Below, in pieces: positions 1-64,000 of a stretch of DNA of 64,000 bases (position 1 is the stretch's first letter; each line of letters starts with the position of its first letter). The notes below the pieces were generated by a model. The model did not search any database. It was not told the origin of the DNA and worked only from the letters and a program-made list of their open reading frames with translations. Position numbers and translations under genes: made by a program. Origin of the DNA: Lama glama. Its lineage: Eukaryota. Location: contig CM052816.1 in the NCBI GenBank assembly GCA_028534125.1, positions 75,146,001-75,210,000 on the forward strand, in the 5' to 3' direction.

Positions 1-128
1 TACTGGGCAATGTGATCATTAATGTCTTTAAACTTAATCAAATCAGAGAACCAATTCCAGATAAGCCAGAACCAAGTCAGAGAACCTACCTAGAGTTATG
101 TTTTAAAACTTCTTCTGGTACCAATTTT

Positions 129-712
129 TGTACCACTTAGGGGAGAATGGCCATATTGAGAGGTAAGAAATAAAGGATTTGTTATAGGAATTAGAATGAA
201 CACTATGTAGGAGCTCATGAAAAAGCCAATGGAAGACCTCTGCATCTGGAAATGAGTATAAAGTCACTGCAGGTCAGATACGAAAAAGAACTTCTGGACA
301 TGAAGCAGGGGAGAGGAAGGATACACTGGAACCCATGAGGACAAACTGAAATCTGCACCTATTTCTCATCATTTCCAATCTGACAGTATGACTGACAGAG
401 AAGAAGCTTACACTTGTCATCATGGGGCATCACATGCACTGGTCCAGGACTCAGAAACTGGAGGAAGAAATCTAGCAGCAGCTGGCAGTCCAGCTAGTTT
501 CCTATACCAAAGGGTGAGCCATGGATCAGTGACCATATGCACGAACTCTAAAGCAGCTTATCCTGTTCACCAACTTTCAGAATGTTATGTCAGCTGATTC
601 ACTGTCTCTTTCCCAATCTCATACAAATTTCTCCCGTTGCCAGCCCAGCACCATGCAAGGGAAGGAATTAGGGATCTATGGTCTCAGCTGAGCTAAATAC
701 AATCTCAACACA
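129..712 (-). mobile_element. Old ERVL-class solo LTR (LTR41/LTR52-like)
   Basis: TG...CA ends. Right end 'ctcagctgagctaaatacaatctcaacaca' and left 'ggatttgttataggaattaga' resemble the reverse complement of LTR41-group consensus as I recall it. Heavily diverged. Confidence 0.6.
393..559 (+). pseudogene. Decayed apolipoprotein A-IV (APOA4)-like coding fragment embedded in the LTR; not a gene
   Basis: 439-472 ctggtccaggactcagaaactggaggaagaaatc and 513-548 ggtgagccatggatcagtgaccatatgcacgaactc align by eye to APOA4 CDS. With frameshifts they read LVQDS/KLEEEI*QQL/QLVSYTK/VSH/ISDHMHEL vs APOA4 [36 protein letters not shown]. Confidence 0.7.
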
Positions 713-1137
713 GATGGTTTGGAAACAAAGATGGTTGTTGAAGAAGGGAAATTCAAGGTGGTAAGACTTGTTAAGATACTTTAATAATTGAAAATAAAAG
801 TTATAAGAACCTATAATTATTAGTGATAAGAATAGGAAAGTAAGGACACCCAGACAATATATTATAAAGAAAATACCCAAAAGTTTGCTTGAGAATGTAA
901 TGAAAAAGAGAAAGAGGAAGAAAGGCTTCAGCCTATTAATTAGGAGACTGGAAGAATGATATGACCAGAGACAGAATAATGGAAGGGAGTAGAAGGAAGA
1001 GAGAGAGGAGGGGAGAATTACAGGAAATTGTATTTACTGGTAGAGGTGACCTGTAGGCAGGTAGAACCATAAAACTAAATAAAGTTGCAAGGTAAATGGC
1101 TCTGAGATGATTAATATATTAATTACCTCAATTTCTT

Positions 1138-1394
1138 TTTTTTATTGAGTTATAGTCATTTTACAATGTTGTATCAATTTCCAGTGTAGAGCACAATTTT
1201 TCAGTTATACATGAACATACATATATTCATTGTCACATTCTTCTTCACTGTATATATTTGTATATATTTGACCTTGTATATAAGATCTTGTATATATTTC
1301 CCTGTGCGATACAGTATAATCTTGTTTATCTTTTCTACATATGCCTGTCAGTATCTACAAATGCCGAACTCACAGTCTGTCCCTTCTCACCCCC
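1138..1394 (-). mobile_element. 5'-truncated young L1 3' end
   Basis: Poly-T then 'ttattgagttatagtcattttacaatgttg'. TSD cct(c/a)aatttctt at 1126-1137 and 1395-1406. Same subfamily as 37429-37521. Confidence 0.9.
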
Positions 1395-2189
1395 CCTAAA
1401 TTTCTTGACCTATATTTAAAACCATATTCTCAGCCTATAGAGCAAGGAACATAAACACAAAAATGGTATACCTTTCTCTGGATAAAAATACAGATGTAGG
1501 CATACAGATAAGTGTGCAGATATTTACTATATGTCCAATGAGATTATCTTGAGAATTACATTAAATTTGCTTTAAACCACTATTCCCATCCAAAGGAAAT
1601 TCTACTGTACTCTCCAAGATTTCTTCAAATTCCAGGGAGTTCACGTTCGCATGGTCAGGCCTTGCTCCAATTACCTGTTCTTTCTGAATTCGTCATCTCA
1701 CACATGCCTCAGATCCACTTGCTATTCTCTCCCTTCATTGGTCCATTCATGAGATACAGCTTGCCTTCCTTAATTTCCCCACTAATAATTTTTGTATCTA
1801 GAGATTTAGCTTAGGCTTGGAATGACAGAGGAAAGGTACTTAGCAATATTGAACGGTCATGTGGCCAGCCTCGCCCCTGGAAATTCCTCAGTACCTGGTA
1901 TTGCTCTGGAGGTCCCTCCTGCCATTATGATGATCAACTCCTCCTTCCCTTCAGTACCCTCCTTACCCTCATTTTCTGCTCTCTATCTTCAAATTCCTCT
2001 TCACTTGGCATTTGTAGAACATTTTATTTCCCTCTTATTTTTCTCTTTCCAAATCACTATCTAGAGGCCTCATATTTCATTGCCAAACAGGTTGATCGAG
2101 GCATCTGACCAAGCAAAAAGCCATCTTTTCCCCTAAGGGAAAATGAAGCCACTGAAACTAATTACGGCTTAAATAGCAAATGTCAGGTA

Positions 2190-2315
2190 ATATATAGACA
2201 GGTACAGATAGATGATACATAGATGATAGAAAAGAGAAAGGGAGGAATAAAGAAATAAAGGAGGGAGGGAAGGAAGGAACAAGAGAAGGAAGGAAGGAAG
2301 AAAGAAAGGAAAAAG
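2190..2315. repeat. Degenerate (GATA)n/(GGAA)n purine-rich low-complexity tract
   Basis: gatagatgatacatagatgataga...ggaaggaaggaagaaagaaagg. Confidence 0.7.
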
Positions 2316-3660
2316 AGCTTTCTTGCCATGTATTTCTCTCACCACTACCTTTTTTCTTAAATATAGAATTCGGTTTTTCTCCCTTTCAGAAAATGTCAGT
2401 ACTGATAAGCGTAACCGTAAGCCTTTATAAACAAGCCAAATAAGGAAACTTGCTCTAGAAACAGGTCTGCAATTTTGCAGCTGATCTCCTTGAAATGGGG
2501 CAAAGGCCTGCTTCATCATTCCTGCCTACAGAAAGGCACAAGATGGTGTGAAGGAATTTAAGAGTAAAAAGGCTCTCAGGGTAAAGCCCTGAGTCTTGTA
2601 TTCCAAAGAAAAGGAAACAAAGTTTCTACAAGAACATATGTTCTTTTAAGCAGACCTTGCTGAGGCCTTAATGGCAAATATAATATGTATGTGGTGATGG
2701 TGAAGGCGGTTATTCTAGAAAGGAATACAATATTATTAATAGGGAAAACCATCATTAAACAAGATGAACAAATAATGGTTATTTTAGATTTGGGCTATTT
2801 GGTTATTTTATTTATATATTAAAATTTTAATTTTTAAATTATTTATTTTATTTTTATATTCAGTTTGGTTATTTTTAGATTTAGGTACTCAGTCACTTTC
2901 TTGAAAATCATTCAGTCCTAAATACTGTGTCTGGCCCCACTCTACCCACTACATTTTTTCCATGACGCTTCACACACTTCTACAGTAATTAAGGAGACAG
3001 TTGTTTGCAATCTATAGACACTCTATTCTTGGTCCTGTTTTATAAATTCTCATGTTTTCACTCCTTTCTGCCTTTTCATTTCCCAGTAATTTAATTCTAC
3101 TTTAAGATCCAGTCCCATCTCTTCCAAGCAGCCTGCTCAGTTTAATCCAGATTGCTCCATCAGCCCCTTCCCTGAATTCCTATTGTATTTTCACCTGACC
3201 CCACACAAATTGGAAAGTAATTATTCCCTAGGATTTGTTTTTGTTTTAGAGACCCTACAGTGCCCTTCCCTACACACAATGTATGGTCCATAACTGGATG
3301 ATTAATCTTAATTAATTGGTTAATAGATTGATTAGTTTCTTAGATTGACAATGATTTGAGAATGCTCCAAATATGGAGTAAAGTTTACCCATGACCAACA
3401 TTAAAAAAGTAGAATTTTCCAGTGAAATTCCATTTTTAACCAGTGTTTTTTTCAAGGAGTGACAGTTCAGTTTTTAGGCAGGAAGGATTCTGGAGAAATA
3501 AGCAAAAAGCCATGCAAACTGTGAAATTCCACAACTTTGTTGACATCTCTATGCTTGGTAGAATGGGCCCTGATTAAATTTATCACCACCATTGTTCTGG
3601 AAAGTAACAGTTCTTCCTGCAGCACAAAAAAGGAAAGAGTGTAGGTGGGAGCAGCGTGGT

Positions 3661-3800
3661 CAGCGTGGTGTAACAGAAAAAGAGGTCAAAGACAGGTTGA
3701 GGGAAACAGGTTATTTTTCTAGTTCTGCCACTGATCTGCTCTGTAACCATAAGTACGTGCCCAAACCTTGGGAGCCTGTTTTCCTCTTCTGTCAATGAAA
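3661..3800 (+). mobile_element. MIR SINE fragment
   Basis: 'agttctgccactgatctgctctgtaacc...gagcctgttttcctcttctgtcaatg' resembles the MIR core. Confidence 0.65.
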
Positions 3801-4323
3801 ACATGGACATCCACCATCCTCCTAAAACAGCCCCTCTGTAGACAAAATGGCTTTGACAATGGACTAGAAAGCCTCTGAGACCTTTAACAGTGGTCATTTC
3901 AAACAATGCAAGAAATAATATTCTCTAGGGCCAGGGAGAGGGAAATTATCTAATTTAATAGTGTGAGTTAGTACAGCTAATGCTTCATGGAAAAATTAAT
4001 CTTTTAAAAATTATGGATTCAGAACTATAAAATATTTGCTACAGTTTCTACAAAAACTACTTTACAATGGTATAGAATTTTACATTTTTTCTTTTCAAAA
4101 TGAGTCTTGAGAAGCCTTTTACATGAGAGACAGCTAAGTCTTACAGTGAAAAAATATTCAAAACTAGAAGAAGTATGTAATGTCTTGAATAATAAGAGTT
4201 TCAGTAGATTTGACTTCAGGTTTTGCTACTTAATGGGAATCTGAACATAATCACACATGATTTTTTTTATGTCTATATTCCCATATGTTAAATGGGAAAG
4301 GCATTATGTTTTAGGAGAGACTT

Positions 4324-4620
4324 AGGGGATCACAAAGTCAAATGTCTACAGGGACCAGAGAGTTAAAGGAAATGGATGATGTGAGATGTGGTAAGTAATA
4401 GGGAATGGTGTGGCGTTTGGCACACTAGGGAGGTCAGATCTCATTTAAACCAACTGACTCATATCAGGCAAACAAATTTCTGGGCACAATGTTGTGATGT
4501 CTTTTGATTTTTCAAACTAATTTATGTGTGAATCTCCAGATTTCAGAGATTTAATTAAAAATTTTTACATCACTGTGAATATCAAGCAAAACATATCTGT
4601 CGGTCACCATGTGAACCCTA
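4324..4620 (+). mobile_element. MER102-like hAT-Charlie DNA transposon
   Basis: 'ggggatcacaaagtcaaatgtctacagggaccag' start and 'cactgtgaatatcaagcaaaacatatctg' near the end match the recalled MER102 consensus. Confidence 0.7.
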
Positions 4621-7037
4621 CATCAGCATGTACCTTCAAAAGAATATTAAGAGAAGATCATAACTGATTCTTTCTTCAGGTCCTTGTATTACAAGTACAG
4701 AGACTAAAACCACAAGAAAGACCATCTGGCTGGTAAACATTTTATGTATTCAGCAAATACACTAGCTATTATGCTGGAAACTGAAAATACATTTAGAGAA
4801 TAAGACAGACACATCTCTAATATAGTGGCAGGGTCTAGCTGGACCAAGGAACCTTTGCATCCCAGATAGTCAAGATCCTCAACAACCAACTTGGATTCCT
4901 TCTGAATGCCTCCCACAGTAGAGTGAATCTGATGTTGTGATGGCCTGGATCAGGCACTCTCAGTCACTGAAATGTTCAGATAATCAGAAATATTCTGCAA
5001 AGAAATTTGGGCGACGTTGCAGCCTCTTTCTTCACTACTTTATCAAGAAAGTTATGAGTAATATGTAATAGAGAAAATAATATGGAAATGATGGGAAAGG
5101 CTTTCTTTTAGTACTTGAAAGTAGAAATGGCAGTTGTAATTTAGCTAAGATGGTAATTTCCTAATGGGACATCGCTTAGATGTTCTAAGTACATCTATGG
5201 GAGATGAAAATTCTTTTGTAAATAAGTATTGTGTTACTGATTGGTGAGTAGTTACTAAGAAAGCAAGATAATTAACGCCTTGACACTCGTAGGGTCTTGA
5301 CCCCTTCCCACTTAACAGCCTTTGCTCACTTCACTCTGTTCTCTCTCTCTGGAATGTCTTCCTACACATTTAAATCCTGCCCATCCTTCAAGGACCGGCT
5401 CAATGGTGTCTCTTCAGTGAAGTGGGATGTTATCTCTTCCTTTAATAAATCCCCATTTATATTTATTTCTTGCTCCAGTAACAGGCGGTAACTTTCTTAA
5501 GGGCATAGATAAATGAATAGGTGACATTTTGTCTCTTAGATTATGGAGCACTGTCTTCTGTTGTTTAGGATAACAGTCTAATCTTAAATTGTGTGTTCAC
5601 TTAGAAATCTGTTCTACTGGAATTTTACTACAAAAATGACATGCAAACAATACAAAATTAAGACAAGGTCTCTATGGCAGTGTGAAAGGCATACATAGTG
5701 CTCCTCTCATTAGCTTAAAATGAATTTTTAAAGCTTAGAAAAAAAAAGGAATAAAAATGTTTGGAGTGGGCGAATAGAAAGGGCCAGGAGAGAACATCAC
5801 ACTAGCAGATCTATACAAAAAAATTTTGTGTGTAGTAGAAAGAAAAGAAAAAATACTAATTGGATATGAGTTGCTTCAATTTAGGCAATTTCAGAAATAA
5901 GTCACTTACTCTCTTTGTTGCAGAAGGAGCATTATTTTGCTTCTCAGTGCTTTTAAATGATTATTCTAGCTTTCTCTTCCTCTTGTGAAAATCTACCAGG
6001 GTCTACACAAACAGAACTAAGATTGTATTAGGTCCTACTCTAGGTAAGCAAAATATTTGGGTAAAATAGAGAAAATATTGCCCTATCCCTACCTATCATA
6101 TCACAAGATGCTAACCCCTTCATGACAGCAGAGCAAGACTTACACGATGAATAGACTAACAGTGCATGGAGAGAGAGGAAGGGGACTGCTGGGAGGAAGC
6201 TACTGGAAGAATGCACAAAATGACAGAACATATAATTAGCTGTATGAATTGTGAGACACTATTCATGGTCCTGTTTCTCCTAGAAAAATGTAAAAAATTA
6301 GATTTTTCAAAAATTTAGGAAAAATCTAAGACAAGGAAAACTTATGAACACAAATTTGCCGAGAGACCTAGACTTACTGTGAAAAATCTTACTCCATTTT
6401 GTTTATTTCCTTATGAAGTTGGATTAGCTCTGAGGTTAAATTGATGGAAGGGAGGAGAGGACCAGCACCAGTATGTAACTCACAGGTGTGTGAGGGAGTA
6501 AAGGACTAATGTAAGACCAAAAGATGGGGAACTTCTAGTAGCTGAGAGAACTGTGGACTTTGGAACCTCCACTGGGGGGGATCTTTGGAGTTCCCTAGGA
6601 CACTGTAATCACGAAGTGCTATTGGAGTCGGAAAGAAAATTAGGCTAACAGAGCCAATGAAGCCATCATAGCGGACGTGAGGGACCTTTAAGACCCCTGG
6701 TGCCAGATACAGCTGCAGGTTGGGGCCAGGATAAAACACAGCTTATTTCAGGAGGGCTCTAGAATTCATCTAGATGTCCTCAGAGCACCAAGCCTTTTTT
6801 GAAAGGCTGTTGGCCTGATGGCCCCTTGAGAACCTTGTATGCCTATCTTAGATCCTCTGTGCCTGTGATCACAGGCAGCACTATCATCTTCAAAAACTGG
6901 ATAATGACCTAAACTCTACCTACATTTTGAAGAAAGCGTTTGTAGAAAGAAATGGATTCTAGTCTTCCTCCTAGAGTCTTTGTCTTGCTCCCATTCTCAT
7001 ATTCTTCGGCTCTGAATCAGCCAAGTGTGGTCCAGTA

Positions 7038-7515
7038 TGTCAACTGAAATAAATACACAGCCGAAAAGTTGGGAGTTATCTTTTATTTGGTTGAAAGACT
7101 TGAGCCGGGATGACAGCCTCTCAGATCCCTCTGAGGGACTGCTCCGAGGGGTAGGGGAGGGGCTAGGATGTATAGGAGCTTTACAACAAAGACCAGGTAG
7201 TTGAAACATTAAAAGATTACTTGTTAAGTGAAGAAAACCAGGCATCTCAAGTTAAAGAATTTAGTGCTTTTCTATGTATGGGAGGGAGCAAACGTTTGGG
7301 CTCATTGAATTCATTCCTTTGACAAGCACCCAGCTATCTAGGGCCAGTATCCTGCCCTTTCTTATTTTGAGTCCCCTCAGGGTGCACCGTTGTGAGCGGC
7401 TGCAGAGGCCGGGCTGCAGGCTTGTCTTCCCTGGGGGGTGGCAGCAGCGGCTGATGACTTGATGGTTTCAGCATTCTTTGTTTACTGATATGGTTCTCAG
7501 TATTTTTCGTTAACA
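7038..7515 (-). mobile_element. ERV1 solo LTR, MER41-like (MER41_BT-related)
   Basis: Intact TG...CA ends and 4-bp TSD agta (7034-7037, 7516-7519). Internal 'gacagcctctcagat' and 'gaatttagtgcttttctatgtatggga' are typical of artiodactyl MER41. Confidence 0.9.
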
Positions 7516-7529
7516 AGTATAATAATTAT

Positions 7530-7725
7530 TTCCATTTAGTGAGTATCTAATATGCATCAGATACTGGTGACAGATGCCTTACCTGTCATATTTAATATCT
7601 TTTTATCTATGCTACGAAGTTGAAGAAATAGAGGCCCAGAGATAGTAATAGAATCACCCCAGGCTGTACGTTAGTCGGTGGCAAAGGTAGGGTCTGACCA
7701 TGGGCGCGTTTAGCGCCAAAGCCTG
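7530..7725 (-). mobile_element. MIR SINE
   Basis: 'gaagaaatagaggcccagaga...ccccaggctgtacgttagtcggtggcaaag' is the antisense MIR core. Confidence 0.65.
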
Positions 7726-8214
7726 CTCATAAGCTTGGGAAAGGAGTAGGAGTTAAATACAACCTAAATAATTACCACTTTAGTTGGCTAATCTTCAGCT
7801 GTACCAACAACATGCCACAAATAGTGGGCAGGCAGCTGGCTTCTAACAAATGCATGGAACTTTCAAATGAAATACAGTTGTTATGCAGATTGCCTGGCTT
7901 AGGAACAAAAAGCAAACAAAACCCAAAGCTTTAGCGGGAACTTTGAAGATAAAAAGCTTTTTAAAAAGGAACAAATGACTGTTTAAAAATACTATTGAAT
8001 GAATTTCCAAGAATGGCTATTGTTCTTTTTTTTAAAAGAAGAACTCTGTGTTCTTTTAAGAAGCATAGGCCTGCTGGCAATTTCAAGGGGAAATGGAGTC
8101 TGGTGCAACTAACTTTCCCAAAACGTGAGCAGCAATGCCACATGAAGCCCAGGATAAGAGCTCTCCTCTAAAAGACAGTTATCAGTCAACAACTATTGTT
8201 CATTTGTTTGCTGG

Positions 8215-9070
8215 TCCATTCATTCAATGGTTTGGTTTTTTTTTAAGTGTTAGAATACACAGAGGAGTATGTAACCATATGTAATGATTTTAAAGAATGA
8301 TTATAAATCAAATGGTCAAGTAATAAAAAGAATATAACATTACTTGTTCATTAGACATTTCCCTCCTGAGTGGTTTTCTCAATCAGGTCTCAATGAAAAG
8401 ATACGTTCTGAGTAATGACTTGAAGCAGGTGAGGGAGAGAGTCATGAGTATTTCTGAGGGGAGAGCATTCTAAACAGAAAGAGGCAGCAGCAACTCCTGT
8501 GTATTCAAGGGCAGTGGGAATCCAGCTTGACTGGAATAAAGATAATGCGGAAAAGCATTATGAAATAAGCTAGAAACAAAATGGCAGGCTCAGTTATGAT
8601 CGGGCCCTGATCACGTGGGCCTTGTAGGTGTATTTTTTTTGTTTTAATTGAAGTGTAGTTGATTTACAATGTGGTGTTAGTTTCTGGTGTACAGCATAGT
8701 GATTCAGTCATACATCTATATATATACATATTCATGTTCATATTCTTTTCACTATAGGTTATTACAAGGTATTGAATATAGTTAGTTCCCTGTGCAACAC
8801 TATAGGACTTCATTATTTAATTTTTTTTTATTCTGACTGATATGGGAATTGTTGGAGAGTTTTGAGCAGAGGAGTGTCATGAACTGATTCGCATTTTAAA
8901 AGGATCAATTAAGGCTGAGGGCAGAAGCAGAAAGACAGGTTAGATAGACCATTGCAACAATCCAAGCAAAAGATGGTGTTGGTTTTGCACAGAGTGCTAC
9001 TAATGGAAGTGACTTTCTTTGTAGTGCCCTCATGTTGGGAGAAGAGATGGTTTACATCTGGCTCAAATTT
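8215..9070 (-). mobile_element. L2 LINE 3' region, interrupted by an L1
   Basis: 'cattcattcaa' tail; 'gagcattctaaacagaaag' and 'gagagttttgagcagaggagtgtcatga' are L2 antisense motifs. Confidence 0.7.
8633..8820 (-). mobile_element. L1 3' end (cetartiodactyl type) nested in L2
   Basis: 'ttttaattgaagtgtagttgatttacaatgtggtgttagtttctggtgtacagcatagtgattcag'. Confidence 0.9.
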
Positions 9071-9315
9071 AAACTGAGAATGGAGCCTTATGAGAGGAAG
9101 TTCTCCTATTAAACTGCCCCCTTGGGGGTTCCAAGCATGATTTTCTGTTCCTGTACCAATGAGTCCATGAAAACTGCTCAAGTTTTCCAGATTGGCAAAA
9201 GCTCTCATGAAAAAATAGTTTTCTCCTATAAGAAGAAACTTTTATATGTTTTTTCCTACAGATAGAATTTGGCCTGAAAAATTTCTTTAATCCTGCAAGG
9301 TCTTCCATGCAGTTA

Positions 9316-9881
9316 CGAGACAGAAAGGGGGCAGGGCACAGCCATTCAAGGAATAACACAGCAATTAACACCAGAATGGTGAAAGATTCAACCCCGAGTA
9401 GGCCTCGATGCTCAAGATGGTGAGAAATTTGACTTCCTTGAGCTTCATTATAGCCCATTGTAATATATTAACATGGTGAATAACATGCCCACAGGTGCCA
9501 TGTCAGTCCCAAGGCTAGCCACAAAAAGTCAAAGAGTGGGCAATGGCCAACTTCCTGGGAATCCCAGCCCCTTTCCCAGGCTAGTGAGACTGGTCCTTCC
9601 ACTTATTAGCATATGAAGCCACTGAACCCATAAAAACTGGCAACCCTCTCTCTCCCTCTTCAGAAATAGCCCACACTCTGTCTATGGAGTGTGCACCTAC
9701 TTTTACTCTAATCTGAGCACCCAACTCCCACACCTTGTAGCCTTTTTCTTCCTTTTGATGTATCTCTCTAAATAAATCTACTTTTATTCAACTGTGGCTC
9801 ACTCTTAAATTCTTTCCAGGGGCTCAACCAAAGCCTGGGACACGGCCTTCCTCATGCCCCACATTCATTTTTCCTGCATCA
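9316..9881 (+). mobile_element. ERV1-class solo LTR (same family as 44771-45411)
   Basis: 4-bp TSD gtta (9312-9315, 9882-9885), ends in ...gcatca, TATA-like cataaaaa 9629-9636, AATAAA 9771-9776. Colinear with the reverse complement of 44771-45411. Confidence 0.9.
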
Positions 9882-10538
9882 GTTAGGCTTAAAAAATACT
9901 TTCCTCAGCATTTTATTTGGTTTCAGCTGAGTCCCTGACCAAATTTTCATCATAAACAGAAATCCATTCATCTATTCTCTCAATCAACAACTATTGACAA
10001 CTGCTACTGTGCTGGATATTTTGGGGGAGACAGTCATGCACTGGGTATCATTCCTGCCTTGCAATCTAGTACAGAGAGAAGTGCATGAAGATTACTTAGC
10101 ATAAAGGTTGTCTGAACTGTAGAGAAGCTCAACATTATTTATAATGCTGTATCTCTGTCTTCTTTTTCCCCCCAGAATGCCAACTGAAGTAGTTAAGAAC
10201 TTAGCTCTGTGGGAAGAAACCTGAGATTTATTACTCTCTGTATCAACACCCCATTTTTTTCCTGGTTCCTGTAAGAGAACAGAGGTTTAATAGGAGGGGA
10301 CTTAGGAACAGCATGGGGGTGGAGATGGGGGCTCCAAGGCATTACCACCAGTTTAAACTCTGTTTTCTTGGAGCCATTATAAAGCTGATGTAGTCTGTTC
10401 TCTCCTGTTATCTGAATCTGCTTCACTTATGTGAACCATGAATTTGACCTTCCTGGGGCACCTACTATCACCAGCATTGTCAAGGAGAGCTCATAGGTAT
10501 CATGTCCAGTACTCATCATGACCATGGGTGTCACTTGT

Positions 10539-10954
10539 GGCTGAGTGTGTTTCATTGTATATATGTACCACATCTTCTTTATCCAGTCATCTGTTGATAG
10601 ACATTTGGGTTGTTTCCAAGTCTTGGCTATCATAAATAGTGCTGCTGTGAACATTAGGGTGCATGTGTCTTTTTGAATTTTATTTTTCTCTGGATATATG
10701 CCCAGGAGTGTGATAGCTGGATCACATGGTGTCTATTTTCAGTTTTTTAAGGAACTTCCATACTGTCCTCCATAGCGGCTGCACCAATCTACACTCCCAC
10801 CAACAGTATAAGAGGGTCCCCTTTTCTCCTATCATTTGTAGACTTTTTGATGATGGCCATTCTGGCTGGTGTGAAGTGATATCTCATTGTAGTTTTGATC
10901 TGCATTTCTTTGACAATATAGCAATGCTGAGCATTTTTTCATGTGCCTATTGGC
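10539..10954 (-). mobile_element. Internal L1 ORF2 fragment lacking 3'UTR and poly(A)
   Basis: Minus-strand translation MFTAALFMIAKTWKQPKCLSTDDWIKKMWYIYTM matches the L1 ORF2p C-terminal region. Flanked by a 22-bp direct repeat. Confidence 0.9.
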
Positions 10955-12141
10955 CATGACCATGGATGTCACTTGTTGGGTCAATTTTTTTACAGCTTCA
11001 TATGATCACAGAGTAGTTCTATGGACATTGAAAAACCTGAGTAGGACCTGCACCGGCCATAAGATGTAGAGTTCTTTTGGCACATTCAGGTATGCTTTCT
11101 TAATTCCAGAAAATACTTAAATGATTAGGACATTAGATTTTATTTAGATAGCTTAGAAAAAAGTCCAACAGATCAACTTTAAACAGTGAGTTTAAACAAT
11201 ACTTGATATCCTATCTTTATTTACACACCATTCTGGGAACAGCAGATCTGAAAGGCAAACCAAGGTTAATGTTCTGGCAATCAGCTGAAGTTAATTGATG
11301 GAGACGTTTCAGAGTAAAATAAAATTATCTTGACAGCTTTTCATTAGTATAACAACCTGACAGTCAAAGGACTACTTAATTTTTTCTCCGAATCACGACA
11401 AATTATTATTAACAGCAGCTCACACGTGTATTACGCATCTTGAGAGATGGGTCCCCTCAGACTTTAGAGCACAGACTGGTGAAATAGCGTCCTCCCCATT
11501 AGCTAGATCCTGGCATTCCTAAAATAGTGATACAAGAGTGGTTTATTCTAAATAAAGTTAAAGGACTGTTTAACTTAAATTTAAACCATAAAGCAAAGAT
11601 CTAAAAATATGAGGAGTGTTAAAGTAATGTTCCAGAAACTTTCACCAAATAATTGTAGCCCACATGCGTAATTTTTCTTCTTCTTTTCTTTTCTTGAGAG
11701 AATGACTCATTCTTTGGAAAAATGTGCTTTGTTCACAGAATATGCATTATGTACTTGATAAGAACAAATCTTTTATAGTTTTAGAATGGGTCATAAAGTC
11801 ATAACATGAAGGGCAAGGAGGAAACTCTTTTCACTTGGGCACGTATCCTAGGATAGATTTGTGACCGCTCCCCAACATTCTGGTGAGAATTTCAATAGTT
11901 TTCATTTCCCTAAGTCTTGAGATCGTGTTTTTGTGTATTTATAAATGCTGGAAGAAAGAGGAGAACATGGAAGATAAAATCCTGGATGGAGGCTGGAGAA
12001 GTTTCATCACTTTGTTTCATGTTTATGATCTTCCATAGAAAACTCCAAAATGGTGCTATAGAGAGAGGAACCTGGGGAGAGGTCACCCAGGTAAGGTAGA
12101 GCTGAACACAAAACTGGGAATTCTTAATTAAAGGCAAAGAA

Positions 12142-13113
12142 CAGGCCTGCCCCTAACATCTCTGTGGCCTGGGCATTTATAAGTTAATTGACACGCTGTT
12201 AAATAAAATATATTCTATCTTCCTACCTTGAAATTTCATCTTCATAAATGTCACATTGAAAATTTTGAATAAAGCTATTGTTTTTATATAGTTTTCTAAA
12301 GCAATATACACAATTATCAGTTAAATTTAAAGGCAAAAATATAAATAGTAATTAATGACTATAACATTTTAAATAAATATAATTTAAATGGAACTGAAAT
12401 TTAAATATACTTTTAAATGTTATTTAATTTCACTAAATGTTTTTATAAAACTATTGGCAATTATCCATCTTCCTCTTAGTTGCTCACGTAGAGAAATGGT
12501 GTTGCGCTTCTTGATGTTATGCCGAGATGTACACATTTAAGGGAAAAATGAATTGTTTAATGTTGCAAAATATTCCCCAGCCAAGTGCAACTGTTGTGAA
12601 TATTGCACCAATCCAAGACTATCTCCAGTATCATGAATTGGAACACAAAGAAAATTAAGAAAAAAGATATTCAGCACTACGAAGCGATGATTTATTCTGT
12701 AAGAATCATTGAATCTGTGCTGAGTGGCAGGATTTAACAAATTAGTTTGTCTTAAAAATTTTTTTTTTAACCTAAGTATATGTGCTACCCATTCTTCCTC
12801 TGATTCCATAGCTGTGTCCATCTTCAGTGTCAATAGGGATACAGTCTAAAATCTTTGTGGTGTTTGAATGTAGTAGCTTTTTGTTTCTAGGAGACAGGGA
12901 AATAGACAAGAAGCATTTCCCTGGGGCCTGAAGGGTGTTAGTTAAAAGCATGGATGTTTGAGGTTATGATTTGAATGTCACCATAGTTGAGCACCAGATT
13001 CTAAGTGACAGAGGCATCATTTGTTTTTAAAACCTTTTATTTATGTATATGTTTGCAACATGTGGGACGCTCTAAAGTGTGGAGCTCTGAGCAGGAAACC
13101 TAGCACAGGCCTG
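12142..13113. mobile_element. hAT-Tip100 DNA transposon remnant (Zaphod/MER115-like)
   Basis: Starts 'caggcctgcccctaacat', contains 'ctgttaaataaaatatattctatcttcctaccttga', ends '...ctctaaagtgtggagctctgagcagg...caggcctg'. The AT-rich interior may be decayed transposase sequence. Confidence 0.6.
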
Positions 13114-14240
13114 GGAGAGATATAGACAAAAGAGGCTTATGAGTTCTAACGTCACTATTTTTTAGAAGCTCTTGGAAACCCATCCATGTTGCATAAAGAA
13201 CTTTCACAGATGACTTGTGTGCAGGCACACGTGTAACACCAGGACACCCAGGAAGAAAGCTTTGGGGGTGGAGGGTGGGGCTTGTTCCCTGACGGGTCTG
13301 ATGAATGCAGGCTTGGGTGGAAGCCCGGATGAGGCATGGGTGGGAGCAGGGATGGAGGAAAAGAGTCAATTTTGGAGGTGTGACTCTCTTGTGAGAAGGT
13401 TTCTAACTGAACAAACTTTGAAATAGACTTATTGTTTACATGGATGTCTCCAAATTCAGCGTATGGTATATATCATGGGGCGTTTTTCCTTCAGCAGTAT
13501 TTGTCAAGGATTCTTCAAATAACCCTGTGACCCTCTTAGAATCTATTAAGAAGCAGTTTCAGGAAAGTAAAGCTCTCCAGAGCTCCATCTCAGTTGCTAC
13601 AGTAAGGTAAGATAAAAGAAATGGAAACTAACTACTTTGACAATGGGCTCAGCTTTTAAAGTATCTGTTACTTCTGGCTTTTTGTTTTCTTTTTTGATAA
13701 GGTTACAGAGGTTAAAGCTGTGAGGAAGAATAGCACAAAGCTACAATGATAAGGAAAAGCTGGGCTTTTATTGAACAGCCTTTCATTTCTTAAGACAGCA
13801 GACCACAATGTTATGCACATTTTTAATGAATTCCATTTTTTTTTGGCCTATGATTGATGCAACCCAACAACGAGATAATTTACATTTAAAAATAACAATA
13901 CTAAAAAATTAAAGAGAAGGAGGGTTGCTATGGAAATTATTCCCATACACATGATAGGTGAATGTCTCAATTTGAAATGTGAGGTGGTCTCAGAAGAAAT
14001 ATAAGTTTACACTGCAATAATAATGTAAAAAAAAATCTACTAACCTAAATGAGAAGAACATTATTTGTGTGAGGAAATTCCTTATTTCCTTCTACTTGTA
14101 CAATGGGAATATAACCCCTTGTACTAACAGTGTGATCAGAAACTGAATGGAAGCTAAAAGTTCTCACCCTGTGATTTGTATTTTATCAGCTTGTATACAA
14201 GCATCAAGTCTGAGAGCAAATGAAAATATGCCCCTTTCAG

Positions 14241-14353
14241 GACAGGAGCAGTGCTGGTTCACTGAATGGTTTATGTAAATACTGGAAACCTTGTGGCACT
14301 GAGAACGGAGCTGGACTGGTTAGAAAAGGCAAGCGATGCTGTTGTAAGGACAG
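14241..14353 (+). other. Candidate orphan internal exon (113 nt)
   Basis: Acceptor cccctttcag| and consensus donor CAG|gtgagt in non-repetitive DNA; one frame is open throughout. Confidence 0.3.
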
Positions 14354-17264
14354 GTGAGTTGTTTCAACTCTTTGTTTAGTAACTTTTCACTGAGAAGCTG
14401 GTTCCTAAACCCACTGAAAAGTTGGTTCCTAGTCTCCAAAATAGTCTGTAACTCCTAGAGACCTTACTTCTCTTGGCAGGCTTCATGAAGTTCTTGGAGT
14501 TCTTAAAATTGGGTTTACTGGAGCTATCAGATTCAAGGAAGACTGATTTATAAGGCCTAACACTTTAGTGTAAGAGTCATGCAATTAAGTGCAAAAAAAT
14601 CCAAGTTTCAGCTTGGCTATGACTGTGCTACAAAAACTCTTCAAGATAAGTTAAAATCTTACCTGCACCCAAGGAGAGGTCCATAAATACCAGGACTTTT
14701 CTTCATTGCAATTCAACGCACAATTGGAGTTACCATTCATACCACCATTAGGATTACCTTTCATACCACCATTTTATGTGGCATGGCTCTTACGCTGTCG
14801 CCTAAACTGAACCCAGTGTTTTGTGCCAAGCACTAAAAGAGGTAGATTATTTTTTCCAAATAGGTATAATTTAGCATGCTGTACCTTTAATAACACCGTA
14901 AAGACTCGAACGAGTTAATGTTTCCCCTTAGTATCAGGAAGTAACATAAAGCTCCATGAAAATTTAGATTCTTATTATTATAATCAGAGATAATGAGGAT
15001 AAATGTGCAGAGATAATTGGTGCACAGTGACTGCAAAAGGATGACAAGCTTGGACGACACTGTTTGGCAGGACCGCAGGTTGATACCTGGGGAGCAGCTG
15101 ATAAGCTCTGAGTGCTTTAATTCCTTCATCTATTAAGTTTGGGGTTTATACAGTGCCCACCACCTGGGCCCTATTCTTTACGACTATCTGCTGAACATTG
15201 GCTGAGTCAAAATCGTTTTGTTATGAGCTATTCACATCACTTTAGGGAGGCTGGCTTATATTATGAGCCTCAATTCTCCTATAAGCCACTGAACATGAAA
15301 ATCTATCTCACTGGAGTAAACTAGTTCCTAAGAGGAGTGTGAGACCATGAAACTTGGGTTGCTCTTTCTTCCCTAAGTGCTGAACTAGGAAGCAGTGTTT
15401 AATTTTTTACTCCCACCGGCAGTACTGTTCCAATGTAAGAGCATTTGCCATGGATCCAGTAGCTGAGGGTGGAGGGCTGGGGTGATAAGTGCGGGGGCTG
15501 GGCTGGGCTTGCTGCTAAAAAGGCAATGACTTGAAAAGGCAGTTCACTTGGGAGAAAAAAGGAGGTAGCTCTGTAGGCTGGTGCTAAAACAATCAACAAA
15601 CAAACAAAACACCTAAAGATGTAATGGTATAAATTGCCCACAAGCCCCCCTGTCCTCACCAAGATATGATAATGGAAATTGCTCCCTTCTCCAGCCCTGT
15701 GACACATCTTCCCTTGTCTTTTTATGATTTTCCTGTAACTGCAGGACTACCTTTGGTGTTCATGTTACTCTGATTTAACTGGAGTAAATTCCTGGAGAAA
15801 GGAGGAAGGGGTACACACACGTATGATATGCCCAGAGCCTGTAATCTCCTTGCAGTGGTATCTGACCACTGGTACTGCTGGACTCAGAGACTGTGACCCA
15901 ACACGCATTTGCCTTCTCAAAGAACTGGTCTAGAATGTCACGTTAGGATTGTTACCACTTCTTCTTTAAACACTTCACCTGCCAGTATTCGGATGCAAAC
16001 ATCTAAACTTACAGCACTGAAGAGTTTCAGCAAACATATCTCTCTTATATTCCAACAAATTCAAAAAAGGCAGTGGTTAAAGCTGGGGTGTTTTTTGCTG
16101 TAAACTAGAAGGGCAGTGTTTCACCTTCCTCATTCCATCCCTTCCAAGATGATCTTGAAAAAAAAACTTGAGTTTTAGCTTTATCATTTGTCAAATAAGG
16201 ATGGTTATATTTATAAAAGTTAATTGAGGTGGTATGTGGGAAAGTGCGAAGTGCTACAGGGAGCAGTGTTATAAAAATGTAAGACTTTGCTGTTATTAGT
16301 TGGCAATACTGTGCTCTGGTGTTAGGAGAATTAAGATCTAAGGAGCATTCAACAGATGTGTAAGAAAGTGATCCCTCTCCATTGGAGAAATATGTTTTGC
16401 ACTTCATAAAGAGTGAAGCAGAGTTTCAGAAAAGCAGGGTTTTTTTTTTTTAAGTCTTTAAAGTGTTTTTAATCAGTTTTATGGGTAATGGTAAAAGGAT
16501 AACTTCTAGATAATGGATTAGTGATTTAGCACCCAAGGCCCTATTCTTTATTGAGTAGAGTAGAATTCAAATCTTAAGTTAAAATATGCTGTGAGCAATT
16601 CTGTGTTTATGTGTGGGTGGGTCAGAGAAAGAGAGAGAGAATCAGAGATCAATGGCAATTTCTTTAAGTAACATTTATTTCTTGATTTAAAGCATAAAGC
16701 ATGTCAATTTACAATATCATTTGGCCGTATTGAACTTTTACTATCCTGAGTGTCACAGTGTTTACAGCGCTCATCATTCATGGGCTTGAGGGAAGCCCAG
16801 CTCACTGGTCTGACACATTCATATAGGAGACGGAACTGAAGTCTGAACTATTATTGCTTGTCATCTGGTTGAATAATGCTTTGCTTTTGTTGTGGTTGAC
16901 TAAATCACATGAGAAATGGAGGTTATGAGTTCTTGATCTGCCCACCCTAACTTGGTTTTGCTGAGAAGACCACAAGATACCTCATGACCTTGGACAGTTC
17001 AATCCAGCTCATAAAAATGGCATATTTATCTGCATCATGACTGCTAGGGAACAGGATTTTAATAATGTTATATCCACATATCACTGGAGTCTAAGAATTT
17101 TGTCTCATTAGTAGTTCCATTACTAGTGTGAAGAAACAATGGTTCTTCCCTAGTAATTGAGACAACTACCATCTTGACTATGCCAACAGGCTGCAATTGT
17201 GAAAATTGTCATATCACTTGCCATGGTTAACTCTGGCATCTCTTCTCCTCCCAAACCATTAATG

Positions 17265-17764
17265 GAGTGGTTCTCAATCAGGGACGATTTACCCCTCACC
17301 TGAGGGTACACTTAGAAATGTCTGGATTCCACATATAAGTGGTATTACATGGTAATTTTCTTTTTCTTTCTGGTTTACTTCACTTAGTATAGTTATCTCT
17401 AGGTCCATCCATGTTGCTGCAAATTGCAATGTTTTATTTTTTATGGTTGAGTAGCACTCCATTGTATGTATGTATATATATCTATTTATATATAGATATA
17501 TATACCACAACTTTATCCAATCATCTGTCAATTGACATAGCAGAAACCAACACAACATTGTAAATCGACTACCCTTCAATTAAAAATAAAAGAAAGAGAA
17601 ATGTCTGGAGACATTTTTGATTGCTGTGACTGATGAGGACTTGCAGGCATCAAGCAGGTAGACTCCAGGGATGCTGCTGAACATCCTCAATGCACAGGAC
17701 ATCCCCAGACAGCAAAGAGTCATCAGATGTAAGACATCAATAGTGCTGAGATTGATAAGCCCTG
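17265..17764 (+). mobile_element. MER20 hAT-Charlie DNA transposon split by an L1
   Basis: 'agtggttctcaa...aatgtctggagacatttttg...ccagggatgctgctgaacatcct...caatagtgctgagattgataagccctg' follows MER20 from end to end. Confidence 0.9.
17327..17596 (+). mobile_element. 5'-inverted (twin-primed) L1
   Basis: 17327 to about 17535 is the antisense ORF2 end (FAATWMDLEITILSEVNQKEK). About 17538-17596 is the sense 3' tip plus A tail. TSD agaaatgtctgga at 17314-17326 and 17597-17609. Confidence 0.9.
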
Positions 17765-19012
17765 TTTTTGAGGTAAAAGGATTCAGAGACAGCTGGTAGG
17801 GGACTGGGAGAAGCCTGGATCAGATCCATTCCACACTGGCTGTGAAAGAGTCAATTTGGTGGTGACAAAGTCTCATTCAGAGCATTACTGTAATGAGAAA
17901 GACATAAGGCCCCTGTTCTCCCTTTGGGACCATGTTAATACTGCTCACACCCCACTGCTGATTCTAAACCATGTAGTGTTTGCTTCCCCACTTCCTGATC
18001 ATCATGCAGGGAGGGAGGAAATCCAGGGCAGTTAATGACATGTCCTGTTTCCGTCATATTCAGATTCACCTCCACTCAAATATACAAGGGATTGGAGGCT
18101 GTCCATTCGTGGTGATTTCCATGTCAACCTTTAATGAGGAGGTTTTTCAGAAGCTCACATCATCTGCACACAAAATATGCAGGTGGTGTGGCAAAGCAAC
18201 TGCAGAATAAATGATCGAGTTTCCAGGTTCCATGGGTTATGCCAAGATCCATTCATATTATGTCACCTGGGATCTGCAATCTATTGTCAGCTAAACTAAT
18301 TGAGTGAGGGCACCTGTTGCATTCCCTTTCATGTTGCCTTCAGCAAGCATTCCTCTTTTTGTGATGAGTGAGGTTTTTATTTTGGAGTCTTGTGATAGCT
18401 GCCCTCCCCTCCATGAAGCCCTGAGCCTTTGCCAACTTTCCAGCCACCTACTGAATAAATCAGCTATGTTCCATCAGGTGACAGGAAGGACATCTTGAAT
18501 TTTCTGCAGCAGATGGTTTGACACAACTAATTGAAGTAATCTGTCTTTCAGAGTCTTGATATGCTATAAGGAAACGTAAAGCATGTCACATTGTGACAAA
18601 TCTCTCCTGGCTAAAGTAGGAAATTTGGAGTCAGCACAGACATGGCATTTTGGAAGGAAAAAAAAAAATCCATGTCAAACATTCAGCTTTATTAAGGTGG
18701 ACATTTGTGCCAGTTTCACCTAAGAAGGGCATCAAGGATTCTATTAGCCAATTTGGGACTAGTGTTATAATGAATTGAATAAAGAGGGCCACCTGTTCAA
18801 AATGAGGCATAATCCAGGAAAAGAACGGCTTTCAACAGGTCCCAATAGAGGAACGTAATGTAGAAAATCAAACTCCCTTGCTGGATTTTAAGGTCCACAA
18901 AATGGAAATCCATTTTCATGTAATAAAACCTCACTGGGGCACGATGGGAAAGAAACAACCAACTTAGAGCTCTAACTTCTGAGAGAGTTTCAAGTGTGCT
19001 CAAAACTAACAG

Positions 19013-19222
19013 GGGTTTGAGATTTGCAAATGTTAACCACTATATATAAAAATAGATAAATTTCTCCTGTATAACACAGGGAACTATATTCAATATCTTA
19101 TAATAACCTTTAATTAAAAAGAATGTGAAAACCAATAATATGTATATATACGCATGACTGGTACATTGTGCTGTACACCAGAAGTTGACACATTGTAACT
19201 GACTGTACTTCAAAAAAAAAAA
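19013..19222 (+). mobile_element. 5'-truncated L1 3' end
   Basis: 'acacagggaactatattcaatatct...tgtacttc' plus poly-A. TSD aaaactaacag at 19002-19012 and 19223-19233. Confidence 0.9.
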
Positions 19223-19869
19223 AAAACTAACAGAGGAAAACACATTTCCTTGAAGAAAACTGTTCCCACTAAGGGAGGGCTTTTATATATTTAGGTCTGT
19301 GTCTTCAGATGGAGGAATTTTGCAATGAAACAAATTGATGTAAAAAGTTTTCCCATTTAACAGAAGCCGGATCACATCTTTCTTTGACATCCTTAGGGTC
19401 TTTTGTGGGGTTAGCAGCACAGAGAATAAGCCATTGCTTAGAGAATTGCTGCCATAGTACTGTAGCAAGTCTGTGGCACTGCCAGAAAGTGGTATAGTAA
19501 TGAATTATAAGGGAAGGAGAGAGAAAACGTTTATAGGAGTGATCTGGAGCTTGCAGCCTCCCTGTGTCCCACAACTTGGCACCGTCTAGACTGAGCTGAT
19601 CGATGGCTCAGCCCCTTCATCCTGGCTGGGCCTCACAGATACACTGAGCTCACTTTGCTCCAGATAAGCAGAGAAAGACAGAGCTTCAAGCCACTGCCCC
19701 AGGGAACTTGATATAATTTCTTGGAGGTCCTTATTATTTATTATAATGACCATCCCACCGAGCAAGGGCTTGCTGGATAAACAAGGCTCACATATCCAGA
19801 ACAATCTGTATAGGGGCCTCTATAGGTAAGTGCTTTAAAATAGAGCTGGTTGCTACTGTATCCTTTTCC

Positions 19870-20200
19870 TTTCTTTATCCCGATTTCTGCTCAAATGTTA
19901 CTACCCCAGGGAGACCTTCTCAAATTATTCTATCCAAAACGCTGTCCCTTCCCTCTGTAGCCCTTTACCCAGGTTAGTTTGATTTATGGCACTATTACTA
20001 CATGACATCACTTTCTGTATCTACTTGTTTATTTTCCCTTCCCTTTCCCTGGACATCCCCCATTTTCTCTCCCCGCTCCTGTGGTAAGACCACAGAGGCA
20101 GGAACCAGAGAGGTCTCTTCTTGTTCACCGTTGTATCCTCAGCAGCAAAACCAGTGCCTGGCAGGTAGTAGGTAAATAAATAAATCCTTTGGATCATTCC
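19870..20200 (+). mobile_element. L2 3' end
   Basis: 'tctgctcaaatgttactacc...ttgttcaccgttgtatcctcagca...cagtgcctggcaggtagtaggt'. Confidence 0.8.
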
Positions 20201-20339
20201 CAAGTTGACTATGACTTTCTGATTGATATGGATCCTACATGAGGAGTGGGTTTGTGCCTGCCATGTATGTGACAGGGATCAAGAGAAGTGAATAGAGCAG
20301 CAGGTGGTGAAGACCCCCAAATGATCTATAGGTGGATGG

Positions 20340-21095
20340 AGGGTTATTTATCTGACCTCTCCTCTTCCAAACCTTGACCTTGACATGATGGGCCTCTCTC
20401 CTTCCTCCTCAATCTTCTGTTCTTTCCGATCTTAATGCATCAACTTGGCTCAAGCCTTATGCATCCTTGACTTTGCTTTCTAGAGAACGGTTCTACTTTG
20501 CCTGAGCTTACAGTCAGATGTCTGATTTCATCACCTCCCTCCACTGGACATTGCTCTGCTTATTCAGTCACCAGGACCTGTTACCAACTCCACTCGATCC
20601 TTGTCTAGCTTCTTTGCCATCTCAGCAGCACTGATGCAGCTCATAGCTCTTTTCCTCCTGAGATGTTTTCCTCTGTTGGTTTCCGTGACTGTACCTGCTC
20701 CTGATCTTTCTCCTTCCTCAATGGCTACATCTCCCTCATCTCATTTACAGGCTTCTCCTCCTCTCTGCAACCACTACAGTGTCGTTTCTCAAATTTTTAA
20801 TGTGCACACACTCATGCAAAGAACTCACTGAAATGAAGATTCTCATTCAATATGCCTGGGTTGGAGCCTGCGTGTCTTCATTTCTAGTGAATCCCAGGTG
20901 ATAATCATGCTTTTAGTCCAAGGCCATCTAAACCCTGTAGTCAGAGGGATCTTTTAAAAGGTAACTTATATTATGTCACTTTTCCACTTTGAACTCTTCA
21001 GTGATTCCCACTTCGCATTGAATTAAATAAAGTTATTTATCATAGCCCTTTAGTCCCTTCATGATGTGCCCCTACCTACCTCTCTAACTTCATCT
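20340..21095 (+). mobile_element. L2 fragment with a nested MER5A-like element (about 20777-20925)
   Basis: L2 ORF2-like pyrimidine-rich sequence ('ctctcagcagcactgatgcag'-type motif, 'gtcagagggatcttttaaaa'). The MER5 part reads 'gtttctcaaatttttaatgtgca...catttcta...cccaggtgat'. Confidence 0.65.
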
Positions 21096-21814
21096 CAGGT
21101 AATCTGGTGTCAGAGTTCGTGTTCCTAATCACTAGACTAGTTGCTCCTCTGATGGTTACAGCACCTACTTCCTTATTTGGAAATGACCCAGTTCATGAAA
21201 CTGAAGTGCATGTAAAAAGGGAGGGTTGGTTAAGACATATAGAGAGGAAGCCTGCCCTGCATGCTGTTAATAAATCATACTTAAAACATGGCTTATTTAT
21301 TCACAACATCATGATTATGTAAGCAGTTAAACAATAGATGGGATTAGGTCAGACAAAGAGTTCCAGTCCTGCCCTGGAAGAGCTGATAACCTAAAGGCAT
21401 AAAACTTACTATGTCGGCTACAAAGATGAGGCCAACCAGACTGGGAGGAAGACGGACCATGAACAGTCACCGCTCTGCACCAGCACGTGGTTGTCTCAGT
21501 CACTCTGCGTCATGGAAAGCAACTGGTGCATGCCAACCGGGGATTTTCATGTCACCTAAGTGCTCCTCCCATGGCCCTCTCCTTCCAGACTGGGGATGCC
21601 CTTGCCAGGTGCCGTTGATGGGGTTCAGGTTCCTCTAGTAGCTGGAAGTTGAGAAGCCACCTCAAAGGCTGAAGCCCCTCCTGGCTTTAGGTGACCTGTG
21701 CTCAGGGAGCTGCTTGAATGTGTGTAAAGAGGATAAGTTTTGAACCCAGACATTCCAGATACTACTCAGTAGTCCTGACTAACCTGGCTAGTTAACCTTC
21801 TAGAGTATGCAGAG

Positions 21815-21870
21815 TATATGTGTATATGTATGTGTGTGTGTGTGCATGTGTGTGTGTGTATACACATATA
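21815..21870. repeat. Imperfect (TG)n/(TA)n microsatellite
   Basis: tatatgtgtatatgtatgtgtgtgtgtgtgcatgtgtgtgtgtgtatacacatata. Confidence 0.85.
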
Positions 21871-22043
21871 CTCTTTCCCCTGAAACAAGGCGTCAGGTTC
21901 TGGAAAGGACAAAGAACTTGCACTGCCTGCAGATCATCAGGCTCTAGCCCTGGGGACTCAGCCTTCACACTTGTTTTCTCACCCACACAATAATACCCAC
22001 CTTGCAAATACTGAGCAGTCACCCTGGGTCAGATGATGTCTGC

Positions 22044-22504
22044 TGCGTATCATGCAGTCCCAGCAGGAAACAGACCACAGCTCAATTAGGAGAAATCACA
22101 GAAGGTCTAATAAAAGAACAAGCGCAAAGGTGTGGGCAGGGTATGGAGAAGGCAGGAGGAATAGGGTCGTACCCCTGGGCTAGTAAGAGTGAGGCCATCA
22201 CCACCCCAGGGAAGGGGTGAGAGGAGCTGTCATCCAAACCTGAAGGAGTCAGTTTTGAAAGGAGGGCTGCCTTGATAGAGCCTGATCTTAGTTGGTGGCC
22301 AGCCTGCCAGGTGACCTCAAAGGGAGGGGCTCAGGAGATACACAACACGCCTCATTCTCCTCTCCTTGTGGCCCTGTGCTGGGCTCTGCAGTGACCAAAT
22401 TCAACCTGATGCTAGAGATCAAGAAAGCGCCCTGCTGTCGTCCACACAGGTCAAGGTAGAGCGGGGTGGGAGTATACGCAGTAGGGTAAAGAGAACCGTT
22501 TGCA
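22044..22504 (-). mobile_element. LTR33-like ERVL solo LTR
   Basis: 'gtcccagcaggaaacagaccacagctcaattagg...aaaggtgtgggcaggg...ccctgggctagtaa' matches the recalled antisense LTR33. Confidence 0.7.
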
Positions 22505-22889
22505 TGGGTAGTCCATCTAGTCCTTACAGTATCCTTCCAGGATAATTATTGTTCCAGTTTTTCAGAAGAGGAAACTGTCTTGTAAGAAGTGAAGCAATTA
22601 TATATATGCATTTGTGTGTATATCGATATATAAACACACTGCATATTTGTATAATATATTTTTATTCTTGACTTTGTCTCAAGATATGATATATTTAACT
22701 ATAGAAAATTTGAAAATACAGACCCCTTCCTTTCCAAAGAAAGCATTATCAGATAACTTTATCATCAGGGATCACCTCTATCAATATATTTCCACATGTA
22801 TTTATGGTCTTTTGTATGACACATTTTTATTTTATTTTATTGTTTGCTGTTTCAACTTATTTCATTTCATTTTACATATGAAAGCATGT

Positions 22890-23110
22890 ATGAAGGTTTT
22901 GTTGTGCCATGCACTATCCTACGTGCTTTATGAATATTACCTCAGTAATTCTCATAACAACTCTATGAAGTAGGTCCCATTATTATGCCCATGATATAAA
23001 TGAGAGAGTTTCAGTAATTTGTTTGGAGTTCCATATCTAACGAATGGTGGAGCTCATCTTCACATTTACACAATCTGATGTGAGTCCTGTTCTTAACCGT
23101 TCTGCTCTAT
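22890..23110 (-). mobile_element. MIR SINE
   Basis: 'aattctcataacaactctatgaagtaggtcccattattatgcccat'. Confidence 0.75.
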
Positions 23111-23515
23111 GTATATACATAATTCATCTATGAATATATCATACACATATCTCATATGTATACATCTCATATATACATAGATTGCAAATTGGAATCATGT
23201 TATATAGTCCTCACACACACACACACAGAAGAAACTAAAGAAAAAAGGTACATATTTCTAGTTAAATATTGAATCATTAGACATACAGAGTCATTCTTGC
23301 ATGGGTCACTCAAATAAGACTTGATATATTTAATTGGCTCTGTGGTGTTGAATTAATTGTGTAGGGGCAGAAATAATTTATGGCGATCTGTTAACTGCTA
23401 TGGGCATTTAATATGTGTAAGAGGCTTTGGGGATTTAGAGATGTGTAAGACAAGTCCTCAGAACTCTCTTGCTGACAGTCTAGTTGTAGAGGCAAGACAT
23501 ATATGCACAGAGCAA

Positions 23516-23891
23516 TGTCATGGGCTGAATATTTATGTCCTCCCCAAATTCACATGTTGAAGTCCTTAACCTCCAATGTGATGGCATTTTGAGATGGAGC
23601 CTTTGGGAGGTTATGCAGGTGGGGTCTTCATGATGGGATTAAGTGCCCTTATAAGAGACAGCAGAGAGCTTCTTTGCTCTCTCTCTTCCCTGCACCCTCA
23701 GAAAAGAGGCGAGTGAGCACACAGAGACCGCATCCACCTACAAGGAAAGAGGAGACATCAGAATGAAAGCTAACTTTCCAGCACCTGGATCTTGGACTCC
23801 CCAGCCTCCAGAGCTCTGAGAAATAAACTTCTGTTGTTTAAGCCACCTAGGTCATGGTATTTTGTTTTTCCAGCCCAAGCTGAGAAATACA
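23516..23891 (+). mobile_element. MLT1A-type MaLR solo LTR
   Basis: TG...CA ends; 'ccaaattcacatgttgaa', 'gagaaataaacttctgttgtttaagccacc'. 5-bp TSD agcaa/aggaa. Confidence 0.9.
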
Positions 23892-24149
23892 AGGAAGACA
23901 ATTTCAAGAAGTAGTTCGAGGTAGCCAGTGCTTAGCACTAAGTGAAGGATCTAATAAATATTTTAAAGAAGGGAGGGGTCTGAGTATCTGTGGTGGTCAG
24001 ATCAGTTTCCCAGGACTTAGTGGGAAGGGGGAGGAAGAGGAGGCTGCAGACTCACAAGCAAGTGTCCAAAATTACCACACAGATTCCAAATGTGCCTACT
24101 CATGACTCACGTGACTGGTCTGAGCAAACAGAGCTGCTCCCAGGGCTCT

Positions 24150-24552
24150 GTGCTGGCCCTTCTCTTTGACTGAATCTTCTCCCCACCTCTTCCCCTGGTT
24201 ACCATAATGCCTGCTCAGCTTCAGGGTGCAGCTGACATGTCTCATCCTTAGGTAACCTTTCACTGACTCCCAGGCTTGGTTGTGGCCTCGGTTATAGAAT
24301 GGGTCCTGATCTCTTTCAGGGCACTCTGCACAATGATATTTAAATTACTAATTTGTATTTGTACAAATACAAATTATAATTTGTAATAACTTGTCAGTTT
24401 TTATTGCTGCTTGTCTCCCCGACTGGACTGCCAGCTCTGTAAGCACCCAGTTTGGGTTGCTTTGGTCCTCATTATGGTCTCAAATCCTGGCACAGTCTCA
24501 GTAGGCATTAGGTGCTCAATAAATGTTTGTTGATTGACTAGTTAGATGAATG
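24150..24552 (+). mobile_element. L2 3' end
   Basis: 'cctggcacagt...taggtgctcaataaatgtttgttgattgac' is the L2 terminus. Confidence 0.75.
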
Positions 24553-27161
24553 TCTATTACACCCCACAGAAGAGCTCTTCCTTGCTGTAGCATTGACATA
24601 TTTTAAAGACCAAGTCTTTGTTTAGGTCTGAGATAAGGACCACATATATAGTCAAAAGAAATATGTTATAATCTCTAAGGCCGTGTTTTAAAAAATAAGC
24701 CAGTTGGCTCTGCTCTATAACAGCCCTCTTCAGCACTTCAATTTGTTTCTGATTTATAGAAATATGGGAGGACGGAAGCTCAGGGTCAGATGACAAAAGA
24801 GACTGAGCGGAACTGATGACTAGCTAAAAGAGAGCGGGGATGTGGTTCAGATTTTCAAATTTTTGCCATTTGTCAACTTATCATAGGCTGAGAAGAAGGT
24901 TTTTAAAAATTACTTTTTAAAAACTTAGGCTCTACTTAAAAATACAAACAGAAAGGACTAGACTGTAAACGTTTCCACTTGAAGCCTTTCCAGGTATTGG
25001 AGGTACAGTACATTTAACCCATTTCCTTTTGTGGGGCTGAGCTCCTTAACTATTAAGAGAGAGAAAGGTGGGAGAGATGCCAAGGATGTTTCTTCCTTTT
25101 CTGTTGGGTTCTCTGTGAGACTCCTTTGACTATACTCAGCTGCTCCAATTTCCAGCTTCCTGTGGTATCAGATGTTTGGAAGAAAGGCAAGATCTCTTTT
25201 TAAAGACAGAAAAGGCAAGATCTGTTTAACAAAGAGTCAAAAACCCCTACTCTAATGACTTTGAAATTCGCTGCTTCTGACTCATTTCAGGGCAAGTTTC
25301 CATCTTTCTGGGTGATCCTGATGGTGCCAATCCAACTCTTACACTCAAAGCTCCCGTTCCCCTCCCCTCCTGCCTCCACAGGGCCGTCCATGGCCTCTTC
25401 ATCCTGATCGTGGAGACGAGAAGGCTTGGCATGACGCTTTCTCCTTTCGACATTTTGGGAACGACAAGGCATGGCATTGACAAGCCTTCCTAATCATGGC
25501 CCTTCGTGGAGGAGCTAAACTGGCTCCTAAGGAATAAAATGGCCAAACTAGCATTGTCAGTGGTCATAGGATCAAAGGCTCCGTGTATTGACTCGTTAAT
25601 AATGAGACCTCTTCTAATACAGGAATTTCTTTCAACATCTGCCTCAAACTCATAACTACAACCTGGCTGGTGAACTATGTTTTTACAAGAAACAAGTCAT
25701 GAACAAATATGACTCAAAGACATCTTACTCATCTAAATGGTAGAACACTTTCCTTTTCTATTGGTCACTTCTATCTGAAATGTCGTGGCCAGAAAGTAAT
25801 ATTTTAGAAAGCCTGTAAACAAACAGATAGATTTCTCAATATCTACGTAGTAAGCTCTGCACTTTTTTTATACGGTCCCTCTGAGCTTCACTTTGTGCCT
25901 GTATATTCTTTATTCTTGCAGTATACAAAATTCTAACAAGCTTAGGAGTATGGTTTCCCAGTTCATAATATATTAGAAACAATGTATCAGAAAGGGCAAA
26001 CCCATTAGAATGAGCAAGAGTCACAAAAATAATCATATTGTGATGGGGGATGCAGAGACATGTGAAAAGGCAGATTCAAGAACTACAAACAAACAAACAC
26101 TACAGTAGCCTAGAGCCATTTTGTTCATACAACTGGCCCTCTTTACTCATATTGGAAAACATTTCTGTATTACAGCCCTGCAGGGTAATCGGACGTTCAT
26201 GATGTTGACCTTGAATTGTCAGGCAAAATAAAGAGACAAACTCATGACAGAGTTTAAGAGGCAGAGAAACATTCCATGGTATTTTAGAAATATCCTCAAA
26301 TAAAATAGTTCAACTAAAATGTGTTCACTGGCTCTAAAGGAGAAGCTATGCTTACCTGGAAAATCTATGTGAAACATCGTATCTTGTAATAAAGTCAAAT
26401 AAGCTAGGTGAGTTATGTGGTGAGAGTTGAGGAGTACAGACAATACAGTCTCGATTTCATAGACATACTGAATTACTCATAACATAATAATTCCTGCAAT
26501 AAAACTTAACAATAATATATTGTCTCTGTTCCTAACATGGTTGGAGTTGGGGCTGGAGAGAGGGAGATGAGAAAAACAGGTCTCTGTCCTACACACAAAA
26601 TGTTTGCACCTGACTAGTTACCTCCAGTTGGGAAGTTGTGGGGAAGATAAATTCTCTAAACCATGTAAAATTCAGATAGTCTGATCAATAACAGATTGAA
26701 ATAATTCAGTTAGCAAATGTTTTCAGTAGAGTGGAGGAATCACATTTAAACAACCCAAACCAGGGGAAGAAAGCCTTAGCATCCCAAAAAGTTTGGATCA
26801 CCATATCTCAGTATTGGATTTGGCAGACGGAAGGGACTCAACACATGGGTTTGTTCAGATTCACCAGGTTTCTCTGAAGGAGACACCAAGGATATTTTCT
26901 TCTCCCTTGTTATTAGACTTTCCTTCATCTACTTTCTTGGATACTATGGAGATAAGTGTTCTGAAGCCACCTAGAAAGAAGCATATTAATGATTTTATTT
27001 TTAAGCATCTCTTAGTAAGAGATTTGAAAATTATTATTTGTAAGTTTATAAGTAGATATGTAACAAAGCACTGCAAATTGAATCCTCCAGACACGCTGAG
27101 TTAGCACCAAAGACCCATGAATTATAACTATTCTAAACTCAAGTCAGAAGTCCTCAAGGTT

Positions 27162-27337
27162 GATGAACAAGATTATACTGTATAGCACAGGGAACTATAT
27201 TCAATATCTTGTAGTAACTCATGGTGAAAAAGAATATGAAAAAGAATATATGTATATTCCTATATGAGTGAAGTATTGTGCTGTTCCCCAGAAACTGACA
27301 CAACATTGTAAACTGACTATACTTCAATTAAAATAAA
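27162..27337 (+). mobile_element. 5'-truncated L1 3' end
   Basis: 'ctgtatagcacagggaactatattcaatatcttg...ctatacttcaattaaaataaaa'. TSD agaagtcctca at 27146-27156 and 27338-27348. Confidence 0.9.
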
Positions 27338-28209
27338 AGAAGTCCTCAGGATTCCTCACTTACCTCTGCTTCCCAGCTTTCACTCCCAAAGATGAGCCAT
27401 ATTTTCCATTGATCACATTGTTTTAAGCTCTCTCACAGCCTGTGGTGGGGGCCATGAGGTGCTGGTGAGGCTCAGGCAGTGTCTCTTCTATCACCAATTT
27501 GGGGAGCTTAGCACAGGCTATTCAGAGTCCCAGGGTCCCAGTCATCACAAATCTTTTTTATAAAGCCTCTGTCTCTCCAGAGGGATGAGCATCTATAGTG
27601 ATGTGAGAAAGGGGAGGGAGCTAGTGAGGACAACTTGGGTCCTTCTGAAAATTCAAAGAATCCTTAGGAGTGTGTGACAAAGATTTGCTAATGCATAAAA
27701 GATCTTTCCATTCAGTGATGTCTCACCTCACTCCTACTTGTGCAGGTCAGTATTCCCTTTATAGCTCTGTGCCACAAATTCAGTGGGTACTCCTTAATTT
27801 CAGGCCCATGCCTCTACTGGTTATTATGGCTGCCCTTTACAGCAGTTCTTTTCCTAACTCTGACTTCATTGATAAAAGCCCATGTCTTTTTCCATATCTG
27901 GTTCATCTACTTTGGGAGGAAGTTGGCTCCTGGAATCCAGCCCCAATATGACTCTGTGAAATATGAGAGACCACCTTCTGCCCACTCCAAAGCAATGACT
28001 GCATTGTCCTCGGAGTCAACCTGAGTTATTGTATACTACCTCAGACTGTGCCCAGATGCTTTCTACTCATGACTGATGGAGGGTTATAGCTCAAAATGAT
28101 GACTGGAAATAACTACTGTGGAATTTTTTAAGACATGATAGCGTTTAAAGCAATTTCATATGCTTGATCTGTTGTGAACCTCAAAACAGTCTTGTGTAGA
28201 AAGTAGTAC

Positions 28210-28641
28210 AGTTACTGAGTTCAAACTCGTTCTGCTTGCCACATGGCAGGCCAATAAATCGGGAGAAGAGGTGCTGGGGCAAGGAATCGCGAATTTATTC
28301 GGAAAGCTGGCAGACCGAGAGGATGGCAGACTAACGTCTTGGAGAACCATCCTGGTCCAGTCAGAGTACCGGCTCCTTTTATACAAACAAACAGGGGAGG
28401 GGGTGTGGTTGGTTGTTGCAGACTTCTTGGTGTGGGAATTCTTGGTCCCTGCAGCTGTCCACGTGGGCCAGCTCATGGTGCTCCTGCAAAACCTCCAACA
28501 AAACAAATGTTATTCTCTGTTCTGCAACTTGTTATCTTTATGGAGTGCAGAGCTAGCAAGACTAAGCCGAGAACACAGGGCACGGTGGTCAAAGCCACAG
28601 GAACAGACCTAGTAGAGTCAGATCCGTTCTCCTCCATTGGA
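28210..28641 (-). mobile_element. ERV1-class solo LTR inserted in a MIR
   Basis: 'gttactgagttcaaactcgttctgcttgccac...ggccaataaatcg...tttattcggaaagc' resembles antisense laurasiatherian ERV1 LTRs. Flanked by gtac/gtac (agtacag repeat). MIR sequence continues on both sides (about 28150-28205 and 28650-28745). Confidence 0.8.
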
Positions 28642-31600
28642 GTACAGGCATTAGTTAGTTTTGTCATCCTTACTTTAGGGAGGAAGAAGCTGAAAGAGTG
28701 ACTTATCCAAAGTCACAGGCCTAGGAGCTGGCAGAAGGAAAAGTCTGATTGTTCCATCTTGTCTGCTTCCGGCTGCTGCCTCTCTGGGCCATTGTTGAGC
28801 ATCAGGTGATGCCGTGATATGACAACAACAACGACAACAAATAAATGTTGTCCCTTGGATGTGAAGGTGATGGTGTGGATTCCAGGAAAAGTGGGTGTGA
28901 AACTGTTCATCTTCTAGTTTCCCATGTCATTGGCAGGTATTTCCGAACTCTTTGGGATTCATGAGAAATGAAACCTTGAAATGAGGTAAAACTAACTGGT
29001 CTTTTTGGTAGTGAAGCCTTTGATCTGATTGGCATTGGGCTCTCTCTCTAATCGAGAGGACAGTCATGTAAGTAATAGATTAATAAGCTGCTTTCATTAA
29101 AGGGTAGAGGAAACTAGAAAATGCCTACAAATGTGTGACATGCCCAATTAAAACTATGCTCTGTGCCCTTTCCTATTATAAATTTGATAAAATGAGTGAG
29201 TTTAATTTATATATCGTTCCTTTGGAGCAGAAATTCTGGAATGAAACCAGCAAAGGCAACACACAGGTGACTGCGTGTTGCCGGGACGCCTGCCCACCCC
29301 CACCCCCCTGCCACTGCTCGCCTATACGTGTTACAAGCACATTTCAAAGGACTCGTAACTTCCACACTCCTGTGGTCCTGCCAGCTCAATTAGAGGGGCC
29401 AGCCTGGCCTTTTTCATTGGGCCCTTTGATATCGGTGGGGATCTTAGGGTTGAATGAGAGAATAGAATGAGAAGCTGGTTCCAGGGGAATGTTTGATCTC
29501 AGAGTTGGGTCACGGTGAGAGCAGACACCGCCTGTGAGGACAGTTTCATGCCAACTGAGGCGATCAGTCTCTTCCAGGCTGACTGCAGTTGAACGCAGGC
29601 ATTTACCTTAGCTAACCCCTGAATGACTGTGTATCAGCAATGAGCACACTCTGTGAGGCTGGAGTTCCAATCAGGCCAGGTCTGCTCTCTGAAGCAGGAG
29701 ACTTGCTCAGGGTCTGTATTCAGGCTTCCTGCTAAAAGTGTTCCAGAGCAGAGGTGGACCGTGGAGCAGACTCCAGATCCCCACTGCTGCTTCCACTCAG
29801 ATCCTGAGAGGACTGGCCTTTTCTCCCACTGACTATTTTAACCGGGAGAAGAAAGAAATGGAGAGAGATGAAGAAATGAAGAGAAACAGGGCACAAGGGC
29901 AGAAAGAGGGATGGAAAATGCGGCAGGTGTCTGGGGGGCTTGTATACCTGGGCCAAAAACAAATGCTAAAACAAGGCCCCATGCAAAAAAAGAGACTCTC
30001 TTCTTCCTTTGTACCCTTGATCTCAGACAATCAAATTTCTTTCAGTACAATCTTTACTGTCACGCACAAATATACACTCAAGATTTAGCTCACTACCTCT
30101 AGTCCTTAGAACACCATTAGTGAGGACAATTGGGTTCCCAGAGTGCTTGGTGAAAAAGCAAAGTGCCCATCCCCCAGTGAGCTTCAAGGCCTGCTTTCTC
30201 CTCCTCCTGTGCTCTGTATAACCACTCAGGCTGCACAGAGCCACTCTCCGGCTGAGGTACCACTGGTATATCTGAAGCAGGTCTCCCTCTGAGGTAGAGC
30301 CATATACACAGAGCTGGCCTCCATCTGATGTCCACAGCACATACAGAGCCAGCCTCTCTTTGAGGTACTTAAGTAGAAAACGATAAATGTACAGAATAAG
30401 GAAAGGAAGAAGGAATGATGCTTCTCTCCATCTCTATTTGTTCCAATTTTCAGAAGCAAACAGAAGACTGAAATGTGAGAGAAGTAAATAGATACTGCAT
30501 TTATCATTAAAATTAAGGAATTTAATTACAATTTGTCATTAAAAAGTTAAGGAAACCATAACTTTGGAACCATTTCTGCTATAAAACAAGGGCTCAGTGT
30601 CCTAATAAATGTGACTTACGGTTCAACAACTGACATTAAGAAGACAGAGGAAAACAACAAATTATGGTCCATTTCAACTTGAACTTATGGAAAATCATGG
30701 CGACTCACCTCCAGGAAAAAGGGAACTTCAGGAATATTTTTGGCTATCCTGGACTGGGAGGATTAGAGTTTTGCCTGAATCAAATGGCATTAGTGACAGT
30801 CAAATTGTGTCATTTAGAACTACTACCAGGAGATGACAGAGACCATCTCCAATGTGGTCTGCAAGATTTGGGGGAAACATTTGTGTCTGTAACAATGCAT
30901 GGTGCTCTGTATGATCCACATGATTTGTTTTCATTTTCAAAATGTAGTGCTCTGCTGAGACAGAACTGAAGGAATAAATTATTTTCTCTAGTTAATGCCT
31001 CAGGTCAGACACCTTCCTGAATTAAGTATTGTTGCTAGCAGGACTGCCTAAAAGCGTAATTCATGACTCATGGGCACATATGGCAAAGATATTTAAAACA
31101 AGGCTCGGGTGTGGAGTTCCATTTATACCTATGGTGCCATTAGCACTAATGAGGGCTTCACAGTGAAGACTGATTAAGCCTGGGTGCTTCTAGCCACACC
31201 TAAGGGAGATGTAGAACATCTATGAACAGGAAGTCATATTACTGGGTTACTTTTACGAAAATAGAAAAGAAAAATATAGTGTTACCCTTTTCCAGATACA
31301 GAAAAATAGAGAAATATCAACTTACTGTTGCTTACTGTCTTTTTTTTTTTAACCATACTTTGTTAGAACCAGAAGGCATGATGGGATGTGAGCAAAGCCT
31401 GGGTTCAGAGAGGACCTCTGGGTGTCATCCAGACCCAGAATCCATAGGGATACATCAATTTCGGTGGAGCTGAAGTAGGGATATCTTATCCCAGGGAGGG
31501 CCCAGTAGGATGGAAATCCCCGAGGCTATGTTTGAAACTTCAGAGGCCACGTGGACATCAACGTGGTTCTAGAGATGGGACCATGGCAGGGGAAGCCCAT

Positions 31601-31774
31601 TAATAAGATCTATGGGAGGACTCAGAGCCTCCATAAGTAATCAGTATCCTTTCCAAGGTTTTATCCCAACAGCTCCTGCCTTCTCTGTGCTTTTATTTTG
31701 CAACTATACCACCCCATAGGATCAGGGCAAGATCGAATATGAGCTGAAGAAGATTTTCCAATCTGATGTCAGAT

Positions 31775-32357
31775 AAGGGCTGGGACTAAGATGAAACAAG
31801 TGAGGAGATTCCTGCAAATGCAAGGTCAGATATCTTTCTTTATTTAAAACTTTATTTAAAAAAATCTAGGGAACTATATTCAATATCTTGTAGTAACCTA
31901 TAATGAAAAAGAATATGAAAATGAATCTATGTATGTATATGTATGACTAAAGCATTATGCCATACAACAGAAACTGATACAACATTGTAAACTGACTATA
32001 CTTCAATTAAAAAATAAATGAATAAATGCACAAATAAATCCATTAAAAAAAAGCATCACTTAGTTGTTTAAATGCAAAATGTCTGTTGATTATTATTATT
32101 GGCTGTGTAATTTAGTGGAGACCTCATTCTTATTACATTTCAATGTTTATAAACTAATGAATTCAGAATCAATTCATTTCTTAATAAATCCAACATAATT
32201 AAAAAAAGATACAACTTTATATTTTGTTCATCAAGGCGATAGCATTTCTAAAAATATTGCATAAAAATATTTATCTTGATTATTGTGTTTTTTGGAACAC
32301 CCTTAAGTTTTGTGCCAGAGGTGAGTGCCTCACCTGCATCACTTTAGTTCCATGTTG
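31775..32357 (+). mobile_element. MER96B-like hAT DNA transposon split by an insertion of about 360 bp
   Basis: Left end 'agggctgggactaagatgaaacaagtgagg', right end 'ccttaagttttgtgccagaggtgagtgcctcacctgcatcactttagttcc' (diverged TIRs). Confidence 0.75.
31856..32212 (+). mobile_element. L1 3' end with A-rich tail plus about 150 nt of extra sequence and a second A tail (probable 3' transduction)
   Basis: L1 at 31868-32010, tail to about 32052, unique sequence 32053-32200 with AATAAA at 32183, A7 at 32201. Flanking repeat aactttat at 31848-31855 and 32213-32220. Confidence 0.75.
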
Positions 32358-33135
32358 TGATCCTTGCTTTGTCTTAAGACATGATTTAAACAGCAACAGC
32401 CCAAAGTGCTTTTCTCCAGTGGGTGCCCATGGAGTTAGGGAATGGTATCTTCAGCGGGTGTGGGACAGACATTTCCTGTCCCAGCACCTGGATGAGATGG
32501 TGAGAAATCACCAAATTTCTGTGGGTTTGGATTCTGTTAAGCATTGATTATCTCCTCAAGGGCATATTTACACATGAAGTTTAGCTAAAATCAGTTGAAT
32601 GTCCTTAAAAGTTGACACCAAGCCCAGTCATGTTTTGATTTAGCACTGAAAAAATAAAAAAAGAATCCATTGTTCTTGGACTGAAATTAATCCAGCCATT
32701 TTTATCACCCTCCATTTGCTTGGCAATGAAAAAGTCTTTCTGAAGCATATACATGATAAATGGTTCAAAAATAATTTGAGTTATTAAATGAGTTTGCACC
32801 TAATAAAATAGAAACGTGGCAGCCAGGAACACTTTTCTGTAGAGAAATAGGAAATCAAGTCCACAGGAGGACAGGCAGCTCAGGGTTGCTTCTTGCTCTG
32901 CAGCCTGTGTTCAATCCCCACTGCGGTTAATAGCCATTGGGCCTTCCCAGGTTGAGGCTGGGTCTGGGACAAGTGTGAACACTGTCAAGATGTTTCTTTT
33001 TCGTAATAACCTTCAACCTCTTCCCTTTTACATTTGACCCACCGCTTTAGCATCCTGCCTTGAGGATCCTGTATATTCCAGCCTGAAACCTGCCCTTCAG
33101 ATAGATGCCTCCCTTGGTTTCCTATCTCTCCCTCC

Positions 33136-33350
33136 ATCAGTCAGGATTGCATTTGGCTGGAGGTAATAAAGCCCCAACTATACTGGCTTGTTCAAACAGG
33201 AGTCTGTTTTCTCATGTCCAAAGGTAGGCAGTTCATGCCTAGTAAGGATTATTTTAATCTGGGTCTATTGTTACCCCTAAACTAAACTGGATTACCAAAA
33301 AAAGAGGAAGAAAATGACTATGGGTTAGACAAATAGTATCTACCACCCAC
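33136..33350 (-). mobile_element. Old MLT1 (J/N-like) MaLR LTR fragment
   Basis: 'atcagtcaggattgcatttggctg...tggcttgttcaaacaggagtctgttttctca...aggtaggcagttca'. Confidence 0.5.
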
Positions 33351-34016
33351 TCCATTACAGCTAGCTGTTCAATGCCCTGTTCTTAAAACAATTAATTTCA
33401 TCTCAGAGAGACATCAGAAAATCTGTTCTATATGCTTGAAGATATATCATCTCATTTAATTTCCCCGGCTTTCTTGTAGTAATTATTTTTACTTCACAGC
33501 TGAAGAATCAGAAGCCTAACAAAAATAAATGGTTTGCTTCAAGTTACATAGTGCATATGATAAGAGCAAGAATTCAAAGAATCAAGAGTTCAATTTAATC
33601 TTTGGTTTTAGGGCTAATAGTCTTTCTATTTTATTAGTGTGATAAATAGATCTGTGCCTTTACATTAATGGTCTTTAGTGTAGTAGTTGGAATTTTGTCT
33701 ACTTCTTTTGGTGGTCAGTAGTTTCTATCAGAGGAATGATTCTAATCATGGGAATTTAAGAATTGGATGCCTTTGAACAGGCAGGATATAGGCCTCAGCT
33801 GATGCCAAAGGCCTTGAAATAATTCTAAAATGGATTTTTATGAGGGATGCTGACAATATTTTTTTTTTTTTGGTGGCCCAATATGAATCAGGACAAAGTG
33901 GAGTGTTTAAAAGCACTGCTTATTTAATCCTTGGCTAAATCAGCAACTGCTGAAAGATTATGAGGTTTAACCACTAGCAGAAGGAAAGTACATTTACAGT
34001 TAGCTGATCACAAACT

Positions 34017-34625
34017 CATGACTTGAAAGGTATTATGCTAAGTGAAATAAGCCAGACAGAGAAAGACAAATACTGCATGCTATCACTTATATGCGGAATC
34101 TAAAAGAATGTTCAACTTGTACAGAGAGTAGAAAAGTGGTTGCCAGGGGCTGGCGTTAGGGAAATGGAGAGATTGATAAAAGGTACAAACTTTCAGTTAC
34201 AGGATGAATAAGGTCTGAGGATCTAATGTGTAACATGGTGACTACAGTTGGTAACACTGAATTATAGAATTGAAATCTGCCTAAGAGAGTAGAACTTAGA
34301 TGTTCTCACCAAAAAAAAAAAAGTAATTATGTGAAGTCATGGATGTGTTAATTAAGTCAATGGGGGGAATCCTCTCACAATGTGTATCATAGCATTAAGT
34401 TGTACACTCTAAGTAGCTTACCATTTTATTTCATTATTTGTTTATTTATTTTTTTAGGATATTTTGGGGAGGTAGTAATTAGATTTGCTTGTTTGTTTTG
34501 GAGGAGGTACCAGGGATTGAACCCAGGACCTCGTGCATGCTGAGCGTGCACTCTACCACGTGAGCTGTACCCCTGCATTTCATTTGTTAATCACACATCA
34601 ATAAAGCTAAGAAAATTTTAAAAAT
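34017..34625 (+). mobile_element. L1MA9-like 3' end, interrupted by a SINE
   Basis: 'tattatgctaagtgaaataagccagacagagaaagacaaatactg...ggtacaaactttcagtta...atcaataaagct'. Confidence 0.9.
34432..34575 (-). mobile_element. Vic-1-type camelid SINE (tRNA-Ala derived)
   Basis: Minus strand reads ggggtacagctcacgtggtagagtgcacgctcagcatgcacgaggtcctgggttcaatccctggtacctcc (A and B boxes), then ctaattactacctcccc and an A-rich tail. TSD cattt(t/c)attt. Confidence 0.9.
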
Positions 34626-35719
34626 AAAAAAGACAAGAAAACCTTCATTGTCATAAGACCAATTATGCAAAGATTTATTTTTATTTTATAAGCTATTTCT
34701 CCAAAATATGGAACATGTAATTTAGGGATGTGGCCACCCTCCATCATAATGGAGTCACATTCATAAGTAGAACGACAGTCTCAATAAAAAAAAGTTTAAC
34801 CATTTATTAAGACAGTTAAACTGAAATAAATATTACCCATTACACTGTGCACATTTTTAGAAGAATAAGGGTTTTGGAAATAATAATTATTGAGATGATC
34901 TTCCTCTTACTGCTAGAGGATCTCAAGATTGCTTTACTAAGCTTCAGAGCATCTCATGTCCTTCATGGGGTTTACATTTAATTTGCATGGAAGTCCTTCT
35001 AGCTGAGAAAATCTGTTTCTCTTCTCTGTAACATGTTTCTGTTGAAGGGACTTGGATGCAAAATCTCAGCCATGTTTAGATTTTATTTTTCAAACATGTT
35101 TAAGCATAGCATAAATCCTCAAAACAGACATATTAAGTGGTTTTCAACCTGTGAGTTTTTAACTGATTTCACCAATGACATTCTCAGTTTGGGTTTCATT
35201 GATTTTATTTTTATAGTGGGTCAACATTGTTAGGCTAGTACTATCCCTGAAGGACAGAATGTTTAAAATTACATTTATTTCTGACAAGAAACCAGGATCA
35301 CTTTCATATTTTGATTGATTTGAGAAAACACTAGATTTCTTGACAAATTTTTGAGTAAATTCTTATTATTAGAGATGCTCAAGTAATGACTTCTATTTTA
35401 CCATTTCAAGTTTACCATTTACCATTTCAAGTTTCTTTTTTTTTCTCCACTTGCAACCACTGTGGGTTTTTTCCCCCTAGAATGTGTTTTCCTTTTTCAG
35501 TTTTTCCAGCTAATTCTTCCTTCTTCCTCCTCCTCTAACCCCTGCTCCGTCCCTGCCTTCCCCCAGCACACACTCCCTCTCTTCACACCCTCCACTCTTA
35601 AAGCACAGCCTTCACCTCACATGCAGCCTCAAGCCCCGTTCTTTGCATTATTCTGAAGACTTCGGTGCTTCACATTTTCTTGTTTGATGCCCAATAACAA
35701 AATGCCATTAAAAGTATCT

Positions 35720-36720
35720 TTTTTCCTTCCAGCTTTATTAATATACAAATTATTTATTAATATACAAAGTTGTATATTTAAAGTATACAACATATTTTTT
35801 ATTTTTAAAATTTTTTCTATTGAACTGTAGTTGATTTACAATGTTGTGTTAGTTTCTGGTGTACAGCATAGTGATTCAGTTATATATATATACACATACA
35901 TACATATATTCTTTTTCAGATTCTTTTTCATTATAGGTTATTACAAGATATCGAACACAGTCCTCTGTGCTATACAGTAGAACATTGTTACAATATGATG
36001 TTTTGATAAATGTGTACATTGTGACATGATAATCACAATCACATTAATTAACATGTCTACCACCTCACATGGTTACCATTTTGTGTGTGTGTGGTGAGAA
36101 CACTTACAATCTACTCTCTTAGCACAGTGCAAGTATACAATCCAGTCTTATTTACTATAGGACCATGCTGCAGATTTGAGCTGTAGAACTCATAATGGGA
36201 AGCTTGTACCGTTTGACCAATTCTCCACTTTTCCCTAACACATAAGCTCCAGGCCACCACCATTCTGCTCTTCCCATGAGTTTTACTCTTCTAGACTCAA
36301 CATGTTAGTGAGATGATACAGTATTTACCTTTCTCTGTCTAGTGGATTTCACTTAGCATATGTTTTCTGGGTTCACCCATGTTGTTGCAAATGGCAGGAT
36401 TTCTTTCTTCTTCTGTGGCTGAATAATACTCCATTGTATATATTTTCTTTATCCATTTTTTTTATCCATTCATCCATCACTGGACTCTAAGGTTGTTTCC
36501 ACATCCTGGCTATTGTGAATAACGTGGCAACAAAAATTATCCTCTTTGAGATGTTGATATCATTTCCTTCCGATACACACCCAAAAGTGGGATTGCTGGA
36601 TTATACGGTAGTTCTATTTTTAATTTTTTGAAGAACCTCCATACTCTTTTCCATAATGGCTGAACCAATTTACATTCCCATCAACAGTGTACAACAGTTG
36701 TGTTTTCTTTACATCCTTGA
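35720..36720 (-). mobile_element. L1MA9/L1MB-like 3' kilobase with a younger L1 3' end nested at about 35794-35988
   Basis: 'ttccttccagctttatt' terminus; 'ttgtttccacatcctggctattgtgaataa' and 'cccatcaacagtgtacaa' are ORF2 antisense. The nested copy is flanked by tacaa(c/t)at. Confidence 0.9.
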
Positions 36721-37428
36721 TTTTTAATCCTTTATTTTTGAAGTTAAATTTAAAAAAATTATATATATTGGCAAAGGAATGGCTACTTTTCATTTAAATA
36801 AGTTAAAAGAAAAAGGGTGGAAAGTAACTGAAAATAGTTCTCTACCTAAGCAATCAATCTTTGTCTTGTTCTAAAAGTATCTAGGACTTGAATCAAAAGG
36901 GGTGAGCTGCTCTTTCAGGATGCTAACGATTCTCAGAGCAGAATCTTATTGACTGGTTGTTTGGAAGAAATCTCCTCATGTCCTCCAAAAGTAGTTTAAG
37001 TGTATGTGAGGGGAAGTCTGGGTGTGCGTTATTACGTTAGACAGCGGATGGCATGGTTTTACTGATGATACGAAGAGATCACATGTCCCTCTGAAGGGAA
37101 TTTATTGCCATTCTTCAAGCTGATGCTTTAAATATAAGAATATTTGTTATTTACAGTCAGGTAATGTTTAAATAAATCAATTGTGCCACTTTATTATGCA
37201 ATTGCAATAAATTCCAGGCCTTTACATGTCCCCCAGGCTTAAGTTTAGCCCTCAGAGTCGTCTTTAAGCAATTTCACTGCCTTCCTTCTTTTCTGGATTG
37301 ATTTGGGTAAATAATGGCATGGTCTTTGGTAGACAGGGTTGCCCTGGGAGCTGCATGCTCGTGTGATAATGCCTCTTTTGCCACCACTGGCTGACATTTC
37401 TCTTTTTCCTTAATGTCCTGGCATCTTT

Positions 37429-37521
37429 TTTTTTTTTACATATAAACTTTTTTTATTGAGTTATAGTCATTTTACAACGTTGTGTCAAATTCCAGTGTAG
37501 AGCACAATTTTTCAGTTATAC
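37429..37521 (-). mobile_element. Very short young L1 3' tip with 17-bp TSD
   Basis: TSD aatgt(c/t)ctggcatcttt at 37412-37428 and 37522-37538. Body is nearly identical to about 1140-1210. Confidence 0.92.
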
Positions 37522-38406
37522 AATGTTCTGGCATCTTTGATATACACTCAGGCAAAACGGTCTAGGTGGCTCAGCCCTGCCCAGGACCAGGGGGAGGCCA
37601 GGGAATCAGCCCATGAGTGACTCCCTCTACTCACCTTCTTTGGAGATTGAGATTCATCTACACTTTATAGTCCTTGAAAGTGGATTCCAATTTTTGGAAA
37701 GTTTGAAGAGGGGCTAGAAGATTTTTTTGCAAGAGTTGACCCAGAAAAGGTAATGGTCAAAGCAATTAAGTGTATTTGTCCAGTTTACATAGTGAAGTTT
37801 GATTGGCTTGGGATCCAAGGCTATAGATAAAAATAAAAGCCATGAATTTGGAATGTCTCACAAGTGTTCCCATGAAGATCAACATTCCCCATAAAAGACC
37901 ACTAATAGGAAAGTTCTCTCACTCTTAGTACAGGACAGTCTGTGAAACTAATCACAGCTCTGAGCTGAGGTACAGGCCCAGCTTAATATAACCAATGAGG
38001 AGCCACGGAATAAATATAAGAATTAAATGGACAAATGGGTCTATCTCTCCATTCCTTGCCCTTGGAGGCTTCTGGGCTCTCTAGAGGTTAAAGAGATCGC
38101 CTAATAGCGAAACTTCTCAGTTCCAGATACCAAGAAGGAACTAGGCCCACCACTCGCATTTATGTGTTAGTTGGGAATCTTTTACTATTTAACAAACATT
38201 CCTCTTTCCTAAAAAGATGTCACTTTGGATGTGACCTCTGGATCAGTGATACGTCACACGATTATTTTTCTTCAAACTTCAGCAAACAGCTCCTGAGATA
38301 GGGTTTTGTAATGATAAAGAATAAGGTAGTCATAATCTTTCCTAATGGTGTATTTATTATTAGATTTCATAGGAGTCAGATTTTTGAGAACACAGCTGTC
38401 AGAAAC

Positions 38407-38936
38407 TGTGATGGCTAATTTTATGTGTCAAGCTAACTGAGCCACAGGGTGCCCAGATATTTGGCCAAACATTATTATTGGTGTGTGTCTGAGGGTGTTT
38501 CTGGGTGAGATTAACATTTAAAGAGGTAGACTGAATAAAGCCGATTGCCTTCCCTAATGTGGGTGGACCTCATCCAACTAGCTGGGGACTTGAATAGAAC
38601 AAAAAAACTGACCCTCTGCTGAGGAAGAGACAATTCCTCTTGCCAGACTGCCTTTGAACTGGGATGCTGACTTTCTCTTTCGTTTGGACTCGAACTGAAA
38701 TATCAACTCTTCCTGGGTCTCCAGTCTGCTAGCCGTCAGGCTGGAGCTACACCATTGGATCTTCTGAGTCTTCAGCTTGCCAACACCCTGCAGATTTGGG
38801 GGCTTTGTCAACCTCCACAATTGCATGAACTAATTTCTTATAATCAATCTCTCTCCTCTCTCCTTGTCCCTCCTTCCCCCCACACTCTCTCCTTATCCTA
38901 TTGGTTCTTTTTCTCCCGGGAACCCTAATTAATACA
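38407..38936 (+). mobile_element. MLT2 (MLT2C/D-like) ERVL solo LTR
   Basis: 'tgtgatggctaattttatgtgtcaa...gggtgcccagatatttggccaaacattatt...tcctattggttct...gaaccctaattaataca'. Confidence 0.92.
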
Positions 38937-39186
38937 GGAATCAACTTATAGGTTTCCACTGAAATCTGCTAACTTCTTTTATTCATAAGTATCTGTTTCT
39001 GTCTTGAGTCCTAGATGTAGGCACGTTCTAGTACAAGAAGGAAATCCCTAACATTCTGTGCAGGGTCTCAGTCCTAATTGAGCTTCTTCCTTCAGATGTT
39101 CTGAAGCTCATGGCAGGAGCCAGCTGCAGTTGGACAGACAGGGCACAAAGTGTGTCGAAGGGACTTGAAGGTGTTCTGCCCATTGT

Positions 39187-39303
39187 TGTTGTTGTTTTAA
39201 ATTGAAGTATAGTCGGTTTACAGTATTGTGTTAATTTTTGGTATACAGCATAGTGATTCAGTTATACATGTATAGATTCCTTTTCATATTCTTCTTCATT
39301 ATG
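39187..39303 (-). mobile_element. Short L1 3' end with (TTG)n-degenerate tail
   Basis: 'ttttaaattgaagtatagtcggtttaca...tacagcatagtgattcagttata'; cattgt repeats on both flanks. Confidence 0.85.
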
Positions 39304-40649
39304 CTCATTGTGTTAAAACCAAGAAATAATCCTCTGCCACCCAGGGACTGTGGAAGGAACAGAAAAAAGAGGAAAATGAGGAAGAGGAGAAAGAAGAAGA
39401 AAAGGATTGAAAGAGATGGGTGCTCTGGACAGTTTGTACTTGTTTAGAAGAAGGGCCACAAATGGGGCTGAAGTCCTCCAAAAAGATGAAAAGGCTCTCT
39501 CCACTATGTTGCCTCACTAAGAATTTCTGTTTCACTCTTAGCCTTGGAGGGATATTACACAGCCTGGAGAGAGCAGTGAATATTCAAAGTCTGCAACAGC
39601 TGTGCCTTCAAACTCTCTCCAGGATGGAGATGTTAATCAGGGGAGATGAAGGACCTCTTGCAAGACAGAAGAAAAGTCTCTTTGGAGTCTGACCTTTCCA
39701 CTTTCAACGTGTGTCCTAGTTCCCAGGGAAGGAGGCTGTGATGTGTGGTGCTTACCATCACCCCATCACACATCATCATCTAACATAACCAGGTGTTGTT
39801 TGGCTAGCCTCTTCCGCCCCCGCCATCACAAGGGCAGCAGTCCCAGAACGAGTTAACAGTTATCAGCCCTGCCCACACAGTGCAAGCATGAAGCATGAAG
39901 CATGAAAACAGGCTTTTTTTTTTTTAATGTGCCTGTTTTATATCTTCACTCTCTCAAGCAGGAAGAAGAGAAATGAGTTACAAGGAAATTTTTGTTTATC
40001 AGTCTCTGGAAAACACTGTCGGTGGGGGCGGGAAGTGGCCTCCAGGGAGAGGTGCCTGCCTGCAGTGGCCTGGGGCAGCAGGGTGGCTAGGGTGGGGACC
40101 ACAAGGAGAAGAGGAGGGAAGATCACTTAAATTCTGGGATTTGAGTAAACATGTGTTAGTTGGCTATAAACAGTGGGGTCTCCAGTGGGAAAGACTTTCT
40201 TATCTGTCTGTCTGTCTGCCTGCCCTTTCCCCATGCAAAGTCATTTACAATGGCTTTTTGTAGATACAAAGGAAGTGTCAACCAAGAATGAGTAAGAAAT
40301 GCTCCAAACACCACTGAAAATGGCCAGCCTTGGGCACAGGAACCTGGCTGTCCTGTTGGCAAAGGTCTTTTCTAAAGGTTCTCACTGCAGACTAAACGTT
40401 GCACGGCTTCTCATTAGTTCCCAGTTGCACTGTTATGGCCTCCACCCTGTTCATCCCATTCACGGTGCTCTAAGCACAAAGGTGCCCTGGGGTCCCCCGG
40501 GAAGCTGCTTATCCTCCCCAGTATGGAGCCAATACCCTGCTTCTATAGAAGGACACTGAACACCATGCACCCACGGAGCAGAGACAATAACCCAGTAACA
40601 CAGTGTTTGAGAACTGGCTTTTTCCGCAGGCTCTGGAGCATTTTTAAAA

Positions 40650-40683
40650 GATTTTTTTTATTGATGTATAGTTGATTTACGAT
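40650..40683 (-). mobile_element. Minimal (about 34 nt) L1 3' tip insertion
   Basis: 'ttttttttattgatgtatagttgatttacgat' between TSD gcatttt(t/c)aaaa (40638-40649, 40684-40695). Confidence 0.75.
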
Positions 40684-40837
40684 GCATTTTCAAAAACCAG
40701 CTTGAGAGCCCTTTTAAAATGGGCTCAGTATAGCATCTCCCTGAGCTGTGGGAAAAGGTTCTTCACCTGATTTTTCTTTTGCCTAGTTATAGCACATTTT
40801 CTCTCAGTTCTTTCCTTTTTCCATTCCAATATTAAGT

Positions 40838-41010
40838 CCCGAAGTTCTCAAAAGATCCAGAGTGAAAAATCACATGGGATGTTTGATAAAAACCTTGGGA
40901 CTTGTCTCTGGATTTATTCTCAGGAGATCTGGAGTAAGTCCAGGAATTATTTTTTAATAAGAACCTAGAAAATTGTGATGCAGGAGTCCTCAGCCCGCAT
41001 TCTGAGAGCA
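40838..41010. mobile_element. MER5-like hAT-Charlie element
   Basis: 'agttctcaaa...aatcacatggga...gatgcaggagtcctcagcccgcattctgaga'. Confidence 0.6.
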
Positions 41011-42554
41011 GGATTTTAGCCTTAGCTGCTCCAATTTGATGAGTTACCAGTGATTGTGTAATATCTGAATCCATTTTCAACTTCATTGATTTTATGCATT
41101 TTATATTTTCCATTTCAGGATTTTAAAAAACAAAACAAAAACAAAGTCAATGCATAATGCTAGAAAATCTTGCCACTATCTCAACACTGTACTTGAGTGA
41201 TTTTTTAAGATATAAAAATATGCATCCAAATATTGCTTCACGAAGTCAGCTTCAAACCAGACCTTTCATTCTGATGAAGACTGAATTTAAGCAAAACTTT
41301 ACAGAAAAAGGAAGTTTTACCATGTTCACCCATCTGATATTAAAATCCTTCAGAATAAAATATATTTGACAATAGTGAACATGTCAATGGAATTTTTATG
41401 AACTAATTCTTTCTTCTTCAAACTATGAGGTTTGTCTCTGTCTGTCGCTCTGTTTTTGTGTATCTTTCTCTCTTATTTTCTTTCAGAGAGAGAGGAAACT
41501 ATTTGTTTTCCATTGGATCAGATTCCCTACATTCAAGGTATCAATGAGTTTCATGGTAGATATTTTCAGGGACACACTGAATATCAAATTATTAGTTGCT
41601 CCAACACATTAAAAGACAAATTTTGCTTTTTGAAAATATTATTCCAGTTGTGAACTTGAGAAATTCCTGGAAAATTAGATATTGATTAGACTTAAAAATT
41701 CCACATGTAAATGAAAAGTTTGCCAATCAAGCGACATTTTAAGTACTCTGAGGCTTTTGTATATCCTGAGGAAACTTATAACAAATTTACTGGTAAAGTG
41801 AGCACCAATTTGGTAACAAGAATAGCCATCCCCTAATTTAGTCTATGCATAATAAATATGGTTATCTGTATTATACTGTATTCTATTATAGTCAGGGGCA
41901 TGTGCCCTGTATGAATTACTGTGGGCATGAGCTAATGAGACAGAGTTGAGCATGGTTTGTCTGGAGAACAGAAAACAGATGGATCTTATTGGGGTGGATG
42001 GGGAAGGAGGGAGGAAAATGACAATTGAGTGTGAAGTCCTGAGTTAAGCCTTTTGTCTGCTCTCATTTAAAATCAAAATTGTACCAGGCATGTGTTGTTA
42101 TTCTCCTCACTTTATGAATATAAAAAATTGAGTTTAATTGACTTGCCTAAAGTTATAGAGATGGTATGTAGCATAACTAGGATTTCAGTCCAGATCTGAT
42201 TCAGAACCTCATAGTCCTTCTGTTACCCAGTGGCTGCCTCTTGCATGATGGAGGATAAGCTATGGGCTCCAGGATGAGTAGACTGCGGGTTCTCATTCCA
42301 TTTCATATCCATAGACTCAGCTGTTCTCTGATTTAAATTATGGATAAGTCTATTTCAACAGCATTCATTAGCAAAAGTTGTCAGCTCTAGAAATCACCCA
42401 CTTCTACCCACCCAAATACATAGGGAACCAGATCATCTAGGCAAGAAATTGGAAGTCCCCTGGAGTGATCATGTAGTCCTTCCATTGCTCTGCCTTAAAG
42501 TTGCTGTCTGAAACTATCAATGGCACAATTGCATACTGTGTATGGTCTCTGTGT

Positions 42555-43045
42555 TTTTTCTGTAATAGCTTTTTGAGATATAACTGGCACACAATAAACT
42601 TTGCATAATTTAATTGTGCAATTTGATAAGTTTTCAACACTTACACATACGCACACTGTAAAGCCATAATCAAAGTCAAGATAATGAACATACCCATCAC
42701 CCCTTTGTAATCACTGCCTCCCACTCCTGGCTCCTTGACATCCCTAGACAACCATGGACCTGCTTTCTGTTAGTATTGGTTAATTGTATACTTTCTAGAA
42801 TTTGCATACAGGAATCATCTAGTACGTATTCACATCTGTCTGGCTTCTTTAACACAGGATAATATTTTTGAGATTCATCTATATTGCAACAATTATTGAC
42901 TTGTATCAATAGTTCATTTCCCTTTTATTGATGAACAGTGTTTTATTGTATGAATATATTACAATTTGCTTACCCATTCACCTGTTGATGGACATTGCAA
43001 ATAAAGTGGCTATGAACACTTCTGAACAAGTGTCTGTATGACACT
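42555..43045 (-). mobile_element. Old L1M (MB/MC/MD-like) 3' end
   Basis: 'aatagctttttgagatataa...tgtctggcttcttt...gagattcatctat...ccattcacctgttgatggacatt'. Confidence 0.85.
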
Positions 43046-43254
43046 TCTTATTTTTCCACTACCATGAGGACTCTAATTACACGTAAAATTTAGGATGCCT
43101 GAAGTTGTTTCATGGCTTGCTGGGTCTATTAAGCAGGAAAACTGTGAGTAGTATGATTGAGGGCTTGGATTTTTAACTTTATTTAATTTTAATTAATATG
43201 CTTATACAATTATATAGCCATGAGGCTAGTAGATTAAATATTGGACAGTGTCAA

Positions 43255-44320
43255 TATACAGAATGAAAACAAACAATAAACAAATAGACAAAAATGTCTA
43301 GTGATGGTAACTGATATGAAGGAAAGCAAAGCATGGTGAGAAGTTAGAATGAAGGCTGAGATGAAGGCGTGGAGTCTTTTTATGTAAGAAGGAAGGCCTC
43401 TCTGAAAAGGTGCACTTGAGCATAATCCTGTCAAAAATGAGGGAGCAAGACCATTGTTTGATTGGGGGAAAGAAATTCTGGCAGAAGGAACTTGAATTGT
43501 GAAATTCCTGTCGAGGGAGCAAGCTCGATGTCCTCCAGAAACAGCAAGGATGCCAGTATGAATGGAGTACACTGAGGGGAAGGGAGAGTGACAAAGACAA
43601 GACTAGAGGGCTCTTACGGGGTCAGATCATGCAGGCCCCTGTAGGCCAGGGGTAAAGGCTTGGAATTTGTTCTGATTAAACGGAGACTACTTTGTGTGTT
43701 GAACAGAGCAGTGGCATGATCTGACACATTTTTGAAAGCACTGCTCTTGTTGCTGTGTGAAGAGAAAATTGTGGAGAGCAAGGAAGGATGGAGAAAGACT
43801 AATTAAGAAGCCCTTGTAATAATCTGGAGGAGACAGGATAGCTATGCAGGGTGTTAGGGGGAAAAGTGTTAAGAAGTGGTCACATTCTAGACATATTTTG
43901 AAACAGAGTTGATAAAATTTGCTGATGAATTGGCTATGTGGTAGAAGATCAACAGAGGGGTCAAAGATGACCTCTAGTGTTTTGCCTTAAACATTGGAAG
44001 AATGGAATTTCTATTTACTGAAAAAAGAAAAATTGTATGAGGAAGAGGTTTGCGGGGGTGGGGGTGGGGGTGGGGTGGGGTGGCAAGTAAAGCATTCAGT
44101 TTTGGACATAATAAGTTTGAGCTGCTTTTTGAACTGATGGAGAGAAAATCTGAGTAGGAAAACAAGAGACTGCAGCTTAGGGGAGAGTATGTTCAGGACA
44201 TAAAAATATGGAAGTTACCTGGATATGGATGGTATTTAAACCAAACAGGATCCCCTAGGGAGTAAGTATTTATAAAAAGGAGAAATGCCCCCAGACAAAG
44301 CCTAAGTGCCTTAGCAACCC
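43255..44320 (-). mobile_element. L2 LINE, about 1 kb
   Basis: 'gaaggcctctctgaaaaggtg', 'ggggtcagatcatgcaggcccctgtaggcca', 'gtcaaagatgacctctagtgtttt', 'ttcagttttggacat'. Confidence 0.85.
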
Positions 44321-44770
44321 AGCACTCGTGTTGCTTGGACCTCTGAACGCCATATACTCCTTACTTGAGTACTTGGCTTCTTCACTACGTGGAATTTCCT
44401 GACAAAAATGGTGGTTTTTTTTCCCATGCATTTTGTGTGTTTTTGAGGAAATTTTATTGCAATAACCACCTGGATAACAACTAAGCCAGAAGAGTGGCCA
44501 CAGATCACTCTCAGAAGGAGAGAAGGTATATATAACTTGCAGGCAAAGGTAAGAATAGCTTAGGGTCACTGGTAGGGCTAGGAGCTCCTCAGTAAGCTCT
44601 AAAGAGAGTCATTTACCAGCGTAAGGAAGAAACACTTTCCTGGGCAAAGGGCCACTCTGTGTGATCATGCACGTTGTGTATCGCACACTTCTAGTGTTCC
44701 CATTGTGCACATAGGTTTTATATTTATTTTAACAATTTTCCAGAAGATGCAGGAAAGAGTCTTGAGGAAG

Positions 44771-45411
44771 TGATGCAGGAAAAACATATGTGGGGTGTGA
44801 GGAGAGCTGTGTCCCAGGCTTCGGTTGAGCCCCTGGGATGTGCCCTGCTAAGTCTGGGTCCTTGGCTTCCCGCAGGAAAGAATTCAAGAGTGAGCCACAG
44901 TTAAGTAAAGTAGATTTATTTAGAGATACATCAAAAGGCAAGAGAAAGGCCACGAGGTGTGGGGGTTGGGTGCTCAGATTAGAGTAAAAGTAGGCACACA
45001 TTCCATAGACAGAATGAGGGCCAGTCTCCTAAGGGGAGGGGGAGAGAGAGAGGCTGCGGTGGCCATGAGGTGCTGTGTTGCCAGTTTTTATGGGCTCAGT
45101 GGCTTCATATGCTATTAACTGGAAAGACCAGTTTAACTAGTCTGGGGAAGGGGCTGGGATTCCCAGGAAGTTGGCCATTTCCCACTCTGACCTTTTGTGG
45201 CTAGCCTGGGGACTGCCAAGGTGCCTGCGGGCATTTTATTCACCATGTTAATGTACTACACTGGGCGTACAATGAAGCTCAAGTCTACTAGAAGTCAAAT
45301 CTCCCACCATCCTGAGCCTCAGGGCCTACTGGGGGTTGAATCTTTCTCCATTCTGGTGTTAATTGCTATATTATTCCTTGAATGGCTGTGTCCTGCCCAT
45401 CTCCTGTCTTA
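44771..45411 (-). mobile_element. ERV1-class solo LTR (same family as 9316-9881)
   Basis: 4-bp TSD gaag (44767-44770, 45412-45415), antisense poly(A) signal tttatt at 44915-44920. Colinear with the 9.3-kb copy. Confidence 0.92.
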
Positions 45412-45794
45412 GAAGGGATACGTTTTATTTTGCCCAAAGGCCCAACATTCTCTAAATGTGACGTGAATCTTGAGCCCCCAGTGCTGGAGGAGAGCAGCCC
45501 TCTCAGAGGTCTCTCAGTGAGAAAGGAGTGGGGAGGGGGGTCTTCTGATTATGTCTCTTTCCTGTTCCTGCCCCAGGCTTACCAGGCAGAGTACAGAAGT
45601 GACCGGGGATAATTCCTCCCCAGTACAGAGTAATATAATATAGTCCAACCTGGATATTTTTGGTGTAGATGCTTTGGTAATTTCTGACTGTATTTGTATA
45701 AGTTTCTTGAATTTTTTATTCCCTTCCTCTCTGACAAACCACCAGAGTACAAGTTGAGAGAGGTATTGCAGGAAAGCAGATTGAAGAAAGGATT

Positions 45795-45955
45795 GAAAAC
45801 TCAGAGATTTGATTCTAGACCTGCTTGTCCCTTAACTGACAGCCTCCTTGGGCAAATCATTTGATATCATTTGACTTGAATTTCCATATTTGTAAAATGA
45901 AGGAATTGGACATGCTGATGATCAAAATCACTTCTTCTTCTAAGACTTCAGAATT
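45795..45955 (+). mobile_element. MIR/MIR3 fragment
   Basis: 'ccttgggcaaatcattt...tttccatatttgtaaaatgaaggaattggac'. Confidence 0.65.
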
Positions 45956-46159
45956 TCATGTGAGCTTTTATAAGATTTTGTGTAGAATTAACTGGTTAAC
46001 AAGATGACATTATTTAAAAATTCTTTTTTCTAACTAGTATCAAAGTTGAGAATTTGAGAATTGAAATGATCTCCCAGATAAACTGGATTTAGAATCTCCC
46101 AATCTGGAACCTAGCAATATTTTTCTAAGTGAATGTAGGTTTATGAGATTTTAGGAAAT

Positions 46160-46225
46160 TCTCTCTCTCTGTCTCTCTCTCCATCTCTCTCTCTCTCTCC
46201 ATCTCTCTCTCTCTCCTTCCCTCCT
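46160..46225. repeat. (CT)n pyrimidine microsatellite
   Basis: ctctctctctgtctctctctccatctctctctctctctccatctctctctctctccttccctcc. Confidence 0.9.
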
Positions 46226-46239
46226 TATTACCCATTACA

Positions 46240-46460
46240 CCATGTTGTAATAGGAAAAGCAGTTCACTTTGGAGGTCAGTCAAAAGTTCTGGCTGGAAGT
46301 TACAGCTTTGCCACTTATTAACCAAGAACTTGAACTAGTTACTAAACTTTTCTGACCCTCACTTTCCTTATGTTTAAAATCAGAATGCTAATATCCACTG
46401 TAAAGCATTATTTGGCAGATGAATCAAGAATATGTTTGTAAGTGCTCTCTGTAAACTGTA
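46240..46460 (+). mobile_element. MIR SINE
   Basis: 'cagctttgccacttatta...gttactaaacttttctgaccctcactttccttatgtttaaaat'. Confidence 0.7.
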
Positions 46461-47694
46461 ATATACTCTATGTATTCAAGGGGCCATTACTGTCATGCTG
46501 AGAACAGGTCTCCATCACAGTGAAATGTCAACAAATGAAACATAAAAACCAAACGTATTGTTTGATCTACAGCCTCTCCCACAGCAATCCTCTCTATATC
46601 ATGCCATGTTATCTTCCCAACAGCCCTGAGAGGTGAGTTTCATTTTGCCAGGTTTTAAAGGTAAGGAAGCTGAAATACAGTTAAGTATAGTTCAGTGTTA
46701 TGTTATTTTCTTTGAAAATGGTTATAAGTACATAGCAGGGCTCTTGATTTTATTTTTCTCTCCTACTACATCATGCTAGAAAAAGGTTCCATTCTGATAA
46801 TTTAATAGACTATTTTTATTTCTCTTCACCTATTCCTCCCCAGTTCTCAGTGCTACATTCCCGTTCCCATTTTAAAGGAAAGAGTTCTATGAGCCACACA
46901 CATACAGTTTGTTATGAAAGATTCAGACACAGAATGTAGATCATTTTTGATTCCTGTTTAAGGGAAAGATAGCTCCTCTGCTCCTGTCTGACCTTGGCAA
47001 ATTTGGCAAGGTTTATTTTAGACACTGCCAAATGTTTGATCTTTTTAATTAGTATGTCCTATGCCTTTATAGCAGCCATCCCCCAGAACCTCAAAAGCAA
47101 TTCATAGTCATTAGGAGTTAATATGCTCAGTGTCTGTGAGGCAGGCATGGTGCAGGTGGTGTTATCTGCCTTTTCACATGGGGGAACTGGAAGTCACTGT
47201 GATGCTTCTGGGCTGTTCTGAGGGGGATTGGGTGACTCAAGAGTAGATCTCAGTTGTTTATGCAGAATCAGAACTCTCACCAGTATACTTCTTAGCTGGG
47301 AAAAAATTATCTGGGACCAAGAGCAGGAATAGTAGAGCTGTCTTATTAAAATCCAAATCCACTGTTTCTTACTGCCTCGTACTAACCTTTCCCTTTACTC
47401 AAACAAGGTTTTACAGATTTTGAAGCACTTAGTCATTCATGAATGTATATATGCGTCAATCCATTTGTTCATCCATCCTTGCATCCGTGTATCCATTAAT
47501 AAGTTCTTCAGAATAAAGCAGATGCTTAACAGATGCATGTGGAGAGAATAGTGTGATAAATAAAAAGGTAGAAGTAATTAATTCTACCTGGGGTTAGCTT
47601 TAGAGAGACGATAAGTTGTATCTTGGAAACAGCAACCCATGAGGTGCAAAACTCAAGCAGATGTCTTAAATTATGCCCCCATCAAGCTTTAGAG

Positions 47695-47872
47695 CCATAC
47701 TTCTCAGATGTCAGTGTGCATGAGAATCACAAGGAGGGCTTGTTGAGCCACACGTTCCTTGGCCTCCATCTTTAGCAACTCTGATCCATAAGTCGGGAGC
47801 GAGTGTATCTCTAACAAGCTCCTGAGTCGTGCCACTGCTGCTAACCTATGGACCACACTTTGAGGACCACCG
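47695..47872. mobile_element. MER5A hAT-Charlie element
   Basis: 'cttctcagatgtcagtgtgcatgagaatcacaaggagggcttgtt...ctaacaagctcc...ggaccacactttgaggaccac'. Confidence 0.85.
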
Positions 47873-48255
47873 CTTCAGAGGCAGACAAACCTTTGAAGTC
47901 ACTGTTTTAACTGTGTGATTCCCATAACTCATTTTTCTAGAACCCCACATTAGTATAATCTAAGAATGGCAGTGATCAGTGAATAAAAACTCTCACTGTT
48001 AAAAAAAGAGGCAAATATGACCCAAACATTTTCAGTGATTTGCAGATTACCGAGTCAGTAGCAAATTTTACTTCACACAGCTTTCCAAACCATGATTTCT
48101 GTTGAATTTGTCTCAGAGCTGATCCTCTCTGTCTACCAGTACAGGTTTCAATTACTTTTATGAGTGTTGAAGTGCTGATCGAACAGTGGCTTGTGAGGGT
48201 AGGTGGGGGCATCAATACTCAGACCAGCTGCAAAATAAACACCAGAATGGTGTCA

Positions 48256-48522
48256 ACTGAAAGGAAAACACAGACTTGTAAGTTTCAGTTTTATTCAGGG
48301 AACTTAGTGAGAGTCACAGCCCTGTTAGGCTTCTTTCTGGGCTGGGCTACAGCAGTGTCCAGGACCTGGCCTGCCAGTGGTGGGGGGGCAGGTAGACGGA
48401 TAAGTTTCGGTTTCACATTTCTTGTCCAGGTGCCCAGTTCGGTTTCTAAAAAGGGAGCCTGACGGGACGTCTTATGCGAGACAAAGTCGTAAAGCCTTAT
48501 AGGATTCGGTGGGTTCCGTTTC
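48256..48522. promoter_or_regulatory. ISRE/IRF motif cluster, candidate interferon-responsive promoter or enhancer
   Basis: AGTTTCGGTTTC 48403-48414 (perfect ISRE), AGTTCGGTTTC 48436-48446, AGTTTCAGTTTT 48281-48292, GGTTCCGTTTC 48512-48522, G-rich Sp/KLF-like box 48382-48392, and 9 CpGs in 48397-48518. Confidence 0.6.
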
Positions 48523-48814
48523 TTTAGACTATCATTAGGGGAGGAATGGCCTCTGGAAACAATAAATGGCACTGAAGACCAAGAAGAATTAAGGAATGAG
48601 GTGTCCACAATTGAGAGTAAGACATAAGACTGTGACGGTCTTTACAGCTTTTGGTTCCTGAATGCTGCCTGGGATTGTAGGGGCAGATGGGCCCCTAAGG
48701 TAGGGAAGTCTTTCTCTAGACATTTTAAGGTCTGCAGGAACTAGAGGCTCTGTGAATGGCCACTGAATTTTTAACATGTAATTTAGAAGCCAGTATGAAT
48801 TTGTAAAGGGAGTT

Positions 48815-49055
48815 CTGTGCTGTTGAGAAAGCATGAGGTTTGGAATTCAAAGACACAGGTTCTGGTGTCTGTTCTGGTTCATGGGACCTGGTCAGGTCCC
48901 TAACCTATTTGGACTTCAGTTTCTCTGGTTCTAAAACAAAGTTAAAACCCAGTTATAATGATATTCACCCTACTTAACCCACAGTGTTGCTGTGAGGATC
49001 AAATGAGATAACACATATGAAAATGTTTTGCAAATATAGATGCTAGTTTATTATT
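48815..49055 (+). mobile_element. MIR SINE
   Basis: 'cttcagtttctc...gttgctgtgaggatcaaatgagataac'. Confidence 0.8.
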
Positions 49056-49599
49056 TTGGGGTGTCTGGTGTTGCAGGGCATAGAAGATAAATGTAAAATA
49101 TGGTCACTGCCCATAAAGAACTTACAATTTAGTTGGGGTGATAAGACTTACCCCCATGAAAAATTAAGGCTTTCATAAAACTCAAAATAGGGAATAATAG
49201 TCAGAGGAGGCCGTATAAGACTTAAGATGTGGGCAACGCCCCCAAAATGAAATGCTACGAAGCCTCCATGAGTTTGCATCAAGCAACTGAGCGTCATTTT
49301 AGTATATATATTCTGTTATTTCTTCTGCTCCTGGACTGTGAGCTGCTCTACAGCAGGCATTTTATACTGTTCGTCATTTTTAACCCCAAAGCTTAGCATA
49401 GTGCCTTACACTTATAGACGTTCAGTAAACAAACAGTGACTTACTGACAGACTGACTAAGAGAACGAATGAATACACCGCAAGGAAAAGCCCTGTTTTGA
49501 GCATCATGCCAGGATCCTGGATCAAGAAGCCGTGGCATTTTTTAAAGTGAAGCATATATTCAGAAATTGAATAAATGATAAATATAACAGGTCTTTTCA

Positions 49600-49875
49600 C
49601 AACTTTTCACAACACAACAGTTCTTTCATAAATATAATGACTTTTCACAAACACAACCAGAACCCAGATCCAGAAACAGAACAAGGCCAGCCCCTGGAGC
49701 ACCCATCGTTCTCACGTCCAGCCCAAGGATGTTTGCTACCTTGACTGCTAATACCATGCTTGGCTTTTGCCTGTGTTTGAATTTTATATACATAGAAGCA
49801 TATCTTAGTTACTCTTCTGTGTTCTGGGTTCTTTCATATTATGTTTGTGAATCTCAGCCATATTGCTGCATGTAT
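49600..49875 (-). mobile_element. Old L1ME-like 3' fragment
   Basis: 'acccagatccagaaacagaacaaggccagc...ttttgcctgtgtttgaattttatata...atgtttgtgaatctcagccatattg'. Confidence 0.65.
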
Positions 49876-49911
49876 GGAAGATGCGGCTGAGAAAATGTTC
49901 CAGAAAGTAGA

Positions 49912-50032
49912 CGAGAAAGGGAGGGAGAGAGAGAGAGAAAAGGAAGGGTCAGAGAGGAGAGGAGAAGGAGGAGGAAGACGGAGACAAAGCAGGGAGAGGA
50001 GGAGTGACAAGAGGGGAGAGAAATATGAGGGA
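49912..50032. repeat. GA-rich low-complexity tract
   Basis: About 120 nt of almost pure purine. Confidence 0.85.
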
Positions 50033-50224
50033 AATTTAAAAATAAAGAGTTAAATAATTGAGAGATATTACCTGAAGAAAGTGGGCTTACAAGGTGGGGA
50101 AAGATGGAGGAGAAGACTGCTGTTTTTATTAATGTAAACCTTTTAATGATGATGATGATAGTAATAATAACAATAATAATTAAAAAAACACTTATCAAGC
50201 ATTTACTATACACCAGATGAGTTC

Positions 50225-50588
50225 TTTATTAATTTGCTCTAATAAATACCACAGATTGGGTGACTTAAACAACATAGCTTTATTTTCTCACAGTTCTGGA
50301 GACTAGAAATCCAAGGTCAAGGTGTTGTCAGGGTCGGATTCCTCTGCAGGTCTCTCTCCTTGGCTCGTAGATGGTCACCTCCTCATGTCTTCACATGACC
50401 CTCCCTCAGGGTGTGTGCGTTCTAATCTCTTCTTATAAAGACAACAGTCATGTTGGGTTAGGACTTGACTTCATTTTACCTTAATCACCTCTTTAAAAAC
50501 CCAATCTCTAAATACAGTGCCATCCCAAGGCACTGGAGGTTGGGACATAATCATGTGTATTTTGGGGGAACACAGTTCAGCCTGTAAG
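50225..50588 (-). mobile_element. MLT1B/C-type MaLR LTR nested in a MIR (MIR about 50170-50220 and 50590-50770)
   Basis: 'aataccacagattgggtgacttaaacaaca...tctcacagttctggagactagaaatccaag...cacagttcagcc'. MIR resumes with 'acagatgagaaaatggaggcaca...ggttaagtgacttgccc'. Confidence 0.88.
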
Positions 50589-52721
50589 TGAAGTCTGTCA
50601 AACCCTGTGAAAGATGTGCTATTATTATTCCTATTTAACAGATGAGAAAATGGAGGCACAAAGTGGTTAAGTGACTTGCCCACGATCACAGAGCTACAAA
50701 TACAAAACCACAGTTTGAACCAGGCAGCCTGTCTCCTGTCCCTGTCTGTGCTCTTACCCACAACACTATACTGCTTCTTCTATTTGATTTGTAAATTCTA
50801 TGCATGCTACTTGGATAAAAACAGAAATTATTAAAAATATAAACAGTGTTTCTTTTAAAATTTCACCCAGGGCTTGTCTTGGGATTAGAAAAATGCTTGC
50901 TGATTTTGTGTCCTAAGGACTGCAGACCTCTAGGATCATACCTCATGTCAACTTTTAAGATTTCTTTGGCTGTGATTTCTTCCTCAGGAGATGCTTTGGA
51001 TGGGGGCTATTTTTCCTTTGATACCTGGGCATGCTGGGCTTCCTGGATGGTGCTTCTTCAGTGTGTACATCCTAAGTGGATGAGGGCAATCTAGTCATCA
51101 CATTACCTCCAGTGTGCGGACAGTCCTGAGAGTGGTAACCATAGTTACCTTACATCCAAGTGGCTTTGAAGTGACTTGCTCCAAAGGAAATTCCGAGCTG
51201 AAGCTAGAAGATTGCATTTGGGGGAGAATGAAAAAGGAAATTAAAAAGGAGGGAGGCAGTCAAGAAAGTGCAGGAGGTGGGGAGGATGGGGGGTGAGCTG
51301 GGGCAGACTGGACGTGAGGAGCAGAGATGGAAACCAAGTGGGCTTCCTCCAAGTTGAGTAAAAGTCAAGACTCTCTTCACTGAATTGCACTTCTGCTTTA
51401 GTGTTTCTGTATCATGTAATTTCCATTAAGTTTCAGTTTAGGATCTCTTGTCTTAACATTTCTACTAACATGGGCTGGTTATCATCTCCACTCCCTATAA
51501 ATTTTCTATAAGTAAGATCGTGATTATTGCTATGAGTTAACCCACTCTGCTTTTGACATGTGATGGGTGCCTTATTTTTCATGTCTTAGGCAGTAGACCG
51601 GAAAGCAGGTAAAAAGAAGGAGACTTTCTACCAGCTTTTAATCACTCTGGGAATAGTCTAACCACGTCCTTTAAATCAATGACATACATAATTATAGGAC
51701 CAGACGAGGAACAAAACACTAACAGGAACTCAAAGGAACAAGCACTGAAGTACAGAACTGCCTGAAATGCCTTAAGACCCTTCATTGCTTAGCTGACACC
51801 ATCTGTTAACATGCGAGGAAATTCAGAGGTCTCAGGGTTATAGCTGCAGGTATAGAGGAGCCAGATGGAACCATCTTAGCAGCTGTGGAATGTAGGGAAT
51901 AATTATTCTTCCCTGTATTTTGTGGCCTGAAGAGTTCTCAGTAGATGTAGCTAAAATAATCAAAGCCAGATGGTTCGGGGGAGATGTCACACATGGCCCC
52001 AGACCCCTTTGCCTGCTTTCTGCCCTCTTGCCCCAGTGTGTGGCCAGCAAGCCCCGGATCCACCTGGTGAATCAAGATGAATATAGAATTCAGGCATAAA
52101 CAACTTTACTGCAATGTCCTTGGTGCCCTAGCAGGAGTGGGCTCATCGGCTGCCATGACATTTTAGTTCATAAACTATCATGCATTTCCCACGTACCATG
52201 CATGGACTGCTCTTCACTGCTCGTGTCCTCGGACAGCTGCAGTTTCTGAATTGTTCACAACATCCGTTATGCCCAGAGCTGCCCCATGGGACCCCTTTTC
52301 TTGTGTTACATAACAATTCTATAGCGTGCCTGTGTCTTTATTTCTCATGCTGTTTCTTTAGATCCTGATGGTTGTTGTATGCCTTCAGAGACGATCAGTA
52401 GTCTTTCACAGATGGAAGCTTGCTTGTCAATGAAGTGTAACTAGCACCTCTCTGCTAATATCTCCTTGTTGGTCCTTGTCTTGTTGGAGCAGGGAGCCAT
52501 ATATTCCTTTGGGTGTGGGAAAATTCCTCATTTGATTCTTCTGTCCCAATTCCACACCAAAGTCACTGTAGTGGAATTAATCTAGGTGACCAGTAAGATG
52601 ATGCTCCCTATATCTGCTTATGATCAAACTTTCATTGTGTACTGTTTTTTCCTACTCATAAACTGCCTGATGATTCAGGACTAAAGAATAGGGAGCATGG
52701 TACAGAGAAGATGCCATCCTA

Positions 52722-52921
52722 TCAGCAACGTGGGGGTTGGATGGAACTGGCTCACAAGAGCTGATTTTAAATATTCAGGAATTTTGCAAGCCAGTTGTTA
52801 AAAGCTGGTTGATAGCTTGAAATCAGCCACTGTGGGAATATTTACACCACGGAAGTTGGCAAACACTGCGGATCAGGGCTTCCCCCCCGCCCCCCCAGAG
52901 ATATGATTTACCAGCACACTG
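52722..52921. mobile_element. MER63A-like hAT-Blackjack element
   Basis: 'ctggctcacaagagctgattttaaatattcaggaattttgcaagccagttgttaaa...gcttgaaatcagcca...tatttacaccacggaa...tttaccagcacac'. Confidence 0.85.
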
Positions 52922-54359
52922 TCTGAGTCTCAGATATAAGATGTGTGTTTATGAGAGACTGGGTAAAGGAGGGGAGGAATATGGAGGCATGCACACTCTT
53001 CAATTTCCCAGAGGAAAAAGCTTGTAATGCAAATTCTGAAACATAAGTCAGTTCAACTGGCTCTCATAAAGTGTAAAAATAACCAATTTTTAATCAAATA
53101 AAAAATTTTAAATATGACACTGCTGTAATCCAGTGATCTGTGCTTTCTCAGACATTATAGAGGAAAATGCCTGGGGTCCCTGCATTCAGTTTGCTTGCAA
53201 GAGAGTCTGGATTACTGCCAGGTATCAGCTATTGCTCAGCTGATACTATGTTCTGAAAGCTGAATGGCTCTAACACAAATCTGCACAGCAGGACTGAGAA
53301 GCCATCCTGCTTTCTCTTGCCTAGTTCTGGACCCTTTGGAGGTGTGGTTGATCACACAAAAATAGGGCTTTGTTTTTCAAAGGGGAAAAGAAGATCTCTT
53401 GACTTCAAAGAAACATTAGTACTAATAGCTCTCAATTCAAAAATGTGTTCTCCCAAGTTTCTCTGTCGCCGCAGTCCCAGTGGTTTCGCTTGAGTGTTGG
53501 TATTTTAAGCCTGCTGCAATTTGCTTTGCCATCACAGTGAAGACACCTTTCAATTACAGCTCTCCCCGTCTCTTTTAGGACCCTAGCCTCTCTAAAGGTT
53601 TTGTGCTTATGCTTACAGAGTGCGCCAGAAACACTAATTTATTAATCTAAACCATAACCAGATGCAAGAATTCTGCAATTAATAGCTCGCTGGATGCTTT
53701 GGCAACTAGTTTCCAAAGTACCAAAAAAATCTGTGATCTCCTTGGGACCCACAAATCCACTGTTGCTTGTCCTGAACCACTCAGGGACTGCCTAAGAACA
53801 AGAGTGAAAAAATAAATGTAACACTTACAAAATAAAAATCTCATGCTTCCAGTTCAAATCTTTTACAGGATATAAAATTCAAAATAAACAAAGAAGGTAA
53901 ACAATGTAAAGTTAGTCTCCCTCCAAGCCCTAAGTTTGAGCTTTCTCCCCCTGTTTTTTTTTTTAATTAGATTACCTAAGGCTTTATCTGTTTTGCCCTT
54001 TTTTTAAGAACTAAATTTAGAAAGTATTCATTTAGCTCTATAATTTTCTGTTATCTAATGTGTTAACTTTTGCTACTATCTCTATTAAGTCTTTCTTTAA
54101 GTTTATTTTGTTGTTGAATATTTACTATTTACTTCACCAGTTGTAGCCTTTTTCCTTCATGGGAATAAGGATTTAGGGCTATGGATATAGCTTTAGTGTT
54201 ATTCTTTAGTTCTGTTTTTAATATTGTTACATTCTAGGTATTCTGCAATTTCAGTTTTGATTTTCTTTGGCCTACAAATAGGCTTTAAAATAACAAAATG
54301 GACAAGTTCCAATCCTTGGGCAGGAATTTCTAGCTTTGACTCGAGAAAGCACTAGTAAC

Positions 54360-54610
54360 TGATATGTATTCAGTGTTAACTACTGGCCAGGCACTCTGCT
54401 CAAGGCTGTACATGCATTATTTTACTTACTCTTCAAACGAAGACTTTGAAATAGTTACTACTATCTACATTTATTATACTTTTATCCTTTGACCAGTATT
54501 AAATATCGAGACTGAAGATTAGACAAGTTGAAGGGCTTGACCAAGATCACAACCTAGCGCGTGGCAGAGCCAAGACTGAAACCCAGGCACTCTCAGCCCA
54601 GAGCCAGGCT
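54360..54610 (-). mobile_element. MIR SINE
   Basis: 'gccaggcactctgctcaagg...gcttgaccaagatcacaacctag...gtggcagagccaagactgaaacccagg'. Confidence 0.75.
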
Positions 54611-54978
54611 GTTGGTGTTGTTCTATGTGAACGTGTCTGTTGTCCCCACTCACCAGCTGTGGAGCTGCTGGCTTCTTAACTGGAGGGACTCAACCCTGTT
54701 GCTTGGGACGGACGTTTGTGCAACGTCTCTTTCAGAGATAAATCACATTCCAAATCAGGAGGAAGAGGGAGTGCTCCTTGAGTCATCTCACCGAAATGAC
54801 TCCCCACGTAGATTTATTAATCACCGGGGCCTCTGATTCCATCGTTCTCTGCCCAGTGCTGCACAAGGCCGTTAACTGACATGGTCTTCGCTCTTTTTAT
54901 ACCCATTGTATATTCAGTGTTGTAGAACTCAGTTTAGGAAAAGGCTATTGATAATTATTTCATGAGCATCTTTTTCTG

Positions 54979-55140
54979 CAGTGGCTTTCACACTTGACTG
55001 CATGTGAGAATCACCTGGGGAGTTAAAAAAAAAAAACTCATCTGGGGAATTAAAAAAAACTCAATGACCAAATCTCATTCCAGACCAATTCAGAAAATTC
55101 TAGAGGTGAGATCTACGCATTAGCTGGTATTTTAAAATTG
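54979..55140. mobile_element. MER5A1-like element
   Basis: 'cagtggctttcacacttgactgcatgtgagaatcacctggggagttaaaa...ccagaccaatt'. Confidence 0.7.
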
Positions 55141-55399
55141 TGATGTCTTAGATAATGAGAGTGTCTATACTATTGTTTCTAGAAAACAAATACTATCATT
55201 CAACTGTTTAGTTAGTGAGTTTATTTTAAGAATAATTTTTTTCTCCCCCAATGTAAAAGTAGTTTATCTTCACTGTATAAAATTTGAAAATAATAGCAAA
55301 AAAACTGTAGAACTCCAAGATATCAATTAGCAAAGTGATAATTAGGTGAAGTATAGGTATATTCATTCTCCAAAGGTCTTTCTTACTAAACCAATGTTG

Positions 55400-57330
55400 A
55401 TCATATAATCATGTAAGTCTACAATGATTTACCATGGCAAATGCCAGAAAGGAAAATATAGGTAGTTATTAGAACATACAGTAGGAGAACCTCTTTCAGG
55501 CTGGCACTCAGAATGATTTTCCCTAAAAAGTTGGAGTTGAAAACTGAGATTTGCAGAACAAAGAAAGAATAGGAATGAATTAGTCAAAGGTAGATGGGAA
55601 AAGCCCTCGGATATAGAGTTAACAGCCTGACAGAAGACCACTGGGTAGAGTGTGTGTGTGTGGGGGAGTAGGCACAGCCTCTTCTATCACTAAAGACCAG
55701 GGTGTCTGAAGTGTAGGGGATGGGGAGTCTGTAGAGGAATATGGGAACCCACTTTTTCAGACATTGCAAAGCACATTAAAATTTTTGGTCTTATTTTAAG
55801 TGCATTGGGAAATCACTAAAGGATTTTAGGCAGAGACATGGAATGATCAGAGTTGTGTTGATCAGTTGTGTTGATCAGAGTTGAGTTGAGAAGACCTCTT
55901 TGCCTTGGAGGCTAGACTAGAGAAGGCACAAGGAAAATGGGGTGATCAAGTAGAATAAAAGCTGATAGATTAACAGTAGCTTAGACTGAGATGGTAGCAA
56001 GGGAATTACAGAGAAAGGGCAGGGGAGAAGAGAACAGATTAGATATTCAAGAGGTAGAATTGGCAGAATTTGGTGAAGGATTATATGAGAGAATTAAGGA
56101 GGAGAGTGATTTTCTGGCTTTAATCATTGGTTATAAGATACTCTGTTTCCTAAGACTGAAAAGAGGGTGGAGGACAAGATTGGAAGGAAAGAAGAATTCA
56201 GTGTTGAACAGGTTGATTTTGAGGTATGCTTAATATGACCAAGTGGAGAAAATACATTAAAAATGTGGAAAATCAAGCTAGGAGCTCAGAAGAGAGGTTA
56301 GGGTGGGAGGTATATATCTGAAAATTACTGGTTTGTGACTGTTGATTAAAGCCTTTGGTGGTAGTGAGATTTCCAGAGGAGAAAGGGTAGACTTTAGAAG
56401 AGGTCAGGCTGAGTCTTGAAGAATGCTAATACTTATATCCAGATAGAGGAGGCTGAATTCACAAAGGAAACTGAGGAGGACTGAGAGGCAAGAGGAAAGT
56501 CAGGAAGGTTCAAAGAAACATGAAGAAGACAGTGTGGACTTTTAAAATAAGGACTTGTTACTAGTGCAAAATTCTGCTGGCAACTCACCTAAGATGAGGA
56601 CTGAGAAATGCCTGTGCCTTTTAGCAATGTGGAGGTAGGTCAGCAGTGACCTTAATAAAAGCCATCCTGGTGAGGGGTGGGTGTATAATCAGATTCCACT
56701 GTCCCGAGGAGTGGGTGGGAGGTGAGGAGAGAGCCAATAAGGATAAAAAAAAAAATTACTTTTAGAAGTTTGGCAGTGAAGGGGAGAAGAGAGGTAGGGT
56801 GATTATAAAGGGTTATGTGGCTGAAGGAAGTGTTTTGATTTTGTGTTTTAAGATGGGATAGACTTGAGGCTATTTGAAGACTCAGCTAGAGATAGTTTCT
56901 GAGGAGGTAGGATGAAATTGGGTTAACAAAAAGAGGGGCTGACTTAGACAGGAGGAAGTACACCCTTTCTTACAACAGGAGGAATTAGAAAAGTAGGCAT
57001 ATACATATAGTAAGGTATGCAGGTTTTGTCAAGGCACACAGGGGTTTCTTGTCTGTGAGCATCTATTTCTCTGTAAAGTAGCAAGTGAGGTTGTCTGCTG
57101 TGAAGACTGCCTGTGAATTATGGGGTATATATATGAGTATGTGTGTGTGTGGGTGTGCAGGTGTGTTAAGGTATGCTGGGGACAGGGTCAGAGGTTGAAA
57201 GAGAGTGGAAGAATTTTGAAATAGTCATTACAGAGAGTGGGAAATTGAGCTGACTAGATCAAATAGTGGAATTACTGGGTAGTGTTGAGGTTTAGTTGAA
57301 GGAAATGATCATGAATTTATAATAATACAA
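55400..57330 (-). mobile_element. Long decayed L2 LINE segment
   Basis: Purine-rich antisense L2 motifs: 'tgggaaatcactaaaggattttaggcag', 'gaggtagaattggcagaatttggtga', 'ctaagatgaggactgagaaatgcc', 'gaagtttggcagtgaagggg'. Confidence 0.8.
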
Positions 57331-57340
57331 GTACACTTGC

Positions 57341-58560
57341 TTCATTTACTTATTCATTCAACAAATATTTATTGTGTTAGCACTGTTCTAGGTACTGAGG
57401 ATATAGCAACAACGAAAGAAAATCTGTGTCATCATAGAACCTACATTCCCACAGAGGAAGACAAAAATCATGTAAATAAGTGTATCATATGCATAATGTT
57501 AGGTGGTGATAGATGCTGTCCAGAAAAATCACAGGCAGTTATGGGAGGACATTTGTTATGCAGGGTAGTCAGGGAGAGAGACATTTAAAGCAGACACATG
57601 AATGAAATGTGGAAGTGATACTAATTGAACTGGAAGAAGAGTATTTCAAGTCAGGAAATACTTGGTAAATGCAAATGCCCTGAGGCAGGAAGAATCAGCA
57701 ATGAGGTCAGAGTGGCTGGAGTGACACGAAGAGGAGACAGGCCAGCATGGAGAATGTGGGCCAAATCACTGATTGTTCTAAAGCAAGGAAAGGATTTTAG
57801 ATTTTTTAACTGAAGTATGGCAATACTGTGTTAGGTGTACAGCAAATGATTCAGCTATACATATATTTCAGATTATTTTCTGAAATAGGTTATTACAACC
57901 TATTATTTTCTGTATAGGTTATTACAAGATATTGAATATAGTTCCCTGTGCTATACAGTAAACCCTGTTGCTTACTTATTTTATCTATAGTTGTATGTAT
58001 ATGTTAATCCCATACTCTTAATTTACCCTTCCCCCCACCTTTCCTCTTTGGTAACCCTAAGTTTGTTTTCTATGCCTATGAGTCTGCTTTCACTCTGTAT
58101 AGAGATTCATTTGTATTATTTTTTAGATTCCATATGTAATTTGAATTGTAATCAGAGGGAGCTGAGAAGCCATCAGAAGGTTCTGAGCAGGAGTGCCATG
58201 ATAGATCTTGCATGTTGGAATTTTTCTCTAGAAAAACTCAGCTGCCTGAGGGCAAACTTGGAGGATGTCCTGGACTTGAGTTGGCAAGTACAAAGGGAAG
58301 ACAGAGAGGTATCGAGCATAGAGTTATGGAGCTTGTTGACTCTAGAATATAAGTTGGCTAAGGAAGGACATTAAAGACAGGTAGAAGCCAGTGGATAGGG
58401 AAAGGACAGAATTATCAATGAACTTGAGGCTCCATAAGGATAAAGAATGGTCAAACAAATTAGTGAGAAGGAAAGGAGACCAGTCAGAGAGGGGTATGTG
58501 GGTTTAAGGGCAGTGTAGCCTCATGCAATGCCAAGATCCATGGTGTAACTGGGAGAGAGT
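57341..58560 (-). mobile_element. Second L2 3' end (own tail) with nested L1, followed by further L2 remnants
   Basis: Tail 'ttcattcaacaaatatttattg'; 'gcaaatgccctgaggcagga'; resumes after the L1 with 'gaagccatcagaaggttctgagcagg'. Confidence 0.7.
57803..58137 (-). mobile_element. L1 3' end nested in L2
   Basis: 'ggttattacaagatattgaatatagttccctgtgctatacagta...ggtaaccctaagtttgttttctatg...ttttagattccatatg'. Confidence 0.9.
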
Positions 58561-58966
58561 GGTTAAGTGAGAAGGTTGAGGAAGGGAGAGGCTAAGTGTT
58601 TGCTGAACTAGGTATATAATTATATTTTAATATTTAGTTTAAGCTGAATTTTTTTCCATTAGCTATACACTTAAAAAAATGTTCTAAAGAACACTGGAAA
58701 CCTTGACAAAACACGTTACTGTTAAGTAGGGCAGAGTTCAGAGTCCTGTTTAGAATGCTTTAAAAAGAAGATTTTCTTGAGTGGTGTCCTATTGAAACAT
58801 CGATGAAGGAGGTGTGTTTGGTGCTAGTCAAGTATGAGTGGGAGAGTAGGTAGGTGGGCTCTAGAGTTTTTAGCACTGTTTAAGTGGGTCACAGCTAGAA
58901 AGTTTGAGAATTGCTAAATTATTTCACCACATTCACTTAAAAAATGAATTAACTGAGACCACTTAA

Positions 58967-59120
58967 TAGTGATTAACCTGGCTGATTACTGAATCATCTA
59001 CAGAGCTGTTTCAAAATACAAGCACCCAGTTCCCACCCTGGAACTAATGAAGCCCTTGTATATTTGTATATTTATACAAATCTCAATGGACTTTGCACAG
59101 CCAGGATTGGAAAACCACTG
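58967..59120. mobile_element. MER5A1-like element
   Basis: 'aacctggctgattactgaatcatct...gcacagccaggattggaaaaccactg'. Confidence 0.65.
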
Positions 59121-59149
59121 GAATCATGCTTAGTGGATAGCTTAGTGAA

Positions 59150-59610
59150 TAGCTTTTACCCGTCCATATCCATGGTCTCTTTTCTTGGTCATGGGGATGT
59201 GACTTTACCCTGGGACACCACTCCTAACTCATTCTTGGTCTACGTGCTGTCAGCAGAACTGAGGCTCCTCTGGCTTCAGGGTTGGAGGTGGGTGATTTGG
59301 GAATCACATTTCTCTTTCTATAGAGATTTGGTTTAGGAACAGCATAGAACCCAAGCCAAGGTGTTTTTTTCCCAGGACATTTGCTTCACTGACTGAGTTA
59401 TTCTCTCAACCATGGGCTTCACCCTGGGAGGCTGTAAGCAGGCAGTTGCTGACTAACACAGAGGAAAGCAGAGGCAACAGACAACGGTCCTGCTGACAGT
59501 GCTTATTGGATTGAGCCATTCCTGGTTTTTTAAATTACATGAGCCTATATTTCTCATTTGCTTGTAATTTGAGTTCAGTTCTGTCACTTGCAACTGCAGG
59601 ATTGATACCT
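59150..59610 (+). mobile_element. Old MLT1 (K/L-like) MaLR LTR
   Basis: 3' motif 'ttacatgagcc...tttgagttcagttctgtcacttgcaac' is typical of old MLT1 LTRs. Confidence 0.55.
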
Positions 59611-62600
59611 AAAAGTTGGAGTCTTGTCTACAGTGATGCTGAGTCTCTCTTACTGTTAGATACTCTTCTCGCTCTGGTCATGTGATGTCATCCTTTCATG
59701 TAAACTTTTTTGCCAATCTGGCTCAGGAAATTGACATTCTCAGAATCCATCTTCCATGGCAGGGAGACAAGAAAATAGAATGAGAACAAAATAGGAAGAA
59801 AATGGATTCCCTATGAGGTTATGGTCCCTGGTGACCCCTAGACCTGCTCAGACTGCTCAGTTCTATTTAGACCTCATTAGTATGCACAAAGGGTTAAGGA
59901 GCAAATGGCCTCAGTCAAAAAGAACTATTTGGGATTGAGAATCCAAGAAGTAACTGACTGGAACATTATGTTCTGAACTGAGGTTTAAAATAAAACATAA
60001 GCTAGACATAGTAATCTAAACATTTTCCTGTGTTGGCGTGTTTCTTGGATCACTCCTCTTCATGCCTTTTTTGCAATGGATGCCCAGTTCATAAGGTTAT
60101 GTTACTAATGGTTTCTGAAATAAAGCACAAGATAAGGAATCACTTAATTTCCTAAAGTAATTTTGAAGAAATCAGTTGTTTTTTTTTTTTTTTGCAGGGA
60201 ATGTTGAGAATCTTATTATATTACCTGCCTTATTGAGTGCTCTGCTTCTAGTTCTTTCTTGAATGGTGAGCTCCTGAAATGCCAGAAGGACCCGATTAGG
60301 AGACACATTCAGTTTTAAGTCACTCTCATACTATAGATCCCAAGAGTCACTTAGGAAAAAAGTAGAATTGTATATTCCAGTTCGCCTATTGTCTTGCTGT
60401 TCGTCAGGTAAATAGCTTTCCATTTCTTCAGAATGTCAAGCACTATCATTTTAGTGTCTGTAGGAGAAATCACTGTAACAATTTCTGTACCTGGACTGAA
60501 CACTGATGGACATTTCATGATATAATGTCCAACTATCTCATAAGTTAAAATGCTAGTCAGTGGATAAAATTTAAAAATGCAATCCAAAAAAAAACTTGAT
60601 ATAATTAATCTCCTTTTACTTCTCTTGAAAATGGTACAATCTTGTGACTCCTGGTGAAGGTCATGTTTTAACTGCTTTTCTCAAATGTCACAATCATTTC
60701 AGAATACTGTGTAAGTACCATTTTGGTATCAGTTTCTTCCATGAAACAATTTTGCCTAATAACCTGAAACTCCCCAAGAGCCACAATGTCTAAGTTTCTT
60801 TAATATTAACATGAAACCCAATTTTAGGGGCAAGAAATAGCAAAGAACAATTGGCATGCAGATTTAAAGAACTTTTGCTCAGTTATGTGCTGCTTTCTCT
60901 TCTTTGTTATTATTTGTAGCTTAAGAGTAAATAATAACAGACAAAGAACCACCCCTGCACCTCAAATAAAAAACTGACTAATATAGAATCAATGAGAGCA
61001 TTATATTTCCTTCCTTCCTTAGTACTAAATGTGTCCCAGTTAGGATGGCGCACCGTCCACTAATGTGTGCAGACCACTTTCATTTGTCACTGTCAGTGGA
61101 GTCACACAGAACTGTAGGGAATTCTAAGAGGACATCTCAGCATGATTAAAACCCTCCTGATTTATCCTTTGTCTGTGGGCAATGAGACACTCTCCGTTGA
61201 AAGCTCAAGGTTATTTCTTACATTTAAAAATACAGTTCAGGGCAAGAATAAAGCTGTAATACAACATTCAAAACACAAAAAGCCAGTCAACTAATATTTC
61301 AACTAGTATTAGTCAAGTAATATTTTAAAAAAACAGTCCCTTAGTAAGTATAGAAATGACTCTAATCACACACATACACATGCACCCATGTACACACATC
61401 TACAGCCATATCTTTTAGAAAGGTAAATATCTCATGTTGTTTACACAAATAACTTAGGGGATAATTTCTTGTATACCAGGGACCCCACTTTGAGCTTCAG
61501 CACTGTTTCTCTAGATCTTAGGCATGGCTGATCTCATGTAGACTTCTGTAGGACTGGGCCTGCCAGGTATCCATTTGTGTGAGTGATTCTGGGGTCTCCT
61601 GGGAAAACATACATCTTAAGGAAACTGCTAGAGACTCAAAAGATTCTAAAAAGAGCCATACTTCAGGACTGGAGGGGAAGGGGTGACCTGAGTACAACAT
61701 AGGATCTCTCATGGAAATTGTCCTCCCTCCCAGCAATGCCCACCTTCCAAGGGTTTGGACCTCAGTCTTAGAGTGAGGATGACTTTGAGGGCTTTTTTTA
61801 AAAACCTATTTTATAATGATCTCAGTGAGTTATCAAGAGATCATGAACCCAAGGCAGCATTGCTTTGTGGCTTATGTTAAGAATTTGGCCCAAATGGGAG
61901 AAGGAGACTTTACCAGGGATTACAGCTATTGACTATTCACTTGCAGACTAGACACTGTAGATTGAGCTACTGATTGAACCAGCTTCCGTCTGGAGCAAAG
62001 GAGCTAGACAAGGGCTCACCTATCAGAAGGTACCAGTGGTGTCTCAGTAGCATTGGAGGTTTCAGGGGGTTGAGGCAGTGCATTGGCAGGTACTCATTTT
62101 TGGACCTTCAGCAAACAAAAGTGGCACTGTTTCAGTTAATGGGAAGATCTCACCACAAATATCTGGAGTCTGGATGGGAGGTGAGAGGAGGAGAATGGTA
62201 GGTTCAATATGTGTACATAAAAATCCAACCATTGAAAGTGCAAGAATCACTCAGTGTGTTCATAGTGGGATGCTACACGGAGCCAACCACTACCCAACTG
62301 GAAGAATTACCATCCTGTGACTGTACTTGGGCACCTGCTCTCCTGCCAAGGTTGAAGTGGTCTGGAAAACACACCTGCTTTTTCAGTCTAAAAGAATTCT
62401 TTCCTTCAATAAAGGATTCATCCCAGTGTTCTTTGGATGGTGCGAATAAGATTGTCTTTATCGAAATATTTCTATTAGAGACATTTTTCACAGAACATCT
62501 CATTTATGCAGAGTGAGGATTTTCTAAGCTTTTGGTTGCCATTGTAATCATACATGGGAAAATGGATTGGAAATTAGGGGCTTTTACTTGAAGATTACTA

Positions 62601-63099
62601 AATTGAGTCAAAAGTAAGTTTTTCTAAAAACAAAGATGGGCACACACTTGCTCCTTCTCTTTACCTATCTAAGAGTATATCTCTTGGACACCAGAGCATT
62701 AGTGAAGCATTATTGCATAATTTATATCATGAGGAAATGAACTGCTAGTGGAAAAGCTTTTTGAGGATAATTCAATAAAAAGTGTGTGGAAGTAACTGCC
62801 CAATCTTTGTAATGGTGCTAATATAAAATACTAGACATTTCTTAAAGTATTTCTTTTTACAGAGGTCCTAATTTCTATTAGATACAATTTGGTGACTTTC
62901 TCACTATAAATTGGAAAGGCTTTAGTGGTTCTTGCTAAACTAGAAACTATTAAATTCATCTGACCAGAGTTGTTTAAATTATTAGTATGATATCACTCCT
63001 TTTTAAGAGGATTTTTGTAATCCTGTTTAGTATTGCCCATTTCATGAAAAACGAAGATTTCAAATAGCTCAAAGAATAAGAAAAATGCTTCAAGGACAG

Positions 63100-63475
63100 G
63101 GGAGTGCAGATATCTCTTCAAGACCATGATTTCAATTCTTTTGGATATTTTCCTTCCATTTATGGCAGAATGGATGAAACTAAGGGCATTATGATGAGTT
63201 AAATCAGACAGAGAAAGACAAACACTGTATGGCACCACTTACATGTGAAACAAAGAATTCCAGTCTAAATTTTACAGACAGACAGTAGAAAGACAGTGGC
63301 CAGAGACTGGGGAGAGGAGGAAACAGGGAGATACAGGTGGTCAAAGGATACAGACTCTCAGGTATAAGAAGAATGAGCACTTGAGGAGCTCATGTTTAGC
63401 CTGGTGACTATGGTTAGAATACAACATTCTATGTTTGAAAGTTGCCGAGAGAAGATCTTAAGCATTATCACTGCA
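63100..63475 (+). mobile_element. L1MA-like 3' fragment with a short inverted 5' piece (63100 to about 63150)
   Basis: 'ggagtgcagatatctcttcaagaccatgatttcaattcttttggata' is antisense ORF2, followed by sense 'atggatgaaactaagggcattatg...cagagaaagacaaacactgtatg'. Confidence 0.8.
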
Positions 63476-63516
63476 TTTTTCTTCTAAGAGATTATGCTTT
63501 CCGTAGGAATAAAAGT

Positions 63517-63914
63517 ATGTGATCTCACTTATTTGAGGAACCTAAAAAAACTGAACTCATAAAAGCAGAGAGTAGAAAAGTGGTTTCCAGGAGTTCGATT
63601 GGGGTAAGTGGGAGACAGTGATTAAAGGGCACACAGTCCAGTCGTGTCAGATAAATAAGTTCTAAAGATCTAATGTACAGCATGGTAACTGCAGTTGACA
63701 ATACTGTACTGTATATTTGACATTTTCCAAGAGATAGATCTATGTGTTTTCATCACACACACACACAGAGAATGATAACTATGTGAGGTGATGGACACAT
63801 TAATTGAGTGGTGATCATTTCACAATGTATATGTATACCAAGTCATCACATTGTACACCTTAAATATACATACAATTTAATTTGTCAATTATACCTCAAT
63901 AAAGATACAAAAAA
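63517..63914 (+). mobile_element. L1MA9-like 3' end
   Basis: 'gatctcactta...agcagagagtagaa...gatctaatgtacagcatggt...tcaattatacctcaataaag'. Confidence 0.9.
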
Positions 63915-64000
63915 GTTTCAATTACATTTAAAAATTACATTGTTCATGTATAATTTGAATGAGAAAAATTAATAAAAAAAGGCAATAAACTTACCATTAA

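Follow-up and report, generated by a model that had tools for sequence, protein, structure and literature searches.

What is the origin, and what could be the role, of a cluster of ISREs and CpGs lying in llama DNA that is otherwise starved of CpGs? The cluster lies near position 48400 of a 64,000-nt stretch of Lama glama DNA (assembly GCA_028534125.1, contig CM052816.1, positions 75,146,001 to 75,210,000 of the forward strand), hereafter called the window, whose coordinates are used throughout. An earlier, sequence-only reading had taken it for the plus-strand first exon of an interferon-induced lncRNA or ISG in unique DNA, with a strong IFN enhancer as its alternative. Our analysis suggests another source for these motifs, namely a solo LTR on the minus strand.

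Tandem ISREs and chance expectation

The motifs are as follows, where the names of LTR parts refer to the minus-strand element proposed in the next section:

48403-48414, with third half-site ACATTTC to 48421, plus strand: ISRE core AGTTTCGGTTTC, perfect consensus
48436-48446, plus strand: second ISRE core AGTTCGGTTTC, 33 bp past the first core and one T short of consensus
48511-48524, plus strand: degenerate ISRE, 2 mismatches to consensus
48281-48292, plus strand: degenerate ISRE copy, overlapping the minus-strand poly(A) signal
48259-48267, facing the opposite way to the ISRE copies: GAAAGGAAA, within the U5-like terminus
48379-48389, plus strand: G-rich box (GC/GT-box-like) with G-run 48382-48388, between the ISREs and the TATA-equivalent position
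48294-48302, no strand assigned: GAS-like TTCAGGGAA in the R region, weak, one of 25 TTCNNNGAA sites in the window

All five interferon-type motifs of the sequence-only reading are present, i.e., the perfect ISRE with its ACATTTC extension, the near-copy downstream, the degenerate copies at 48281 and 48511-48524, and GAAAGGAAA near 48259, as is the G-rich box described upstream of the first ISRE. Two of the five, the 48281 copy and the 48259 motif, are ordinary LTR-end features, the latter being plain U5-terminus sequence if the segment is an LTR.

Both strong ISREs, at 48403 and 48436, read as GAAA repeats in the sense of the minus-strand LTR. We take the 12-mer AGTTTCGGTTTC to be the core of the ISG15 ISRE. 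For the 12-mer found at 48403, the expectation is 0.001-0.003 exact copies per window, and it forms the core of an ISRE used in reporter plasmids (PMC2193138). The generic form, AGTTTCNNTTTC, was present in 37 of 150 simulated windows and is thus not rare; the window itself holds a further perfect consensus match at 13616 on the minus strand. None of the 150 simulations, which followed a homogeneous model, had two cores at most 60 bp apart, a pattern picked after the site had been seen. Since ISRE copies with one mismatch are common (44 in the window), the degenerate copies at 48281 and 48511 add little. The tandem ISRE pair exceeds chance, and a putative IRF/ISGF3-responsive element at the pair is plausible. 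The strong IFN enhancer that had been offered as an alternative survives as a candidate.

Likeness to a solo LTR and boundaries of the element

The features on which the LTR assignment is built are these:

7038-7515, minus strand: reference solo LTR, 478 bp, TG...CA, with an exact 4-bp target-site copy (AGTA), TATA at -137, AATAAA at -50 and no ISRE
48251-48609, minus strand: proposed solo ERV1-type LTR, 359 bp, TG...CA, from LTR likeness, anatomy and boundary candidates
48247-48250: left flank ATGG, candidate target-site copy with 1 mismatch to ATTG; weak, one of nine candidate ends
48610-48613: right flank ATTG, candidate target-site copy
48251-48289, minus strand: U5-like terminus, 12 bases identical to the end of LTR 7038-7515, with the likeness continuing
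48290-48295, minus strand: AATAAA poly(A) signal, 45 nt from the LTR 3' end
48356-48363, minus strand: presumed TATA-equivalent position, aligned to the TATA of LTR 7038-7515; not TATA-like here

We regard 7038-7515 as a solo LTR because of its TG...CA ends, its AGTA target-site copy and its TATA and AATAAA anatomy. The start of our element at 48251 coincides with the terminal 12 bases of this LTR, which are identical and have only two plus-strand occurrences in the window, and the likeness runs on inward from the shared 12-mer over 48251-48370, i.e., the R/U5 end. The inward likeness score was 19, compared with a shuffle mean of -21.7 (sd 8.5), and 0 of 1000 shuffles scored as high; anchored likeness was reached by 2 to 7 of 3000 shuffles over 70-130 nt and by 45 of 3000 over 50 nt. 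Outward of the 48251 boundary, no likeness to LTR 7038-7515 was found (612 of 1000 shuffles as high), nor did 48371-48609 align to it (497 of 500 shuffles as high). An unanchored search of the window gave a best score that 2 of 40 shuffles of the query also reached. In all, 25 exact anchors were tested in two directions each, giving 50 tests, and one other anchor (48242 against 11236, minus strand) likewise beat 300 of 300 shuffles. Corrected for the 50 tests, the likeness to LTR 7038-7515 alone has p of about 0.03. Two further observations carry weight beyond this value, namely that the likeness starts exactly on the terminal base and that the poly(A) signals have matching offsets (AATAAA at -45 in the element and -50 in LTR 7038-7515). 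Judged on the sequence comparison, 48251-48370 is very probably of LTR origin. The cluster had been placed in non-repetitive DNA, a description at odds with the resemblance of its left 120 bp to the terminus of the solo LTR. We tentatively apply the label ERV1-type in view of the 4-bp target-site copy of LTR 7038-7515, and the 48251 end seems to us reminiscent of MER4-group ERV1 LTRs. Across the left boundary, 15 bases (48238-48252) equal 9367-9381 of an LTR at 9 kb exactly (13 in its copy at 45 kb), with no extension on either side; this is probably chance.

The left end at 48251 is well placed, and the far (right) end has candidates at 48581, 48609, 48624 and 48776. No exact target-site copy was found for the 48251 end; the only 4-mer that is repeated exactly would set the ends at 48248-48581, and chance alone predicts about 0.5 matches of this kind. 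A flank copy with a mismatch is in keeping with some age of the element. A PBS-like start directly after the 3' end was not found, as expected of a solo LTR, and no second copy of the element's family was found. At -45, the poly(A) signal falls in the interval of 40-60 nt before the 3' end that is usual in LTRs. The position aligned to the TATA at the U3/R border is not TATA-like, and a minus-strand TATAA is found at -251 instead. Counted from the 3' end, the CpGs lie at -268 to -148 and the strong ISREs at -196 and -164; 3'-ward after the ISREs come the G-rich box, the TATA-equivalent position, the GAS-like site at 48294, the poly(A) signal and U5. The U3 of LTRs is the site of promoter and enhancer elements (PMC11007075), and the strong ISREs and all CpGs of this element probably sit where U3 would be. 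From size and anatomy, it is likely that the ISREs lie inside the same LTR as 48251-48370, and the LTR itself likely extends across them to about 48609. We infer that the ISREs and CpGs came from the virus rather than by later gain.

CpG block

The presumed U3 includes the following features:

48397-48518, no strand assigned: CpG block, all 9 CpGs of the element
48460: CRE half-site, within the CpG block
48501, minus strand: TATAA, within the CpG block, -251 from the LTR 3' end

The count of 9 CpGs in 122 bp amid a CpG-starved window, on which the sequence-only reading had remarked, was reproduced: this is the densest 122 bp of the window, whose overall CpG O/E is 0.17, and such a density occurred in 0 of 150 simulations under the homogeneous model. 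The CpG O/E of the 48251-48609 element is 0.46, compared with 0.36 for the LTR at 7 kb and about 0.40 for an LTR-like element at 28 kb; therefore, LTR origin accounts for the amount of CpG. The next densest spot in the window (28218) is also inside the LTR-like element, and the pair of LTRs at 9 kb and 45 kb has CpG O/E of 0.13-0.16. That a young repeat might explain the CpGs had been anticipated; a repeat it probably is, with a CpG level like that of local LTRs, but youth was not shown. The distribution is a separate matter. If the CpGs were evenly spread, finding all 9 within 122 of 359 bp would have p 0.0009, and the R/U5 part has zero CpGs, compared with 9 plus both strong ISREs within the 122 bp. 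The clustering may reflect the family's own layout or local protection from methylation by bound factors, and such protection would explain it equally well as LTR origin does. A CpG island at 48397-48518 was considered and rejected, the block being only 122 bp long with GC 0.47.

Candidate plus-strand exon, donor and direction of transcription

The exon proposed for the plus strand corresponds to one feature:

48529-48616, plus strand: exon candidate with acceptor-like end at 48528, AATAAA at 48561 and donor AGA/GTAAGA at 48617; probably incidental and antisense to the LTR

The donor is indeed present at 48617, at or beyond the far boundary of the proposed LTR, and is unremarkable: scored by a weight matrix, it was matched or beaten by 184 of the 3422 plus-strand GT sites in the window, and donors scoring as high lie within 450 bp at 48199, 48278 and 48700. 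The AATAAA that had been suggested to end a short eRNA is likewise present at 48561, inside the proposed exon and antisense to the LTR, and is probably incidental. Within 5 kb, AATAAA occurs 5 times rightward and 10 times leftward, whereas strong donors number 3 rightward and 4 leftward, and AATAAA within 1-2 kb shows no difference. The open frame of 48529-48616 gave no Pfam match or protein relative, and the frame over 48493-48624 gave no protein relative in a weak search. With an LTR-like segment on the minus strand, an average donor and no coding exon, the proposal of a plus-strand first exon in unique DNA is not upheld. In a minus-strand LTR, which the segment resembles, the native promoter would point leftward.

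Gene context, presence across runs and database searches

No Pfam family reached the cut-off in the 246 stop-free segments of at least 60 aa in the window, among which there were a few weak matches with E 0.005-0.05. Among 59 splice-bounded exon candidates, 56 gave no match at E 0.01, the other 3 being left out as already covered or L1-like. A coding exon was thus not found in the window, and non-coding, very short or more distant exons may exist. There was no Rfam match, no tandem repeat lay over the motif cluster, and 30026-30433 had no PDB match. A metagenome pattern scan returned 3 unrelated loci, which shared nothing but the pattern itself; viral pattern scans returned 0 and 55 loci, none of which aligned beyond about 20 bases, and scans of genome contigs and plasmids returned 0 loci each.

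In 16 DNA runs from six studies and under five organism labels, three of which runs may be the source, 0.93-1.00 of the words of 47500-49500 were found. Considering that the element makes up 18% of this interval, it is therefore present in all 16 runs and is fixed, not a fresh insertion. A young polymorphic insertion was accordingly rejected, the element being present under all five labels. Four RNA or possible-RNA runs contained 0.05-0.11 of the same words and carry no weight regarding expression.

As a lead, the cattle TSS table would place the window, provided that gene order is conserved, in the interval from the DAB2-PTGER4 desert to the C6-PLCXD3-OXCT1 region. PTGER4 is listed in a table of bovine leukocyte ISG gene sets. 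In cattle, no IFN-gamma-inducible LTR was present at chr20:31.4-37.1 Mb among the 30 chr20 rows covered from Table S7; these rows span 2.7-58.9 Mb and 60 of 130 places, for a single cell line under IFN-gamma alone, and cattle may lack an orthologous copy. The gene names searched were absent from cattle Table S6.

Other elements in the window

On opposite strands, 9318-9884 and 44768-45412 are copies from a single LTR family, identical at 500 of 562 aligned bases, and each copy of the pair keeps a GAS-type site (9345 and 45374). The LTR at 44768-45412 lies 2.8 kb from the ISRE element, so that a candidate STAT1 site in one LTR neighbours a candidate ISGF3/IRF site in another. An LTR-like element occupies 28170-28620; it has a candidate target-site copy without mismatch (GATC), 7 CpGs in 122 bp, and long open frames without a Pfam match. 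A CpG-dense patch (7 in 122 bp) at 25330-25500 lies behind a pyrimidine-rich acceptor-like site, and the frame 25302-25490 had no protein relative in a weak search. The perfect ISRE consensus match at 13616-13629 (minus strand) is single, lacks CpGs and lies beside exon-like 13500-13604, and 51427-51452 matches the context of the first ISRE at 21 of 26 bases (E 0.75), probably by chance. Strong positive GC skew (0.23-0.49) was seen over 55001-59000 and 43001-45000, which we take to be probably old L2-type repeats; strand skew was rejected as a guide to transcription, giving no steady signal.

Competing explanations

On the sequence evidence, we favor, at about even probability, a minus-strand solo class I (ERV1-type) LTR that would have brought IRF/ISGF3 sites in its U3 and would act as an inducible enhancer. 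The same LTR could instead be an inert relic, its ISREs and CpGs being viral leftovers in methylated chromatin and unbound in vivo. This would agree with a TATA-equivalent position that is not TATA-like, with the lack of a coding exon in the window and with a CpG level ordinary for the LTRs there; moreover, cattle MER41_BT is inducible in only 107 of 5491 copies, though 1071 hold a GAS match (PMC9435751). Yet 9 CpGs and both strong ISREs survive jointly in 122 bp, with CpGs lacking from the R/U5 part, and the core is identical to a reporter-grade ISRE; we consider an inert relic unlikely, if far from negligible. It is also conceivable, and in our view quite unlikely, that the LTR is a fragment limited to 48251-48370, or that the ISREs arose after insertion, the ISRE/CpG block then being an enhancer under host selection whose bound factors keep it free of methylation. 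The failure of 48371-48609 to align to LTR 7038-7515, the uncertain far end, the CpG clustering (p 0.0009) and the fixation of the stretch (16 DNA runs, five organism labels, 0.93-1.00 of words) argue for such an enhancer. Against it, the block lies 148-268 nt from the LTR end, just past the TATA-equivalent position, where U3 enhancers lie, and LTR subfamilies usually differ in U3 while sharing a related R/U5.

An interferon-inducible promoter on the plus strand, whose first exon would run to the 48617 donor and belong to a lncRNA or distant gene, or an antisense promoter in the LTR, seems improbable. Tandem ISREs without a TATA, a donor in about the top 5% of GT sites, the exon-like 48529-48616 and the scarcity of AATAAA rightward in 5 kb (5 vs 10) speak for it, but 184 of 3422 GT sites equal or beat that donor, an AATAAA (48561) falls inside the proposed exon, and neither strong donors (3 vs 4) nor AATAAA within 1-2 kb show a difference between the two sides. 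Furthermore, no coding exon was found and the LTR anatomy faces the opposite way. Very improbable is pure chance, by which both the motif cluster and the LTR likeness would be coincidences in old intergenic DNA: a single ISRE consensus did appear in 37 of 150 simulated windows and one other anchor had a similar extension score, but tandem cores and the CpG density each occurred in 0 of 150 simulations, the likeness starts on the exact terminal base of an LTR bounded by target-site copies, and the poly(A) offset matches.

Proposed mechanism

If the favored LTR explanation is correct, type I/III interferon, viral sensing or IRF activation would lead ISGF3 or IRF1/3/7 to bind the two or three GAAA repeats at 48403-48446. 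Binding would open this site, which could then act as an orientation-independent inducible enhancer. If the element makes a transcript of its own, this RNA would begin near 48330-48350, run leftward and reach the poly(A) signal at 48290-48295, and so be short at most. That the element controls a host gene is unlikely. A wider possibility, which we hold to be decidedly unlikely, is that a non-MER41 ERV1 LTR family in camelids spread tandem-ISRE type I interferon enhancers and that this copy was co-opted in the 5p13-equivalent immune region (PTGER4, CARD6, complement genes).

Comparison with known systems

Other mammals are known to have interferon switches of viral origin. Interferon-inducible MER41_BT enhancers and a promoter have been described in cattle (Kelly et al. 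2022, PMC9435751), and MER41B plays such a part at AIM2 in primates (Chuong et al. 2016, on the account given in PMC9963469 and PMC11007075). The ERVK (HML-2) LTR has two ISRE-like motifs that are proposed to recruit IRFs, their half-sites being described as mutated (PMC3598470). By de novo count, camelid genomes hold over a thousand ERV1 elements (PMC8605555). Our literature search, which did not extend to subscription papers and repeat databases, found no report of an ISRE-bearing camelid LTR, and a literature search by sequence returned no relevant paper. The ISRE core itself occurs in 16 papers, in one of which it serves as a reporter oligo.

Like the ERVK LTR, the llama element appears to carry ISRE-type GAAA repeats within an endogenous retroviral LTR; unlike ERVK, which is human, class II and has an LTR of about 970 bp, it is short and of another class, and one of its sites is a perfect consensus. 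Canonical ISG promoters of the ISG15 type have tandem ISREs. The llama element shares with them the identical 12-base ISRE core, the tandem sites and the lack of a clear TATA, and differs in that no coding exon was found in the window, there is no CpG island, and the host sequence is apparently a repeat. With LTR 7038-7515 it shares the related R/U5 end, the poly(A) offset, candidate TG...CA ends and a similar CpG level; that LTR differs in having a U3 that is not alignable and lacks an ISRE, a TATA at -137, an exact target-site copy and a length of 478 rather than about 359 bp.

On present evidence, the element adds one example to the LTRs with interferon motifs, which are well described as a class. 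If the wider possibility of a co-opted copy from a camelid LTR family is true, it would be a further independent LTR co-option into mammalian interferon networks, via ISGF3/IRF and not STAT1 dimers. Should the ISREs prove to be shared by the family, camelids would have their own set of type I interferon enhancers derived from viruses. Camelids are unusual in their handling of viruses such as MERS-CoV, on which such a set, if real, would bear.

The closest parallel is MER41. We take the LTRs at about 9262-9885 and 44768-45412 to be MER41-like, and the local scores of the 48251-48609 element against them (28-30) were within those of shuffles; by this comparison with two local LTRs, the element does not appear to be MER41-like. 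Like MER41, it would be an ERV1-type solo LTR with interferon-response motifs, in principle an inducible enhancer or promoter. Unlike MER41, whose activity depends mainly on GAS/STAT1 sites under IFN-gamma, it has tandem ISREs as its strong sites. The segment is most likely an LTR-borne interferon-responsive element comparable to the MER41 enhancers, ISRE- rather than GAS-based.
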